In this document: in pieces, positions 1 to 64,000 of the stretch
How the letters are laid out: every line of letters starts with the position of its first letter
How positions within the stretch are numbered: position 1 is the stretch's first letter
IMG/VR virus record: IMGVR_UViG_3300028176_000002
Location: 32,497 to 96,496 of that record
DNA length: 64,000 bases
Source: a virus
Direction: 5' to 3' (one strand)
Notes under the pieces: generated by a model
Seen by the model: the letters and a program-made list of their open reading frames with translations, nothing else
Told to the model about the DNA's origin: nothing
The model's database searches: none
Translations under genes and position numbers: made by a program

Positions 1-710
1 TTTCTAAGTAATTTTAAATAATCACCTAATCTTTTTCTATATTCTTTATATTCATCCCCACCAGCAGCATTATTCTTTTTAAATTTAATAGAATTAGTCC
101 AAAATACTTTAACATTACGTTTCTGTAATTCTAAAAACGCTAATTCATGTTCTCCTAGTTTAAATTCCACATCCCATAAGTCTGTGATGCTATTAGTTTT
201 AGCTAAAAATATGTTCATACATATATCTACTTTTTGGAAAGATAAGTTATTAGAAATCATATAATCCTCAGATTTCTTAAAATGAATTCCTTTATTATCA
301 ACATACATATAAAAATTCCATGGAGCTTTGGCATTCTCTAATTCAAATCCAACTACACCATAATTAGATTCAGAATTTAAGAAATCTATAATAGGTTCAA
401 AATTATATTTTTCAGTAAACTGAATTGAATCAGAAGAAACTAAACAATAATCATATCCCAATTCTTTAGCCTTATTAACCAAGAAATTTCTAGCATAACT
501 AAGTCCGCAATCAAAAGGAAGATAATATACTTCACAGGGAATCTGGGATTTAAAATAATCATATGTTATAATCTTTTCATCCGTTTGATATCCCTGGTCT
601 GCAATTAAAACTATACACTCTTCTGTATAATTATCTACAATAGATTGTACCGTTTTGTACAATGCGTAATCTCTTAAAAATGTGGTTATAAGTATTGCTA
701 CTTTATTCAC
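1..710 (-). CDS. GT2-type glycosyltransferase (partial, runs off window)
   Basis: Not in the ORF track. GGAGG RBS, then GTG start MNKVAILITTFLRDYAL..ADQG..LPFDCGLSYARN, matching the GT2 domains of the two neighbouring genes. Confidence 0.75.
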   Translation of the reverse strand, partial: MNKVAILITTFLRDYALYKTVQSIVDNYTEECIVLIADQGYQTDEKIITYDYFKSQIPCEVYYLPFDCGLSYARNFLVNKAKELGYDYCLVSSDSIQFTEKYNFEPIIDFLNSESNYGVVGFELENAKAPWNFYMYVDNKGIHFKKSEDYMISNNLSFQKVDICMNIFLAKTNSITDLWDVEFKLGEHELAFLELQKRNVKVFWTNSIKFKKNNAAGGDEYKEYRKRLGDYLKLLR

Positions 711-883
711 TAATCCTCCAAGTTTACTTCAATAATCGAGGCATTCCAGTAACTGTTTCCCATTAATGGGGTATTTGTTCTTTTGCAACATGTTTCTGCC
801 TTCTTTTTTGAGAGAAATGCTTTTGCAATATGGTGAAAATTTTCTCCTGAATTATATACCACTAAATACACTATTTTACCCAT
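710..883 (-). CDS. Small hypothetical protein (57 aa)
   Basis: Manual translation MGKIVYLVVYNSGENF...EVNLED*; fills the gap and overlaps both neighbours. Confidence 0.5.
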   Translation of the reverse strand: MGKIVYLVVYNSGENFHHIAKAFLSKKKAETCCKRTNTPLMGNSYWNASIIEVNLED

Positions 884-2879
884 TTTTTAATTCCTCCCAG
901 GTCTGTTTAAATGTTTTTTCTAAATAAGCAACTACAGGTATAGGAACATTAATATTTAAATCATAAAGTTTAGCGGGTTTAATGATACGTTTTGGCTCTA
1001 CTTTAATATTAAGCAATTCTTTGCAGTATTCAAATGTTTTTAGAATCAATTCTTTTTCATTTAGAGTAGAAACACCTATATACAGTTTATCGGAAACTAT
1101 GTCTTTTTTGGTAACTGCTTCTAAGCAAGAGTAATTCAATAACCAGAAAACAATAGAATTTTTATTTAGATAATTAATAATCTTAATAATAATTTCCTTC
1201 TGCTCTATATTTATTTTATTAACTTTATTGTATTCTACTGTTTCGAGTTTTTGAATTTTAATTTCAGGGGGTTTTGGTGTATTAGAATCTAAAGGTAAAT
1301 AAGTAACTGGAGTTATAGTGTTTGCTGTTTTTTCTAATTGATATAATGAACTCTTATTAAACGTATAAAAATCAGCGACATTCCAATATACTTTTAGATA
1401 ATCTAACTCTTTTTTTCTTGTCCTTAATGCATTATAAGTAGGATTTTTATTATCATGAACGTGTTTAATTTCTGTTTCAGGACAGAACCCAACAGTATAA
1501 TTAGTTTTTGTTTTAACTAACAAATATACATGCGTATGTTCTATTGTTTTAACATTGTCATCAAAAATATTTGGTACTTCTCTTTTCCACATGGTAAAAT
1601 CAGATACTATATTTGCTCTAAGAAATTTAGTTCCTTTGCTAGTAAATTCCCATTTAGCTAGATTTTTTTCGATTAAATAGTCTAGGGGGAAGTAACAAAT
1701 TTTATTATCTGCTCTATTTAAAAAATATGAATAAGAACCTGTAGTAGCGTATCCTTCTAAGTTTCCACCCACTATACCCAAAGCTGGGTTTTCTTCCAGT
1801 ATTTCTCTAAGTTTATATAAGTTAGTCTTATAAGTAGCCTGGAAATCATCTTCCATATATACTAGATACTTTTCTTTACATAATTCTTTTAAAATTCTTC
1901 TAGTTTTACTAATTCCGCTATCATACGGTATATATTTAATTGTATGACCGAGTTTAGTTAATTTAGCATATAATTTATCCTTTTTTTCGGAATGTTCCCC
2001 CTGGTCAACAATATACATTTTAAATTCCTGTAGATGCAATAGTATGGAGTCTATTAATCTAAAAAGAGATTCATCTCTTAAAAATGTAGAGATTCCGAGT
2101 CCAATATCTTTATTTCTACTACTTTTAATTAAATTTATACCTAGATATTTAATTTTCCAATCAATATCTGACATTTCTTTTCCAGTTACCTTTTCCAGAC
2201 CGTCATCTACGTTTTCTCTAACATAGAAAATATCAGGATAAAATACAAAATTAAATTTTGCTTGTTTAACTCGAATCCAAAATTCCCAGTCTTCATATGG
2301 TATATTTTTATATCCCTTAACTTTTGACCATACGGATTTTTTTAATAGACTGGAACCTGTTAAACGGTTATAATTAACCAAATCTTCTAATGTAAAAGTT
2401 TCATGACCCCAATCAAATGTTTTATTATGAAGGTTAGATTTTAAATTTTTTAGTGTAATTTTATAATTAATTACGTCTGCTTCTGGATGTTTCGCTATAT
2501 GTTTTTTTAAACTTTCCAGTGGATTTTTTGTATAGTAATCATCGTCATCTAGGAACGTAATCCATTCAGATGTACAGTTCTTTATTCCTGTATTCCGTGC
2601 TTCTCCAAGACCTCTATTCGAGCCATGCTCAATATATTTTATTTTTGGATAACAAGAAAGTATATTTTTAATATAATCAGTATGTTCTTTATCAGAACCA
2701 TCATTGACGAGTATTACTTCATCAAATTCTACGAAATATACAGAATCTAAGGCTCGTTTTAACCATGCAGTTCTATTATAGGTAGGTATAATTAAACTAA
2801 TCGTAGGGTTATACATTTTCCCTCCGATTTTCTTTATAATTAATAATAGCACTCTCTCCGAGTGTATACCCTTTTTCAA
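876..2879 (-). CDS. Tandem GT2 glycosyltransferase with degenerate C-terminal LicD-like remnant (likely start 2816)
   Basis: SLIIPTYNR, VNDGS, ARNTG, FLDDDD, EDWEFW; second GT2 domain STFLRD..VDQG..MEDDF. Confidence 0.85.
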   Translation of the reverse strand: MKKGIHSERVLLLIIKKIGGKMYNPTISLIIPTYNRTAWLKRALDSVYFVEFDEVILVNDGSDKEHTDYIKNILSCYPKIKYIEHGSNRGLGEARNTGIKNCTSEWITFLDDDDYYTKNPLESLKKHIAKHPEADVINYKITLKNLKSNLHNKTFDWGHETFTLEDLVNYNRLTGSSLLKKSVWSKVKGYKNIPYEDWEFWIRVKQAKFNFVFYPDIFYVRENVDDGLEKVTGKEMSDIDWKIKYLGINLIKSSRNKDIGLGISTFLRDESLFRLIDSILLHLQEFKMYIVDQGEHSEKKDKLYAKLTKLGHTIKYIPYDSGISKTRRILKELCKEKYLVYMEDDFQATYKTNLYKLREILEENPALGIVGGNLEGYATTGSYSYFLNRADNKICYFPLDYLIEKNLAKWEFTSKGTKFLRANIVSDFTMWKREVPNIFDDNVKTIEHTHVYLLVKTKTNYTVGFCPETEIKHVHDNKNPTYNALRTRKKELDYLKVYWNVADFYTFNKSSLYQLEKTANTITPVTYLPLDSNTPKPPEIKIQKLETVEYNKVNKINIEQKEIIIKIINYLNKNSIVFWLLNYSCLEAVTKKDIVSDKLYIGVSTLNEKELILKTFEYCKELLNIKVEPKRIIKPAKLYDLNINVPIPVVAYLEKTFKQTWEELKNG

Positions 2880-4716
2880 TACCGTATTTTTCGTATATAA
2901 AATTATAATACATTCTTTTTCTCATTTCACGGTATTTTTCATCATCTACTGGATGCTGGTGTTCAATTAAAACATCTGGAATAAACGCTATTTTAACATT
3001 GCTATTTAATTTTATATTTAAGAAAAAATCCATGTGTTCAGAATGTATTTTATGTTTGATATCCCAGGGATTATTTTTTAAGACTTCAGTTTTAGCTAAA
3101 AAGAAGTTATAAATGATGTCGCATATACCATATTTTATTTGATTTATCTGGTGAGGTTCTATAGTTTTATTATCTACTAATTTATTCCACTCTATCGAAA
3201 GTAAAATTTTATCTAGTATGAACAAAAATTTCTCATAAGATTTTACTTGACCTTCTTGCCACAATCTTCCGCCCACTATTCCAATATCTTTATTAGCTGA
3301 AAAAACCTCCATCATATTATATATATTCGTGTTACGTGTTAGAATAAAATCATCTTCTAATAATAAAGTATACTGCGTTTTTACCTGCTTAACTAACTCA
3401 TTTCGGGCATAACTTAGTCCACAGTCTTCTGGTAGTTGTAAAACAGTAACGTTTTCATGTGTTATATTTATAGGTTCTTTATTTTGACTTCCTATAATTA
3501 GAGGAATATCTGGGTATAAATTACAGAAGGATTTAACTAACCTATCTAATGACTTTTCTCTATTTAAAGTAGTAACTACTGCAGTAATTGCAGAATAAGT
3601 GTTATCTGTATTAGAAAACTGTGTAAATTCCCAACCTGGATTAGGTATTCTCCAACTTTCGCCATATAAATAGGCTAAATATTTTTCTGACTCATTTGGC
3701 ACTCTAAATTTAGTTCCTAAGAAATCGATATATTTTAGAGGAACTATTAAATCTAGCGGAACTTTCATTCTCCATTCTTCATTCCAGTGTTTATGTATTC
3801 TATTGGGTTTATAAGAATAACAGTATGAATATTTTTCATCTGAAGTATGAAAAAATAAATCTACGTGTGGATGATTAGTATTTCCTTTATATACCGCCAA
3901 TTCCTTATCCCACTGATATTTATATTTAAAATCTGACTTATCCAAAATTTCCTTTACCTTCCATCTATCGTTTATATCCAAACTTATATCAATATCGTTT
4001 GGGTCGTGTGCTATAAAATCTTTATCTCTCACTGCACCTAATAGAGTACCTGTTTGTAACCAGAATTGAATACCATTAAAATCTAGAAGAGATTTTAAAT
4101 CTAATAGCAATTCTTTTTGTGTGAATATTTTGTTGGTAGGGACACTTCTAACTCCATTAAAATATTGGTATAACTGTTTGTTTGGTACTGCGGGTTTATA
4201 CGATAATGGAGTTATCCATTTTTTCCCATATAGCACTTCTAGCATTTTCTCTGGATTCTTAGGTATATTAAATATTTCTCCCTTTAATTCTATTTGTTTA
4301 AAGGGCAGTATATCTTCTTTATTTAATTCCCCATTAATATGATAAAAAGTATAGAATTTATCATCTTCTCCAATCCAACCGTGCCATCCGTCAAACCAAT
4401 TCTTTTCAACAAAATAATGGTTTTGTCCTAAAAAATGTAAATCTCCGCATAACCGTTTTTCGTTATGAAATTTATTATCAATATCAATTATCTGTTTTTT
4501 TACTTCTTCTTTAATATTTACAGTATGAAAAATAATAATATCAAAATCATTGTCAGATAAGATTAAATCTCTTTCTCGCATAGCACCAAGAAGAGTACCG
4601 CCATATAAGAGAATATCATACCCCATTTTCTTAAAATCGGTTTCTAATGTTTTAAGTTTTTTAATTGCTGAATCTTTATCTTCTTCGGTCCAATCTCTAA
4701 AAAATGGGTAACTCAT
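2809..4716 (-). CDS. LicD-LicD-GT2 fusion (phosphotransferase plus glycosyltransferase)
   Basis: Two GTLLGA(M/V)R...D-x-D-x-D motifs, then GT2 motifs GLSYARN and LLEDDF. Confidence 0.85.
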   Translation of the reverse strand: MSYPFFRDWTEEDKDSAIKKLKTLETDFKKMGYDILLYGGTLLGAMRERDLILSDNDFDIIIFHTVNIKEEVKKQIIDIDNKFHNEKRLCGDLHFLGQNHYFVEKNWFDGWHGWIGEDDKFYTFYHINGELNKEDILPFKQIELKGEIFNIPKNPEKMLEVLYGKKWITPLSYKPAVPNKQLYQYFNGVRSVPTNKIFTQKELLLDLKSLLDFNGIQFWLQTGTLLGAVRDKDFIAHDPNDIDISLDINDRWKVKEILDKSDFKYKYQWDKELAVYKGNTNHPHVDLFFHTSDEKYSYCYSYKPNRIHKHWNEEWRMKVPLDLIVPLKYIDFLGTKFRVPNESEKYLAYLYGESWRIPNPGWEFTQFSNTDNTYSAITAVVTTLNREKSLDRLVKSFCNLYPDIPLIIGSQNKEPINITHENVTVLQLPEDCGLSYARNELVKQVKTQYTLLLEDDFILTRNTNIYNMMEVFSANKDIGIVGGRLWQEGQVKSYEKFLFILDKILLSIEWNKLVDNKTIEPHQINQIKYGICDIIYNFFLAKTEVLKNNPWDIKHKIHSEHMDFFLNIKLNSNVKIAFIPDVLIEHQHPVDDEKYREMRKRMYYNFIYEKYGIEKGYTLGESAIINYKENRRENV

Positions 4717-5219
4717 TAATTACTCCTCTTTGCTTGCGATTTAATAATACGCACCGCACTGTTAATAATCTTTTCTTTAATTTTAGAAGATGATAATCGC
4801 TTAGTATAAGGGATAAAAGCAATCTTATTATTATCTCTAAGCCAATTTATGCCGGGATTATCTTTTCGATTCTTCCAATCATCTCCTACAACGAATAAAT
4901 CCGCTTTCAATTGGATAAATTGTTCAATATCTACTAATTTAGTTTGCTTAACAACCTTATCCACTATCTTTAATTCTTTAATAATAGCAGTCCTATCTTT
5001 ATAGCAGATTATAGGACGCATGCCTTTATGCTGTAAAATGAGGGAATCTGTAGAAACCCCTACAATCAGATAGGTTCCCATTGCCTTAGCTTGTTTAAGG
5101 ACATTGATATGCCCAAAATGAAGTAAATCGAATGAGCCGGCAGTGAATATTACTTTAATTTTTGATGACATTTTACGCATAGTGTAATTCCCCAGATAAT
5201 GTTCCACATTAATTTGCAA
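4716..5219 (-). CDS. TagD-like glycerol-3-phosphate cytidylyltransferase (likely start 5171)
   Basis: GSFDLLHFGH (HxGH), VGVSTD, GDDW, YTKRLSSSKIK. Confidence 0.85.
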   Translation of the reverse strand: MQINVEHYLGNYTMRKMSSKIKVIFTAGSFDLLHFGHINVLKQAKAMGTYLIVGVSTDSLILQHKGMRPIICYKDRTAIIKELKIVDKVVKQTKLVDIEQFIQLKADLFVVGDDWKNRKDNPGINWLRDNNKIAFIPYTKRLSSSKIKEKIINSAVRIIKSQAKRSN

Positions 5220-5791
5220 CTTCTAATGTCAATAATGGATTTTAATTGATACATTTCTATTATACAAACAACTGGTATTTTATGATGAGCATTTATATTG
5301 CCTTTTGCACCACATACTTGGCAAGTATAATCATCTCGTTTAAACACCCTATTTCTCCAATTCTTATATTTTAACGAAGCGTAAACCAACAAATTTAAAG
5401 TTGTTCTTCCACCTTTCCAATTCGGATTTTTATTTCCACTTATGTCATTATTTTTATAATATAATTTTTTATTACAGCTTTTACAACGTAAACTAATCCC
5501 TTTACCTAATTTCTTTTCACAATCAAGACAAAATTCTACTTTGCAATATTTTCCATGTTTAAAACTTGGAGCAGATGTACCATTTTTACCAAACATAGGA
5601 TTATTTACTCCAGCCATTTCTTTGCTCCGTTTTTCTTTTTGCTTTTTACTAAACCTGAATCCAAACATAGGATTTCCTGTTCCCGCCAACGTCTTATAAT
5701 AACATTCACGACATAATTTATTACTGTTATAATGAGCAGTTTTAGATAGTTTTTTATCGCATCGAAGACAGTAGACTGATTTAATCATCAA
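5150..5791 (-). CDS. HNH endonuclease with NPMFG repeats
   Basis: RDDYTCQVCG...AHH...GITLCVKCH. Confidence 0.8.
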   Translation of the reverse strand: MMIKSVYCLRCDKKLSKTAHYNSNKLCRECYYKTLAGTGNPMFGFRFSKKQKEKRSKEMAGVNNPMFGKNGTSAPSFKHGKYCKVEFCLDCEKKLGKGISLRCKSCNKKLYYKNNDISGNKNPNWKGGRTTLNLLVYASLKYKNWRNRVFKRDDYTCQVCGAKGNINAHHKIPVVCIIEMYQLKSIIDIRSCKLMWNIIWGITLCVKCHQKLK

Positions 5792-6311
5792 AAAGCACCA
5801 AACCTATTCTGTAGAAGTAGTCTTTTACTGGAAACTTTAAATTTAATTTGGTTATTTTTTTAACCGCAGCGACTACATCTAGTCCTGTTCCCTCCAATGG
5901 AATGATTGCCTTATCAGGAAATCGACATGGAAACGAACATACATCGCAATTCTTGCAGGAGCCAGCACCAAAACATACTCCAAAATGCCCATCTGATAAT
6001 AGTTTTGCTCTAATTGCGAATAATTTGTCCTGTATTTCTTTACTAGATGAAACTCCCAATTCTTTCCAATTTTCAGGATTTTCTATCAAAAATTTCTTAA
6101 ATACCAGTGCCCCATGCTCAAATTTAGGTAGAATCTTTTTATAATAGCTTACTGATTCAATAAAAGGGGGACACTGTGCCTTGAACCCGTACCTTTTACA
6201 GCTTTTACAGTATTCTCTTACTTTATCACTAAAAAATTCTTCCAATATCTTCGGGTCAAACATTATCTGTTTCATAACTTCCCTCCTATAATAATTTCGG
6301 GTACTGAACAT
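5781..6311 (-). CDS. Cys-rich metal-binding protein (DUF2284-like)
   Basis: CKSCKRYG..CPP; GAGSCKNCDVC..CRFP..LEGTGLDV. Confidence 0.7.
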   Translation of the reverse strand: MFSTRNYYRREVMKQIMFDPKILEEFFSDKVREYCKSCKRYGFKAQCPPFIESVSYYKKILPKFEHGALVFKKFLIENPENWKELGVSSSKEIQDKLFAIRAKLLSDGHFGVCFGAGSCKNCDVCSFPCRFPDKAIIPLEGTGLDVVAAVKKITKLNLKFPVKDYFYRIGLVLFDD

Positions 6312-6883
6312 TCTTTCGGTAACTTAATTAACATTTTAATTATCTTTGCAATTTCTTTCGTTGAAACTGTTTTAAAATTACCCGGGCAAACAATTGTACT
6401 GTAAATTCTCGGGTTATATTCAGCATTGATACATTGCGTAAGTCCTCTAAGAGCAAATTTAGACATAGTATAAATAGATTTATTTGGTGCTCCTGTAATA
6501 GACCTAGTAGAACCAATGTTAAGTATTAATCCTTCTTTCATTAATTTAATTGCTTCTTGGGTCATATAAAATGTTCCTTTAATATTTAAATCAATTAATC
6601 TCTCAATTTCAAATGGCGGATACGCTGTTAATGGACGAAATTCTCCTAGCATACCTGCATTGTTTATTAGAACATCAATCCTTCCCCATTTTTCAAAAGT
6701 TTTGTACATCAATATCCCAGCATCACCTTGATTGGTTATGTCTCCTTTAACAACCAGACGGTTTTTAGATTCGATATTATAAGAACTCCGGCTTATAGTT
6801 GCAATGTTATACTCGGATAAAGATTGCATAATATCTTTTCCTAATCCCCTACTCGTTCCTGAAATAACGATTACTTTTTTCAT
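6272..6883 (-). CDS. Short-chain dehydrogenase/reductase
   Basis: SGTSRGLG, NNAG, YTMSK (YxxxK). Confidence 0.9.
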   Translation of the reverse strand: MKKVIVISGTSRGLGKDIMQSLSEYNIATISRSSYNIESKNRLVVKGDITNQGDAGILMYKTFEKWGRIDVLINNAGMLGEFRPLTAYPPFEIERLIDLNIKGTFYMTQEAIKLMKEGLILNIGSTRSITGAPNKSIYTMSKFALRGLTQCINAEYNPRIYSTIVCPGNFKTVSTKEIAKIIKMLIKLPKECSVPEIIIGGKL

Positions 6884-7569
6884 TAAAATTCCTTCTGTTT
6901 ATTATTTAGATATTTATCTTTTTTTATTAAGTTATCTTTCGCCCACAAGGGCTGTAAATTCGTGTAATTAAAACATTTACGCTGTTCGTCGGGTTTACTT
7001 AAATCGAACGATGCACATGGTTTTATGTGGTCGCAATGTATTTCCCCATTTAATACTTTATCCCATTTCATTCCTTGTGTAAATTTAGATTGATAATATT
7101 TAATGAAAAACGATATGGAACACCCTAGCAAATCTATAGTAGACATTGATTTGTTTTTTCCTCTTAAAACATTGCCAACCCGATTTCTTAAACAACAAGC
7201 AATTTTAAAGTTAATATCTGTTTTTAATCTATTTTTTACATATTCTCTTGCAACCTCTGCTATTCTTTTTTTGTTATTTTTCCTATATTTAGTCATATAA
7301 ACTTGATTTTCTTTTGCATTATTCTTTTTCCATTCTTTTGAAAGTTCATTTAATTTTTCTTTATGAGTTTCATAGTATTCTTTTGTTATTTTTGTAATGT
7401 GTGTGTGATTCAGTTTTAAGTATTTTTTCCTATCTTTTTTATGCAGTTTTTGATATAATTTACTTCTACTTAAATTTGCCTGTTTAGCACATATATAAGA
7501 ACAGTATTTTTGATTGTTGGATTTTCTTTTGTAAATGCATTTACAAACTATACAAGTTTTATTGTTCAT
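6883..7569 (-). CDS. HNH-type endonuclease (DHIxPC...NLQPLW family, copy 1)
   Basis: HCDHIKPCASFDL...CFNYTNLQPLWAKDN. Confidence 0.8.
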   Translation of the reverse strand: MNNKTCIVCKCIYKRKSNNQKYCSYICAKQANLSRSKLYQKLHKKDRKKYLKLNHTHITKITKEYYETHKEKLNELSKEWKKNNAKENQVYMTKYRKNNKKRIAEVAREYVKNRLKTDINFKIACCLRNRVGNVLRGKNKSMSTIDLLGCSISFFIKYYQSKFTQGMKWDKVLNGEIHCDHIKPCASFDLSKPDEQRKCFNYTNLQPLWAKDNLIKKDKYLNNKQKEF

Positions 7570-7811
7570 TATAAATTTTTTGCTCTCGGTTTTGGCACTA
7601 ATATAAAATTACTATCTTCGTTTGCATACACAGAACCTTTTCTAGTTAATTTATTAAGTTCTTTTATTAAATTAGGAAGATATTTAATCTTCTTCCAATC
7701 ATATGTAAGCATGATTAGAAATGCTGCCCACAATAATATCGTCCAACTAATTCTTTTTCTCATATGCCTTCCCACTTTTTTGCCATACGCTATAGGCTTG
7801 GTTAATGTCAT
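7569..7811 (-). CDS. Small membrane protein (likely start at the internal MRKR)
   Basis: One hydrophobic stretch; packed in the operon. Confidence 0.5.
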   Translation of the reverse strand: MTLTKPIAYGKKVGRHMRKRISWTILLWAAFLIMLTYDWKKIKYLPNLIKELNKLTRKGSVYANEDSNFILVPKPRAKNL

Positions 7812-8298
7812 TAATATCCACTGGTTGAAATTCCCAGCAATCCACTGATAAATCTACAATTACTGATTTCTTACCTAATCTTTTAAATACCCCCTCATTT
7901 CCATGAGTATGTCCGCAGAAATTAAATTTAAAATCATCTCTTGCATGTCTCGGATTGTGAGTCATATGAATCTTATGACCCCCAAAATTCACATTAATAG
8001 ATTCAATAATTGTTTTAGTGCCATTATTTGAATCATGATTTCCATCAATAAAAATAATATTTCTACATTTTATCTGATTTCTATAATAATCAAAGGCATT
8101 CTGAGGTGCATCTTTTGCCTCAGTGGATTTCTTCATGCAAAAATCTCCCAGAAAAAATAATACATCATTCTCATCAATCAATTCATTACAGTTTCTAATA
8201 ATAGTTTCATCCATCTCTAAAGTGGTTTTAAATGGGCGTTTGCAGTATTCAATTATTTTTCCATGCCCGAGATGAAAATCCGATGCGAACCAGTTCAC
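7747..8298 (-). CDS. Calcineurin-like metallophosphoesterase
   Basis: SDFHLGH, LGDF, GNHD, GHTH. Confidence 0.9.
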   Translation of the reverse strand: MNWFASDFHLGHGKIIEYCKRPFKTTLEMDETIIRNCNELIDENDVLFFLGDFCMKKSTEAKDAPQNAFDYYRNQIKCRNIIFIDGNHDSNNGTKTIIESINVNFGGHKIHMTHNPRHARDDFKFNFCGHTHGNEGVFKRLGKKSVIVDLSVDCWEFQPVDINDINQAYSVWQKSGKAYEKKN

Positions 8299-8777
8299 CT
8301 TTTTCTCCTTTTTATTATTTGTCCTACTTTAATCATTTCGCTATATGTTAAATATTTGCTCTTTATTGAATTACATATAGAACAACATAGTGCTATATTA
8401 TCAATGCAATAACCTCTAAGACTATCTTTTCTGTCTATTGTTAAACGATGGAAAACACCTTTTATATCTTTTATTGCTTCCGCTTCTGATTTACCGCAGT
8501 AAACACATAACTTTTCTTGTTTCTCATACCACATTATAAAATCTTCTTTATTCAAATTAAATTCAACTGCTCTCTGTTTTGCATGTGCTTTTAATGCTTT
8601 ATATATTCCCGCAGAGGAATACCAATATTTTTTTGCGGAAAGTTTTTGTTTAGGGTGTTGCCAATTTTTCCTGCAGCACGAATTACACCAATAATGCAAA
8701 CCAAATTTATCGTTCCCCCGATTAAACTGGTTAAATTTTTTATTTGATTTACATTTACTGCATATTTTACTTCGCAT
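8295..8777 (-). CDS. HNH-like endonuclease (IDRxD..GY...N..CC..CN family)
   Basis: CVYCG...LTIDRKDSLRGYCIDNIALCCSICNSIKS. Confidence 0.75.
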   Translation of the reverse strand: MRSKICSKCKSNKKFNQFNRGNDKFGLHYWCNSCCRKNWQHPKQKLSAKKYWYSSAGIYKALKAHAKQRAVEFNLNKEDFIMWYEKQEKLCVYCGKSEAEAIKDIKGVFHRLTIDRKDSLRGYCIDNIALCCSICNSIKSKYLTYSEMIKVGQIIKRRKR

Positions 8778-8786
8778 TATTTCTCC

Positions 8787-9395
8787 TTATATTATTTTAT
8801 CAACAATACCGTATTGTAAAGCTTCATCCGCAAACAACCACAGTTCTCCATTCCGAATCTGATTCATTTGTTTAGCAATTAAGTGTGTTTTATTCTTTAA
8901 TATTGCATCCATTCGCTTTTCCAGCTTAATTAAGAATGTAGTTCTATCTTTAATATGGGTTAAATAATCACCAACCATATCGCTAGAACAATGTTGCATC
9001 CAAACCGCATTTCTAGTGATATAGCGTTTGTTTCCTACAACGCTAATCATCGCTGCCATTGAGCATGCTTCTCCTGTTATAATCGTATTCACAGGAGCTT
9101 TTATAGCATGAATTGTGTCGATAATTGCTAAACCATAGCAAACCATCCCTCCGGGACTATTTATTTCTAGGGTGATTGGCTTTCTTTCATCCAAATAGTT
9201 CATTGCTCTTAATTTTGAGCAAACCATATCAGAAGAAAGATTATTAATTTCATCATACAAAAGGATGTACCTATTTTTGTTTAGAATCTTATAATAAAAT
9301 TCTTCAGAATATTTATCATCCTTTTTGTCGCATTCTTCGTGCTCATCTTTTTTATACATCACTGCCTCCTTCGTAGTCAAGCCTTTTCCATTCAT
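8787..9395 (-). CDS. clpP: ClpP-family protease subunit
   Basis: INSPGG, ACSMA (catalytic Ser), MQH, EALQYGIVDKI. Confidence 0.85.
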   Translation of the reverse strand: MNGKGLTTKEAVMYKKDEHEECDKKDDKYSEEFYYKILNKNRYILLYDEINNLSSDMVCSKLRAMNYLDERKPITLEINSPGGMVCYGLAIIDTIHAIKAPVNTIITGEACSMAAMISVVGNKRYITRNAVWMQHCSSDMVGDYLTHIKDRTTFLIKLEKRMDAILKNKTHLIAKQMNQIRNGELWLFADEALQYGIVDKII

Positions 9396-11043
9396 TTAAT
9401 TTAGACCATTTCTGGGGTTTGGGTATTATATTTTTCCAATCTATATACATTGCATCAAGTATTTTTTCACTGTTATTAGGAACCATGAAAGCACTATTAT
9501 AAAAATTCTTTTTAATTAAAGGGGATATATCTTCTTTATTTCCTATTTTTCTATAAGGAATAATATGATATTCCTCATTTTCAATCCATGAGGTCCAAAC
9601 ATCAACAACAGTTTTATTACTGGGAGAAGATACACGCAGTTGTCCGCCATTATTATGGCATTTAACAAGTAATCCCACATGTCTTAAATCCCATGCAATT
9701 CTTTCCACTTCTTTTTTTACGTCTTCTACATTGGTGTATTTACTTAAATATGCAAAATCTATATCACTATCTCCTGGGATAAAACTATTATCTCTTATCG
9801 TACCTAATAATGTTCCATAAATCATATACAATTGTAAATTTAGTTTATTTTTAAAATAATCTTCAATATCTTTCATATCTTTTAAGTTCTGAGATTTTAA
9901 CTTATTATTTCTATCTGCAAAAGTGGTTACACTGTGGTCTTTTTCTCCAGGAAATTTAGTAGTTAAATATTCTTTATTAAATAATTTTTGTTCGTCATGT
10001 TGAACATTTTTTCTATTAATAGTTCTAACATCTTCTGGAATATCCTTTAGACTATCTAGTAGTATACACGCATTTCTAGATTCTTCATATTTTCCAATCC
10101 AATAAGAAGATATACTCAATTCAAATAATAAACAATAATCATATGTTGGTAAATTAACAAAAAGCATATCATGTGGTTTAGGTATTTCTAATCCTTTTTT
10201 AGTAAATAAATAAGCTTGCTGATATTCCCCATTATTCCTGCATATATATGCTAACTTATATAAAGGTTCTGCTCTGGAAGGTCTATATTCCCATGATTTT
10301 AAATAAGCTAATTTAGCATTATCATTATCTTTTAATAATTCATAACAATATCCAATTTGATATAGAGAATAAAATACCTCTTGGTCCCAACCTTTCATTT
10401 CAACTCTTTTATTAAATGTTTCAATTGCTTTTTCGTATTGTCCTACATCACGATATGTATTTGCCAAATAGAAATAATACCGAGCATTATTAGGTTCATC
10501 TTTTACACCCTGCAGTAATAAGGTTAAATCATTCATTCCTTTGGGTCTAGCCGGTCCGTGGCGGTCATGATTGATGCTCAATGAAGTAATTCTCTCTCTC
10601 GTTTTAATATCCTCAGCATACCAATACTCATGCACACAGCCAACACTTTTCCACGCCAAACGATTATTAAATAACAGGTGATTAGAAAATTCACTTCCTG
10701 CCCAATGGATAATTGTTTCGTATTGGTCTGCTACCAATTTATTTTTATCAAATCCATTTAATTCTACTAGGAAATCTGCATCTAACATCAATGAGTAATC
10801 TGCTTTATCTTTAGTTAATACAGCCACCTCACTACGATTATATCCAAAATTAACCCACGGACGATGTACGTATTCTCCCGGAATACTTTTTAATACTTCT
10901 TTGGCAATAATTTCAGTATCATCAGTAGAGCCGGTATCGCAGATAACCCAATAATCTATAATGGGCTTGACAGCTTCTAATGTTGCTCGAATATTTAGAG
11001 CCTCATTTTTCACCATCATTCCTAAACATAATGTTTTACTCAT
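9352..11043 (-). CDS. GT2-TPR-LicD fusion protein
   Basis: MMVKNE..DTGSTD..LDAD..VHE; TPR repeats (FYLANTYRD); GTLLGTIRD..DSDID. Confidence 0.85.
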   Translation of the reverse strand: MSKTLCLGMMVKNEALNIRATLEAVKPIIDYWVICDTGSTDDTEIIAKEVLKSIPGEYVHRPWVNFGYNRSEVAVLTKDKADYSLMLDADFLVELNGFDKNKLVADQYETIIHWAGSEFSNHLLFNNRLAWKSVGCVHEYWYAEDIKTRERITSLSINHDRHGPARPKGMNDLTLLLQGVKDEPNNARYYFYLANTYRDVGQYEKAIETFNKRVEMKGWDQEVFYSLYQIGYCYELLKDNDNAKLAYLKSWEYRPSRAEPLYKLAYICRNNGEYQQAYLFTKKGLEIPKPHDMLFVNLPTYDYCLLFELSISSYWIGKYEESRNACILLDSLKDIPEDVRTINRKNVQHDEQKLFNKEYLTTKFPGEKDHSVTTFADRNNKLKSQNLKDMKDIEDYFKNKLNLQLYMIYGTLLGTIRDNSFIPGDSDIDFAYLSKYTNVEDVKKEVERIAWDLRHVGLLVKCHNNGGQLRVSSPSNKTVVDVWTSWIENEEYHIIPYRKIGNKEDISPLIKKNFYNSAFMVPNNSEKILDAMYIDWKNIIPKPQKWSKLNEWKRLDYEGGSDV

Positions 11044-11184
11044 TCTTCTACCTCACATTCATAAATTTCAGTACCATCATCTTTTAATTCTTTTAATTTC
11101 CACGGTAAAGAATTAAGCATTGAATCTAAATCTTTTCCATTCATTCCCATTTTATTAAATTTATTATAAAGTGCCAAAAAGAAA

Positions 11185-11622
11185 TTATCCACGATTGACC
11201 TCTGTTTTTGTAGACTTACTATAAATGATTGTATTATCGGGAACATTTTTTGTGATTACCGTTCCTGCTCCAACAAGAACATTCTTCCCAATCTTCACGG
11301 GTAAGATAGTAGAATTAGAACCTATTGATGAATTATTTCCTACATAGGTCTTTTCCATAACCCAATCTTTATTATTGACCCGAGGATTTTTATCATTTGT
11401 AAAAACGACAGAGTGTCCAATAAATACATCATTACCTAATATTACTCCTCCACAAATAAAAGAATGAGATTGTATTCTGCAATTTTTACCTATAATAACT
11501 CCTCTGGTAATTTCTACAAAAGGACCTATAAAACTTCCCGAACCGATTTCGCATTCATAGAGATTAACTAATTCTGGGTGAGGTATTTTTACGTTTTTTC
11601 CTAATTTAACATTCTTTATCAT
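11185..11622 (-). CDS. Hexapeptide-repeat (sugar) acetyltransferase
   Basis: Left-handed beta-helix repeats IGSGSFIG, IGKNCRI, FTNDK. Confidence 0.85.
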   Translation of the reverse strand: MIKNVKLGKNVKIPHPELVNLYECEIGSGSFIGPFVEITRGVIIGKNCRIQSHSFICGGVILGNDVFIGHSVVFTNDKNPRVNNKDWVMEKTYVGNNSSIGSNSTILPVKIGKNVLVGAGTVITKNVPDNTIIYSKSTKTEVNRG

Positions 11623-11840
11623 AATAAATCTCTCTTTCGCAGACCTAAATTTTTTAACATTTCTTCATCAGCATCCCATCTTAAATGTTCATCTCGGTCT
11701 TGCGGATTAAGTTTATAAAATAGAGTATTGCATCTTAAACATTTATATCCTTTTTTTAATTTCGAAGTTTTAATACCATAGCAGTAAGGGCATGATGTTT
11801 TATACATTATTTTTCTCATTTTAACCTCCTGATGGTCCAT
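11619..11840 (-). CDS. Small Zn-ribbon protein
   Basis: CPYC...CLRC. Confidence 0.5.
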   Translation of the reverse strand: MDHQEVKMRKIMYKTSCPYCYGIKTSKLKKGYKCLRCNTLFYKLNPQDRDEHLRWDADEEMLKNLGLRKRDLL

Positions 11841-11981
11841 CGTATGTTATTGGTCTATTTCCATTTTCCTCTGGATTTACTTTATATTTATCATCTCGAC
11901 ACTCATAACATCTTTTACCGTATATGATTTTAATTCCACAATGAATGCATACTCGCTTATTTTTTATCTTTATTATTTTAA

Positions 11982-13160
11982 TCATTTAATCTCCAATCTT
12001 TTAATAAGTGGAAGGCATAAAAAACTTGTCAAAGCCGATGCAATAATAAGCCAATGTAATCCTATCTTGGGGAAAAGAAAGGCTCCTGTCAATGAACTGG
12101 CAGTTCCCGCAGCAAGGTTGTTTATACCACATAATAGAGCAAATGTAGTGGCTTCTAGACCCTTTATGGATGATTTAGCCATCCAATCCATTATAATAAG
12201 GTGAATTATCATACCTATTAAACTATAAAGGATTAAATATATTACAGCAGTATATGGTTTATAATATAAATAAGACAACGTAGTACACGCACCCAAAAAC
12301 ACAGAATAATATAACCATTTTTTAGTATTAATCTTCTGGCATATTTTCCAATAAATCATGGCACCAATTATTGAAACAACAGAAGAAATACTTCCTAAAA
12401 TTCCTATCCATGCAAAACTCCATTTAAAAATATCTCGCTCCACGTAAGATAATGGTGTGCCAAAAGAGGGAGAAAATTTATATAAGAATAAGAACAGACA
12501 AGCCCAGAGAAACGATTTATGTCTAAAAATTTCTTTATACGGTTTTATAGTGTCTATTAACTTGATTCTAATCCTTTTTACTTTTTCTTCTTTGTAAAAA
12601 TAAAGAGGAATAAACATTATTAAATAGAACGGTATAATCCACAAAAATCCTGTTTTATAGTTGTAGTGTTCAGCTAAATAACCACCTAAAAATCCGGTTA
12701 TAATTGTTGAGGCGGTAATAAACATCCACTGGATGCTCTGAATCTTTCCGGTAATATCATATTTTTTTCCTTCTACGCACATTGTTCCATCCACCCCAGT
12801 ATCTCTTATAGCTGAATCTGCAGAATTAATAAACATTAATGTAATCAAGAAAACTGCAGGAGCAGACCATAGTCCCAAAAATAAAACAGTTATAAGGTCT
12901 AAAACAAGCGAAAGAGTAATCCAAGTTTTTCGGGATAAGAATTGGTCTATACAGTATCCCCATATAATCTTCGGTATCCACGCCAGTCCTATGATAGAAT
13001 TAATATACATCAATTTCTCAGGAGAATACATTAATACTTCTTTGAAATATTTAAAAATGGATAACGATGGCAGCCCTGAGAAGCCCTGTAAAAAATAACA
13101 GGAAGCCGACATGGTAAATATCCAAAATAACTGTTTAGAATCTGTTTTTAATGTTTTCAT
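11982..13160 (-). CDS. MFS transporter, folate/biopterin (BT1)-like
   Basis: ~12 hydrophobic segments; WIPKIIWG..D, D..VDG, GLEATTFAL. Confidence 0.75.
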   Translation of the reverse strand: MKTLKTDSKQLFWIFTMSASCYFLQGFSGLPSLSIFKYFKEVLMYSPEKLMYINSIIGLAWIPKIIWGYCIDQFLSRKTWITLSLVLDLITVLFLGLWSAPAVFLITLMFINSADSAIRDTGVDGTMCVEGKKYDITGKIQSIQWMFITASTIITGFLGGYLAEHYNYKTGFLWIIPFYLIMFIPLYFYKEEKVKRIRIKLIDTIKPYKEIFRHKSFLWACLFLFLYKFSPSFGTPLSYVERDIFKWSFAWIGILGSISSVVSIIGAMIYWKICQKINTKKWLYYSVFLGACTTLSYLYYKPYTAVIYLILYSLIGMIIHLIIMDWMAKSSIKGLEATTFALLCGINNLAAGTASSLTGAFLFPKIGLHWLIIASALTSFLCLPLIKRLEIK

Positions 13161-13377
13161 AGATTGATTTAATGAGATTATAAAACTTTTCAGTTGACAT
13201 GTTCCGTTTAGCGTAGTTACAATGTTTACAACACGGTACTACATTATCTAATATATAACCTTTAGCATTGTCTATTCGGTCTAAACCGTTATAGGTGTAA
13301 TCAAAGTAATCAGATTTTTTAACGTCTTCTAGTGTTGTCGCTTTTGAATATAAATCTTCTATAATCGGATTGCTCAT
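13135..13377 (-). CDS. Truncated HNH-like endonuclease
   Basis: GLDRIDNAKGYILDNVVPCCKHCNYAK, same family as 8295..8777 but lacking the N-terminal part. Confidence 0.6.
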   Translation of the reverse strand: MSNPIIEDLYSKATTLEDVKKSDYFDYTYNGLDRIDNAKGYILDNVVPCCKHCNYAKRNMSTEKFYNLIKSIYENIKNRF

Positions 13378-13498
13378 AAATTCCTTAATAATAAATTACA
13401 CCAATCATAATTAAAATAAACAATATATACACTACAGCAGCACTTAATATACCTATTCCTAAAATTAAAGCAATCATCCCTTCCTCCTATCCTTTGTT

Positions 13499-13637
13499 TG
13501 GTTGTGGGGCTTGGCAGGATTTGAACCTGCAAAACTTGTTTTATTTCCTTTACGGTTAATACGGCTCTACGCTTTTAAGGACTTTATCAAGTTAACACCG
13601 TAATCGTTCGGCGTATTCGATACGCTCCTGCCCCACA
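13499..13637 (-). ncRNA. tRNA-like structured RNA (non-canonical, ~139 nt)
   Basis: Perfect T-arm GCAGG-TTCAAAT-CCTGC; ends TGTGGGGC/GCCCCACA pair and are followed by ACCA; no canonical anticodon arm. Confidence 0.6.
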
Positions 13638-14081
13638 TCTATTTATCCTTAATTTCTACTAAAAAATAGTGCCATACATAGTAATAATCTTTATAATTAG
13701 ATATTTCCGCATTCATCAACCCATTCTTTATAGTTGATAAATAAATTGCTCCTTCGGGTATTTGTTCTCCTGTTGCATACTTAAATATCTTCTTCATTCT
13801 TTCTCCCCCTCTTCTTGGTGGTGAGTTGGTTCTTATCTTTTTTACATTTTCCGCATTTTAATTTAATCGTATAAGTCATACAATAACAATGAGGACACAA
13901 TGAAACATTCCCTAATTCCATTAACCCCACTAAACTATTACGCTTCTTGGTCATTTGATTTCCTTCCAGATTAACCCCTTACCACAATAAGGACAGTAAC
14001 GATAATTTGTATCAGTAATATGCAAAGACTCTTTTTCTCGTTTATCGCAATTATGAATAGATATCTTACGCTTCTTGGTCG

Positions 14082-14984
14082 TCATTTGAGCCTCCTTATA
14101 AAATTAATTAACGATTTGATAGGAACGCCATTCGCACGACCATCGGCACCGAAGGCACTACTGGCGATATCTAAATGGATGAAATTTTGAGGATACTTAA
14201 CAAACTGACGGATAAAAAGCCCTCCCTGGCTTGTTCCCCCTTTAAATTCCTTAATATAATTTTTTATTGGTTCTTTTTTATAATAATCTTGCATATAATC
14301 GAACCACGGTAATGCCCAAGCCAGCTCACCAGCCTCGTGAGATGCTTCTGCGTACTTCTTTAATAAATCTTCACTATCTGACATAACTGCTGTAGCTCGG
14401 TCTCCAATAGCATATTCACATGAACCCGTTAATGTCGCAATAGTGATAATTATATCACTCTCAGTGATAGGGAGGGTCGATATTGCCTCGGCGAGCACAA
14501 GTCTGCCCTCAGCATCAGTATCTGTAACACGAACACTATGATTACCTATCGGAATAATGTCTCCAGGAGTTATACGACTATTTTGGACGAAATTGGTCGT
14601 AACGGGGCAATACGCTATGACATTACCTTTAAGATAATTGGCAACATTCATTGCAATTATCATTCCGGCTTTATCATTAGTCATATCGGTCATATGACCT
14701 GCTGGTTTAACATCTAGTCCACCACTGTCAAATAGAATTCCCTTGCCAATAATATAAATATTCTTAGTTTTTGGAGTTGGGAGTTTATAGTTCGACGTAA
14801 TTATCCGGGCATAAAAATTATCCCCAGACATTAGTTTAATAGGCAGATTTTTAGCGGTGTCAATTGTAACAGGATTTAACTCATGACTGTGAAGTACAGC
14901 AAAGCAGTTTTCTAGGTTGAATCTATTGTAGGGTAGGTCGATTAGCTTGCGAGTGGTGCTAATCACCTTGTTTAAATTATCCAT
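14082..14984 (-). CDS. M17 leucyl aminopeptidase (catalytic domain only)
   Basis: GKGILFDSGG, DKAG, TDAEGRL, ATLTG, HLDIA. Confidence 0.9.
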   Translation of the reverse strand: MDNLNKVISTTRKLIDLPYNRFNLENCFAVLHSHELNPVTIDTAKNLPIKLMSGDNFYARIITSNYKLPTPKTKNIYIIGKGILFDSGGLDVKPAGHMTDMTNDKAGMIIAMNVANYLKGNVIAYCPVTTNFVQNSRITPGDIIPIGNHSVRVTDTDAEGRLVLAEAISTLPITESDIIITIATLTGSCEYAIGDRATAVMSDSEDLLKKYAEASHEAGELAWALPWFDYMQDYYKKEPIKNYIKEFKGGTSQGGLFIRQFVKYPQNFIHLDIASSAFGADGRANGVPIKSLINFIRRLK

Positions 14985-15025
14985 CTCTCCTCCTTATCTT
15001 TAACCGAAATTTAACCTTCATACTA

Positions 15026-15049
15026 AAGTATACCATATTTTCTCCGCAA
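15026..15049 (-). promoter_or_regulatory. GCGGAG-N9-TATACT promoter (copy 1)
   Basis: Minus strand TTGCGGAGAAAATATGGTATACTT, intergenic. Confidence 0.7.
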
Positions 15050-15306
15050 TTTTCATTAAAATCATAATTATTTTTAATCTTCATCATATACAAAATCGCA
15101 TGCCCGGCATGCAGTTTCCCAAGATACGTCATCTTCGTGAAGTTGCCATGAAGCTGTAGTAACTACCCCACCGCAAATACACCTCTCCGGGTGTCTCTTT
15201 TCTCCATAATTACGGTAATACCATACCTTTAGGACATCTGCTAGATTAAGTCCGAATCTAGTTCTGTAGGGCAATCTCTCTAAAAAATGAAGTAAGATTA
15301 TCATTA

Positions 15307-15882
15307 TCATAGTTTTCTCCAGTTCATAATAAGCCACGGAATACATAGATAATTTAACCACATAACTATTTTAAAACTTATTTTAACCATCTTTGCAAAT
15401 ATTAATGTTCCTTTTTCTTTCCCCCAGATTTTCATACATAAAGGGAAGAATGCGATATACCCACCATCCAAACAAGGTATAATTGGTATTAGATTCATTA
15501 TACCTAATGATACACTTATTGTTCCAAAGTAAAATAAATTTTGATTTAACGTTTTTAATCCAATCAACCCGACAATTAACCCTGAAATTATATTCACAGC
15601 ACATCCTGCTGCTGAAATAAATAATTTTTTAATGTATCTTAAATTAGTAAAAGCTGTAGAATTGTTACTTTCAGTTAATTCATCTTCCAATTCACAAAAT
15701 CCTCCTAATGGAAGTAACCGAAATTGATAATTAGTTTTTCCTATTTTTTTCTGAAACAGTATTTTACCAAAACCTACTGCATACGTAGGAACTCCACATC
15801 TACATAACTTTGCAGCGATTAAGTGTCCAAATTCATGTACAATCACACAAATATATAAAGATGTTAGAAATTGAATAATCAT
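15307..15882 (-). CDS. M50 site-2 intramembrane metalloprotease (RseP-like, no PDZ)
   Basis: HEFGH, GFG, LPLGGF, NLIP..LDGG. Confidence 0.9.
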   Translation of the reverse strand: MIIQFLTSLYICVIVHEFGHLIAAKLCRCGVPTYAVGFGKILFQKKIGKTNYQFRLLPLGGFCELEDELTESNNSTAFTNLRYIKKLFISAAGCAVNIISGLIVGLIGLKTLNQNLFYFGTISVSLGIMNLIPIIPCLDGGYIAFFPLCMKIWGKEKGTLIFAKMVKISFKIVMWLNYLCIPWLIMNWRKL

Positions 15883-16424
15883 TCTTCGTTCTCCATAATA
15901 TAAGTAAAAAATGCATACCAGTAATCACGATTATGTAACGTTTCCCTATGACAATTTCTACATAAGGATATTAAATTCTTAGGTTCATTATTAGATTTAT
16001 CATAATCAATATGATGGACTGATAATTTTTCTTTGTATTGACGTTTATGGCATACTTGGCATTTATGATTATCTCTGCTTCTTATCGTTTCTCTGACGTA
16101 ATAAAATTCTTTTGGATGCAAGCAATCGGAATAAGGAATTCCTGTTCCTCCCTGCACTAAACTCATATGTTTTCTAAAAATTTCAGAACGTAATTTTCCC
16201 TTATTAAATTTACCCACTATCTGTCTATAATGATTCCAACATAATTTAGATTTATAATTCGTAAGTTGTTTACTGCATACGGTACATCTGGGTTTTCCCT
16301 TTTTAAAAGTAGCACTGTTTTCGGGGATTGCAATCCATTTACGGTAACATTTTCTACTACAAAATTTTACTTTTGAAGCCGGTGTCTTAAATTTTTTGTT
16401 GCATTGTTTACAATATTTAATCAC
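15879..16424 (-). CDS. HNH endonuclease
   Basis: RDNHKCQVC..VHHIDYDKSNN..NLISLCRNCH. Confidence 0.85.
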   Translation of the reverse strand: MIKYCKQCNKKFKTPASKVKFCSRKCYRKWIAIPENSATFKKGKPRCTVCSKQLTNYKSKLCWNHYRQIVGKFNKGKLRSEIFRKHMSLVQGGTGIPYSDCLHPKEFYYVRETIRSRDNHKCQVCHKRQYKEKLSVHHIDYDKSNNEPKNLISLCRNCHRETLHNRDYWYAFFTYIMENEE

Positions 16425-17122
16425 TATTTACTTCTCCATTTTCTATCGAAAATAGTTATTCCGTTGAGGTGGTCTATTTCGTGTGCTACACAAAAGGCTT
16501 CCAAATCTTGTATAGATGCTACTTGGGGTTTTAAATCTTCATTTAAATACTCAATTGTTATGTAAATGTTTCTTTTTGTATCTACGGTTATTCCTGGGAA
16601 GGAGCAACATCCTTCTCTGTTTACTCGAATAGGATTGGATACTTCTATGATTTGAGGATTAATTAAAACCTTTTCGTGATACTCAATTAAATTCTTCTCT
16701 TTATTTATTGATGGAATGCTAATAAAACACACACATTTCTTAATACCGATTTGAGGAGCAGATAAACCAATCGCATTCGGTTGCCATTTTAGTGTATCTT
16801 TTAATGCTTGAATGATTCCTTTTACATCATCTTCAATTGTTATTTTCTCACATGGCAGTTTTAAGATACTTCTTTCTGTAACTAAGGGAAGATTCTTTTT
16901 TACAATAACCGGTGCATCTTCCTTGATATAATCTTTAGGATTGTCTATCATCTTTTTTAGTGCTTCTCGTTCACTACGAGTAAGATAACCTTTTTCCATT
17001 TTTATTTTATTATCAGAAATATATTTTTCGTATTCTAATTTATTCATTATAATGCCCTCCCGATAATCAGTAATATTGTTCCTATAATTATTCCCCAAAC
17101 ATACGAAACTGGTAAAAACCAA
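16424..17122 (-). CDS. def: Peptide deformylase (likely start 17047)
   Basis: GLSAPQIG, EGCCS (EGCLS variant), HEIDHLNG. Confidence 0.9.
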   Translation of the reverse strand: MVFTSFVCLGNNYRNNITDYREGIIMNKLEYEKYISDNKIKMEKGYLTRSEREALKKMIDNPKDYIKEDAPVIVKKNLPLVTERSILKLPCEKITIEDDVKGIIQALKDTLKWQPNAIGLSAPQIGIKKCVCFISIPSINKEKNLIEYHEKVLINPQIIEVSNPIRVNREGCCSFPGITVDTKRNIYITIEYLNEDLKPQVASIQDLEAFCVAHEIDHLNGITIFDRKWRSK

Positions 17123-17487
17123 ATCCAGCGTTTATGCCAAAATATCCTTCCAGGTTTAAAATTTTTAAATCCGTATAAATTATTTTCTAGAAACCAAAAC
17201 CAATCTTCCGCAATCCAATACCAACTAAAAAATCCCATTATTAATAATTCGTGTTTTAGCGTTATAGGAATAAATAAATAAGGACTATGAAATATGACTA
17301 TATACATAATCAACATCCAAAAATGGTATCCCGTAATTTCTTTACCTAAAATTAACTGTGTAAATTTATTGTCTACTCTCCAGCATGGTAATTTTAATGC
17401 CCACCCTGCCTTCTTTCCCTCAATCATGAGTTCAAGTTTTGCATGCAAGGCTGCTAGAAATAATAGGTATATTACTATTTTAATCAT
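17047..17487 (-). CDS. Multi-pass membrane protein
   Basis: Several hydrophobic, Trp-rich segments. Confidence 0.6.
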   Translation of the reverse strand: MIKIVIYLLFLAALHAKLELMIEGKKAGWALKLPCWRVDNKFTQLILGKEITGYHFWMLIMYIVIFHSPYLFIPITLKHELLIMGFFSWYWIAEDWFWFLENNLYGFKNFKPGRIFWHKRWIWFLPVSYVWGIIIGTILLIIGRAL

Positions 17488-18944
17488 TTAATTTTACTTT
17501 CCCCGTTTTGTCTTATAATGTCAATCTTATTTACATCTTCAATCTCAGGTAGATTCTGGTAGATTATAAAATATTGAAATGGTAATGTCTTACAAATCTC
17601 TATAAATTTAAGAAAATTAACCGCATCCATGTTACCTAAACCTTCATCTGCGATTATAATACCTTCATTTTCGCCTTTGTGGAGTAATATAGCCAGTTTA
17701 AAGACACTACTTAAAAAACATTTCTGACCGGAAGAAAGTTGTTCGTATTTTAATTCATTCTCACCGTTCTTAATTTTAATAAAATCTTTCTCTGCGTTAA
17801 ATTCTACTTGCATGTTTACTTCTTTTAATAAGTTATTGATAATTACCGCCAATTGTTTAAGCCATTGATTAATAAAATATCCTGCAAATGAGTCTAATAA
17901 CTTTACTGATTCACTATACATTAATACGTCTTTAGCAGTATACTTGTAATCCTTAAATTTAAACGCTTCTTTTAATTTTAGTAAACATTCTCTTGCCTTC
18001 TGTTCTTCGCCCTGCAGTTTACTTAGTGTTTCACTATAATACTCCAGTGCATTTAGTTCATTGTCTAACTGCAATTTTAATTCGGCAATCTCTTTATTCC
18101 AAATAGCAATTTCATTATTTATTGCTAATTCTTGACTAGGCGTAATTTGTTTAGTTATCTGAGTACATTTTGTCTTCAAAATAGGGCAAATCCCACTCTT
18201 CTGGGCTTCTTGCATCTCGTATCTTCGATTATTAATTAAACGTTCTCGGGTCTGTATTTCTGATTTTAATTTATTGGCGATACCATTTTGAAGTTCCCCG
18301 TCTTTCTCAAACTCGCTATAGTTTTTCTTTATATCATCTAATCCCGCATTAAGAATCTGTACTCTACGTTCTGACAAATAAAATTTATAATATCTTTTAT
18401 CTACATTATACGTTTCTCTTTCTGATTTTTTAAGTAATAGATTCTTTCTTATTCCGGTAAATAAGTCATCTACAAAGTTCATTAACTCTTTTCTAAGAGA
18501 AGTAATTCCTAAATCTAATAAGTTAATCCCTTTTGAATCAATCATTCTAAATTTTTTAAAGAAATCGTAATTTCCGAATTGTTCATCTATAAACTGTTGT
18601 TTGATGGTAACCGTATTTCCTTCTACAATACTTCCATTAAGAAAAATAGTTAAATCGCTAGGTATACTCCTAGTGATTACAAACGTGTCGTAACCTTTTT
18701 TGATTACAATTGTAACCTCGGTCTCTTTAGTGCCAATTCTAACTAAATCTTTTAAATTAATCCCTGAAACATCACCATAAAGGCAGAAAGTAATAGCGTT
18801 CTTTACTAATGTAGTCTTTCCAGAACCATTAGAAGATGACTGAGTATCATCTAAATTAACACCAGAAATAACATTAATCTTATTCAATGTTACTTCCGTA
18901 AATTTAAATAACTCGAAATTTTTAAGACTTAGTTTTTCTAACAT
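17484..18944 (-). CDS. SbcC/Rad50/gp46-like ATPase
   Basis: NGSGKTT, coiled coil with central Cys pair, LSSGQ, IIADEG. Confidence 0.9.
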   Translation of the reverse strand: MLEKLSLKNFELFKFTEVTLNKINVISGVNLDDTQSSSNGSGKTTLVKNAITFCLYGDVSGINLKDLVRIGTKETEVTIVIKKGYDTFVITRSIPSDLTIFLNGSIVEGNTVTIKQQFIDEQFGNYDFFKKFRMIDSKGINLLDLGITSLRKELMNFVDDLFTGIRKNLLLKKSERETYNVDKRYYKFYLSERRVQILNAGLDDIKKNYSEFEKDGELQNGIANKLKSEIQTRERLINNRRYEMQEAQKSGICPILKTKCTQITKQITPSQELAINNEIAIWNKEIAELKLQLDNELNALEYYSETLSKLQGEEQKARECLLKLKEAFKFKDYKYTAKDVLMYSESVKLLDSFAGYFINQWLKQLAVIINNLLKEVNMQVEFNAEKDFIKIKNGENELKYEQLSSGQKCFLSSVFKLAILLHKGENEGIIIADEGLGNMDAVNFLKFIEICKTLPFQYFIIYQNLPEIEDVNKIDIIRQNGESKIK

Positions 18945-19117
18945 AATTTACTCGCTCTTTTACTCCTAAATAAATCTGTTCCCATTCATCTACAGTCATC
19001 CACCCATCATGGATGCACCCGGCTATTGCAGTAACTACATCAAAAACTTTGCAGTGTTCTATTTTAACCTCTTTTGGGTCGTCTTTCTTATATTTACTTT
19101 TTCCCTTTCGTGGCAAT

Positions 19118-19387
19118 TTAAAAATCCTCCTCTTGATGAATTTTCTTTAGTTCTTTTGCAGAAAATTTAGAATCTTTCTTTTTATTAGGAACGACTCTAG
19201 TCTTAGGATTTATTGCCCAGACTTTTCGTTCATCTGCATGAACATCACACGGTTGTTTACACTCAGTGCATGAATAATAATACGTTCCTTCAAAGTCTTT
19301 TCCTTTTCCAAAATCAGTTCCTTCTTCAATCTTTACAATTGCATTACAGCAATTTGATTTTAATGTAGATTTATTTTTCTTACTCAT
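19118..19387 (-). CDS. Small Cys-rich hypothetical protein
   Basis: SNCCNA...CTECKQPC. Confidence 0.55.
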   Translation of the reverse strand: MSKKNKSTLKSNCCNAIVKIEEGTDFGKGKDFEGTYYYSCTECKQPCDVHADERKVWAINPKTRVVPNKKKDSKFSAKELKKIHQEEDF

Positions 19388-20319
19388 CGTATTTCCTCCA
19401 ATAATATTTTCTTAATATCTTCAGGTACTTTATTTTCTTCTAAATATTTAATTAAAGATTCCCTTATGCTCATTTCATTTTTAGCAGTAATAAGCGTAGT
19501 ATCTGAAATGATAAAATCCTTCTTCTCCACAAACAAACTAAACTTCTCTTTATATGTTGATAAACTGTTAATAACCTTCGAATATGAGTCAAAATCCTTA
19601 AAAATGACACGAACCTTGGTTTTTGGGACAATTTTGTCCAGTATTGACTTAAATTCCTCTTCAGATTTAGCCAAAGAAGCGTATAGTGGCACTTTCTCCC
19701 CTTTGGGGTCTAAATATACATCTTTCATTGGATAGACTGATTTTAAGCCTAAAAGATGGTTAGTTTCATCCGTTCCTTTGTAATTTTCAATAAGAAGCAC
19801 GACCTTTGCTTTGTCTTGACTTTCAGCAAAATCAATGTATCTACAAGCCCCTAAATGCATAATATTTTTACCAATTGCCTGTAAAGAATGTTGATGACCT
19901 AAAAGAACATATTTATATTTTTTATAATCTTCTGCGGTCTTTGTGGCTCCATAACTTATGCTGCTTTCTGTTAATGTAAAATGCCCGCAATACATATATT
20001 CTTCATCAATATGTTCCTTTACTACTTTTACACTGGAGTGTAAGATTCCAAAATGGTTCATTATGGATTCTTCTGGTGTTGTAGACTCATGACTGTTTGC
20101 AGCTAAACAAATTAAAGGTCCATTTAATTTAGTTATAAATTTAGAAAATAAATCTAAGCATTCAGATTCAGGTTTCAATACGTCAAACGTATCTCCTAAA
20201 TTATAAACAGCATCTATTTTATACTTATTCGAAAGCATAATAATTTCATCAAGAACCAACGCACATTCCATTAGTTCAGATTTTTTAATATGCAAATCGG
20301 TAAATATTAATAAATTCAT
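19384..20319 (-). CDS. SbcD/Mre11/gp47-like nuclease
   Basis: TDLH, LGDTFD, NSHE, LGHQH; close to the SbcC-like gene. Confidence 0.85.
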   Translation of the reverse strand: MNLLIFTDLHIKKSELMECALVLDEIIMLSNKYKIDAVYNLGDTFDVLKPESECLDLFSKFITKLNGPLICLAANSHESTTPEESIMNHFGILHSSVKVVKEHIDEEYMYCGHFTLTESSISYGATKTAEDYKKYKYVLLGHQHSLQAIGKNIMHLGACRYIDFAESQDKAKVVLLIENYKGTDETNHLLGLKSVYPMKDVYLDPKGEKVPLYASLAKSEEEFKSILDKIVPKTKVRVIFKDFDSYSKVINSLSTYKEKFSLFVEKKDFIISDTTLITAKNEMSIRESLIKYLEENKVPEDIKKILLEEIR

Positions 20320-20788
20320 TTCTTTCCTTTTGCTAAATATTTTTTAATTGCTTTCTTTATAATTTTATAACCTAGTTTATGTAATTCTATTAAGTCTTGC
20401 CAGCTTGTTCTGGAAATAAACCAATAACCTTTCTTATTTTTCTTTATCTCGTACATTAATTCCTCCCTTTTTTCTTTTTATCTTCCGGTTTAGGTAATGC
20501 CTTCTTTTCATAAGGCGGAAGATTAAATAATTCATAACATTCCTCCGTAAGACCAGCCATGCCTTCTAAACGATGAAAAAATATTCTATCAAATAAATGT
20601 TTACAAGTCGGACATATTTCTTTTTGTTCTGATTGAACCTTCCCAACATAATTCATTACGTCTTCTTTGGAATCCAAAGACTCTTTCATTGCTTCTGGAC
20701 TAGCAGTATAAAGTATCCATGATTGACCATCTTTCATAGGATTGGCACATAAATCACAGTAATGTATTTCCATAAATATTCCTCCTAG

Positions 20789-21157
20789 TTAAAGACGTTT
20801 ACGTAATTTATTAGGTAGTATCGAATTTACTAAATAAATAAAAACTGATGGTCTTTTAAAATTTAAACAACCACGCATCTTATACGGATAAAATCTGTAA
20901 GTAGTAATCCATAAATCTAACATACAGATAATCGCTAATATTGCAGAAACAATAATAAACCAATCTAAAATAATCACACCATAATAAAATTTTACAATAT
21001 CATTAACAATCGCAAAATTAATAAATTTTCGAGATTGAGATTTAGCGTTTTTAGTGTGTCTAATTTTATTAGCCTGTAAAGTATACTTAATAGCATCAAA
21101 AATGCTAGTAACTACGAGTACACTTCCAACTATGTCTTTTAATAACCAATTACTCAT
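20789..21157 (-). CDS. PQ-loop/SemiSWEET-like membrane protein
   Basis: Three TM helices with a Q..KI..TK.A..S loop. Confidence 0.5.
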   Translation of the reverse strand: MSNWLLKDIVGSVLVVTSIFDAIKYTLQANKIRHTKNAKSQSRKFINFAIVNDIVKFYYGVIILDWFIIVSAILAIICMLDLWITTYRFYPYKMRGCLNFKRPSVFIYLVNSILPNKLRKRL

Positions 21158-21176
21158 TATTATTCCTTTCTAATAC

Positions 21177-21200
21177 AAGTATACCATAAATACTCCGCAA
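21177..21200 (-). promoter_or_regulatory. GCGGAG-N9-TATACT promoter (copy 2)
   Basis: TTGCGGAGTATTTATGGTATACTT. Confidence 0.7.
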
Positions 21201-21206
21201 TTCTTT

Positions 21207-21238
21207 GGGAGAAGGCGGTTTCCCAACCTTCTCTTTTT
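21207..21238. terminator. Stem-loop, possible terminator
   Basis: GAGAAGG...CCTTCTC hairpin just downstream of a stop codon and upstream of promoter copy 2; the T-tract is on the plus strand. Confidence 0.45.
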
Positions 21239-21764
21239 CTTATTTCTTCTTCAACTCGTTCTTCTTAGACTTTAATTCTTTCTTATCTTCTTCAGTCAAC
21301 AATTGATTACTTCTCATTGTGCTGAGGAATTTCATTGCGACTTTAATTACTTGTATCAATTTTCGGGCATCTGTCAATGCACCATCTGCCTCGATTTTAT
21401 CAATGTCGCTCAGAACTGCTTCAATTGTTATCATCTTTACTCCTTTCCTTTAGCATTATTTTTATTACTTTTTGATTAAAGGATAAACGAAAACTCCTAC
21501 TAATCCGCCTAACGCAATACCAACTATCGCTCCCACAATTAATCCGGTTACAAACATTATGACCTCCTTTCAATTAAAATAGCCAACTCTTGTCAATAAG
21601 ATTATAAAATGTGTTTAATAAATTATGCATATCTTTTAATTCTGTCTGTAAATTAATTAAAATAGTTAATACTTTATAAAATACTCCTACCATTAAGAAT
21701 GTTAATATAACCATTGCAACTCTTTGAACTATTCCTACTATGTTATACGCTTTTTCTAATCCGC

Positions 21765-22664
21765 TCACTTATCATCCCTCATTCTTATATATACCGGGTG
21801 CCGGGGCAAATCTTTTGCCCCTACGAGCATTCCTTTATATTCAATCATTCTACCTAAATATTTCTTTTGATTTTTCCATACTTCTTCTTTTTCTTCATCA
21901 GTCATCGCAATAGTAACTTTCAGTTCTTTTCCTTCATACATAACTATAAATGCTGCAGCTTTTTCAATTAAGATTCTATCATCTTTCTTTTTGCTAGTTA
22001 CTGACCTGCCAAGTTCATTAATCTTCTTTTCTGCACCTTCTCTGACCTCTGTGGCTTGAATAATTCCTATAATCTTTGCGTCGAATGTCATAAATGGTTT
22101 CATCTTATAAATTAAACCTTCTTTAATAGTTCCTCTCCCGCATTTATATTTTCCGTTAGGGTCTCTTAAAATTAATCCATCGCATCCCCAACCAATTGCG
22201 TTATCATATATTAAATTTATTTCTTCTGGTTTAAATATGCTCCACTGTTTCACCAATTCCATGTAATAGAAAGAAAACGGTAATGTTTCCAAAATATTAA
22301 TTCTAGTTTTAAATGACAAATCGTATTGTTCAAGAGGAATCGCATCAAAACAATAAAATTTTAAATCCTCCGGCAAATCTTTATCTAACTGTCTGGTAAT
22401 TCCAGATAGTTCGTTAAATGTTAAAGATTTAGCTATTAATTCTCCATCTAAAATTACACACTCTTTTTGGGCAGACTTTGCTATTTCTTCAAATCTATCC
22501 CATAATTTTATATTAGGGAATTGTTTTAATGCCCGGGAATACATTTTCCCATCTTTAAAAATACATCTTATTCCGTCAAATTTATATGAAACTAATAACG
22601 GATATTTTAATGTATTTATATCTATTTTTTCATTAGGTGCTAACATCGGTTTAAATGTTTTCAT
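21765..22664 (-). CDS. Minimal ATP-dependent DNA ligase
   Basis: KFDGIRC, LDGE, FD, DGLILR, KMK, PRHPVY. Confidence 0.9.
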   Translation of the reverse strand: MKTFKPMLAPNEKIDINTLKYPLLVSYKFDGIRCIFKDGKMYSRALKQFPNIKLWDRFEEIAKSAQKECVILDGELIAKSLTFNELSGITRQLDKDLPEDLKFYCFDAIPLEQYDLSFKTRINILETLPFSFYYMELVKQWSIFKPEEINLIYDNAIGWGCDGLILRDPNGKYKCGRGTIKEGLIYKMKPFMTFDAKIIGIIQATEVREGAEKKINELGRSVTSKKKDDRILIEKAAAFIVMYEGKELKVTIAMTDEEKEEVWKNQKKYLGRMIEYKGMLVGAKDLPRHPVYIRMRDDK

Positions 22665-22863
22665 GTTTTCCTTATACTTACCAGTTCATTCATTTCTATT
22701 ATGATATGATTAACTACAATATATCCGTTACCTATTTCATCAATAATCGCATCATGATTGCACTGTTCTCCATCTGGTTTACGGTATTCTACCCAAACGT
22801 CATCTCCAACCTTTAGGTTTCTTATTCTATTAGCAATTCTTCTATTTCTTTTCTTACGTTTCT

Positions 22864-23553
22864 TCATAGTTTTAATCCCGCAAAGCAAAGTAAAAGTGCA
22901 TCCGCAATGTTATCATCCTTAATCGGTTCTTCTACTACATTTCCAATCCATTTCATAATTTCCTGTTTCTTTTCCTTACCTTTACTCTTTTTTGGTAAAT
23001 GAGATTCAAATCCTACTAAATTTCTAGCGGTTATAGGGAAGATAATTTTTATTTCTCCAAACTTATCACATAATTTAGCATAAATAATTCCCTGTAATGC
23101 TCTTAAAAATCCAAATGTTACTACATTAATTTTTAAAAATGAATTCTCTAATATAAGTAGAGATTTATTTTTATCAAACTTTGGTAAACTAGGAATTAAT
23201 TCTTTATCAATCAACTTAACAAATTCAGCCAAGTGCTCCTGATACTTTTCTGCTTTTGATTCTGAATCTTTAGATAATTTAGGCAGTTCTAAAAGATAAG
23301 TTTTAACTAATAATTTACCATTAGTAATGTCTATCATCGCAATGCCTGACTTAGTAGCAGTATCAACTGCTAGACAGAAGACATTACTCTTTAATTTAAA
23401 ACCTAAATTGCGTTCAAGTTTCTTCAGTGATTTAATCATGTGGTAATTTCCATCCCATTGCTTCGTAAATTGCTGTTGCTTTTTTCCAAATATTCCTATC
23501 CGCAATAAGATTCCAATCCGGTTTATTATCTCCAATTCCAATAAAATCATCAA
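22864..23553 (-). CDS. RuvC-like Holliday junction resolvase
   Basis: LAVDTATKSG, ILE, DNIADALL. Confidence 0.65.
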   Translation of the reverse strand: MMILLELEIINRIGILLRIGIFGKKQQQFTKQWDGNYHMIKSLKKLERNLGFKLKSNVFCLAVDTATKSGIAMIDITNGKLLVKTYLLELPKLSKDSESKAEKYQEHLAEFVKLIDKELIPSLPKFDKNKSLLILENSFLKINVVTFGFLRALQGIIYAKLCDKFGEIKIIFPITARNLVGFESHLPKKSKGKEKKQEIMKWIGNVVEEPIKDDNIADALLLCFAGLKL

Positions 23554-25651
23554 ATGCCATAATTTCTTTATACTTCTTTACTTCTGTAGTTTTCATCTTA
23601 GTTAATTCTTGTGAAGACTCTGCTAATTCTTTTTTAGTCTTCTTAACTGATTTAGTTACAGTTCTAGTTTCAAATTTTTCAGGAATAATGTAAGTATAAT
23701 AATAATCCTGACCTATGCTTACTTGCCATTCGGGATGCTCTATCAGTGCATATCGCAAGGCTCTAATATGAATGGTTTCTACTTTATATGCTTCCGGTGA
23801 TTTACTTAATTTACATGGAAACGCTACATCTATCAAAGGTAATTTCTTCATTCTGATTTCTTCTGATAACATCCATGCATCAATTTCTTCCTTCGGTTTC
23901 TCATTTAATACATTAGTTAATAATTCCTCTTGGAATTTTTCCATAAATTTGCTACTATCACTCCTCAAAACTTCAACTCCCTTGATAGTTAATTTATCCT
24001 TTCCTATCATATGACCTATGTAATGCTTCTTAGTGAGAATAAATAACTTATCGAACGTTCCTTCGTATTTAAATTTTAACGTTCCAGAATCCTTTCCAAA
24101 ATGATTTAAAAATTCAGGAATAATTTGTTCATTAATCATTGACTGGATTACTTCATAATCTTCATCTGTCTTTACGAAAATTGAATCAGTATCACTTGCT
24201 ACAGTTTCATAACCGAATGTTTTTAGTCTTAATTTTGTATAACGAATTAAAAATCTTGCTAAATAAGTTATGGTAGATGCAATATCTTTATTATACATCC
24301 GACTGCTCTTAAATAATAAAGTTCCGTAAACGGTATTATTTACTCCTTTAATCGCAGCATCCTTTTGCTTCATCAAATCTTTAGCATCTCCGGTTAAAGT
24401 TTCTACTAATTTCTGAATCTCTTCACGGGAATTAACCATCTTTCTGCAAACCGTTGGCACAATTGCGTTTGTATTCTGCCAAATATTAACCTTATTTATT
24501 GTTACTGTTTGCGTGTTTGGTTCTTTTTTAACATTTACTGGGTCTAAATTAAAAGTGATAATAAGATTAGGATAAGTACCTCCAACGTCAAATAAATGAA
24601 CCCCTTTGTGCAATCCTGACTTAGCATAAACATAACCACCTATAATTTCGTCTTCTTCCGTACGTCTAAATTTTTCATCTTCATCTGGTTTTGACGGAAG
24701 TATAACACCTTTTTCTTTTGCTGTTTGTAAAATAACTCCATCTACTATTACTGAGTTCATGCATAAATCATCCCACATAACTTTACCTATACGTCTAAGT
24801 TCGTCAAAGTAATTAATAAGGTGAAACTTATTCTCTAATTCAACTAACATCTTAACGTCGTTAAGATTTTTCTCTTTAATCTTTTCGTCTACAATATGAA
24901 ATGCAAATTTTTCCGGTTTATATTCTTTTTTAAATTCAGTACAATACACATACTCTAATTTATACTTCTTAAATTTATAAACTTTCTTTACCATTTCATA
25001 ATAGTCTAGGATACTTATTCCTGCAGGAAAGCCATTACGTTTAACCATTTTTCCAATAGGACTAAGTTTCTCTTCTAATTTATTCGTAATATCACACACT
25101 AAATTAGCATACCTAACCGTCATATAAGGATAATCAAATCCCTTACTATTGTACCCAATTAATAAATCAGGAGAAATACTTTTAATATAATTGATGAATG
25201 CATCAATTAAAAGAAACTCGGATTTATAATCAAGTGTCCAGAATTGTTTATAGGTTTGTGTATAATTATCGTAGGTTGTTATGCAGGTAATTGGGTCCGG
25301 AGCATAAAGCGGGTCGGGCATGTTCTTAGATTGAGTTTCAATATCCCAAAATACAAATCTAAGTTCTGGTTTATCCATTGAAACTTTATCCAACAGATAT
25401 CTCTTGCAAAAATTAATATCTGCTTCTTGACTTAGATTAGTTTTCTTCTTGGATATTTGATAAGGGTCTCTTACGGTTATTTTTTCAAGTTTTTCACCAA
25501 AGTAACCTCTGAAAAGACCTGTTTTGGAAGGTTCGTAATAATAGGGGAATAGTGATTCGTCTTTCATAGTCTGCAGTTCTCTAGCAGGTCTATGAAAAAT
25601 ATAAATAGTTTTATTATCGTTATAAATATTTGTAATCTTTAATTTAAGCAT
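23432..25651 (-). CDS. Family B DNA polymerase
   Basis: Exonuclease motifs DIET and GYNSKGFD; polymerase motifs DVGGTYP, KGVNNTVYG, SDTDS. Confidence 0.95.
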   Translation of the reverse strand: MLKLKITNIYNDNKTIYIFHRPARELQTMKDESLFPYYYEPSKTGLFRGYFGEKLEKITVRDPYQISKKKTNLSQEADINFCKRYLLDKVSMDKPELRFVFWDIETQSKNMPDPLYAPDPITCITTYDNYTQTYKQFWTLDYKSEFLLIDAFINYIKSISPDLLIGYNSKGFDYPYMTVRYANLVCDITNKLEEKLSPIGKMVKRNGFPAGISILDYYEMVKKVYKFKKYKLEYVYCTEFKKEYKPEKFAFHIVDEKIKEKNLNDVKMLVELENKFHLINYFDELRRIGKVMWDDLCMNSVIVDGVILQTAKEKGVILPSKPDEDEKFRRTEEDEIIGGYVYAKSGLHKGVHLFDVGGTYPNLIITFNLDPVNVKKEPNTQTVTINKVNIWQNTNAIVPTVCRKMVNSREEIQKLVETLTGDAKDLMKQKDAAIKGVNNTVYGTLLFKSSRMYNKDIASTITYLARFLIRYTKLRLKTFGYETVASDTDSIFVKTDEDYEVIQSMINEQIIPEFLNHFGKDSGTLKFKYEGTFDKLFILTKKHYIGHMIGKDKLTIKGVEVLRSDSSKFMEKFQEELLTNVLNEKPKEEIDAWMLSEEIRMKKLPLIDVAFPCKLSKSPEAYKVETIHIRALRYALIEHPEWQVSIGQDYYYTYIIPEKFETRTVTKSVKKTKKELAESSQELTKMKTTEVKKYKEIMAFDDFIGIGDNKPDWNLIADRNIWKKATAIYEAMGWKLPHD

Positions 25652-25673
25652 TATACCTCGTTTCTAAAAATCG

Positions 25674-26039
25674 TTATCTATCCTCAATCTTTAATAAATG
25701 AAACGGAATCCATTGTGCTTCATATCCATTATCCCTCAACAAAGTAGTCATTGCTTGACCACCTACGGGATTCATACTATGAACATAAATTACCGCATGC
25801 TTCTGTAATTCATTTAAAACTAAATACTTCACGAATTCATAACCGGTTCTTTCTTCTTTTACTGCCTGTAAATTATTATACTCTAAATCATGGTCTAAAA
25901 ACATTATATCTATTTCATTATAAGTAACTGTTTGCTGTGCATCATCCAAATCTTTTGTAATATATAAATCATGATTCTTATATATACGCTTAAAAAATTC
26001 TATTCTGTTTGGATTATCTTCTAAAATAAGAATATGCAT
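25674..26039 (-). CDS. Stand-alone receiver-like domain (cyclic-phosphate processing receiver type)
   Basis: ILILED..R, FLDHDL, TGYEF, VHSMNPVG. Confidence 0.7.
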   Translation of the reverse strand: MHILILEDNPNRIEFFKRIYKNHDLYITKDLDDAQQTVTYNEIDIMFLDHDLEYNNLQAVKEERTGYEFVKYLVLNELQKHAVIYVHSMNPVGGQAMTTLLRDNGYEAQWIPFHLLKIEDR

Positions 26040-26040
26040 T

Positions 26041-27084
26041 TTATTCCTTTATTCCACTCGCAAAATAAAATGGTACGTGAACTTCGTCTCCTTCGGTACA
26101 TCCGTGTATCTGGGATTTATTAACGTGAATTACCGCATCAAATCCAATTTTAACGTCTATCATTTTTTCTTTACCGTTTTTATCTTTTTCTCCGGTAGGT
26201 CTCTTTTCGGTTACAGCATCCGCTCCTTGACCACGCCTAATACGTAAAATTAATCGTGAATTGTGCATAAGTGCATGCCCACCGCTTAATGTTTCTACTT
26301 TGATAAACGAACCAAGGTCTAGCCGAGCTTGCCCAATTAACAATAATGCACATTTTGCATCCGCAATATGTGGTGTTGCCATACGGAAGAACTGTGAAAG
26401 TTTACGAGCAAGTAAAGCCATAGTATCGTCTTGCACTGAACGTTCCTTATCTGCTTTACCCTCATACTGTTCACCATGCGGGCTTAAGCCTTGCACAGAA
26501 TCTAATACAATCACATCTACGACTTTTTCCTTACATAGTTTAATAACTGCGTCTAGCACAGCCTCAGCAGTCGGACAAATTAAATAAACTAGACTTTCAG
26601 TATCTACACCAAAGGACTTCGCCCAAATTACGTCGTATGACCTTTCAACGTCAAGGTATGCTGCGATTTTTCCTTCCGCCTGTGCGGTTGCGATTAATTT
26701 CAAAGCAAGTGTTGTTTTTCCACAACCTTTTGACCCCCAGATGCATGTCGTATTCCCTCTTTCTATTCCACCTCCGGTCAATTTATCTAAACATTTATAT
26801 CCGAAAGACTGACGTTCCCTAACGGAAATTGTATTAGCATAATCAACTTTAGCACCTTCAATATTTTTATTAATTTCTCGCATGACTCCTTTTAATTTTT
26901 CTCTACGCTCAATTTGTTCTTTAGATAATTTGATTACATGCTCTTCACCAAGAGCATCTTCTAAATCAATTCTCTCTATCTTTCCTTCCTTCGCTTCTTG
27001 TAATCCTTTTTCCACTTTCTTTTTAGATTCTTCTGAAAGAGGAACTAATTTATTTTTAGATTTACTGCCCTTTGGTCTTCCCAT
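26041..27084 (-). CDS. recA: RecA/UvsX recombinase
   Basis: GSKGCGKTT, DVE, VLDSV, ARKLSQ, Q.R, SGGHAL. Confidence 0.9.
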   Translation of the reverse strand: MGRPKGSKSKNKLVPLSEESKKKVEKGLQEAKEGKIERIDLEDALGEEHVIKLSKEQIERREKLKGVMREINKNIEGAKVDYANTISVRERQSFGYKCLDKLTGGGIERGNTTCIWGSKGCGKTTLALKLIATAQAEGKIAAYLDVERSYDVIWAKSFGVDTESLVYLICPTAEAVLDAVIKLCKEKVVDVIVLDSVQGLSPHGEQYEGKADKERSVQDDTMALLARKLSQFFRMATPHIADAKCALLLIGQARLDLGSFIKVETLSGGHALMHNSRLILRIRRGQGADAVTEKRPTGEKDKNGKEKMIDVKIGFDAVIHVNKSQIHGCTEGDEVHVPFYFASGIKE

Positions 27085-27290
27085 GATTATTCTCCTTTTA
27101 TTTTATAATAAATCAGTTTTCCAACAGATATTAAAACAAGCACTATAGAAATTAAAATCAATATCCCGCTTATAATTAAATTCATTTCTTCTTTCCTTTC
27201 CATGTATAATAACTGCAAGTATAAACTGTTCCTATGTTTTTACATTTCTTTTTACAGTCAACGCATAATCCCAGGAATATTTTTATTTTC

Positions 27291-28739
27291 TTATTCGAGG
27301 TCATTTAATCTTTTAACTTCTTTTTCTAATTCTTCAATTGTATGCAAAGCATCACATAAGGGACAAATTCTTCCCTCATACGCAATATCGCAATCAGAAC
27401 AATAATCCATTTTAGTTGCCTCCTTTAACATCGGTTTCCCATAAATAATCAAATAATTTATATGATTTACCATCTGAACTAGAATGATAAATTTGATTAG
27501 ATAACTGAACGTGTTTACCTAAACTTTCTAAAGGAATAGTCATTTTCTTTTTATTATAAGTAATAATTAATCCTTCTTTATTAAGAATACATTCATCTAT
27601 AATTGTACTCTTAACAGCGACATAACCTTTATACATCTTTTTAATTGTAATTTTTTTCATCTTAATCCCATAGATAATTAAAATATTTTTCAAATAACAC
27701 TATACCCTTATGAAACTTATCTTTTAAAATCAAATATTCTTTACTCTTCGGATTTAAATTATCCATCATTTTTAGATTTGCTTCAAATCCTTTTATGATG
27801 ATAGTCAATTCTTTATTTGTAGGTTCGAGACCTTGATGATATGTCTTAATTTGTTTTAATCCACCAACAATTACAGTAGCCAAATAATTATCAAAATCCC
27901 ATGTGTCGTTGTCGGCATATCCTCTATAACCTCTCTGAAAAAACCAATAAATTCTTCTTGGTAACATATCTAAATATCTTACAGGTCTATAGTATAGCTG
28001 ATATTTAAGTTCGTCTAATATGGTTCTCTTAGTTAATTTATCAAACTTATTCATCTTATCCTCTCTTTTTAGTACCTTTAATAATCTTTAAAAATTGCTC
28101 ATTAATTTCATCAGTTTCAATCTTATTATAAATGCTTCTATAAATATCATTCGTCATTTGTTCTGCTAAAACAATTTTCTGATGAATTGTAGAATTCTTT
28201 TTAAATAACTTCTCTAACGTATCAAAAGATTTCTTCATGGATTGATAGACTTCATTTAAAATCTTAATCTGTAAAGTAAGGTCATCCATTATAAACCTAT
28301 CTCCAATCTTGCATCTATTTCTGCAGTTAAATTATAAGGGCATGCATCACATGCATAAGGTTCAAAACAAACTGTTTCACCTTCATTAGTACATACACCG
28401 TTCATAATGTATGGAATATTATTATCCCAAACTATCATCTTATATCTCCTTCCTAAGTAAAGGTAAAAATCTCTGTCTTCCGTGTCCGTAATTCTGAATT
28501 GATAATTTAAGCCAATCCTCTAATAACGAAATATATTCTGTATCGCCTCGAATAATTAAAATATTAATACATCCCATTATCTTTAATTCTTGTAAAACTT
28601 CTTCCTGAATACCATATCCGTGTTCTTTTACCATATAGTGTTCAGGTCTGACCTTTTTAATGAAAGTATAATCAACAGGATTATATTCTCCTGCGAGTAT
28701 AGTTGTATTTTTTCTTGGGTCATGACAATGAATAAACAT
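27291..28739 (-). CDS. Run of small hypothetical genes (27291-27473, 27412-27693, 27662-28054, 28056-28289, 28440-28739)
   Basis: Closely packed, co-oriented ORFs; no function recognised. Confidence 0.55.
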
Positions 28740-29053
28740 TATTTCTCCTTAATTAACCGAAAAAATTCATCGCAATCTAAAGTTACTAATCTCCTACCAT
28801 TTACGTTTTCATGCACCATGAAGCAATATTTTGTTGTGTTAATCGGTAAATTATTATTGAGATGCAACCATACAGATTCTTTGATTGTGAAATCTTTCGT
28901 ATTTCTTTTTTTGCACTCAACATAACTAAATGAACTCATAATATCTTTCTGTTTACAATTCGTATAGAGCCTAGCATTAGGGTCTATTTCTTTAACCTTT
29001 AGTAATACGTATTCCTCAAGTTTATCGCCTATTTCCCGAGTCGTTTTACTCAT
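28739..29053 (-). CDS. PD-(D/E)xK nuclease (Hjc-like resolvase)
   Basis: G..LE....D....VECK. Confidence 0.6.
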   Translation of the reverse strand: MSKTTREIGDKLEEYVLLKVKEIDPNARLYTNCKQKDIMSSFSYVECKKRNTKDFTIKESVWLHLNNNLPINTTKYCFMVHENVNGRRLVTLDCDEFFRLIKEK

Positions 29054-29565
29054 ATTTTATAATATACCTTTGATTAATAATATCGTCAATAATCTCAATT
29101 TTATTTTTTACGTGCATTCCCAATAAAGAATAAAAACCCCACTTTAAACACTCCATCGTGGTTTTATGCATTTCAACGATATCGGAATATGTAAAAATTT
29201 TAGTTTTCATCTTAGATTAAAAATGGTTCCGAATCTGGAACTTCATTTAATGGATTCTTTTTCAATTGTGCATCTAACATAAGTGAAGCAATTACTTCCA
29301 AACAGTCATCACACATGCAGCCTTCCCATTTTAAACTTTTAGCTTTTACTAATACTTGTTCTTTTTCTTCCTTTGTCAATCTTTTCATTTCAGACATTTT
29401 AGACTCCTAATAATAACTTTAGTAATGAAAATTTATAATTATCACAATCTGAAACTTTATCTAATTCTATAATCTTAATTAAAACTTTTTTCCTGCAATC
29501 TAAACCAGAAACATCTGATTCATCACCGCAGTAGCAATATGTGCAGTATCTGCATGTTTTAAACA

Positions 29566-31425
29566 TTATACACCGCTTTCAGTTGTTAGTTCTTTAGTTT
29601 CGAAATTATATTTACATGGTATTGTTGAATTCCTATAGTTGCCCTTGGGGTCCCTCAATTTGTCGACCTGCCAATGACCACTACTACCATCTTCAGCGTC
29701 CATAAAATATCTAGCAGCTAAGGCTGGCATCTGAACTACCATTGATGGAGCGTACCAGTCAAAAGAAGCAGGTTTTAACTGCATAAAGATAACCAGAATT
29801 CCTCCTTTACGTGCCATTTCTTCCGTAAAGAATTTAAATATAGTATCTGTATTCTCTTTTTCTGACACTAATAACCAGTCTAGGATAGTAAATGCATTAG
29901 GTTCAATTTCAATCGACAATGGATTTCCGTGATATGCCTGATAGAAATCATTTTCTTTTAATCCTAATTTACTTGCGGTTTTTTGATACCTACTTCCAGA
30001 TTCGGAATAAATGTAGTAAGGCTTTATTCCTTGTTTAACTAATTGATGAATAAAATTCATACTGGTAGTAGTCTTTCCGGTTCCTGGAGTAGCACCTAAT
30101 AATATAATATCTCCCTCTTCAAAATCTTGCAAATATTCAAAGTAAGGCATCTTATATTTTAATGCTGTTCCGATTTTACCCCAGCTATCCGTCCATTCTA
30201 CTCTTTCTCTAACTTTATATCTACCTCTTGATAATCGAATCGCTTTTCCATCTTTAACAAATTTTGATAAATATTTATCTACTATTGCTCTAGATAATTT
30301 TAAATTATCCATGATATCTTTCGCATTGACATCATTTTGTAACATTTTTAAGTATTCATATATCGCTTGTTCTTGAGTTGTATCTTCGGCAGTTTTATAT
30401 TTATCTAATGAACCAATCATAGCCTGAATTGCTTGCTGAGGCATAGGGTTTTGTAATAAATTACGGTTCATTAAACTTAAAATAAACTCAGTCTGGTCTG
30501 CATTGAATTTATTTATTAAAATACCGCCTAATTTAGTAAATGTATCATTGCAACATCCATCTAAACCATTATTCACTAATTCAATTACACCGTCGGAAGA
30601 AGATGATATTTTAGTAGGTTCTTCTACCTTTCTACCTACTTCTACCTTCAATAATTCCAATAACTTAGCTTTTAATTCTGCAGGAATAATTTTGATTTCT
30701 GCGTCGATAGTTTTCCAATTATAATTTAAATTTTCTATCTTAGACGGTTGAATCAGTACCTGCCCACCGTCATTTCGGGTATCAATTTTTAAACCTGCAA
30801 TATTTACTGTCTGAGGAATATCTTTATCATACTTAAATACATAATGTGTTCCATGTGGAGAATTCTGCATTAATGTTTCTGCAGCAACTAATTCTGCTAG
30901 TAATATGTTTCTAGCTTCATTCTGGTCTTGATTAAAATCAACATCAATTACAGTTATTCCACTAACTTCACCGGTTCTAAGACCTAAGTTATAACCATTA
31001 TTCAACCATTTTATCCAATCCATTTTATCTAAATGAGTAACATTTGTCCAATCTTTCTCAATTGGATGCTTTCCGTTTTTAGCTATCGGGACTAAAGACC
31101 AAGCATTTTTCTTATATACATCTAATTCAGAATAAATATCTACTGCAAAAGAATTAATTAAATACTCTGTAATCTGAGCATCTGTATAATTCTTTTTATC
31201 CTCCTCTAGTATTCGGACTGCATCAAAAAAAGTTCCTCTCCAACCACATTGCATGCAGGTAATTTTTTGAGTACCTGAAATAGTTGTAGCTGTAGGACTT
31301 TTTCCAATGTATTTGTGTCCTGCTAGATTTGGACATGTAAATAGATTTTGTCCATTCTTACTTGTCTTCTCAAAAGTTTTTAATTTACTTTTAAGATAGT
31401 CGAATAACTTATCGTTAACATTCAT
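29566..31425 (-). CDS. Prim-Pol primase fused to RecA-like helicase
   Basis: N-terminal Cys cluster; Prim-Pol motifs VIDVD, GTHY, DTRNDGGQV; Walker A ATPGTGKT; ILDW. Confidence 0.85.
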   Translation of the reverse strand: MNVNDKLFDYLKSKLKTFEKTSKNGQNLFTCPNLAGHKYIGKSPTATTISGTQKITCMQCGWRGTFFDAVRILEEDKKNYTDAQITEYLINSFAVDIYSELDVYKKNAWSLVPIAKNGKHPIEKDWTNVTHLDKMDWIKWLNNGYNLGLRTGEVSGITVIDVDFNQDQNEARNILLAELVAAETLMQNSPHGTHYVFKYDKDIPQTVNIAGLKIDTRNDGGQVLIQPSKIENLNYNWKTIDAEIKIIPAELKAKLLELLKVEVGRKVEEPTKISSSSDGVIELVNNGLDGCCNDTFTKLGGILINKFNADQTEFILSLMNRNLLQNPMPQQAIQAMIGSLDKYKTAEDTTQEQAIYEYLKMLQNDVNAKDIMDNLKLSRAIVDKYLSKFVKDGKAIRLSRGRYKVRERVEWTDSWGKIGTALKYKMPYFEYLQDFEEGDIILLGATPGTGKTTTSMNFIHQLVKQGIKPYYIYSESGSRYQKTASKLGLKENDFYQAYHGNPLSIEIEPNAFTILDWLLVSEKENTDTIFKFFTEEMARKGGILVIFMQLKPASFDWYAPSMVVQMPALAARYFMDAEDGSSGHWQVDKLRDPKGNYRNSTIPCKYNFETKELTTESGV

Positions 31426-31969
31426 ATCTGTCTCCTTTTGAAATATTATCTAGAGCCCACATGGGTTGTAAATTCAGGTAATGAAAACATTTAGATTGCT
31501 CTTCTGATTTAGTTAAATCGAACGAAGCACAAGGTCTAATGTGGTCGATGTGCCATCCATCGTAACCATAATTTTTCCAATCCATTCCCGCAGTAAATTT
31601 AGATTCAAGATGTTTCTTTAATTCTTCGATTGAACAACCGAGAAGTTTTAAAGTAACTTTACTTTTATTAATACCTTTTAATGATTTCCATAATCGTAAA
31701 CGCAAATTACCTAAAATCCTAAAACTAATATCAGTATTTTTCCTATTATTTTGATATTTTTGATGATATTCGTTGTATTTTGTAATATTGTTAGTTCGGT
31801 GTTTTTTCTTATAATCAGAAATAATTAATATATTTTTCTGATAATATTTACTTGAGTAATTTTTCAACCTCAGTTTTTTACTAATCATTAAACACATTTC
31901 AGAACAATATAATTGATGATTTGATTTTAATTCAAATAATTTTTTACATTCTTTACACGATTTTTTCAT
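31415..31969 (-). CDS. HNH-type endonuclease (NLQPLW family, copy 2)
   Basis: WHIDHIRPCASFDL...NLQPMWALDN. Confidence 0.8.
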   Translation of the reverse strand: MKKSCKECKKLFELKSNHQLYCSEMCLMISKKLRLKNYSSKYYQKNILIISDYKKKHRTNNITKYNEYHQKYQNNRKNTDISFRILGNLRLRLWKSLKGINKSKVTLKLLGCSIEELKKHLESKFTAGMDWKNYGYDGWHIDHIRPCASFDLTKSEEQSKCFHYLNLQPMWALDNISKGDRYEC

Positions 31970-31970
31970 T

Positions 31971-32645
31971 TTAGTCTTGTTTTAAATAATCTAACAATGA
32001 ATCTGCTACAATTCGTGTAACCTGTGCAATACCTTCTGGGTCTAAACCGTCTAGGCATTGAGCACCGCATAATACTGCTGCTGCTGCATTTAATGCATTA
32101 CCTTTTTGAATCTGTGCGGTTTTTTCTGGAGTATCATAGCCACCAGATTTAGGTTTCCACTGTTTCTTAACCGGATTCTTTTTATTGCAAGGAAAACATT
32201 TAGTATATTTATCATCTTTTAATGCTACACCGCAGTCAACACATTTCGGACCGATTTCTGGACCGGGTGCATCTAATGCGGTGTTATTTTCTGCTGGTGC
32301 AGCTTTTGCTGCGATGTTACATTCATAACATTTTTTAAATTTACCATCTTTTAATTCTTTTCCACATTTTTCACATGCATATCCAGTCGTGGATGGTTTT
32401 GGTGCTTCTTGTTTAACTGGTTCAGGTGCTTTTTGGGCAACTGGAGCAGCATTAACTGTTCCACGAATATCAGAAACCTTTTTAATCTTTCCGTTTAATT
32501 CATAGACGACAACAACTTCAGCACCCTTTTCATATTTAGCTAAAATTGATGTGTCCGCACAATTAAACCAACCTTCTTGACCTGTAACCATAAAACCTTT
32601 CCCATTTCCTGCTTTGACTTGAATTGTACCCTTTAATTCTAACAT
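31971..32645 (-). CDS. Putative ssDNA-binding protein with two Zn ribbons
   Basis: Beta-rich N-terminus and a duplicated CxxCG..LKD.K..KCxxCN unit; lies between exonuclease and primase. Confidence 0.4.
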   Translation of the reverse strand: MLELKGTIQVKAGNGKGFMVTGQEGWFNCADTSILAKYEKGAEVVVVYELNGKIKKVSDIRGTVNAAPVAQKAPEPVKQEAPKPSTTGYACEKCGKELKDGKFKKCYECNIAAKAAPAENNTALDAPGPEIGPKCVDCGVALKDDKYTKCFPCNKKNPVKKQWKPKSGGYDTPEKTAQIQKGNALNAAAAVLCGAQCLDGLDPEGIAQVTRIVADSLLDYLKQD

Positions 32646-32828
32646 TTTACTCCTCCTTATTTAATTGTGTCCATATCGTAGGCATATTTACCTACTATCA
32701 TTGTATAGTGATAATCATCATATTTGCCTTGACCGCCACAACTACAGCATCCTTTTCTTTTTGCAGTAATACCGTTTAATGTTTTATTGCATCTTCCGCA
32801 TACCATTTTTCTAATTTTCTTTATAACT

Positions 32829-33572
32829 TTAATCATTATTCCTCCGATATAATTTATCAATATCAGCAGCGATACTTCTATAAGGTAATTTTCTCGTATA
32901 CAGGTTCTTTGGTAAAAATGATTTAAATTTTTCTAATATTGGTTGTTCAATAAAATCCGGTAAAGGATTAATTAAATCTACAATTTTTTTTCTACGGTCA
33001 AACTCCATTTCTGACGATGGAACAGTAAGTAAATTATCGGATACGTCTCCATGAATCTTTTCCATTAAAACTTTCATAGGATTCTTTACTATTTTATATT
33101 TTTTAGTCATTGGCGAAAATATCTTTACATTTGGAAAGTTACATAACATTTCCCAGTCTTTATCACTTGAAACTAAAATAATTTCCCTATCGGTATAATA
33201 TCTGCATGCTACTGAAGCCCAATCATCTGCTTCCACTTTATATGTCTTGCAAAAATACCACGGTAATGCTAAATCTAAAACTTCAGTAAATTGATTAAAT
33301 TCATCATAAACAGTTTTCCACCATGTTGAATCCTCTTTTGACTCCCTAAAATCTTTACGTTGAGCTTTATAAACATTATCTATTTCTTTTCTCCATGAAC
33401 CATAATCTATTGCTGCGATTACGATATCATCTTTCCCTAAACCAATTTTCTTTAAGTAGCCAATACACATTCTTAAAAATGTATATGTAACTGGAACTTC
33501 CTGCATATGACGATAAGCAAAGATTGCTCTATGCATAATATAACCAAAATCCAATACTATAACTTTACTCAA
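32829..33572 (-). CDS. 5'-3' exonuclease / T4 RNase H-like flap nuclease
   Basis: WRK..YKAQR, EADD, SSDKD, GDVSDN. Confidence 0.9.
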   Translation of the reverse strand: MSKVIVLDFGYIMHRAIFAYRHMQEVPVTYTFLRMCIGYLKKIGLGKDDIVIAAIDYGSWRKEIDNVYKAQRKDFRESKEDSTWWKTVYDEFNQFTEVLDLALPWYFCKTYKVEADDWASVACRYYTDREIILVSSDKDWEMLCNFPNVKIFSPMTKKYKIVKNPMKVLMEKIHGDVSDNLLTVPSSEMEFDRRKKIVDLINPLPDFIEQPILEKFKSFLPKNLYTRKLPYRSIAADIDKLYRRNND

Positions 33573-33914
33573 TTTCTTCCTCTCTACTATCGCAAAATAT
33601 AAATATAATAGATATAATCATACCTATATCGATAATTAATAATGCTCCTAAAAATAAACTAAAATTACTCATTTAATAATTCTCCGCAAGCAGAACATAG
33701 GTTCTGATTATCTTCACTTAAATTACCGCATTTAGGGCAAATTTTCATTTGATTATCTCCGAATGCATTGATGTTCTTAAATAAATATTTTCTACATCTT
33801 TCCTAATTAATTTTTGAAACCATCTATGATGACACTTTTTAACCAAGCAATAGCAGTTATCTGATATGTTATCCACTTGAATAAATATGCTATCGCACTT
33901 CGGACAACTTTCCA

Positions 33915-34364
33915 TTATCTCTCCGTTTTATTATATTCTTTACGATTAGCTTCAACTCTATCCTTTGTATCATAATAAAGACTCTCTGCGGATTTCAAGT
34001 ACCCACAAATCAAATCCCGGGCATTTCGATAGTTTCTAACCGCATCTTTCGCCTCTATCGTGGCACTGCCATCAGTGAATTTTACTCCGGTTGTTTCTGA
34101 ATTTAACTTTTTAGAAACATAAAACCTATATTCTTTCTGTTTCTTTAATGATAATGCTTTGCTGTATATTGGTTGGAGATTGGCTATTATCGCAGCCAAC
34201 TGTGTCTTAACGGTATTAAGTTCATCCGTAGTGGTTAATACTCCCCCGATTAACTGACCGCCAATGCTATCAATTTCATCAAAATAATCCTTGGCTAACT
34301 TTCCTAATAACTTGGCAATATCTTCGTCCGTTTCGAAATACTTAACAATCTCATTATAAAGCAT
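33915..34364 (-). CDS. Helical protein, possibly UvsY-like mediator
   Basis: All-helical 149 aa protein in the replication block; weak resemblance only. Confidence 0.3.
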   Translation of the reverse strand: MLYNEIVKYFETDEDIAKLLGKLAKDYFDEIDSIGGQLIGGVLTTTDELNTVKTQLAAIIANLQPIYSKALSLKKQKEYRFYVSKKLNSETTGVKFTDGSATIEAKDAVRNYRNARDLICGYLKSAESLYYDTKDRVEANRKEYNKTER

Positions 34365-34375
34365 ATTTCCTCCTA

Positions 34376-35017
34376 TTAGTGTTTAATCCTATTATCTCTC
34401 ATCCATAAAGGTTGGAGATTTGTATAGTGAAAGCATTTATACTGTTCTGTTTCTTTATCTAAATCGAAACTTGCACATGGAATTATGTGGTCTATCTCCC
34501 ATTTCCCGTAATTATCCCATGTCATACCATCAGCAAATAAATTACATAAATATACCCTCAAAAAATCGATATCACACCCAAGTAATTTTATAGTCTTCGA
34601 TGACTTTGAATTGTATCTTAATGCATTCCAAATTCTTTTTCTCATATTGCACAGTAGTCTAAAATTTATGTTATTTTTCTTTCTTAACTTCATATATAAC
34701 CGTGCTTTTAATTTTATTTCTTCTTTATGTGTTTTACGATAATTAACTTGATAATTCGATTTATATTCTTTTATTTCCTGTTTGTGTTTTCTATTATATT
34801 CTTTTTGTTTATTTAAAATCTTTTCTCTGTTTTTTATGTTATAATTCTTATGATTTATTTTTATTTTTTCCTTATTAACGGAATAATACTCTTTAGCGTG
34901 TTTTAATGTTCTCTTTCGATATTCGTCATAATTTATCTGACTACACTCATCAGAACAACATTTCTGATTATTGAATTTAGGAGAAAATTTTATTTGACAT
35001 GCCTTGCAAATTTTCAA
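34376..35017 (-). CDS. HNH-type endonuclease (NLQPLW family, copy 3)
   Basis: WEIDHIIPCASFDL...CFHYTNLQPLW. Confidence 0.8.
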   Translation of the reverse strand: MKICKACQIKFSPKFNNQKCCSDECSQINYDEYRKRTLKHAKEYYSVNKEKIKINHKNYNIKNREKILNKQKEYNRKHKQEIKEYKSNYQVNYRKTHKEEIKLKARLYMKLRKKNNINFRLLCNMRKRIWNALRYNSKSSKTIKLLGCDIDFLRVYLCNLFADGMTWDNYGKWEIDHIIPCASFDLDKETEQYKCFHYTNLQPLWMRDNRIKH

Positions 35018-35232
35018 ACTTTTCTCCTTTTTTTGGCTTCTTCTCTTTTTTGTTCCGATGGCTTTATATAATAACGTCTCGCCTTCACTTCTTTTAATAT
35101 TCCTAATTTATCGACATTCTTGATGAAAGATTTAAGCATTCTTTCAAAATTATAGTCGATAGGAACATTTTCTGGAAGTTTTACTTCTGTCTTTTTAGTT
35201 TCTTTATCTCTAGGGTCTGCCATATTATTCAC
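35014..35232 (-). CDS. rpsU: Ribosomal protein bS21
   Basis: FERMLKSF...GILKEVKARRYYIKPSEQKR. Confidence 0.85.
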   Translation of the reverse strand: MNNMADPRDKETKKTEVKLPENVPIDYNFERMLKSFIKNVDKLGILKEVKARRYYIKPSEQKREEAKKRRKV

Positions 35233-35454
35233 TCACGAACTGTCTGCCTTCTAGTTCTCCTGTGATTGTCTGGTCTACTTTTAAACCAGTTGTTACAAAT
35301 TCTCTATCTAATCTTAATTTTTTCCCAGCAATCTTTATTTCTACTCTACCCAACATTACTTTTCTCACTAACAAAATTACCGCCACACACGTAGTTCCTA
35401 CCAACGTTAAATCAATCATTGCAAAAATAATAAAAGCTGTTGTTAACTCGTCTC

Positions 35455-35826
35455 TCATTTCTCTACCTCCTTAGTAGTTTTTAATGTTTCATGTAAATAC
35501 CCCATTACATTAAATAAAATTGCACATAATACTCCTGACATTGTTAATTCTTCTTTTGTAATATCATCATATCTTTTATGACCACGATGCATAAACCACA
35601 TATCCAAAAAATGTCTCCATAATGATTTCATATAGGCATCTTTTGGTATTCCTTTTTGCCAATTATCAGAATCCCTTAATTTTCCATCAGCTTGTATCCG
35701 ATGTTTAGTCATATAGTTACCAAATTCCTCAATAACTAACGGACTTAGGAATCCTTCATAATCATTCTTTCCTGCATCTGTGTTACGTGTAGCCCCGGAA
35801 CCGAACTGTCTCATCTCAGTTGACAT
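35455..35826 (-). CDS. dATP/dGTP diphosphohydrolase-like protein (DUF5664-related)
   Basis: F.SGATR....GK.DY, DNWQKGIP, SLWRH. Confidence 0.55.
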   Translation of the reverse strand: MSTEMRQFGSGATRNTDAGKNDYEGFLSPLVIEEFGNYMTKHRIQADGKLRDSDNWQKGIPKDAYMKSLWRHFLDMWFMHRGHKRYDDITKEELTMSGVLCAILFNVMGYLHETLKTTKEVEK

Positions 35827-36425
35827 TATTTCTCCTCTTTCTTTTCTGCTACGATTTTAGGTTCTACTCTTTTCAATTTATACTTTTCATCAATAAACTC
35901 TAAATATTTCCCGACTGTAGGAAATACTTCTCCATTTGTATTCAAAATCATTTGAATCAGACTTTTAGGTAATTCTTTTTTAGGCATGTCTGTGATAAGA
36001 TATAACGGTTTATCATATCTCATACCTATACCGCATTCTGCATAACTTCCACAACACACATCTCCTTTATGTAACGTAAATGTTAACCAATCTGAAATTA
36101 AACAATAATCTTCATCTCCGGGAATATGCATTATTCCCTTTTCTGGGTCAATGTAATATCTTCCTTTCCAGATTTCTTTAGCTTTAGCACTAAACAAATC
36201 CCAATTACCAGATGCTAACCATCCGTTCATTTTCTCTTTTACTGCATCTGTCGACATTCCAGTTTTCATTGCTTCTAATCTTACTGGATTAATCGGATAA
36301 ATATTTCTCAACAATAGTTCATTTTCAACTTCAGTACGTTGAGATTGACCGTCGTCTTTCTCTTTCGGTTTTTCCATTGCACCGATTAAGTAAGTGGTAT
36401 ACTTGTATCCGTCTATTTTAAACAT
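35826..36425 (-). CDS. Nucleoside 2-deoxyribosyltransferase-like protein
   Basis: YLIGAM, INP, D....SD, GSYAE.G.....KP. Confidence 0.6.
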   Translation of the reverse strand: MFKIDGYKYTTYLIGAMEKPKEKDDGQSQRTEVENELLLRNIYPINPVRLEAMKTGMSTDAVKEKMNGWLASGNWDLFSAKAKEIWKGRYYIDPEKGIMHIPGDEDYCLISDWLTFTLHKGDVCCGSYAECGIGMRYDKPLYLITDMPKKELPKSLIQMILNTNGEVFPTVGKYLEFIDEKYKLKRVEPKIVAEKKEEK

Positions 36426-36426
36426 C

Positions 36427-37281
36427 TTAACTCACCCCCCTCAAGAATTCTAGTATTACACTTAATCTTACGCAACCGTGTATCATCCAAGCAGGAACGG
36501 TCGGAGAAGGCTGAACCGGAATTAAGTGAGACATTATCCCTACTAATTTACCTTCTCTTGTATAAATTCCTCCACCTGAATTTCCAAAGTAAGAAGAAGT
36601 TGCAATCATATACATAAAATTTCCTTGATACATGATTACTCTCGCATCGCTAACTACGTCTTCAACTCCCATTGGATTACCTACTATATACAATTCATTC
36701 GAGGTTTCTGGTTCTATATCCGCTATTTCTACATATATTCTAGGAACAATGTTTGGGTCTTTTGGTCTTAATAAAAGTAAATCATTACCATCTTTCGTTA
36801 ATTCTTCGCTATAATCCTGTTTTACAATTTCTAATTCGCAGATAGTTTCTCCGTTTTCACTTAGAGACAATTTATCTGTCGGTGTAGTAGCCATGTGCCC
36901 GGCAGATAAAACGTAGTATCTATCTTTATATTTAATAGTAACTCCACTACCCGTTGCATTGATTGTTTCATTAACTACAAAAACATTTATTTGTTTTAAT
37001 TTTGCTTCAAGTTCCAATTTTTTTAATTTTTCTTTCTCGGGAACTTGTTCTATTTTTTTATCTAAATCTTTATAATTATCCTCTATATCTTTTTCTACAC
37101 CTTTTAAAGTGTAATCTGTTATTCTTTCAGAAGATTTTAACTGTAAAGTCAAATCTTCTATTTTATCAAACGTCTGATACTGTGTAATTCCTAAGACTAA
37201 TACTCCGCCTAAAAATAATCCTATTATCACGCATTCGATTACATCCAGAATCACACTTTTTTTCTTAATTACTTTTTTCAT
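36427..37281 (-). CDS. Membrane-anchored trypsin-like serine protease
   Basis: N-terminal TM, GSG, SAGH, NDL, GNSGGG. Confidence 0.9.
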   Translation of the reverse strand: MKKVIKKKSVILDVIECVIIGLFLGGVLVLGITQYQTFDKIEDLTLQLKSSERITDYTLKGVEKDIEDNYKDLDKKIEQVPEKEKLKKLELEAKLKQINVFVVNETINATGSGVTIKYKDRYYVLSAGHMATTPTDKLSLSENGETICELEIVKQDYSEELTKDGNDLLLLRPKDPNIVPRIYVEIADIEPETSNELYIVGNPMGVEDVVSDARVIMYQGNFMYMIATSSYFGNSGGGIYTREGKLVGIMSHLIPVQPSPTVPAWMIHGCVRLSVILEFLRGVS

Positions 37282-37513
37282 TTAGACTCCTTTGCATTTT
37301 CTGCTGCGATGAATTTAAATAGACATATATAATTACAAAAATTATATTCTGTTCCATCTAAGGAAGAACCATACCCAAAAGTAACCGTAATCGGAATACC
37401 CTGACTAAGATTTTGACCACACGTATCACATACATACTCTTCTTTTATTCCCGGTTCTTTTCCGCATGAATTACATGTTCCGCATTTGCAACCATCACAG
37501 TAAACTAATTTTT

Positions 37514-38266
37514 TCATTTTGTCTCCTTAAATTTTGAGAGAATTTCATTTAGTAATAATAAACCACCAATCATTTGATTATCTTCTGGTATTTTTCCGGG
37601 TATTTCAATACATAAAGAATATATTGCACCCCTTTGAAACATTGAATCATCCATCGAACCATCTTTTATAGGTTGAACTACTACACCCTTTATACATTTT
37701 TCTTGATAAACTGTATCAGAATCTAGTACCGGTAATTTATTTTTCTTCAATGTTAATAAACTTTCTTCTGCTAATGATTTTTTATCCGGTCTTTTTCTTT
37801 CATAAAGATAAAATCCATTTTTTCCTGTATCAGAGTGAATGTCGATAAATAAATCAATTTTATTTGGTATTGCTTCACCTATTAATCTTGCTTCTTCCGT
37901 AAGATTTTCTTCTTTAGTTTGATTAAATCCAGTATTGCCATATTGATTTTTTCCTGTCTTTCTAACATTATAAGAATATCCATACGGATTAACTATAGGA
38001 AATAATATAAAATTATACTGTCCTAATAATTCTTTATTAAATTCCTGCAAGAATCTAAGCATAACTCTTACTCCAATTGATTCTGTTCCATGAGCCCCGG
38101 AATTAATTACAACATTATACTTCGCTAATTTAGAATGAGTATGAAAAGATATAAACGGATAGCATTTATCATAATGTATAGAACCCAGAATTTCTAAATC
38201 AAAAGGAGACTGGGTATTGATAAATTCGTTTAAAATTTTTAAATAATTTCTAGTTGGTCTTTTCAT
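37514..38266 (-). CDS. M14-type zinc carboxypeptidase/deacylase
   Basis: GAHGTE, NPYG, IDIH, C-terminal IEIP. Confidence 0.8.
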   Translation of the reverse strand: MKRPTRNYLKILNEFINTQSPFDLEILGSIHYDKCYPFISFHTHSKLAKYNVVINSGAHGTESIGVRVMLRFLQEFNKELLGQYNFILFPIVNPYGYSYNVRKTGKNQYGNTGFNQTKEENLTEEARLIGEAIPNKIDLFIDIHSDTGKNGFYLYERKRPDKKSLAEESLLTLKKNKLPVLDSDTVYQEKCIKGVVVQPIKDGSMDDSMFQRGAIYSLCIEIPGKIPEDNQMIGGLLLLNEILSKFKETK

Positions 38267-38274
38267 TTATCTCC

Positions 38275-38556
38275 CTATACCGATGTATGGTCGATTGCAT
38301 TTTTTGGTTTCTTCCTATTTTCCCATTTCATAATAACCCAATTACCTACTCCACACGATAATGCATAAGCCACTAATAAAGGAACTGTATCGCCATCTTT
38401 GATTGCATAACTTATAATAAAAAGGTATATGGACATGTAAACTACCATCAAAATAGTTGATGTAGTTACTTGCTTCTTTGTAACGCTAAGAAGATAACTC
38501 GTATAAAGTAGTTGTTCAATAAAACCAACTATAAATACGAATAGTATCTTTAACAT
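38275..38556 (-). CDS. Small 3-TM membrane protein
   Basis: Hydrophobic; YA....GN motif. Confidence 0.55.
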   Translation of the reverse strand: MLKILFVFIVGFIEQLLYTSYLLSVTKKQVTTSTILMVVYMSIYLFIISYAIKDGDTVPLLVAYALSCGVGNWVIMKWENRKKPKNAIDHTSV

Positions 38557-38835
38557 TTTTCTTCCTCACGTATTTGCGTAGCTACTCTTACTAAATCGTG
38601 GTCTATCTCGGAAATACTTGCTATCGCTTTTTCTAATGCAATATTTAAACCACAATCATTATGCCTTTGCGAAATTTCTTCCAGTTTTCCTGCAATATCA
38701 ATTAAATCTTTGTATAATTGACCTAATAATTGTGCGTCATTCGTAAAATTAACAAAGTTCGGATTGCACGATTTATAGTCAATCCCGCATTTTTTACATG
38801 ATTCAGTAATCAGATGGCTTATCTGTTTATCCATT

Positions 38836-39186
38836 CTACTCTACGTCTCCATTTTCCGAAATTTTTAGGTCTTCATAAATTGCAATCTGTTCATCATAAG
38901 ATTCCATCAGTTCTTCTAGATAATAACCAATATTTTTATGCAATCTTCTAGAAATTTCTTTACCACATCTAATCAAAGCTCCAGTCATATCATTATATCT
39001 TTGATAATTGGGTTTCGCACCCAAAAACTGCTCAACATAACCACGAATAATACTTTCTACACCGATTCCATAATCAACATGTTTTACAAAATAAAATATT
39101 TGATAATTAAGTTCCCCTGCGGATAAAGCAGGTTCGCCTTTTCTCAATGCTTCTCTTCTTCCATCATCAGCTTTAATATAAGGCAT
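38836..39186 (-). CDS. Conserved phage protein (MPYIK...GELNY family)
   Basis: MPYIK, GELNY, YN...GAL, YEDLKI.ENGDV. Confidence 0.65.
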   Translation of the reverse strand: MPYIKADDGRREALRKGEPALSAGELNYQIFYFVKHVDYGIGVESIIRGYVEQFLGAKPNYQRYNDMTGALIRCGKEISRRLHKNIGYYLEELMESYDEQIAIYEDLKISENGDVE

Positions 39187-39993
39187 TTTAATTCTCCTTT
39201 TCTTTTAACTGAATATATAATGTACATTCTTTACACATAAAAGCATCTGTATCACATTCAGTATCAATATATAAGCATTTCATATTAAACCCTTTCGACA
39301 TACATGCTTGTTCTTAAATATATATTCTCTATTTTATTTCTAATTAAATGCATAAACCATCTAAAATTGCATTTTTTAACTAAACAGTAACATTCATCCG
39401 TAATATTGCTAAATTGAATAAATCGTGTACCGCATTTAGGGCAAATTTCCATTTTATCCTATCTCCTTCTTTATTCCTTCCATTACATCTTCCCGTACTT
39501 GGGCATTCTTAGTGAAATCTAGCCAAAATTGCCTAATTGACTGCCTAGATTTGCCTTCTTTTACCATTTTCCGGTCAATATACTGTAAAATCTTCAAAGC
39601 CCTCTGAAGGTCTGCTTTGACCTTATTATGCTTATCGAATTCAGACTTCTGTTTACGATATTCCGGGTCTAATATAAGCAATAAATTCTTATATTCTTGT
39701 AAATGAATCTTATAATATTGCTTTAAAACGTCTCTGATAAAATAAACTAATTCTTTTGGAGAACGTTTTTTAGGAAGTTCTCTTACTAAAAATAAAATCA
39801 ATGCATAATGTAACTTAATTACTTTATTTAACATCTTCTTTTCCTTTCTGCTCTACATCAATTATTGATTTACAATTAATACATAAATAACCTTTTTTAG
39901 TTTGACCTCTTTGATTCCGCATAATAACAGGTGTTAAATAATTATTGGGTAAACATAATTTGCATTTATCGCATGAGTTCATTGTTATCTCCT

Positions 39994-40812
39994 TTAGAAT
40001 TTAAACTTACCAAATAATCCTACTCTATTATCACCTTTCCAGCCTTTACCAGCACCAATCATTATATCGAAATTATCTGTTATATTATATCCTACACCTA
40101 AATAACCACCTAAATTAGTTACAAAGGCATTGGCATTCCATTTAAACCATTTAAAGAAATCAATACCTGCACCACCTTCAAAACCTGCTTTAGATTCACC
40201 TAAACTTCCGCCAACAGTAACAAACGGTTTTAATCTAAATCCATATGGCTTTAATATTTTCTTTAATTCAGGTATATCCTTAACCTTTACAATTGCTACT
40301 ACTTTTCCGGTTTCTAAATTAACCCACTTTAATTCAGTAGAACCTTTTGTTTTTACTAATGCTAATACACTATTTGGAACTGGAATAGTAAATTCTGATT
40401 CTACGCTAATAACTAAATTAACTGGTTTTCCTGTATTACCTTTATAATAGCCATAACCCCATATAGCACTCAAGATAACCCCAACTATAATTAGTTTCCT
40501 TAGATTAAATATAGACGCAATATCTTTCATCCACAGAACAGGATTTTTAATATTAACTAAACCGGTAACTGCTTTTGTCGTGTTAAATGTTTCTGTAACT
40601 ACTGGAGTAACTGGGAATACTTCTTCATATACCGCTTTTGGAACTAAACCTTTTTCATATAGTTCTTTTATCTTGGCTTTATCTTCATCAGGAATAACTT
40701 TTACAACTGCTTCTTTAGCTTTGCCAAATATTTTATTCTTTAATACGATAAATAAAGTTCCTCCTACGATTCCTGATGCCACCATAATTATGTCTTTCAA
40801 TATTTCATTCAT
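39994..40812 (-). CDS. Membrane protein with C-terminal amphipathic beta-strands
   Basis: Two TM helices; C-terminal alternating Gly/aromatic strands ending in GKFKF. Confidence 0.55.
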   Translation of the reverse strand: MNEILKDIIMVASGIVGGTLFIVLKNKIFGKAKEAVVKVIPDEDKAKIKELYEKGLVPKAVYEEVFPVTPVVTETFNTTKAVTGLVNIKNPVLWMKDIASIFNLRKLIIVGVILSAIWGYGYYKGNTGKPVNLVISVESEFTIPVPNSVLALVKTKGSTELKWVNLETGKVVAIVKVKDIPELKKILKPYGFRLKPFVTVGGSLGESKAGFEGGAGIDFFKWFKWNANAFVTNLGGYLGVGYNITDNFDIMIGAGKGWKGDNRVGLFGKFKF

Positions 40813-41156
40813 AATATCTCCTTATAATGACCTATATTTATCAACTAATATTTTGACTAATACTGTTAATGCTATTACAAAAACTAATAACTCTAACCAA
40901 GTGAATGTATACATTATCCTACCGCCTTTTTAATTTTATCCAAATAAAACTCTAATGGTTTTAATTCTTTTAATTTAATAGGTAATTTAGTATTTGGATT
41001 AATAACTTCTTTTTTCCTATTCTCAACTAATTTATTATACCAATCAGTTACTTGGTCTACCTTTTGCTGATAAACTCCGGCACTTCTCTGTTTAACAGGA
41101 GTTTCTCTTCTTCTAGTTAATTGTTTTGTCATTTTACTTCTCCTTATTATAGGGCT

Positions 41157-41230
41157 GGGGAGATACTTGCCCTTATTTTTCTGACTTGCCAGCTCAACTT
41201 TAGCATTATGGTTGGAAGCAAGGTCTCCCC
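41157..41230 (-). ncRNA. Candidate ~74 nt structured RNA element
   Basis: GGGGAGA/TCTCCCC and CTTGC/GCAAG stems enclosing two small hairpins; intergenic and GC-rich. Confidence 0.45.
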
Positions 41231-41235
41231 GATAT

Positions 41236-42267
41236 CTATTTCTTTTCCGCTAAATCAACTGCATAAAAGAAGGTCGAAACTCTTGATTCATTAACTCCCC
41301 AAATTAATTGTATTGGTTCACTATGTTTAGCCATTGATTCGGATAAAGAATCTCCACCTACAAGAGATGCCCCTCTAAATACCCTTACTCCGTCAACATC
41401 ATTAAATCCAAAGTGATGCCAATGTCCATATACTACTGCTTCTACTTTATGCCTTCTAGCCCATTCATTAATCTTTGCCCTACCTGCCGGACTGTCGCAT
41501 TGTTCCGGGGCAATATGACGGATTAAATATCCGTGTCCTCGAATATCTAAAACCATATGTTCTGTTTCTGCAAATTTAATAGTTAATCTCGGATTCTTTA
41601 AAACTAATCTTGCCCAGAAATCCAAAATTAAATAAATCTGCAAATCCCAGTTAGAAGTTACATCTGTATCTTTTCCGGTTCTTCCGTGATTTCCTCTAAC
41701 ACCATAAAAAGTTACATTTAGTTTCCTATTTAATAGTGATGTAATTAATTTTGTAACTACATCAACTACTAACATAACTTGTTTTGGTGGGGCTAATTCC
41801 TGTTCATATGCTTGGGTAGCATATATGTTTTCTCCGTTCGCTTGGTCTCCGGTAGAAAGAATAACAACATCATTGATAGGCACACCCTTGCTAATATTGT
41901 TATCTAATAATTTTAGGATTTGTTCACAAAGAATATCTATTCTCTTTCTAAAAATATTTTCATCATATATAGTTTGACCTTCTTGGTCTGTTACAATTTT
42001 ACCTGCGTGTAAATCGCTAAGTTGAATAACTAAAGTATCTCCTTTAATATCTGCTTTAGTTTGTGGAGCAGATTTATAAGGTTGAACTTTTGAAAGTTCT
42101 TCTTTTAATAAATCATTAATTATCCCTGACAAATCTTGTTTCTTTTCTTTGCCAATAGGGGCTATGGGCAGTTGTTTATTCTTCTCTGTCCATTTATTAA
42201 AACAAATTCTACATCTCTTAGAATCTGCTCTGCTTAATTTTTCTCCACAATCTTGGCATTTATGCAT
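41236..42267 (-). CDS. Metallophosphoesterase/nuclease
   Basis: SDLHAG, TGD, GNHGR, GHWH. Confidence 0.85.
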   Translation of the reverse strand: MHKCQDCGEKLSRADSKRCRICFNKWTEKNKQLPIAPIGKEKKQDLSGIINDLLKEELSKVQPYKSAPQTKADIKGDTLVIQLSDLHAGKIVTDQEGQTIYDENIFRKRIDILCEQILKLLDNNISKGVPINDVVILSTGDQANGENIYATQAYEQELAPPKQVMLVVDVVTKLITSLLNRKLNVTFYGVRGNHGRTGKDTDVTSNWDLQIYLILDFWARLVLKNPRLTIKFAETEHMVLDIRGHGYLIRHIAPEQCDSPAGRAKINEWARRHKVEAVVYGHWHHFGFNDVDGVRVFRGASLVGGDSLSESMAKHSEPIQLIWGVNESRVSTFFYAVDLAEKK

Positions 42268-42268
42268 T

Positions 42269-42841
42269 TTAATCTCCTTTAATTATTTTATCATGCTTTT
42301 TCATATTATCTAAAGCCCATAATGGTTGTAGATTCGTATAATGAAAACATAGGGCTTGTTCTCCCGGCTTACTTAAATCGTAACTGTTACAGGGTCGAAT
42401 GTGGTCTATGTGCCACTTTCCATAGTTCGACCAGGACATTCCTTTAGAAAACTGTTTTTCTAAATAATATTTTAAAAATTCTATACTGCAATCTAATAAT
42501 TTTATTGCATTACCTGATTTAGTATTTCTTTTTAACGCTTTCGCTAATCTTGCACGCATACATTTCGCAATTCTATGATTTAAATCTGTTTTATATTTAA
42601 AATTCTGATATTTCCGATTATGCTCTTTGCTATTTTGATAACGGGCTTTTATTTCTTTAATGTGTAATTTATTATATTTTTGATGTTGTTTTAATTCTTT
42701 TACTTTGTTATTTATGTAATATTCTTTCCTCATTTTACTTTGACAGACTTTGCAATAGTAATTAAATCCATCTTTTTCTCTTTTGGATTTATAAAACTCA
42801 GTTGTATTTAATTCTCTTTTACAGCTTGGGCATTTTTTCAT
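42269..42841 (-). CDS. HNH-type endonuclease (NLQPLW family, copy 4)
   Basis: WHIDHIRPC...CFHYTNLQPLWALDN. Confidence 0.8.
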   Translation of the reverse strand: MKKCPSCKRELNTTEFYKSKREKDGFNYYCKVCQSKMRKEYYINNKVKELKQHQKYNKLHIKEIKARYQNSKEHNRKYQNFKYKTDLNHRIAKCMRARLAKALKRNTKSGNAIKLLDCSIEFLKYYLEKQFSKGMSWSNYGKWHIDHIRPCNSYDLSKPGEQALCFHYTNLQPLWALDNMKKHDKIIKGD

Positions 42842-42869
42842 AGTTACCTCATCTTAAACCTTTATACTA

Positions 42870-42893
42870 AAGTATACCATAAATACTCCGCAA
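42870..42893 (-). promoter_or_regulatory. GCGGAG-N9-TATACT promoter (copy 3)
   Basis: TTGCGGAGTATTTATGGTATACTT, immediately after the sigma-like gene. Confidence 0.7.
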
Positions 42894-42898
42894 AATTT

Positions 42899-43564
42899 TT
42901 ATTCAACATACTTTTTCTTTAATCCTTGCAAAATTTGTTTTACTCTTTGTTTTGTAACCCCAATTATACGAGCTATTTCTGTCTGTTTTATGTTACCATT
43001 TTCCTGAAATAAATTTATTATTTTTATTTCATTTTCATTCAAATTTTCGAACATATCTGTAAAATTCTCATCTGCCACGGATTTTTCCTGTGGAATATCA
43101 TCAATTAAAGATTTCTCTTTTCCTGTGTCATCAACTACATTCATTGAGTTAAATTTTAGGTAATTAAAGAATTTATTTTTCCTAGCGAATTTTGGTGTCC
43201 AATTCCAAATCGCAGCGAATAAATATGTTTCAAAAGATTCTGTCGGTTTATATTTTTTAAGAATTCTAATTACCTCAATTGCAAGTTCTTGTTCAACATC
43301 TTCTAATTCTGTCTGCTTAGTATCTACTAATCTAAAATTATGTTCATACACCGGAGTTTTCTTTCCGTCTAATGCTTTAATATGCCCTGTAAGTTTTCCT
43401 TCGTGAAAAGTTTTCTGATAATAAACAAAAGAAGCTTTCTGTTTTAAAATATGTTTTAATAATTTAAATATCTTAACTAAAATAGTCTTATCTTTAGTTT
43501 CAATATATTCTTTGGCTAGTCTGTCTAATTCAGGATTCATTCGAGTATATCCTCCGGCATACAT
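42899..43564 (-). CDS. Sigma70-family-like factor
   Basis: Region-2-like EDVEQE...KY....SFETY and region-4 HTH QTEIARIIGVTKQRVKQI. Confidence 0.75.
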   Translation of the reverse strand: MYAGGYTRMNPELDRLAKEYIETKDKTILVKIFKLLKHILKQKASFVYYQKTFHEGKLTGHIKALDGKKTPVYEHNFRLVDTKQTELEDVEQELAIEVIRILKKYKPTESFETYLFAAIWNWTPKFARKNKFFNYLKFNSMNVVDDTGKEKSLIDDIPQEKSVADENFTDMFENLNENEIKIINLFQENGNIKQTEIARIIGVTKQRVKQILQGLKKKYVE

Positions 43565-43856
43565 TCTTTATCGCTTTCTAATTCGAATAATCGCTGTTTT
43601 AAATTCGCAATCTCATCTTTTAATTTATGGTCTTTATCTCTAATAAACCCTAAATCCTCTATCATTAATCTATAAGCAGTAAGTCTATCTTCCATTTTTT
43701 GCCCGGATTCCATAGCCAGGAGTAATAATACTCTCATCTTAGTTAAAATGTCAACCAGAGCCTTCCTGTCGTTAAATACAAGGCTCAGATTGCCTATGTC
43801 GACAATCAAATCGTCGAGTTCCCTATGAATTGAACAAATTGATTTCTTTTCCATTT

Positions 43857-44516
43857 TTATATTTCTCCAACTCTATTACTTTTTGAAAGATTATCTTTCG
43901 CCCATAATGGTTGAAGGTTTGTATAATGAAAACATTTACGCTGTTCGTCAGGTTTACTAAGGTCAAAACTGGAACATGGAATTATGTGGTCTATATGCCA
44001 ACCATATAAACCATGATTATCCCAAGTCATTCCTACTATAAATTTACTCTCTAAATATTTTTTCAAAAATTCTACTGAACAACTAAGTAATTTCACGGTT
44101 GATTTTGATTTAAAATTATGTTTTAAAGCGTGTATTATTCTTGTTCTTAAATTACATAAAATTTTAAAACGAATATCGGTTTTTGCTTTATTATACATGT
44201 AAAAGTTTATTTCTTTTCTATGTGTTTTCCGATAGTTTTTGCGAAATTTTAGTATTTTTTGTCTATTTTTTAAATAATAATCTTTTTGATATTTTTTATC
44301 ATGTCGTTTGACTTTGGGTCTAGCTCGATATTTTTTATGAGCTTCTTTAACGCTGGGTCTAGCATAATATTCCTTAATTTTATTTTTATTAATTGAACGA
44401 TATTCTTTCCGACAATCTTTACACCATAATTGAAATCCGTCGTTATTTCGTTTACATCTGTCAAAATAATTTACGTCCTTATCTGTTTTGCATTTAGGAC
44501 ATTTTTTAATATTCAT
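43857..44516 (-). CDS. HNH-type endonuclease (NLQPLW family, copy 5)
   Basis: WHIDHIIPCSSFDL...NLQPLWAKDN. Confidence 0.8.
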   Translation of the reverse strand: MNIKKCPKCKTDKDVNYFDRCKRNNDGFQLWCKDCRKEYRSINKNKIKEYYARPSVKEAHKKYRARPKVKRHDKKYQKDYYLKNRQKILKFRKNYRKTHRKEINFYMYNKAKTDIRFKILCNLRTRIIHALKHNFKSKSTVKLLSCSVEFLKKYLESKFIVGMTWDNHGLYGWHIDHIIPCSSFDLSKPDEQRKCFHYTNLQPLWAKDNLSKSNRVGEI

Positions 44517-45068
44517 TTAAGTTCCTCTATTTATAAAATATTAAAGCATTAACTATTAATAATAAAATACCAATTAATTTGCCTTTAATATCCGGTGTCT
44601 GCAAAGATAAACCTAAATACCCTATTAACATCATTATATAGAAAAGTTTATATATCATTCTATCTCCTTTACAATCTTACACGTTCTTTTTAAAACTAAA
44701 ATTTTATTCTTAGGGTATGTTCTTTTTAATAATTTTAAAGTCTGATTAACTTTATTAAAAGAAAATATAGATTTAGTCAACATTCTCAATCCATACTTCT
44801 TCCTATTATCCGGGGTCGCTATTAAATACCAAGTATTCATTAGTTTCTCCTTAACTACTCATTCCTAAAAATATCTGACCTTTTTCTCTTACATCTGCGT
44901 ATATACCATATTCTAATTTTTGAGTTGCATAATTAAATTTTCCATCTACTCTTATGGAATGAATCTCTAAATCTGGAAATATAGAAATAAATTCCTCGAC
45001 TACTGCCCTTATTTCCATATTTAATGCATTACTACCTCCAATTATTCTAATTGACATTTTATTTCCTC

Positions 45069-45890
45069 CTATCCCACCTTATTTCTGTAAGTATCTGATA
45101 TAGTTTTTTCATCAGGATTTATATATATCATAGTGGTCGCTATGGAACTATGCCCCAAAAGTTTGCTCACAGTATTCATATCTACCCCTTTATTAAATAG
45201 TAAATTCCGGGCAAAGCTATGTCTTAGTAAATGCAAGTAACAATTTCTACCCAAATACTTAGCCATAATCTTTGGCAAGTATTTTAATTGTTTTTCAGTA
45301 ACATTGAAAGCATTAGTAACTTCTTTTTCTCCTGCAAAATACTCTAATAATTCTTTTGATACTTTAGAAGTAAAACAGATTATCCTCTGTTTACTGCCCT
45401 TACCATTTACCCTTGCTGAATTATTTTCTAAATCAAAATCTGCTCTTTTTAAATCTAAAATCTCTTGCTTTCTGCAACCGCTATAATAACAAAAATGTAA
45501 TAATACCTTTAATTTAGTCGAGTTCATTAGTCTGCCCGATTTGTGCGTAATCATTTGAGCTATAACCTTATCTAATTCTTCTTCCCTAATATAGTTTGGT
45601 ATGTTCCTTTCAGATTTAATTAATTTTACTTTGCTCCATTCATTATTTTCTTTTGGCAGCGACAAAAATTCATTGTAATAATTTCTCCCGGCTCTGATAA
45701 AATGATTCTTGCTATTAACTTTATAATTATTTTCGGTAAAAAATTGCGTTATAGTTTCTTGCGTAAATGTTTCTAACCCTTTGGTCTGCAAATAATTAAG
45801 CCATATCCTAATAACATTATGATAATTAATGCTAAGAGAACGAGCAACTAAGTATTCTTTGTATTTAATTAACTGTTCTGCGATTATCAT
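45069..45890 (-). CDS. XerC/D-like tyrosine recombinase
   Basis: GCR..E, GKG.K.R, HLLRH, LGH, TMIY. Confidence 0.9.
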   Translation of the reverse strand: MIIAEQLIKYKEYLVARSLSINYHNVIRIWLNYLQTKGLETFTQETITQFFTENNYKVNSKNHFIRAGRNYYNEFLSLPKENNEWSKVKLIKSERNIPNYIREEELDKVIAQMITHKSGRLMNSTKLKVLLHFCYYSGCRKQEILDLKRADFDLENNSARVNGKGSKQRIICFTSKVSKELLEYFAGEKEVTNAFNVTEKQLKYLPKIMAKYLGRNCYLHLLRHSFARNLLFNKGVDMNTVSKLLGHSSIATTMIYINPDEKTISDTYRNKVG

Positions 45891-46360
45891 AATATCCTCA
45901 CAAATTTATAAATCTTGTTATCACTAAATTGATGTGTAATTCTTTTAACCTTAGCTGGATAATTGCCTACATTACCCTCAATGCTGATAAAACTATCCTT
46001 ATTAATCTTCTCAATTATGCCTATATGCCCACCACCTTGACGATTAAAAATAACTAAGTCTCCACTTTTGAGTTCTTTAATTGATAATAGTTTACCATAG
46101 TCTACAAAACTTTTTGCTCTTAATAAATACGGAATCTTATTTCCATTCTTCTTTAAACAATAAGAAACAAATCCGGCACACCACGGAAGATTAGTTTGTC
46201 AGTTTAAATATTGCTCAACATAAATACCTTTATTATTTCCACCAAGTTCTCCATTACCTATTTCGTTTCGTGCAATAGTAACTAAATCTGCTCTAGCCAA
46301 AGTAAATAAACAGAAGATTGTGAGTATCGCTATAATTATACATTCAATTATTTTTCTCAT
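45887..46360 (-). CDS. Secreted CHAP peptidoglycan hydrolase with one in-frame TGA (codon 54); readthrough or pseudogene
   Basis: Manual translation: signal peptide...YLN*QTNLPWCAGFVSY...GDLVIF...GHIGII...IEGN; ATGA overlaps with both neighbours. Confidence 0.8.
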
Positions 46361-47349
46361 TTTAACTCCTGCAATAATTTTTTACCTAAATCAGTAATAA
46401 CCCTACCTCTACTTAATCGGGAAATGTATTTTTCCATAATCAAGAATGGTTCTTGTAGGGTCATATAGTCTTGCTTTGTGGTCTGCGTAATGATTGCTAA
46501 TACTTCTGCCCCAACTGGTTTATTTATCTCTGCTAAATGCTCTAATACAATTAAATCATTTGTAGTTAAAGAATTTTTTATAACTTGATGAGCATTTAAA
46601 ACTTTTTTCATATCTTTACAGATTACGAGGTCGTCAAAATAGTTAATCGCTATTCTTGGAGTATAACGAGTATTAACTGAAAGTAAATCATAATCTTCTT
46701 CATAGATATTTAATTTATATAATTGGTCGTTATATTGTTTTAATATGGCTTTAATATCTTCTGCGGAATAATGTTCAAGGTTTACACTCTGACATCTATC
46801 AATCATAGGGGCTAATCTCTTTTGCAGTATGTTCTTATCTGTGGTTGCCCCTATGAAGATAAATGGTTTTACTTTTAGATTACCAACAGGCAATAAGAAG
46901 TCCTCTAATAAAGGATACATAAATTCGCCTAATGATTTTTCTAATCCGTGGATTTCGTCTACAAATAATATTTGTGTTTTTTTAGCATCTGCGTTTTTTA
47001 CTAAAAATTGAATTAAATTTTCTTGTGTAAATGACCCGGCTACATAAGTAGAGATTTCATATTCTAATTCATTTCCGATAATATAAGCCAATGTAGATTT
47101 TCCTGTTCCTTTGCTTCCACTAATAATAAAATGAACTGGTTTAATTTCTTTTATTTTTTGCAAATTAATATTAATTAATTCTTTAGCCCGGGATTGCCCT
47201 ATATATTGTAATAGGGTCTTGGGTCTAAATGAATATATCTTAGGTTTAATCTGTTCAGAATGATAGGATTCTTCCTTAGAAACAATCCCTAACTTGTCCT
47301 TACCCCATTCTAATAATTGACTAATACCCAATATGTCTAAAAAGTCCAT
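46357..47349 (-). CDS. ruvB: RuvB-like Holliday junction helicase
   Basis: RPKTL..YIGQ, GTGKST, FVDEIH, GATT, TPR, EPFL...RGR. Confidence 0.85.
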   Translation of the reverse strand: MDFLDILGISQLLEWGKDKLGIVSKEESYHSEQIKPKIYSFRPKTLLQYIGQSRAKELININLQKIKEIKPVHFIISGSKGTGKSTLAYIIGNELEYEISTYVAGSFTQENLIQFLVKNADAKKTQILFVDEIHGLEKSLGEFMYPLLEDFLLPVGNLKVKPFIFIGATTDKNILQKRLAPMIDRCQSVNLEHYSAEDIKAILKQYNDQLYKLNIYEEDYDLLSVNTRYTPRIAINYFDDLVICKDMKKVLNAHQVIKNSLTTNDLIVLEHLAEINKPVGAEVLAIITQTTKQDYMTLQEPFLIMEKYISRLSRGRVITDLGKKLLQELK

Positions 47350-47368
47350 AAATTATCCTTTCTAATGT

Positions 47369-47392
47369 AAGTATAACATAAATTCTCCGCTA
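47369..47392 (-). promoter_or_regulatory. GCGGAG-N9-TATACT promoter (copy 4)
   Basis: TAGCGGAGAATTTATGTTATACTT. Confidence 0.7.
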
Positions 47393-47981
47393 AATTTATC
47401 TAAACGATAAAATCTAATCATTCGTCCTTCCAAAAATTTTCCCAATTTAAGTCCCAAGTGTAACCTAATAAATGACCTTTTCCACAACTTACACTTTCTT
47501 CGCACAAAACATTAATATAAACCTCTATATAGGGGTCATAATATCTATTACAATGGTAACAATATATACCCAATATATAATTAAATTTCATTTTAATCCT
47601 CACATAAATACGATTTATTGGTGTGAGGTTGAATATCATTTTTTATCATACCTCTACCCCAATAATCCCTCATTTTTCTTTTTGCGTCATTAAATCGTCT
47701 TTCTTCTTTCGTCTGTGTAGGAATCTTTATTCTTCCCCCATTCTTGTCCAAATATTCTCTAATCTTTACCGCATTATCAATCACATCAAGGGCAGTATAA
47801 TATTCCATATCTCCTCTGCTGACCTTTTTCTGTAATCTTGCTTCCGCAAAATCAAATATATTTCCTATCTCGATAAATTTTTTCGTGTTCATTATTTCCT
47901 CGCTTTCTCATCTATGCTGAATTGAATTATGCTTGTAATCTGTTCATATTGTAATGCACTTATCCAACCCCGATTACCTAC

Positions 47982-49166
47982 TTAAAACCCCCCGTTAACC
48001 GCTAACTGCCCTTGTGTTATGCTTATTGACCTCACTACACCCTTTTTATCAATCGTTCGTTCAATTATCGTCGCCCCACCTACTTTTTGTTCCAATCTAT
48101 CTAATCTAGCATTAATTTTCTTATTCTCCCTATCCAAATAAGAATTGCCAATAGGGATAACTACATTCAATCCTACTTCGCTACAAACATTTCTTCCTAC
48201 ATTATATTCTCCATATACACCTATCTCTAAATGCTTTTCTCGAATAAATTTTACTTCTGTTCTAACAATATACTGCGTTCTCTCGAGTTTACTTACTCTA
48301 TTACTCACATCATCAACCCTATTATTTAACTGATTATCTGCTGTGGCTCTTGTCGTTGCTTCATTATTAATATTGTTTTGTAAATTAACATCTCTACTTT
48401 GACTATTATTATCTACTATATTGATATTGTTTTGTAACTTTTTATCTCCCAATATCCTTGCTGTTTTTTCTGTCTTATCTGCTGACTTCCTTTCGTTTGT
48501 TTCTGTGTTTATGTTATTCTGTAAAGTTTTATCTGCACTCTTGCGGTTTTTAGTTTCATTTATTATCTTATTGTCTAACTTAGTATCTGCTTGTTTTCTT
48601 TGTTTAGTTTCTTTATCAATATTATTTTGTAATTTATTATCTGCTGTCTTTCGTTGCTTAGTTTCTACATTTATTCTATTGTCTAATCTAATTACTTCTG
48701 CCGGGTCAAAATCTAACCCATTATCTCCCTTGTCGCCCTTATCCCCTTTATCTCCTTTTAATCCGTCTAAACCATTCGTTCCGTCAACTCCATTAAAACC
48801 TTGCAAACCTTGAATCCCCGGGTCGCCTTTAAGTCCCTGTAAACCCTGTTCTCCTTTGTCGCCCTTAACACCATTGATTCCATTCGTTCCGTTAGTCCCG
48901 GCTATCCCTTGTATTCCCGGTATACCTTGTAACCCGGTATCTCCTTTTTCCCCTTTCAAAAAACTCGGGTCTGTCCAAACTCCTTGATGTTTATTATCTG
49001 AATTTACTAATATATAACCCCTTTTTCCGTTTCCTGTGTCGGTAACATTGTCGTCATCTTTTGCAAAACCATTTGTTAATCCTAACATCAATAATGCGAT
49101 TACCATTAACCCTAGTATGAATAATACTTTATCATACTTTTTTACAAATTCATTTAACTTTAACAT
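47982..49166 (-). CDS. Exported collagen/coiled-coil protein with beta-strand C-terminal domain
   Basis: Signal peptide, GXY repeats, 18-aa ET..RK.AD..LQNNI repeats. Confidence 0.7.
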   Translation of the reverse strand: MLKLNEFVKKYDKVLFILGLMVIALLMLGLTNGFAKDDDNVTDTGNGKRGYILVNSDNKHQGVWTDPSFLKGEKGDTGLQGIPGIQGIAGTNGTNGINGVKGDKGEQGLQGLKGDPGIQGLQGFNGVDGTNGLDGLKGDKGDKGDKGDNGLDFDPAEVIRLDNRINVETKQRKTADNKLQNNIDKETKQRKQADTKLDNKIINETKNRKSADKTLQNNINTETNERKSADKTEKTARILGDKKLQNNINIVDNNSQSRDVNLQNNINNEATTRATADNQLNNRVDDVSNRVSKLERTQYIVRTEVKFIREKHLEIGVYGEYNVGRNVCSEVGLNVVIPIGNSYLDRENKKINARLDRLEQKVGGATIIERTIDKKGVVRSISITQGQLAVNGGF

Positions 49167-49317
49167 TTTACTCCTCCTTAATTATTCTGCTATTCTGATT
49201 AATAAATCCCCTATTACCACCAAAACAAAACAACTCGGAACAATTACACTATAACAATCTGCTAAAATATAAGTAAATCCAACGCAACCCACTAAATACA
49301 ATGCAAATCCTAATAAC

Positions 49318-49815
49318 TTAACCATTGTTCCTCCTTTTTAATTTTTCCTTAAACCATTTATAATACTTTTTAATTTCTTTCTTTTCTACTAAATATCTAT
49401 AAGCCCATTTATGCAAATATTGATGAGTTTTAGGTTGTAAATATAAAATATTTCTCTTTTTATTATTCTGTTTATCTAAATCTATATGGTGTTTTTGAAT
49501 TGTCGTTCTTAACTTTTCTTTATGTTCTTCGGTTAAATGGTGTCCTTTAGAATTGATTGGCTTTCCTTTTAGCCATAAGGTTGCTCTGCCTTTCATTTTT
49601 TTACTCATAAATCTTTTCTGTTTTTCTGAACATTTAATTCCAGTTCTGTTTTTGCTGATTTTCATTTTAGTTTTTAAAGATAATTTTTTTCCTTTATTAT
49701 AAGATGAATGAGTTTTAAAATATTTTTTTAAAGTTCGTCTAATCTTATTTTTTATTCTTTCGGTATGTATATGCCCTTTTTTAAAAGATGTTATGTTCTT
49801 TTTAGTTCCAACCAC
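49318..49815 (-). CDS. NUMOD3-type HNH endonuclease
   Basis: Basic KGKKLS..TK.KIS repeats; HHID...NN...N.......H..LH. Confidence 0.7.
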   Translation of the reverse strand: MVGTKKNITSFKKGHIHTERIKNKIRRTLKKYFKTHSSYNKGKKLSLKTKMKISKNRTGIKCSEKQKRFMSKKMKGRATLWLKGKPINSKGHHLTEEHKEKLRTTIQKHHIDLDKQNNKKRNILYLQPKTHQYLHKWAYRYLVEKKEIKKYYKWFKEKLKRRNNG

Positions 49816-50171
49816 TAGACACCTCCAATCGAATTGTAAATTTCTTTCCTAATCTATAAAAACTAAATCTAAACCACCCTAACTGCCATACTTCGTGGAT
49901 ATAGACATTTTTTTTAATCTTAATTATCGGTATTCCTCTTATTCCTTTACACCCCTTAATTCCTTTCATTTTAGTTCTCCTTTATAATGGGTCATAATGA
50001 TATTTAGTTTCAAATTCACGCAATACTTTTTTTAACTGATACTCATTACGTTCTATATATCTAAATTTAAAAACTTTTAATAAATCTATTGCTTCTTGCT
50101 TCCTACCTAATCTTTCTAATTGTTCAGTATCTTGCCATAAATCAATATCATTAGCCATATTATATTCCTTT

Positions 50172-51037
50172 CTATTTATGTAACCTATAACTTTCCCTTA
50201 ATTTTTTATTCTCGTTAAAATCTATTGCACAAATCAAATTGTTATCGTGGTCTTGCCATAATTTTTCTGTATCAAATAAATCTACACATTTATCGCATAA
50301 TTCCAAATCTCTATCTTGATTAAACCATTCTCCACATTCTAAACATTTACATCTAGCCATTTAATCCCTCGCTTTCTTATAATATTACTTCTGTTTCTAA
50401 ATTAAATTCTTTACCACCCATAAACCCCATAGCCCGATTCTTTTCGGTTTTAAAATATGGTTCATCTTCATAAATAAATGCTTGTCCTATATGCAAATCT
50501 TTAAATAATATCTTTTTCATTTCTCACTCTCCTTTATTCTCTGTTTCGCTTCTATATATATCGGAATCAACAATAATCTTAAATCCATTTCGCTATGATT
50601 AATTTCCCACCATACTTTTTCCTCGCCAACTTTCTCAATATCCCTAATCATACTCGATATAAGCATATTGTCTATTTGTTCATTCATACCCTCTGTTTCG
50701 TTCTTGATTTCTTCTTTTTCTTGGTCTGCCAAATAGTCTGCTGATTGTTCAAAAAGCATAGCCCCACCACATAATTCGCAATTATCATTTTCCATAAGTT
50801 CTGATTCCATAACTGCTTTTGTATATCCACAATGGCTACATTTTATTATCATTTAATTTCTCCTACTAATACCGGCTTATCTTCTTTTATAATATACTCG
50901 TCTATTACCACCTTTAGCCCGGTCAAAACAAACTCATTTCTCTTGTCCTCTGCCACTTCCAAACTTTGAGTATCTAAAATATGTATCTTCTTATGCTCTG
51001 ATTCTAAAACCAAACTCAATTCATACCAAGTATTCAT
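50172..51037 (-). CDS. Small hypothetical genes, two with Zn ribbons (50172-50360, 50517-50852, 50849-51037)
   Basis: CxxC pairs; co-oriented. Confidence 0.55.
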
Positions 51038-51280
51038 TTTAGTTCTCCTTTCTTGATAATAATTGTTCTTTCTTCTTCTAAAATCTTCAAAAATAAGGAT
51101 TCCGGCTTAGATTTTTCTTCTATTTCCGCCTTCACCTGCTTGAAAAAATTTTTTTCACGCAAAACACGGGTAAAATAAGAAAATAAAATTTCTGCGGGTC
51201 GGGCTAATAAATTAAAAATTTTCTTAATTTCGCCCTTCACCCCGCCAAAAAATAATAAAAATTTTTTAGTCTTCACCAAA

Positions 51281-51526
51281 TTAGAATTCATTTTCATTTT
51301 CCTCATTAACTTTCTTCATATAAGCCCGGCTACCTTTAGTTCCCTTTTCAACCTCAAACCTACTAGGCACATAATTGCCCCAATAATCCCTATGCCCCTT
51401 TAATCCAAGCATACAATAACCATTCTCTATCATATCCATAGCATATCTTCCTACACTACCCTCTAATCGCCAAGCATTACCATTATTGATTAACTTTTGG
51501 CACTCTCTTATCTCTGTTTTAGTCAT
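51281..51526 (-). CDS. 81-aa early protein, copy A
   Basis: LINNGNAWRLEGSVGRYAMDMIENGYC; AGGAG RBS. Confidence 0.75.
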   Translation of the reverse strand: MTKTEIRECQKLINNGNAWRLEGSVGRYAMDMIENGYCMLGLKGHRDYWGNYVPSRFEVEKGTKGSRAYMKKVNEENENEF

Positions 51527-51538
51527 TTAATACTCCTT
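51281..51538. repeat. ~255 bp direct repeat (partner at 56043-56300)
   Basis: Near-identical DNA, including the RBS. Confidence 0.9.
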
Positions 51539-52769
51539 TTTATATTCCAATGTTACTAAATAATATACCTGCCACCCGGTAAAATTCAAAGAATACTGCA
51601 TATACAAATACTCCTAACCCTAATAAAGCCAATAAGTAGCATAAAATAACCCCTAAAATAATAATTTTTTTCATACAACCTCCTGCTATTCAAAATTTTT
51701 GTAAATTTTGGCGTATACGCTGGGATATAAAAAATTTTTAATGGATACGCCCGATATAATTTTTAAAAAAATCATCTTGCCATCTAAAAAATTTTTTTGA
51801 GCATCTTTGTCCGGTAACATTAAAAAAATAGTATTTTTAGTCATTAAATACCTCTATTTCTGCTATCTCATTAAGGTTCTTAGTAAACCCGGTCTGTTCT
51901 GTATCATTTTCAAAAGCAATATAACCTCTATCATAACCATAATGAATTTCCGTTAATTTTTCGAATGTTTCTCTATCGCCATTGATTAAAGTAATAATTG
52001 CCCTCATTTTAATTCTCCTCTCTAATAGTTTTTAAACATTTCTCGCAAAAGTCTTTCTGTATATGGTTCTCGGGTTTCTCGCATTTGCAATATTGCTTAG
52101 GTTTCGCCCCCCAAATACTACCCCCGGTATTAAATATAGTATTTTGTTCTTTTAATTCCATTATACACCCCCAATTTTAATGTAATATAGGAATATGTTT
52201 TATATGCTCATTACATTCGCAATCTGTGGTAGTCGTGCATTTACATTTATCGCAATAATAACCCTCTACAAAATCCTCTCCACTTGAAAATGCTTGAGAT
52301 TCTGTTTTAAATATTCTATCGCTACATAAACTTAACCATACCTTTTTTAACATTTTCCACCCCCTATTATTTCATTCTTAAAGCTGAAAATTTCATTATC
52401 ATTGCCCCGATTTCTAAAATTATAGTTCCTATTCTGAAAAGTAATCTCATTTTATTCTCCTTATTCTTCTGTTTCAATTAAATTTACACATTTACCACAA
52501 TGCCCGATATACATTTCCGGGTATTCTACACAATTCTGACATAAAGAATATTGTAAATCATTCGCCAATTCTTCTGTGGTAACTTCTTCCTTATCTTCTA
52601 CTCCTAATTCCTTGATTATATCTGTCCTAGTCATTTGTTTCTCCTTTTAATTCCGCTTTTTCTATTCTACTTCTTATTCTGTATTCATAAAAAGCATTAT
52701 CTTTATCCATTTGTTCTCGTTTCATTTGCAATATTAATTTTTTCATTATATCCATTTTGTATCTCCTTT

Positions 52770-53369
52770 TTATATATAGAGTATTAACTCTTTCTGTTTC
52801 GTTTCTTTTCTTAAATAGTCCAATAGGAATTGCAACCCAACATTCGCTACAATTGAATTTCCTAATTGTATATTTTTTTCTAAAATATCTTCTTTTCTTT
52901 GACAAGAACCTTTTAAATTATTTTCGGTAGTCAAATTGATATACTTATTATCTATATCCAATTCCTTTGATGTTAAATAAGCAAAAATTGATTTCCCATT
53001 CGCCCTTAAATCTAATAAAGGTTTCCCGGATTCTAAAGCGATTAATCTTGTCGTATTATTATCCACACACAAAACTATCAAATCATACCCGGATAACTGC
53101 CCGGGATTCTCTATTTTGTCGTGGATTGCCTTATACCCGGTCAAATCTGACATTACATCTGCCTTATTCAACCCTAAATGCTCAATATCATAGGTTGTAT
53201 ATGATAAATTTTTCTCCTCTACTATATCCATATCGAATAAATCTATCCCCATAACATTGATTCTATCAAGCCCGGATATATCCTTTTTAATTAACTCGGA
53301 TAATCCCCGGGTAAAATAAGAGCCGATTCCCCCTTGCCCTACGATTGCGATTTTTAAATTATCTTTCAT
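52770..53369 (-). CDS. ThiF/MoeB/E1-like adenylating enzyme
   Basis: IVGQGGIG, DMDIVEEKNL, NKA, CVDN..R, GSCQ. Confidence 0.9.
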   Translation of the reverse strand: MKDNLKIAIVGQGGIGSYFTRGLSELIKKDISGLDRINVMGIDLFDMDIVEEKNLSYTTYDIEHLGLNKADVMSDLTGYKAIHDKIENPGQLSGYDLIVLCVDNNTTRLIALESGKPLLDLRANGKSIFAYLTSKELDIDNKYINLTTENNLKGSCQRKEDILEKNIQLGNSIVANVGLQFLLDYLRKETKQKELILYI

Positions 53370-53456
53370 TTTAAAATCTCCTTATAATTTTATAAAGCCG
53401 GGGTAGAGTTTTGTTTCTTTCGGTAAACCCTACCCATTCCCGGGTAATGGGATAGT

Positions 53457-53651
53457 TTAGCCACCAATTAAACTATCCGTAACTACAATTTCTCTAGGCA
53501 TTTCCGTAATTCCGTCTAAAGTAACCTCGCTGACAAAATTTCCGTCTGCGAAAACAAACTTGTCCTTTAGGTTCACTTTTTCTTTTAATTCTGCGATTGT
53601 TTCTACTGCTAATTCTGTATGCCCACTCTCGTCTAATACTATTACTTTCAT
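53457..53651 (-). CDS. Ubiquitin-like (beta-grasp) protein
   Basis: 64 aa, beta-beta-alpha-beta pattern, ends ...SLIGG*; directly upstream of the E1-like gene. Confidence 0.75.
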   Translation of the reverse strand: MKVIVLDESGHTELAVETIAELKEKVNLKDKFVFADGNFVSEVTLDGITEMPREIVVTDSLIGG

Positions 53652-53693
53652 TTTATCCCCCTTTCTAGTTAAGCCCTCTAATCTTTATAAGCA

Positions 53694-53722
53694 AGTATAA
53701 CATATTTTCCGGGCTTTGTCAA
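53694..53722 (-). promoter_or_regulatory. Sigma70-type early promoter
   Basis: TTGACA-17-TATACT with TG extension. Confidence 0.85.
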
Positions 53723-53741
53723 GCCCCGGATAAAATATATT

Positions 53742-53891
53742 TTAATCTAAACTTCCCCCGGCTAGAAAAAATGCCTTTCTATAAGCCACCCGGGTTTTCC
53801 AATTGTCTAAATTTTCTATCGCTGTCCAAATTACTTTACTGCCGGATTGTTCGATTTTTTCTTTCATTAAATCTAAATCAATTTCTTCCAT
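53742..53891 (-). CDS. 49-aa hypothetical protein
   Basis: Manual translation MEEIDLDLMKEKIEQSGSKVIWTAIE...; resembles the C-terminus of 50517-50852. Confidence 0.55.
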   Translation of the reverse strand: MEEIDLDLMKEKIEQSGSKVIWTAIENLDNWKTRVAYRKAFFLAGGSLD

Positions 53892-53904
53892 AATTTCCCC
53901 CTTT

Positions 53905-55566
53905 TTAATGTATCGTATATATCTGTTCTCTTAAATTTCCGTCATTTAACATACATATACAAAACTGCAATAATTTATCAAACTTACATAAGTATTTCCC
54001 CTCTTTAGTTTTCTCCTCGATACATACATAATCGTTTGCCGGAAAAGTCCAAACTCCGCAATTTTCTTCGTCTTTCATTTTTACCAAATAATTTTTTAAT
54101 TTTCCTTTAACAATATATCCACCCTCTTTTTTAAATACTCGGGTTTTATTCTTCTCTAAAAATTCATTGAATAAATTTTCGGCTCTTTCTTCTGCTAATC
54201 TTCGTTTTTCTACATATCCTTGAATCTTACCAATTAAAATATCCTCTAATATCTTCCCGGCTTTTAATGTATCACAAATCCCGGATATAGAACTTAATCC
54301 ACCACCTCGCAAATCATATGATAATGTTTTAATATCTTTATATCCTCTTTTTACTGAAAAAGTATCAATGTTTACTTGCCAATTTTCCTTATCTTCTGCG
54401 GTAAAATTAAAGTTTATAGGTATGCTCAACCCATTTAATTTAATCTCTATGGTCTTACCCTCTAACAATTCCAATTGTGTGCCGGAGAATAGCCGGATTT
54501 TCTCTAAATAGTCCTCTAAGTTCGTCAATCTATGTATTAAAGTATTTTTATCTGTGCCACTCCACCTACCACCCCGGATAAATTCTATTGCTTTTCGCAT
54601 TTTTTGAATAGGTATCTTTATTCCATTTATAGTAAATCTTGATTTTCCCTTATCATTAACTTTGTTTTCTATCCTTACTTCTTTTAAAAATACTTCTGCT
54701 TTTGTTTCCGGGTCATAAGAATAAACTTTAAATCTTAACCACTTTTTAGGTAAATTTTCTAATTGTTTTTCAATCGGTTCGTCATATTTTCCACATTGAT
54801 AACACCTCTCTAAATCATTTAAAAAATCTTCATATCCTATTTCGATAAATTTCCCGGAATATACGCTATCTCTGACTAATTGTTCTTTCTTAAAAATATT
54901 TACTACTTTATCCCGGAATTCAATTTTAAAACCACTATCTTTATCAATAAAATAATTATCCTTAATTATCGTTCCCTTATCTTCTAATATGGTCATTTTA
55001 TCATACTGCCGGATTAAAGATTCTAATTTTTCTTCTTCTTCATTACCTTTAATTTTCTCTTGCTTTTCTTGATTCTCGATTTCTTTTTCTTCTGCCTGTA
55101 TCTGTGCAATTCTATTTTTAATTTTAACTAAATCTTCATTGAAAATTAAACTACAATCTAATTTATCTATATCTGCAATCGCTTTTAAATTCATACCTAC
55201 CTTATCTTTATAGTTTTCAAAATTTATTATTTCTGTGTCGGTTATAATAAGGTCATTATAAAAATATAACTTTGATTTTTCGTGATTATAATAACCTTTG
55301 TTTTCGTCAAAAGTAACTGCTCTCCCGGTATCTAAATAATTATATATCGCTGATTCACTTGTAACCATATATAAGGTTCTTCCCATACAAAAAACCCGGG
55401 TATTCTGGTCATATTGAAAAACCTTTAATCTTAAACTATCGCTACTATCTTTTATATCCTCTTGCTTAAAAAAATCCGGCTCTAAAACTTCCTTACCTAA
55501 ATTTATTTTCTGCCATATCCTTAAATAAGTGGTTTCTGTGTTCTCTATCGTATATGTTCTAATCAT
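53905..55566 (-). CDS. 553-aa early protein with Cys-containing C-terminal domain
   Basis: Long ORF with its own promoter; C-terminus IVKGKLKNY...VCI...DKLL...LND. Confidence 0.75.
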   Translation of the reverse strand: MIRTYTIENTETTYLRIWQKINLGKEVLEPDFFKQEDIKDSSDSLRLKVFQYDQNTRVFCMGRTLYMVTSESAIYNYLDTGRAVTFDENKGYYNHEKSKLYFYNDLIITDTEIINFENYKDKVGMNLKAIADIDKLDCSLIFNEDLVKIKNRIAQIQAEEKEIENQEKQEKIKGNEEEEKLESLIRQYDKMTILEDKGTIIKDNYFIDKDSGFKIEFRDKVVNIFKKEQLVRDSVYSGKFIEIGYEDFLNDLERCYQCGKYDEPIEKQLENLPKKWLRFKVYSYDPETKAEVFLKEVRIENKVNDKGKSRFTINGIKIPIQKMRKAIEFIRGGRWSGTDKNTLIHRLTNLEDYLEKIRLFSGTQLELLEGKTIEIKLNGLSIPINFNFTAEDKENWQVNIDTFSVKRGYKDIKTLSYDLRGGGLSSISGICDTLKAGKILEDILIGKIQGYVEKRRLAEERAENLFNEFLEKNKTRVFKKEGGYIVKGKLKNYLVKMKDEENCGVWTFPANDYVCIEEKTKEGKYLCKFDKLLQFCICMLNDGNLREQIYTIH

Positions 55567-55593
55567 TTTTAAATCTCCTTTTGTTTATAGTTA

Positions 55594-55622
55594 AGTATAA
55601 CATTTTATTTTCCTTTTGTCAA
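55594..55622 (-). promoter_or_regulatory. Sigma70-type early promoter
   Basis: TTGACA-17-TATACT. Confidence 0.85.
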
Positions 55623-55895
55623 GCCCCGGGCTTTTAATTTTTTTAAGTGTATTTTTAGGTTCTCAATGCTGTGATTATATAACTTGATTCCGTATAGGCT
55701 ACATTCCGGGTCAAGTCTTAATATTTCGTCTACTAGGGGCTTTTTGGCTAGGTCTATCACTTCTTTTTCTGCAATCTGCCCCTTTAGGTCTTTAATTTCC
55801 CTTTTAATCTCTTTCCGGGCTTTACTCTTAGCCGGAAAGTCTTTAATTGATTTCCTTAGTCTTCTGATTTCCTTGCGGATTTCATTCTCGGTCAT
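55605..55895 (-). CDS. Basic helical hypothetical protein
   Basis: ORF with GAGG RBS. Confidence 0.6.
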   Translation of the reverse strand: MTENEIRKEIRRLRKSIKDFPAKSKARKEIKREIKDLKGQIAEKEVIDLAKKPLVDEILRLDPECSLYGIKLYNHSIENLKIHLKKLKARGLTKGK

Positions 55896-56042
55896 TCTAA
55901 CACCTCAATAGGTTTTACCAAAATATCCTTTACACCTCTTAACCTTAAATCATTTATATAGGTCAATGCTTGTCTATAACTCGCCCCGGATATATAAACT
56001 CTTTCTGCTTGAGTAACTCTCCAATTCTTTTTTAAATAAATT

Positions 56043-56288
56043 TTAGAATTCATTTTCATTTTCCTCATTAACTTTCTTCATATAATCCCGGCTACCTTTA
56101 GTTCCCTTTTCCACCTCAAACCTACTAGGCACATAACCACCATAAGCATTTCTTTGCCCCTTTAGTCCAAGCATACAATAGCCATTCTCTATCATATCCA
56201 TAGCATATCTTCCTACACTACCCTCTAATCGCCAAGCATTACCATTATTGATTAACTTTTGGCACTCTCTTATCTCTGTTTTAGTCAT
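56043..56288 (-). CDS. 81-aa early protein, copy B
   Basis: Paralogue of 51281-51526. Confidence 0.75.
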   Translation of the reverse strand: MTKTEIRECQKLINNGNAWRLEGSVGRYAMDMIENGYCMLGLKGQRNAYGGYVPSRFEVEKGTKGSRDYMKKVNEENENEF

Positions 56289-56391
56289 TTTATACTCCTT
56301 TAGTAATGTTATTCAAATCCCAAATCTTTATACAAGAAAACTCTCTTTCTGTAACTCTTTCTGCGATAAACAAATCACTTCCACAATCGCA

Positions 56392-56580
56392 TTATATCCC
56401 CCTTAATATAACCCCGGATTCACTTAAATATCCCCGGATTATCAAACTATTAACAAACTTCCCAAATCCTAAATCCCAAACCTTGCCGGATTTCAATAGG
56501 TAACTAAATAATTCTAACACCTCTTGCCCTCTTAAAGTTCCGGCTTTATACTTGTCAATGGATTCCAATTCGTTAATCAT
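56392..56580 (-). CDS. Small early protein (paralogue of 56926-57207)
   Basis: LFSYLLKSG..W.L......LI..GY.SESG.IL. Confidence 0.65.
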   Translation of the reverse strand: MINELESIDKYKAGTLRGQEVLELFSYLLKSGKVWDLGFGKFVNSLIIRGYLSESGVILRGI

Positions 56581-56680
56581 TATATACCCGTAATATATTG
56601 TTCCATTGATAAAGGTTCTAAATCTTGCCCGGCTCTTGATTCGTTCTCTACTGCTAACCCTCTGTAAATATTAGCTAAAA

Positions 56681-56929
56681 TTAAATCCCACATTTTACAC
56701 CCCCCTCGGTTAAAAATTCTAATTCATTCGTTAATGGATTAAATAATCTTTTTGTATAATGTTTTTCACTCCAATTTTTACCACTCTCGGCTACAATTAA
56801 AAATTTTCCGTCTTTTTGTTTATAAACCTTAAAACTTTTTAATGATTGCCCGGCAAACTTCATATTGTTTTTACTAAAAAAATAAGGTTCTGTTTCTTTA
56901 GTTCTTTCTTTTATCTCATATATGGTCAT
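56681..56929 (-). CDS. Small early hypothetical protein
   Basis: YFFSK..MKF.GQ motif; packed in the operon. Confidence 0.6.
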   Translation of the reverse strand: MTIYEIKERTKETEPYFFSKNNMKFAGQSLKSFKVYKQKDGKFLIVAESGKNWSEKHYTKRLFNPLTNELEFLTEGGVKCGI

Positions 56930-57207
56930 TTTTCCACCTCGTCAAATTCTTTTAAAATCTCCCCGGAATCTGATATATAGCCGGATTCTATTAAAGCCCT
57001 TGCGGTTCGCTGATAACTGCCTTGTAACCCGGCAATTATATTGCTTTTTACCAATTCACTAAATAAAACTAATATATCATTTTCCTTTAACTCCCCGGAT
57101 TCATAAGCGATTATATTCCCGGTAAAATCGTAAAACTTTGCTTTTTCTTTTTTCACTTTATCCCCCTTTTTTATCTTTCCTTTTATATCCATAATAAATA
57201 CTAACAT
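56926..57207 (-). CDS. Small early protein (likely GTG start 57156)
   Basis: YESGEL...LFSELVKS...LQGSYQRTARALIESGY. Confidence 0.65.
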   Translation of the reverse strand: MLVFIMDIKGKIKKGDKVKKEKAKFYDFTGNIIAYESGELKENDILVLFSELVKSNIIAGLQGSYQRTARALIESGYISDSGEILKEFDEVEK

Positions 57208-57226
57208 ATTTTCCGGGCTTTGTCAA
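57198..57226 (-). promoter_or_regulatory. Sigma70-type early promoter
   Basis: TTGACA-17-TAGTAT; 27 bp identical to the promoter region at 53700-53726. Confidence 0.7.
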
Positions 57227-57235
57227 GCCCTCTGT

Positions 57236-57475
57236 CTAAAATAATTTTATCCTTTTTTCCAAATTATACAAAGCCCATAATGGTTGTAAATTCGTGTAAT
57301 GAAAACATAGGGCTTGTTCTCCCGGCTCACTTAAATTAAAGGAATTACAGGGCTTTATATGGTCAATATGCCACTCGGTCAAGCCCTTGCCATTATCCCC
57401 CTTAACCCCAATATCTCCATTTACTTTTGCTTTATACATTTTTACCCCCTTTTTGATTACTCTTGCCGATTTCAT
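57236..57475 (-). pseudogene. Chimeric ORF carrying only the C-terminal fragment of the NLQPLW HNH family
   Basis: WHIDHIKPC...PGEQALCFHYTNLQPLWAL, closest to 42269-42841. Confidence 0.65.
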
Positions 57476-58478
57476 AGGATAACCGGCAACCCTTAACCCC
57501 TAAAATCTTTTTATCAATGTATTTTATATCCCGGAATAAACAAACTACCTTAAAGCCATTATTCCCGGATATTCCAAAATATCCCAATTTTTTAACATAT
57601 ACTAGAATTTCATTAAAATTTTTCCCGGAATCTTTTAAATTTTTCGGGTCTTTTTCAAAATCGTAAATCTTGCCCGGTTCGATTTCCGCAATATAAACAT
57701 ATTTCGCCCCGGCTAAAAAATTTTCCTTGCCCTTACCTATATAAAAAAAACTCCGGGCTAAATTCGATTCCCGGATTGATTCCTTAGTATAATGATTCTT
57801 GCCAAAATAACCCGGCTCAATTTTACCCTTAAAATCTTGATTGCTATAATGATATAATTTAATCTTTTTGGTATTATCCCCGGCATATAGCGAAAATGCC
57901 CGGGCTATTGCCGGGCTTAATACTTCCGGGCTATGCTCTAGGGCTATTGCCGGGCTTAATACTTCCGGGCTATGCTCTAGGGCTATTGCCGGGCTTAATA
58001 CTTCCGGGCTAGATTCGCCGGCAAAATCAAAAACTTTTTGCCCTTGCAAAATTTTATCCCTTGCGAAAGAATCACAATTTATTTCACGAGTTAAATTATC
58101 ATAACCCGTAAAATTTTCTTGATGTTTTAGTAAATAGTGCCCGATTTCGTGATATATAACAAACAAAAGATATTTTCTAATCCCTTTTATTTTTGCCGGG
58201 ATATATCTACCTTGTGGTAATAACCCGGGATTCTTATATATATTGATTATTTGTTTTATATTTATATCTAATTGCCAATCGTAATTTTCCGCCCGGCTTA
58301 TACTCCGCCGGCTCGATAATTTTGTATTATTATCCCCGGATTCATAATCGTATAATCTAACTTTTAAAATTTTAGGTAATTCTTTTTTATGTCTTAAAAT
58401 AAAATCGGTTATATACCTATATAATCGGGGATATTCTTTTTTTACTAGATTAGATTCTTTATTATTGAATTTTATCAT
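57432..58478 (-). CDS. Two-domain early protein: HExxH metallopeptidase-like plus possible ADP-ribosyltransferase-like domain
   Basis: HEIGH...E..CD.FA; repeat linker; LYHYS...SFFY...GYFG. Confidence 0.5.
   Translation of the reverse strand: MIKFNNKESNLVKKEYPRLYRYITDFILRHKKELPKILKVRLYDYESGDNNTKLSSRRSISRAENYDWQLDINIKQIINIYKNPGLLPQGRYIPAKIKGIRKYLLFVIYHEIGHYLLKHQENFTGYDNLTREINCDSFARDKILQGQKVFDFAGESSPEVLSPAIALEHSPEVLSPAIALEHSPEVLSPAIARAFSLYAGDNTKKIKLYHYSNQDFKGKIEPGYFGKNHYTKESIRESNLARSFFYIGKGKENFLAGAKYVYIAEIEPGKIYDFEKDPKNLKDSGKNFNEILVYVKKLGYFGISGNNGFKVVCLFRDIKYIDKKILGVKGCRLSYEIGKSNQKGGKNV
57902..58011. repeat. 39-bp tandem repeat, ~3 copies, in frame (SPEVLSPAIALEH)
   Basis: Unit gggctattgccgggcttaatacttccgggctatgctcta. 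Confidence 0.9.
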
Positions 58479-58479
58479 T

Positions 58480-59238
58480 TTATAACCCCTTTATAAATGC
58501 TTTTTTATAACAAAATTTTCTAAAACTTGTCCTATATAGCGGTTTTGATTCTATTATTTTTTCAATACTTCTTTTTTCTTTTAATTCTTGCCTTGTTTTA
58601 GGTAAATCTAGTTCGGTTTTTTCTAATGTTAAATGTAATGCTTTTAAATTAAAACTGCTTATTTTATACCCCATATCAATTTTTACTTTAGTTTTATGCC
58701 CAAATATAGCAATTTCTAAAACCTTGCCAATTGTTTTAGAATTCCCAATTGTTACAATATCATTTATTTTAATCATTTTATCCCCCTAAATATTGGTAAA
58801 AATTTCTATATAATATCTTCCATTATCCCGGTATATTGTAAGCCCGGAATTTTCTTTTAAATCCGCTTTAATCGTATTTTTTAAATCTTCTTTTTTAACT
58901 TCCTTAATGATTCTATGCGGTAAAATTACTATTTTATCCCGGGAATAATAAACATAACCTACATTCCCAATTTTATAAAATATGCAATCTTGCGTTTTTC
59001 CATTAGTTTTAATCTGTTTTAATAAATCAAGGTAATTATAAAAATTCGATTGATAATAAATCCCCTCAATTGATTGATTATATTCCCGGCAATCAATTAA
59101 ATCGGATTCAATCTTCCCGGATTCATTAGCCCATAATCCCCGGGCTAGATTCTGTTTTCCGTATTTTCTTTTATTTACCGGGATAAAAACTACGATTTTT
59201 TGATTCAATCCTTTTGTATTCATAAGTAATAATAACAT
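58480..59238 (-). CDS. First two early genes (58480-58776, 58786-59238), hypothetical
   Basis: Co-oriented ORFs downstream of a promoter. Confidence 0.6.
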
Positions 59239-59257
59239 TTATTTTTATAAAAATCAA
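59229..59257 (-). promoter_or_regulatory. Sigma70-type promoter at the start of the early region
   Basis: TTGATT-17-TATTAT with TG extension; the ATG at 59223 would be roughly leaderless. Confidence 0.55.
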
Positions 59258-60431
59258 GGGCTAGAGATAAAATATTTTTTATGCTATAACCTATTGAATA
59301 ACAATCATTTATAACAATTGATTATAACTATTTTATAACTATTTTATTTTATTACATAAACAATTGCAATCATTAAGGTTATAAAACCCGGTCAATTGGT
59401 TAAGTAAAGCATTGAATCGGGATTCCCGGCACTATGCCCGGCACGATTCCCGGGATAATCTAAAGAAATAAAATCAATCTAATCGGTCAAAATAGATTGA
59501 TTATAATTGAGTAATTGCCCGGGATTATTCCCGGCTAACTGAATAATAAAAAGCATTTAATTGATTAAAATAAAATCAAGATAATCATTTAAAATAAAAG
59601 CCGGATAATTGATTAAACTAATGTAAACAAGAGTAAAAATAAAATTGATTTAATGAGGTAATTTAAAAAACAGGCAAAGCCCAAATTCCCGGGCTACCTT
59701 GCCCGGATTATCTTTTATCTATACAATAAAAGCCCATTGATTATCAATTGATTATCATAAGTTATTGCAATTACTAGAGATACGGCAGGGTTAAATTTAG
59801 CAATTAAAACGATTAAAAAAAATTGCCGGTAGACTGTGTGCGGATTCCCAGAAATCATTTTTCCTAAATTCAGCCCCAATAAAAAATATAAAATCAATCA
59901 CACCATCATGTTACATTAATTCGCCATCATACATCTCCATAATTGGTCAATTCTCCCCCCGATATTATTATTAATTATCCTGTTTTTGTTTTAAATCGTT
60001 GATATCATTAATGTTATATTTAGTTTTGACAATTCCAGTGTCAACTTCCCAGCAAGTTCCCGGTAAAACAATCAATTTTAGGTGTTTTTTCGGTGTTGTA
60101 AGTCGTTGTGCTGCAATATGTTATTCGGCAGCCCCCGGCATGTTATTTTTAGCAAAAAGGAGTGTCAAGATACAGGACAGTGTGTCTAATATATTAAACA
60201 CATGTCTATTATATTAGACTTATATATCTATCCAAATTTTTAGAGATATGCTATATTTTTCTTCAAAATCTTATATATCGGGTACGATTATTAAAGAATT
60301 AGCGGAATTTCTTCATTAAACGATTCTATTATTAAAGTTTATGCTAGATAGGGTCTAATTACTAATTAAATACTACTGAATACTATTCCAGTATTACATC
60401 TACGTCATTGCTATCATTAATTTTAGGTCAA

Positions 60432-60659
60432 TCTACCTACCATCTACTATCAATCTACCCGGTATCTACCTTGCTAAGTCAGGTAGAAGTGAGGTAGAAC
60501 TTAGTAGATTCAGGTAGATATAGTCTTTATCACAACGATAAAGCACAATCTTATCTAAGCACTCTTAGAGTTTCTACCCTATTTCTACCTTTTACATAAC
60601 AGTTAACGATTTCAATAAGTTACGTAGTTTCTACCTAGTTTCTACTATTACAAGGTAGA
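60432..60659. repeat. Helically phased TCTAC/GTAGA repeats
   Basis: TCTAC at 60432, 60443, 60454, 60465; GTAGA at 60483, 60494, 60504, 60514; more at 60573, 60584, 60630, 60641. Confidence 0.8.
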
Positions 60660-61278
60660 TGAAGGCAGATACCCAATCTGCCACAATCTACTTTTTATGT
60701 TTTATATCAAGCATCATTCTCGAAATGCCGAAGCCGAGCTTCCCCCAGCCCCCGGGGATACGTAAGTCGACCAATATGAGGAGATTAGGTACGGAGGTTC
60801 GTTTTGGAAGGGAAGAATCATTCATGGGCGAATTAAAGAAGGGAGTATAATTAATCTTGAAAATACGTTGAGCGACCGCAGGAGCGAAACCTATTTAGAT
60901 TTATGGTTTATATAAATCTAAATAAAACAAAAGGTTTTCTTAAGTTATTGGTTATTGATATCTTATAGTCTTAACTTATTGACTATTATATTCAAAAGAC
61001 TAATAAGGTTGAGATGGGATTCGAAAAATAAGCGATATAATCATTTTAATTATTTTGGTGAGTGTGCGGGGCGTTTTTGCCCAAAATTGCTTCATATTGA
61101 GCTCACAGTATACTGTTTTTAGCTTTATATACAGAATACTGTATATAGTCATTTATATAAGTATAGTAATAGCAATGATTTAGTGAATTAAATGGTTTAT
61201 TTTAAAAATAGTTTTAGGTGTTGTTGTAAGATTAATGATTACAATGAGTTATGACAAAAATTATTTTTTAGTCGCCCC

Positions 61279-61306
61279 TTGACTTTGAGGGTAAATTAGG
61301 CATACT
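61279..61306 (+). promoter_or_regulatory. Possible rightward promoter
   Basis: TTGACT-16-CATACT. Confidence 0.45.
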
Positions 61307-61363
61307 TAGTACTTGTCCGGTATAAAGATTAATCTTAATTCGTGCTCAAGAAAGGTGAAGTAA

Positions 61364-61582
61364 ATGAGAAAAAGAATGATGGTAGGATGTCCTCAGTGCG
61401 GAAGAAAGATGTCAAATGGTAAACAAGGCTGTTTGTGCGTAGAATGTTCAGTTGGAAGAGAAAATACGCATGAAACACAAGAATCGGATAATCCTAGTTA
61501 TCTTTTAACAACTGAAATGCATGAAAGTAACTATTCAAGACGCTTAGCTGAAGGTTTCGCAATGATGAATGGAGATTATTAA
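61364..61582 (+). CDS. Small Zn-ribbon protein
   Basis: CPQCG...LCVEC; AAGGTG RBS. Confidence 0.55.
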   Translation: MRKRMMVGCPQCGRKMSNGKQGCLCVECSVGRENTHETQESDNPSYLLTTEMHESNYSRRLAEGFAMMNGDY

Positions 61583-61647
61583 AATGAATTTTTTCACGGA
61601 AGAAGAAGCAGGTCCTTATTAAATTGTTCTTAAAAATATAAATACAT

Positions 61648-62200
61648 AAATTTTTCAGGGGCTGATACCTGGCAAAGTTCGGAGTCTTGACTCCCATAAT
61701 CGGCTGGCTAAAACGAAAACCCCAAAAATTTTCAACCCGGATTAAATCAAACGATTTAATTCCTCTCTTTCTGACTTCCGGTCGCTCAAAAATGTTTTAA
61801 TGTGGATTATTTAAAAATAATTCATGACTGGCTCGGAAAGAGTTTTTCAAATCATCCCGGCAATAGCCGGATATAAAAGTCCACTCGCCGAAAAAGGTCG
61901 GTGGCAATTGTTGGGAGCACTGCGGATAGCGGGGCTCCCTTACTGACAAGTCATTCTTCAGGTGATAAGATTAATATTGGTCGACTGAAGATGCAAGATA
62001 GATAGGAGAATTAATTTTCTCCTACCAAATGTATCTATCGGAAATAAAAATATTAATGTTAATGCTTAGGGCGAAGAAATTTTTTCGCTCTATTCGTGTT
62101 TTCAAAATGTAGATGAGAATTAAAATACTCATCACCAAAGTTCAGTCTCGGTAGTCATGTCGGGAACAAAAACTTAGTGCCACATTAGGCACACCTGAAC
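61648..62200 (+). ncRNA. Candidate large structured ncRNA (~550 nt)
   Basis: More than ten consecutive stems and a long-range loop pairing in a region without a credible ORF; strand inferred from context. Confidence 0.55.
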
Positions 62201-62226
62201 AACAATTTTTAACGAAAGGAATTAGA

Positions 62227-62760
62227 ATGAATTTTAAAAATGTAATAAATAAAATCGGATTATTTACTCTACCAGTATTAGGTGGTCTGCTCGGAGCGTT
62301 AGGCGGAGCCGATAAGAGTTCTAAATCATATCGAAGATTTGTTCTTCCGGCTTTATTAACAAGTTTTGCTTTTTCAAATACTCAAAGCGTTTTTGTAATT
62401 ACAGCAATGGCGATGAGCGGTGCTCTGAGTATTGGTTACGGAATTCCTGGAGTAGGCGACGCAGGAAGTTTTCTTGGAAGATTTTTTTATAAATTATTTA
62501 AACAAAATCATTTAGTCGCTGACATAATGACCAGAGCGACTATTGGTTTATTAATTTCATTATCATTTATTTCATTACCAATTATAAAACATAATTGGAT
62601 AATTTATTCTGCGTGTTCTTTAGGAATTATTTTAACGAATGGATTAATTTCTTGGAGAAATTTAGGCGGGTATAAATTATTCAATCGAAATCTTATTTGG
62701 AGCGAAACTATCACGTGGTTTTTAATCACATTATTTGCAACTATTTTAATATATTTTTAA
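62227..62760 (+). CDS. Multi-pass membrane protein
   Basis: Several hydrophobic helices; AAGGA RBS. Confidence 0.7.
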   Translation: MNFKNVINKIGLFTLPVLGGLLGALGGADKSSKSYRRFVLPALLTSFAFSNTQSVFVITAMAMSGALSIGYGIPGVGDAGSFLGRFFYKLFKQNHLVADIMTRATIGLLISLSFISLPIIKHNWIIYSACSLGIILTNGLISWRNLGGYKLFNRNLIWSETITWFLITLFATILIYF

Positions 62761-62809
62761 ATAAAACAAATTATAATCATTATAAATAAAATTAATTAAG
62801 GAGTTTAAT

Positions 62810-63160
62810 ATGCAGATAGTTAATTGGGAAATTACTAGGGGCGATTCTTGGGCAAGAGACCTTTATTTTACAGACGATGGGGTTGCACTTGATATAACCG
62901 GATATATTATCTTTCTAACAGCCAAAGAGAGAATCTCTGACCTCGATGCAGCAGCAAAAATTTCTAAGACTATTACAGTCGTTGCTGGTGTTGATGCAAC
63001 AAATGGAAAAACAACAATTTCATTATCTACTACAGAAACAGCTATAGCAATTGGTTCTTATGTTTATGATATACAGATTAAATCAGCTTCAGGAACAGTT
63101 TTAACAATTGTTTCTGGAACGATAACGATATTAAGTGATGTTACTATTCGCACTGCGTAA
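62810..63160 (+). CDS. Virion/baseplate-associated beta protein (BppU N-terminal-like)
   Basis: RGDS...LDITG...YVYDIQI. Confidence 0.6.
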   Translation: MQIVNWEITRGDSWARDLYFTDDGVALDITGYIIFLTAKERISDLDAAAKISKTITVVAGVDATNGKTTISLSTTETAIAIGSYVYDIQIKSASGTVLTIVSGTITILSDVTIRTA

Positions 63161-63185
63161 TATAAATTTTTTAATAGGAGCATAA

Positions 63186-63464
63186 ATGGCTGATAAGAAT
63201 ATAAAAATAAATTTTGTCGATGCCCAAGCAATTAGAGTAAAATTGCACGAGGGAATTCAAGGAACTGTTGGTGCTACTGGTACAACCGGTGCAGCGTCTA
63301 CTATTCCTGGACCTATCGGTACAACAGGTGCAATCGGAACAACAGGTCCAGCAGCTACAGACCATAATTTATTAACTAATAAAGATTATGTTCATGCGGG
63401 GCATACTGGTTTTCAAAAACAATTAGTATATTCACCAGATTTTAAATGTTATGAGATTGAATAA
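63186..63464 (+). CDS. Short collagen-like virion protein
   Basis: GXY repeats; H..L...DY...GHTGF motif. Confidence 0.65.
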   Translation: MADKNIKINFVDAQAIRVKLHEGIQGTVGATGTTGAASTIPGPIGTTGAIGTTGPAATDHNLLTNKDYVHAGHTGFQKQLVYSPDFKCYEIE

Positions 63465-63543
63465 ACAGAGAAAAGATATTATCTGTTTTTTTCCGTAAGG
63501 AAAATTTGATGAGAAAGAAAAATCAACAAAAAGGAGAATTAAG

Positions 63544-64000
63544 ATGGCAATTAAAAGAATTGCGGTCATGGATGAGTTTCCGTTTCAACCGAATGCGTTA
63601 GCTTTTATAACACATGCGGATTTAGCAACAATGGCTGGTGGTACTACAGTAAAAGGAGCGAGATACATTGTTAGCGATGCTGGTGCTAATCAATATAAAA
63701 TTGCTTATTTTACTGATACTATCGGAAGTTTAGTGTATTTAGTTCCAACCGTCGGGTGGTTAATATTTGTTGAAGATGCAGATAAATATTATAAATACAT
63801 TACTTCTTGGACTGAGTACATTGGGCAGCAAGGTATCGCAGGTACCACAGGTGCTGTAGGTGCTGACGGTACTACAGGTGCAGTTGGAACTACAGGTGCT
63901 GTAGGTGCTGACGGTACTACAGGTGCAGTTGGAACTACAGGTGCTGTAGGTGCTGACGGTACTACAGGTGCAGTTGGAACTACAGGTGCTGTAGGTGCTG
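63544..64000 (+). CDS. Thr-rich collagen-like fibre protein (partial)
   Basis: Not in the ORF track. AGGAG RBS; [12 protein letters not shown]...GARYIV...GW..., then GTTGAVGAD repeats (45-bp unit). Confidence 0.8.

Follow-up and report, generated by a model that had tools for sequence, protein, structure and literature searches.

The Chi words of the AddAB and RecBCD helicase-nucleases include AGCGG, GAAGCGG and GCTGGTGG, and to our knowledge all known Chi words are G-rich. KOPS and SRS, which guide the translocating motors FtsK and SpoIIIE, are likewise short, G-rich and oriented; they are spread over the chromosome at about 0.1 per kb, polarised toward dif, and we know of no role for them in phages. 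At the RNA level, the endoribonuclease RegB of phage T4 cuts GGAG in early mRNAs, at sites that lie mainly in ribosome-binding sites and number a few per gene.

Many co-oriented Chi sites have been described in the phages LLS (E. coli), MD8 (Pseudomonas) and P1 (Zheng et al. 2025, PMC12315714). Their density is about 0.5-1 site per kb, and LLS and MD8 have them concentrated at one end. The word in these phages is an 8-mer identical to the known Chi of the host, and the Chi-rich lambdoid phages are those without a recombination module (PMC12315714). Two further systems place repeated operators in phage genomes. Stoperators, bound by a known repressor such as gp71 of L5, are asymmetric 13-bp sites of temperate phages, functional in a single orientation with respect to transcription; there are somewhat over twenty per genome, distributed genome-wide in short intergenic spaces (PMC9283540). 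In Bacillus phage SPbeta, the 15-bp element SPBRE is repeated at about 10 promoters, without being written through coding sequence, and its reader, the master repressor MrpR, has the tyrosine-recombinase fold (PMC10516654).

Here we describe a zone in the genome of an uncultured lake phage in which a short word is written through both genes and promoters. The window, a stretch of 64 kb, contains 180 CCGG sites, 87 of them at 53,000-60,150 and 76 at 1-51,000. The density in the rest of the window predicts 10.7 sites for 53,000-60,150 (Poisson P = 3e-48), and the core of the zone reaches about 12 per kb, while its GC content is still 27-36%. The enrichment in AT-rich DNA that the first-pass annotation had reported is thus confirmed as real. 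On the promoter side, the edge of the zone lies at about 60,135-60,140; on the far side, the density drops at about 52,900 and is followed by a low shoulder down to 51,326. By these counts, the core zone (52,900-60,140, minus strand) comprises the early genes and their promoters and carries the 87 CCGG sites, and the low-density shoulder (51,300-52,899, minus strand) comprises small ORFs downstream of an E1-like gene and carries 7. The spacing of CCGG in the zone is near random. Most sites (72/87) belong to CCSGG, and 57/87 read CCCGG on the plus strand, corresponding to CCGGG on the coding minus strand, as the annotation had stated for the majority. The opposite reading occurs at 28 sites, 13 of which are CCCGGG and are therefore counted in both orientations.

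The zone coincides with a block of strong host-type promoters of the form TTGACA-N14-TGnTATACT. All its features lie on the minus strand. At the upstream edge of the zone is a putative promoter, TTGACA-17-TAACAT, directly followed by CCGGGGG (60,140-60,168). A non-coding cluster at 59,388-59,703 has nine CCGG sites, three of them 12 bp apart; on the coding strand five are CCGGG only, three are CCCGGG, one is neither and none is CCCGG only. It sits 130-450 bp upstream of the promoter of the first conserved early gene (58,786-59,238), which encodes 150 aa without a known family and has seven CCGG sites. This promoter-like sequence, TTGATT-17-TATTAT with TG (59,229-59,257), is preceded by a box, ctctagccc, which is common to the relative G004. 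Next comes a 348-aa ORF (57,432-58,478) with an HExxH region, a conserved 130-aa domain and 23 CCGG sites, about nine of which fall in a 39-bp tandem repeat of 2.8 copies at 100% identity (57,902-58,011). Three early promoters with TG follow: TTGACA-17-TAGTAT with CCGG in its spacer (57,198-57,226), TTGACA-17-TATACT with CCGGGG adjoining the -35 box (55,594-55,622), and a second TTGACA-17-TATACT with CCGG in the spacer and just upstream of the -35 box (53,694-53,722), which drives a 64-aa Gly-Gly protein and a ThiF/E1-like gene. The 553-aa early protein between the latter two (53,905-55,566; 13 CCGG) is the conserved anchor of the lineage; it gave no Pfam or PHROG match, and its gene has few CCGG positions in common with its orthologues. 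The ThiF/E1-like gene (52,770-53,369; 199 aa, 6 CCGG) is the last densely marked one. The immediate-early module of this phage lineage, a block of 7-11 kb with all its strong host-type promoters, is overwritten with a short word.

The sites occur in ORFs (69/87, 79%), in promoter spacers and in non-coding DNA, which accounts for 18 of them, as had been noted from the sequence. Within ORFs, all three reading frames are used (33/24/18). Besides the SG, AG and PG dipeptides noticed earlier, the sites encode TG, x-Arg (24 sites) and Pro-x (18 sites). The earlier view that protein coding does not explain the word withstood a shuffle of synonymous codons, which left 21.5 ± 3.2 CCGG (maximum 33) against the 69 real ones (z = 14.7). 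Recoding the same proteins with the codon usage of 17 long middle genes of the phage gave 7.3 ± 2.5. Rare codons are used almost exclusively to complete the word: 22 of 23 CGG codons are preceded by a codon ending in C and 16 of 20 CCG codons precede G, whereas the other Arg and Pro codons have no such context preference. These results support a word imposed at the nucleotide level and not arising from coding or codon usage. Since it spans all frames and non-coding DNA, something appears to read the DNA or RNA itself.

The relatives G001, G002 and G004 have the same zone, as do most of 36 metagenome loci, and it persists even in relatives with only about 40% identity in the DNA polymerase. In two relatives CCGG is purged everywhere else, 47/49 and 35/38 of the sites falling in the zone. 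Among the strand-specific 5-mers of the zone, CCGGG ranks first in four genomes. Zones hold 40-175 copies at 4-12 per kb, and in several relatives the density peaks on the promoter side. The information is limited to 5-8 nt, namely CCGGG and up to three flanking positions, and the word differs by single steps among kin. In relatives it takes the forms RGCCGGG, AGCCAGG, GCCGAG or GCCGGA, as compared with CCGG, mostly CCSGG, here. All kin with 50% or higher identity in the anchor protein keep a CC(N)GG core (CCSGG in this phage, GCCSGGC, GGCCWGGCC, GCCGGA), and more distant kin have the core-less words TGACGGA and AGCCGA. Tandem micro-arrays with spacings down to 5-13 nt are found in L047 (15 copies in 130 nt), L058 (nine) and L050 (eight). 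Intercistronic and 3'-end arrays are also found, among them one of L047 (5740-5879) that begins right after a stop codon; in L058 and in the window, arrays lie upstream of promoters. Sites turn over quickly: only between a quarter and a half of them are common to orthologues, and gains arise through synonymous and non-synonymous changes alike. The conserved peptide DTGR yields the word through ACC GGG AGA here and through ACx GGC CGG GCx in relatives. Judged from these sequence comparisons, selection targets the number of copies and not the position of sites.

The zone is not a misassembled segment or an import from a CCGG-rich genome, as three observations show: it wholly avoids GATC, GGCC, CGCG and GCGC, as does the entire genome; it is kept in relatives; and independent DNA and RNA contigs cover it, the latter from three lake metatranscriptomes and over parts of its length. 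The earlier placing of the zone at the first-entering end of the genome stays conjectural, and the 85-bp terminal repeat of the record was rejected as a genome terminus because it sits inside a collagen-like repeat. Contig word depth in run X1 was about 22 inside and outside the zone, without the double coverage of a T5-like first-step-transfer region or long terminal repeat, although contig depth alone makes this a weak test. A host-side search found no relative in a scan of genome contigs, and the cluster atlas gave viral clusters only.

A strand bias had also been proposed, and it is present in the window at about 3:1 (CCGGG only at 44 sites and CCCGG only at 15, on the coding strand), but it is no larger than expected of a palindromic core under the G>C skew of the coding strand (p0 = 0.70, binomial p = 0.26). 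Relatives alone exceed the skew, with 34:2, 30:1 and 28:1 (p about 0.001 for each), and these are not independent tests, because homologous sites are common to the three. As all early genes point one way, transcription and genome axis are inseparable as the cause of orientation.

Our first-ranked candidate is a Chi-like regulatory word for the AddAB/RecBCD helicase-nuclease of the host, a tentative reading to which we assign a probability of roughly 0.3. The word would be a cis-acting signal on nucleic acid, and its reader a machine with a short, species-variable specificity. Many copies and tandem micro-arrays would make recognition near-certain, and the nuclease would then stop degrading, and begin to spare, the phage DNA that lies open to it before the first phage protein is made; spacer or guide acquisition dependent on that degradation would be limited as well. 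The word is similar in size to the Chi words, its single-step drift between kin would fit host-specific readers, and the arrays upstream of promoters hint at a reader of DNA. Selection at the nucleotide level and on copy number, in a zone conserved among relatives, is also consistent with a Chi-like word. LLS, MD8 and P1 provide the precedent: there too, a short word occurs far above chance, codon usage is no explanation, and the sites are mostly one-way and clustered in one part of the genome.

The differences from these phages are nevertheless considerable. At 4-12 per kb, the density here exceeds that of Chi-rich phages about tenfold. The word fills a whole block of 7-10 kb, not an end; this block coincides with the early operons and contains tandem micro-arrays. 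Chi-rich phages are without a recombination module of their own and a RecBCD inhibitor, whereas this phage encodes RecA (PF00154, 7.6e-34), RuvB_N/RuvB_C, two Metallophos proteins and an SMC_N protein, that is, RecA-like, RuvB-like and Mre11/Rad50-like proteins. If the host's Chi is G-rich, the nuclease would have to enter from the far side, yet several relatives are densest at the promoter side; moreover, the strand bias in the window stays within the compositional skew. The exact overlap with early transcription units would fit a transcription- or RNA-linked reader equally well. The word is also comparable to KOPS and SRS, short, oriented, G-rich words for a translocating motor, which differ in being spread over the chromosome.

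A reader linked to transcription could be a phage DNA-binding protein that, as a roadblock, occupies the word at early promoters and at many places along the early operons. It would shut the early module off once the middle genes take over or, should the phage be temperate, during a carrier state, resembling the stoperators of cluster A mycobacteriophages. We consider this doubtful, even though the zone coincides with the set of host-type early promoters, several of which have the word in the spacer or adjoining the -35 box. The many dispersed, asymmetric sites, found also in promoters and, in relatives, oriented along the common axis of transcription and genome, recall stoperators. SPBRE is comparable as a repeated element at early promoters, and a protein of the tyrosine-recombinase family, the fold of MrpR, is conserved in this lineage, although binding of the word by it is only conjectural. 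However, no information was found beyond 5-8 nt, as opposed to 13-15 bp in these operators (about 13 in stoperators), and with 69/87 sites in ORFs the word lies mostly outside the promoters and short intergenic spaces that stoperators occupy. It has 40-175 copies in the early module only, no repressor is known for it, and the early proteins showed no recognisable DNA-binding domain. The 5-8 nt spacing in L047 is too tight for simultaneous binding by ordinary DNA-binding domains, and about 17 coding-strand CCGGG in the middle genes of this phage give no sign of avoidance.

These middle-gene copies also bear on a label at the RNA level, either the target of an endoribonuclease that ends early expression or a multivalent sponge for a host RNA-binding protein. 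About 5 CCGGG would be expected in middle and late genes by composition, so the word is not depleted there, which argues against a destruction mark. In setting early transcripts apart from later ones by a short word, such a label would resemble the RegB sites of T4, but these do not share its use of all frames, nor is the word depleted from later genes here. The match of the zone to early transcription units, the word's place on the coding strand whatever the frame, the intercistronic and 3'-end arrays such as that of L047, and the RNA contigs over parts of the zone would all fit an RNA-level reader, and selection on copy number would fit a sponge. On the other hand, arrays precede the nearest promoter in L058 and at 59.39-59.70 kb here, our search found no candidate RNase or RNA-binding protein, and the palindromic core, with its near-symmetric preferences at the S flanks in this phage, is more suggestive of duplex recognition. 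On balance we regard an RNA-level label as rather improbable.

Duplex recognition with such near-symmetric flanks would be expected of a host methyltransferase or endonuclease of the CC(N)GG type (CCSGG, CCWGG, CCGG), for which the word could be a target whose methylation state or binding serves as an early-promoter signal, or a decoy. CC(N)GG words are the specificities of the Type II systems NciI/BcnI, EcoRII/Dcm and HpaII, and the CCSGG present at 72/87 sites is of the NciI/BcnI type. The core shared by all kin with an anchor at least 50% identical and the two relatives with CCGG purged except in the zone agree with this explanation, but the core-less words of distant kin do not, and a symmetric reader would not be expected to produce the central-base bias of relatives (34:2, 30:1). 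Methylation by the phage itself, one of the options first raised, has become less likely: no C5 or N4/N6 methyltransferase domain (PF00145, PF01555) was found in four genomes of the lineage, G000, G001, G002 and G004. Decoys have lost ground as well, as more sites make an unmodified genome more vulnerable and relatives swap the word where a tetramer is missing from their DNA, from which it follows that tetramer avoidance acts inside the zone too; L058, in which CCGG is absent, uses CCAGG instead, and in this genome GGCC is absent. Restriction or methylation thus appears unlikely to explain the zone.

That the word is a by-product without a reader, due to a local bias of mutation or repair, to recent import or to a need for GC clamps, is highly improbable. 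CCGG is 2.2-fold over-represented outside the zone in the same genome, and nowhere in the genome is the G>C skew stronger than in the zone, but the k-mer contrast is led by a specific word and not by GC-only words at large, the zone is kept at about 40% polymerase identity while sites turn over, one peptide (DTGR) reaches the same word by two codon solutions, and the zone has the palindrome avoidance of the genome.

Beside the Chi-like word, the zone may be an instance of a more general phage device that has not been described, in which the immediate-early module is labelled with a lineage- or host-specific word, CCSGG or CCWGG here, that is neither Chi nor a classical operator. Read by a host or phage factor, the word might, for example, mark DNA or RNA for different handling in the first minutes of infection, and single-step changes would keep the word compatible with the restriction repertoire of each host. 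Selection for the word overrides a near-total purge of GC palindromes, forces rare codons (CGG, CCG, GGG) and alters amino acids, and its strength implies that the word marks an important step of infection. A Chi-like word would shield the first DNA to be exposed in the cell without the help of any protein, and the Chi word of the host could be read from the phage genome alone; if the word is instead a new label of the early module, it would point to a reader acting in the first minutes of infection.

The early-gene block at about 53.0-60.15 kb of the window, whose genes lie on the minus strand, carries the CCGG excess reported in the first-pass annotation, with 87 sites compared with 76 in 1-51 kb (Poisson P 3e-48). 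Shuffling of synonymous codons in the early ORFs left 21.5±3.2 CCGG against 69 observed, and recoding of the early proteins with the codon usage of the middle genes gave an expectation of 7.3±2.5. The enrichment thus outlasts a codon-preserving shuffle and is a nucleotide-level feature. Within ORFs the word is split over the three frames as 33/24/18, and 18 sites are non-coding. The rare codons CGG and CCG serve almost only to complete the word: 22 of 23 CGG codons follow a codon ending in C, and 16 of 20 CCG codons precede a G.

On the coding strand, 57 of the 87 sites read CCGGG and 28 read CCCGG, with 13 CCCGGG sites counted both ways. The proposed strand bias therefore holds as a majority of CCGGG on the coding strand, but not as a bias beyond composition; with CCCGGG sites excluded, 44 CCGGG-only sites face 15 CCCGG-only sites, where the G>C skew predicts 70:30 (p = 0.26). 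The flanks in the window's phage are nearly mirror-symmetric, C before and G after the core each being enriched about 3-fold, with A before and T after the core both depleted. The selected duplex word of this phage is best described as CCSGG, which fits 72 of the 87 sites.

The zone is neither an import nor a misassembly, as it shares the AT-richness and palindrome avoidance of the rest of the genome. In one lake run, independent DNA contigs cross it with even depth, the genome being present at about 22x in the lake-water samples, and three metatranscriptomes gave RNA contigs over parts of it; as RNA coverage was judged from contigs only, stretches of the zone lacking them carry no meaning. 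The flat contig depth also disfavors a long terminal repeat. We rejected the 85-bp direct terminal repeat of the record as a genome terminus, since it sits in a collagen-like Gly-X-Y gene (window 63544-64000, record 1-85); it has an internal repeat of its own. The ends of G002, a related genome, show a 111-bp repeat that also lies in a collagen-like repeat, apparently in the counterpart gene. Both end repeats mark points where the assembly broke at repeated sequence rather than ends of the genome, and some units of the repeats may have been lost there. RNA contigs are deepest over the collagen-like gene (window 63383-63876), reaching a word depth of 25 and 7 in two lake metatranscriptomes against 2-6 elsewhere, a depth that shows only the presence of the sequence in RNA libraries.

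To locate relatives, we used a 553-aa early protein (53905-55566, minus strand) as anchor; it has about 50 homologue clusters and belongs to no Pfam or PHROG family. Two of the related genomes, G001 (109.6 kb) and G002 (97.1 kb), have DNA polymerases only 37-41% identical to that of the window's phage and carry the same zone, which takes in 47 of 49 and 35 of 38 CCGG, respectively, over about 11 kb starting at the divergent switch; elsewhere in these genomes CCGG is no more present than GATC or CGCG. The zone also occurs in a closer relative, G004, and in most of 36 metagenome loci around the anchor gene, the densest having 175 CCGG in 15 kb (L036). When strand-specific 5-mers are ranked for the zone relative to the rest of the genome, CCGGG comes first in all four genomes compared.

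The word itself drifts among these relatives. It is (G/A)GCCGGG(C/A) in G001, G002 and many metagenome loci, AGCCAGG in L047 (23 observed, 0.6 expected) and L058 (15 observed, 0.4 expected), GCCGGA in L051, and, in small samples, TGACGGA or AGCCGA in more distant kin. G002 also has AGCCGAG at places where the window's phage has CCGGG. Each word avoids the tetramers absent from its genome: the window's phage lacks GGCC, and L058 lacks CCGG and has CCAGG instead. CCWGG is at chance level in the whole record and in G001 and G002, so each phage has one specific word and not any CCNGG. In L050, a second word, GAGCCTAAGCC, alternates with AGCCGGG at 1-130 and throughout; its 21 coding-strand copies compare with 0.2-0.5 expected.

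Several properties of the word point to selection on copy number rather than on positions. Its information content is limited to 5-8 nt, its spacing is near random (CV 1.3), and only a quarter to a half of the sites are common to orthologous genes. Sites are gained by synonymous (TCC CGG vs TCT AGG) as well as non-synonymous (K to R) changes. The invariant DTGR peptide of the anchor protein contains the word as ACC GGG AGA in the window's phage, which has no GGCC, and as ACx GGC CGG GCx in relatives; judged from the codons, the same word is reached in two different ways. Tandem micro-arrays point in the same direction. In L058, GCAAAGCCAGGG is repeated nine times immediately upstream of a promoter; L050 has eight copies of a 13-mer, and L047 has fifteen copies in 130 nt immediately after a stop codon. 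The window has a 39-bp repeat at 57902-58011 and, upstream of the promoter of the first gene, a cluster with 12-bp spacing at 59.39-59.70 kb. We found no helical or codon periodicity of the sites (distances mod 3 of 169/135/139) and no hairpin pairing (24 close pairs, 22.5 expected at random placement).

The zone extends from the first early gene through a ThiF/E1-like gene plus about 2 kb, beyond which more small genes follow without the word. The strong host-type promoters form a single cluster, with which the zone coincides, and are very uniform (TTGACA-N14-TGnTATACT, n=71 over all loci). The word sometimes lies in the promoter spacer or abuts the -35 box, but it is absent from most promoters and is not a promoter element. 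The non-coding stretch upstream of the first early gene (59240-59800) contains AATCAAT / TAATCAATTG repeats (14 in the zone, 1.6 expected) and is rich in 11-24-bp tandem repeats; from its sequence, it could serve as an origin or bind a host factor.

Searches of the early proteins against PHROGs and Pfam returned only ThiF, DUF7417 and DUF7447. The AlphaFold model of the anchor protein (pLDDT 78, pTM 0.49) had no Foldseek match in the PDB at E <= 0.001, and VIA-align of its residues 451-551 gave only weak E2/RWD/UEV-like rows (Z 4.7-3.4), one of them a bacterial E1-E2-Ubl complex. Just downstream of its gene lie those of a 64-aa protein ending in Gly-Gly and of the ThiF/E1-like protein, and the 553-aa protein may supply the E2 otherwise missing from a phage ubiquitin-like system. 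Two paralogues of 81 aa share 93% identity; one is encoded at the far edge of the zone (51281-51526, minus strand) and the other inside it (56043-56288, minus strand; weakly similar to DUF7417 with 23 bits, cut-off 27). Both interrupt the short-read contigs. In G001 there is a single homologue, placed where the zone of that genome has its far edge. A 348-aa ORF (57432-58478, minus strand) is an apparent fusion of an HExxH (HEIGH) region, three 13-aa repeats and a 130-aa domain, which in relatives is a separate gene in one or two copies.

These searches revealed no recognizable nucleic-acid-binding fold in the early proteins (PHROGs and Pfam for all, Foldseek and VIA-align for the 553-aa protein). 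A profile search of genome contigs with the 553-aa alignment found no relative and thus gave no host lead; a protein atlas search with the RuvB-like protein yielded viral clusters only. Among the matches listed for triple arrays of AGCCAGG or GCCGGG in viral contigs, most were GC-rich or giant-virus coding repeats and none resembled the lineage.

We rank first, with a probability of only about 0.3, a role like that of Chi, the short word that regulates the host AddAB/RecBCD nuclease. The word would fit such a role in being short, in drifting as if following different hosts and in having its copy number under selection. Arrays down to 5-8 nt would suit a scanning enzyme with a per-copy recognition probability, not proteins bound side by side, and some lie upstream of promoters. 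Chi-rich phages provide a published precedent, with one-way, end-clustered sites (PMC12315714). Against this role, site density in the zone is ten-fold above that of these phages, the zone matches the early operons exactly, the phage has its own recombination genes, and the orientation bias is not significant in the window's phage; further, the G-rich Chi orientation is in tension with a density maximum on the promoter side.

A roadblock array resembling the stoperators, the repressor-site arrays of cluster A mycobacteriophages (cf. PMC9283540), seems doubtful to us, given a word this short and sited within ORFs. Slightly less probable still is a label or sponge acting at the RNA level, as the word is not depleted from the later genes of the window's phage and some arrays lie upstream of promoters. 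We consider a methylation- or restriction-related signal on the CC(N)GG core unlikely; in four genomes of the lineage we found no methyltransferase domain. That the word is a by-product without a reader is very improbable. Generic GC clamps were rejected because the enrichment is limited to CCGG-containing words, and a CsrA-type GGA sponge because the G002 word, GCCGGGC, has no GGA. The site of Gabija GajA, which we take to be TNNNCGGGNNA, does not fit the flanks, where A is preferred in place of the T needed.

The phage comes from lake-water metagenomes, and its IMG/VR record comprises 96,496 bp, the window being bases 32,497-96,496 (GC content of the window 31%). Minus-strand genes start at about 59.7 kb of the window and run leftwards over about 61 kb, and the virion genes, all on the plus strand, begin at about 60 kb and continue across the ends of the record. 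The zone together with 20 kb of middle genes had no megablast match among 50,697 phage records, and no isolated phage has a DNA polymerase more than 22% identical to its own (best tblastn identity 22%, to T4-like cyanophages); by these comparisons the phage is far from any isolate. Minus-strand genes between 17484 and 47349 of the window specify a RecA-like and a RuvB-like protein, two metallophosphatase proteins (Mre11-like), an SMC_N protein (Rad50-like) and an ATP-dependent ligase. A tyrosine recombinase of 273 aa is encoded there as well and raises the question whether the phage is temperate or plasmid-like.

CCGG is the sole GC-only palindromic tetramer present in the window. GATC is missing from the whole window (172 expected) and from the 96 kb of the record (1-96496; about 285 expected), GGCC and CGCG are absent from both, GCGC occurs 0 times in the window and only 6 times in the record, and GTAC, AGCT and ACGT reach about 0.4 of their expected numbers in the record. 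The avoided set differs even among close relatives, with 30 GGCC in G003 and 21 GCGC in G004, which suggests, at the level of sequence, that these phages track the restriction repertoires of their hosts fast.

Follow-up and report, generated by a model that had tools for sequence, protein, structure and literature searches.

The region described here lies in a 64,000-nt stretch of viral DNA (hereafter the window) that corresponds to bases 32497-96496 of the 96,496-bp virus record IMGVR_UViG_3300028176_000002, which has an 85-bp terminal repeat. The phage genome has a G+C content of ~31% and encodes a family B DNA polymerase. Almost all proteins of the clade are without annotation, and ARAGORN found no tRNA or tmRNA gene in the window, nor in the complete 96.5-kb genome. 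Leftward genes begin at ~59.2 kb of the window, and rightward genes run from 62227 across the end of the record to genome position 29683. The rightward (+) arm is ~31.5 kb in length (genome 94723-end plus 385-29683) and tightly packed; only seven gaps reach at least 45 nt, and there are few places for internal promoters. It opens with genes for a membrane protein, a phrog_1084 protein and collagen-like tail-fibre proteins. The two arms are separated by 2988 nt without long open reading frames (ORFs), the last 600 nt of which form a structured RNA region. An initial annotation, made from the sequence without database searches, had placed a candidate RNA ahead of the virion genes, and this is indeed its location.

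Protein- and pattern-guided searches of IMG/VR identified two related uncultivated phages with a homologue of the RNA at the syntenic place: IMGVR_UViG_3300029286_000058 (L003; ~4030-4395, nhmmer E 3e-17) and IMGVR_UViG_3300031772_004865 (L064; ~12715-13215, nhmmer E 6e-7). Their context is alike, with phased TCTACC repeats, a non-coding stretch and then a phrog_1084-like late gene. In the window, the phased TCTACC/GGTAGA repeats (60430-60680) lie in a 740-nt ORF-less stretch (60357-61097; L003 2345-3079; L064 12060-12360) that is 76.6% identical to L003, a level above the conservation of the RNA itself. The repeats are also present in L064. The block folds equally on both strands, like DNA-level repeats, and may be an origin or a regulator-binding field.

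Downstream of the repeats is a sigma-70-type promoter-like site on the + strand (TTGACT-17-ATACTT, 61279-61307; the consensus scan lists it as TTGACT-16-CATACT, 61279-61306). The same layout occurs in L003 (TTGACT-17-AAACTT), and the block 61152-61286 is 72% identical to that phage. We infer that the rightward transcript likely starts at this site. A motif AAT(G/A)(A/G)GTTATGA is present in all three phages (window 61243-61256, L003 3407-3420, L064 12288-12300), ~25-35 nt upstream of the TTGACT -35 box in the window and L003, and may be a regulator site. Between the promoter and the RNA, the ORF list includes a 72-aa Cys-rich ORF (CxxC...CxCxxC; 61364-61582, +), for which Pfam and PHROG gave no match and tblastn none in the related loci. 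L003 has an HNH/EndoVII-like ORF in this slot instead, and L064 has no ORF there. As the 72-aa ORF is unconserved, it is probably outside the element. The L003 ORF (3519-4022) is HNH/endonuclease VII-like and contains an in-frame TAG (..YTNL*PLWAKDN..). If the TAG is read as Gln, the protein matches phrog_1035 through residue 165 (E 3e-7), and this could reflect either stop-codon recoding in the L003 phage or a broken homing endonuclease.

On the other side of the RNA is the first gene of the + arm (62214-62760 including its Shine-Dalgarno sequence, AAAGGA; ORF list), which encodes a 177-aa membrane protein of no known family by Pfam and PHROG. We identified 75 homologues of this protein, the closest of which (P0002-P0009) are 78-88% identical; the DNA ahead of the genes for these closest homologues is the likeliest place for further variants of the RNA. 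In most relatives no long leader precedes the gene, which lies directly after another ORF. A 15-nt direct repeat, ATTA(A/G)AATGAATTTT, brackets the RNA (61578-61592 and 62221-62235), and its downstream copy is the start of the membrane-protein gene. Just upstream of the RNA, 61617-61639 resembles the gene start in L003 (score 30, 0/200 shuffles). These repeats may be the scar of an insertion or a recombination event; alternatively, they may be an AT-rich signal that recurs. A group I intron with exon duplication was considered and rejected: there is no intron core and no Rfam intron match, and the downstream gene is intact, with its own Shine-Dalgarno sequence and start, and matches its homologues from residue 1. 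No such gene flanks the RNA in L064.

All stems listed in the initial annotation are present at about the places given there, as checked in the sequence and in minimum free energy (MFE) folds. For the + strand of 61640-62210, the predicted folding energy is -172.4 kcal/mol (z -6.63), a stability reached by 0 of 100 dinucleotide shuffles. The corresponding value for the - strand is -148.7 kcal/mol (z -2.88), and thus the folding is strand-specific. In a composition-corrected scan of both strands of the 96.5-kb genome, the + strand segments at 61905 and 61705 were the two most stable of 962 segments of 300 nt. The 5' 100 nt are not unusually stable alone (61505-61804, z +1.0). In L064 the fold is again strand-specific (-158.9 kcal/mol, z -6.82 on the + strand; -103.6 kcal/mol, z -2.25 on the - strand), and L003 has z -3.45 on the + strand vs -2.56 on the - strand. 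A coding function was rejected, as all six frames contain TAA, TAG and TGA.

The conserved unit extends over ~450 nt (~61649-62103) between the promoter and the first late gene. All of its parts are encoded on the + strand. It begins with a 5' domain (61649-61730) closed by stem P1, AATTTTT-C-AGGGG/CCCC-A-AAAAATT (61649-61661 with 61720-61730; pairing checked), within which is a small hairpin, GGAGT/ACTCC (61681-61694). P1 occurs at the same place in L003 as AATTTA-A-TAAGG/CCTTA-AA-TAAATT, with T-A to A-T and G-C to A-T exchanges, and in L064 as AGGGGCAG/CUUGCUCCU. The 5' domain also has the shared motifs CTGATAC and ACGAWWA. The variable middle (61739-61905) comprises four hairpins among the MFE helices: 61739-61762 (stem GGATTAAATC/GATTTAATTC), 61765-61842, 61857-61870 (CCGGC/GCCGG) and 61879-61905. 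It has no sequence match in L003 or L064, both of which have other hairpins there.

The conserved core (61912-62045; H1-H5), identified by nhmmer, a covariance model, MFE folds and covariation, starts with hairpin H1 (GGGAGC/GCTCCC, 61913-61939), the sequence of which differs in each phage. It is followed by an invariant, unpaired motif, GACAAGTCAT (61945-61954). Stem H2, CAT.CTTCAG/CTGAAG.ATG (CTTCAG/CTGAAG at 61956-61990), encloses hairpin H3, GATTA/TGGTC, with the invariant GGTCGACT. The core ends with a stacked hairpin, H4/H5, in which GATAGA/TCTATC surrounds TAGGAGAA/TTCTCCTA (61997-62039). Beyond the core are an A/U-rich single-stranded linker and, by the terminator scan, a terminator-like hairpin with a T-rich tail (62046-62103), which are the probable 3' end or an attenuator. 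Farther downstream are hairpins specific to the window (62112-62200): GATGAG/CTCATC (62112-62133) and GTTCAG/CTGAAC around two further hairpins (62140-62200). They are absent from both L003 and L064.

Common to the relatives are only the ~135-nt core, the 5' closing stem and the terminator-like hairpin; variable modules of hairpins occupy the middle and the 3' end. The earlier description of a multi-domain non-coding RNA of ~550 nt is supported as regards a structured RNA and not supported as regards a single fold of that length; the conserved unit is ~61649-62103, and 62112-62200 is phage-specific. The same annotation had proposed a long-range pseudoknot between TAGTCATG (62152-62159) and CATGACTG (61823-61830). 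These arms can pair on paper (7 Watson-Crick pairs and 1 G-U). The proposal did not find support: shuffles of the same composition contain ~11 (sd 5) long-range 8-bp matches of this quality, CATGACTG sits within a predicted stem, and both arms are in parts that cannot be aligned to the homologues. Three other interactions were also rejected. A kissing dimer via the palindrome GUCGAC would require a loop, and the palindrome spans a stem and a junction. An anti-terminator pairing of TCGCC (61886-61890) with the terminator-like hairpin is unconserved in L003, as is the long-range pairing of 61966-61978 with 62049-62061 that appears in the MFE fold of the whole region.

Independent MFE folds gave the same four-helix architecture for the 135-nt core in all three phages. 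MAFFT alone misaligns the helices, and a model-based alignment (A8) was used. Its 34 pairs are formed in 96.6% of cells, vs 35-47% when the partners are slid, and 11 of them changed on both sides; 0 of 500 shuffles reach the observed values, which derive from three sequences in an alignment fitted to the model. Within that scope, compensatory changes keep the pairs, as is generally expected of a conserved structured RNA, and the covariation that the initial annotation had proposed to look for among homologues is present. For example, H5 is GGAGAA/TTCTCC, GGGCAA/TTGCCC and GGGTGC/GCACCC in the three phages. H3 uses U-G, U-G and G-U pairs; such pairs fit a + strand RNA only, because they would be A-C mismatches on the other strand. 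The conservation also includes a 35-nt block holding the terminator-like hairpin, which is identical in L003 amid a background of ~70% identity.

These data bear on whether the region has any function at all. It could be AT-rich spacer or leftover DNA with many hairpins by chance, and its narrow distribution, the free exchange of the variable middle and 3' parts and the 15-nt direct repeat of the gene start that flanks it, a hint of an insertion or recombination scar, would agree with this. We consider this very improbable: nothing else in the genome stands out as much in folding, and the region does so on one strand only. Four helices are maintained in three phages by compensatory changes, and invariant motifs accompany the 35-nt identical block. 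Less probable still is an element that acts at the DNA level or in replication, whether as hairpins extruded at an origin or packaging site or as a structured primer transcript (similar to ColE1 RNA II or a T4-type R-loop origin). The RNA lies ~1 kb from the phased repeats at the divergent junction, where the cumulative GC skew turns, and the repeats and the 740-nt non-coding block are shared with L003, the repeats also with L064. Against this, the GC skew simply tracks gene orientation, it is the repeat block itself that folds equally on both strands, and the RNA region folds asymmetrically in both the window and L064, with conserved helices that use G-U pairs.

Covariance models were used to look for more distant relatives. 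A single-sequence model (R1) was too weak, and a model of the window and L003 (R2), built without L064, was used instead; it finds L064 with 46.7 bits (E 3e-10). R2 detects a single copy per genome. It has no match in 87 other loci, nor in the records of eight more distant phages, some of which share the two-arm layout. There was no blastn match in 50,697 phage records. Among ~45 related loci collected with the membrane protein alone, its 52-sequence alignment and the phrog_1084-like protein as queries, the RNA is present only in the L003 contig. Exact-pattern scans of IMG/VR gave true matches only in the L003 and L064 contigs, all others being chance matches, and the 33 matches that a pattern scan returned from 185,579 species genomes were likewise all due to chance. 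Thus, the family is narrow and consists of three genomes and metagenome variants. One such variant is a sediment DNA contig that carries 61872-62103 with one substitution and one deletion, both of which would fall at unpaired positions by our reading of the fold. Another is an RNA-library contig (run X9 record 13; 61945-61995 of the window) in which H1 of the L003 type (CTGCC..GGCAG) is joined to a core of the window type with one mismatch. This natural mosaic shows modular exchange and the presence of a second variant in the same RNA library.

The divergent junctions of phages G005 and G007 have no comparable structure, and that of G009 (IMGVR_UViG_3300031834_000002) has strand-symmetric folds only. 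At the latter (87901-88350), z is -7 to -10 on both strands, which suggests a long DNA-level inverted repeat, not an RNA. As the element is missing in the eight distant phages and no comparable + strand structure occurs at the three scanned junctions, it is not a general requirement.

No model of Rfam 15 (4227 models including GOLLD, ROOL, RNase P, tmRNA, group I/II introns and riboswitches) matched any part of the window at its gathering threshold. At E values up to 10, only chance-level matches to miRNAs, snoRNAs and sRNAs were found in the window, L064 and L003; these differ among the three phages, save for the STnc410 sRNA (12-15 bits, against a gathering score of 50). No Rfam family reached the E 10 cut-off beyond such chance-level matches, whether or not EAR is included. 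GOLLD and ROOL often neighbour tRNA genes in phage or prophage DNA. ARAGORN identified no such neighbour in the window or the 96.5-kb genome, and the covariance models showed no likeness to GOLLD and ROOL, which the initial annotation had mentioned as known large phage RNAs. Its statement that no tmRNA, RNase P or group I core is recognisable is borne out by Rfam 15 and ARAGORN. As a sequence family the RNA is new; its nearest likeness in kind is to the antitermination RNAs and structured operon leaders that mobile elements carry.

Contigs from three lake-water metatranscriptome runs match the window at 99-100% identity. They cover 61334-61509, 61493-61980, 61726-61899, 61348-61539, 61458-61608 and 62325-62488, and one bridges the upstream ORF and the RNA. 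The two most 5' contigs (from 61334 and 61348) begin ~20-35 nt after the start predicted for transcription from the TTGACT-17-ATACTT promoter. No contig covers 61000-61333 or 61996-62324, and in assembled contigs such missing cover is no evidence. The region, for which RNA-seq had been proposed as a check, is thereby represented in RNA-library contigs from 61334 to 61995, which show presence and not ends, strand or level, and which could include DNA carry-over.

The terminator-like hairpin (62067-62092, GGGCGAA/TTCGCTC) has 11 bp, 4 of them G-C pairs, and the tail TTCGTGTTTT. Because this T-tract is interrupted, the hairpin may terminate weakly or not at all. In L064 a different, strong terminator closes the structured stretch (13163-13204, 19 bp, tail TTTATTTTAT); both sites qualify as intrinsic terminators in the sense of a consensus match. 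The identical hairpin of L003 is separated from the start codon of the first late gene by 36 nt, which include the Shine-Dalgarno sequence. As this spacing leaves no room for a promoter, late-gene transcripts of L003 must cross the RNA and the hairpin. The window phage has a promoter-like TTTTCA-16-TAAAAT after the hairpin (62099-62126). Farther along, the + arm has one strong + strand terminator in its interior (genome 17159-17185) and another at its end (29781-29814).

In all three phages the unit is discrete, bounded by a closing stem on the 5' side and by a terminator-like hairpin on the 3' side. This is also what would be expected of a stand-alone RNA that ends at the conserved hairpin and acts in trans on targets of the host or the phage. 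Such an RNA could serve, for instance, as a decoy or scaffold in the manner of GOLLD and ROOL, or as a small RNA with a chaperone-binding A/U stretch and a terminator hairpin. The unpaired, conserved GACAAGTCAT and GGTCGACT and the A/U-rich linker could be binding sites, the host-type promoter suggests expression without phage factors, and in L064 a promoter-like TTACAA-17-TAATAG, found by eye, lies just before the structured stretch. This is the main rival explanation, although we judge it rather unlikely. The RNA matches neither GOLLD, ROOL nor any other Rfam model and has no tRNAs nearby, and contigs cover the RNA and the neighbouring gene to a similar depth (6.0 and 3.2, respectively), a weak measure. 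The position of the late genes in L003 argues against an action in trans only, since there the RNA is at least also a leader.

A leader could also act after transcription, by protecting the long late mRNA against decay from its 5' end, by RNase III-type processing or by gating translation of the first late gene. A region that is mostly a chain of independent hairpins, with sequences exchangeable between phages, would suit such a role. A weak hairpin (62204-62223) covers the Shine-Dalgarno sequence, and 14 nt at 61757-61770 are 86% complementary to the Shine-Dalgarno region. However, complementarity of this degree is no more than chance would give (1 kb holds 17 such pairs), and L003 lacks it. 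In addition, a mere stabiliser needs neither invariant unpaired motifs nor a covarying multi-helix core, and in L064 the core is ~500 nt from the next gene. We therefore regard post-transcriptional control as improbable.

The order of promoter, ORF slot, RNA, hairpin and late arm, together with the internal terminators of the arm and the spacing in L003, points instead to a cis-acting read-through leader. We tentatively favour, on the combined analysis, the explanation that this clade-specific structured RNA governs termination or read-through into the ~31.5-kb late arm. Transcription would start at the sigma-70-type promoter (61279-61307), cross the variable ORF slot and then produce the ~450-nt RNA, in which the P1 domain, variable hairpins, four-helix core, A/U-rich linker and terminator-like hairpin would emerge in that order, with the first late gene next. 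The conserved core would act in cis on the transcribing RNA polymerase, directly or via a factor, and would thereby set the choice between a halt at the conserved hairpin and passage through both this hairpin and the late arm's internal terminators. This would be processive antitermination or attenuation, as in Tn916 canT, HK022 put, B. subtilis EAR and pLS20 conAn2. The RNA does occupy the position of antitermination RNAs, as a transcribed leader between a promoter and a long operon with terminator-like sites (62067 in the window, and genome 17159 and 29781). The interrupted T-tract, the promoter-like site after the hairpin, a possible phage sigma factor and the lack of the element in distant phages count against the leader reading. 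The initial annotation had suggested either a new RNA class or a structured late-gene leader; a non-coding region with strand-specific structure, no known family, covariation, RNA-library contigs and this position is compatible with both, and it is the leader that we prefer.

Among known late leaders, that of phage lambda (PR'-6S RNA-tR') starts from a host-type promoter and yields a terminated leader transcript ahead of the late genes, which are expressed by Q antitermination. The likeness is that read-through of a leader terminator would switch on virion genes. The lambda leader differs in that it is 194 nt long, has no conserved complex fold and needs DNA-bound Q, and no Q was found in the lake phage. 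HK022 put is small (~70 nt); it consists of two stem-loops and serves early operons, whereas the lake-phage core is ~135 nt within a 450-nt unit. Both put, which is phage-encoded, and B. subtilis EAR are RNA-only elements located just downstream of a promoter that make RNA polymerase terminator-resistant (PMC9378689; PMC11658703). A close analogue by description is canT of Tn916, a cis-acting, processive, multi-stem-loop RNA of 452 nt (minimum 341 nt) at the head of a long operon (PMC11658703). Both are complex stem-loop RNAs of several hundred nt in the operon leader of a mobile element, upstream of terminators to be read through. They differ in host and element type, an integrative and conjugative element of Firmicutes for canT and an uncultivated lake phage for the present RNA, and the activity of canT was shown by reporters (PMC11658703). 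RNA antiterminators are the closest functional precedents; put, EAR and conAn2 work in a similar way to canT, and some act over ~30 kb (PMC11658703, PMC9378689). Q/qut antitermination is also cited in PMC11658703. The RNA shares with GOLLD, first seen in lake metagenomes, and with ROOL that these are large, highly structured phage non-coding RNAs of unknown function (PMC5737381; bioRxiv 10.1101/2024.12.08.627333). It differs from them in being smaller and much more narrowly distributed, in the lack of tRNA neighbours and in that only ~1/3 of its length is conserved.

Only a small number of RNA elements (put, EAR, canT and conAn2) are known to carry RNA polymerase through terminators alone, and none of this kind is known to have been defined by comparative structure in lytic-type phages of uncultivated hosts. 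In the lake-phage RNA, a compact, covarying core with invariant unpaired motifs is followed directly by a natural terminator-like hairpin, and there are natural variants of the peripheral hairpins. With this combination, the RNA lends itself to a clean test by reporters or in vitro transcription. A stronger form of the leader explanation, which we hold to be doubtful, is that the RNA is by itself the late switch. It would then be a large phage RNA of a new class that heads a 31-kb virion operon and reprograms host RNA polymerase without a protein. Its size would be several times that of put, with no sequence relationship to canT or EAR, and its four-helix core, with GACAAGUCAU and GGUCGACU, might, with equal doubt, be a polymerase-binding module. 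If the RNA acts in trans, it would instead extend by one family the small set of large, structured phage RNAs whose function is unknown. In both cases, it marks the entry of this phage clade into late gene expression.

Models of Q-family antiterminators (PF06530, PF03589) had no match in six frames of the genome, with positive E. coli controls; divergent Q-like proteins could escape them. No NusG/LoaP-type antiterminator was detectable in the genome. Both negative results speak for the leader explanation. Two gaps in the late arm (genome 12353-12428 and 17018-17206; L133, L134) contain G+C-rich hairpins, GAGGGGACG..CGTCCCCTC and GAGGAGTCTCAGG..CCTGAGCTCCTC. These hairpins and the internal terminator would be stops that a late transcript must pass. 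Also encoded, in the early arm, is a 221-aa ORF (42899-43564, - strand) with a Sigma70_r2 match of 22.2 bits, under the Pfam cut-off of 24. Judging from this match, it may encode a phage sigma factor for middle or late promoters, and a protein route to late transcription is thereby a possibility.
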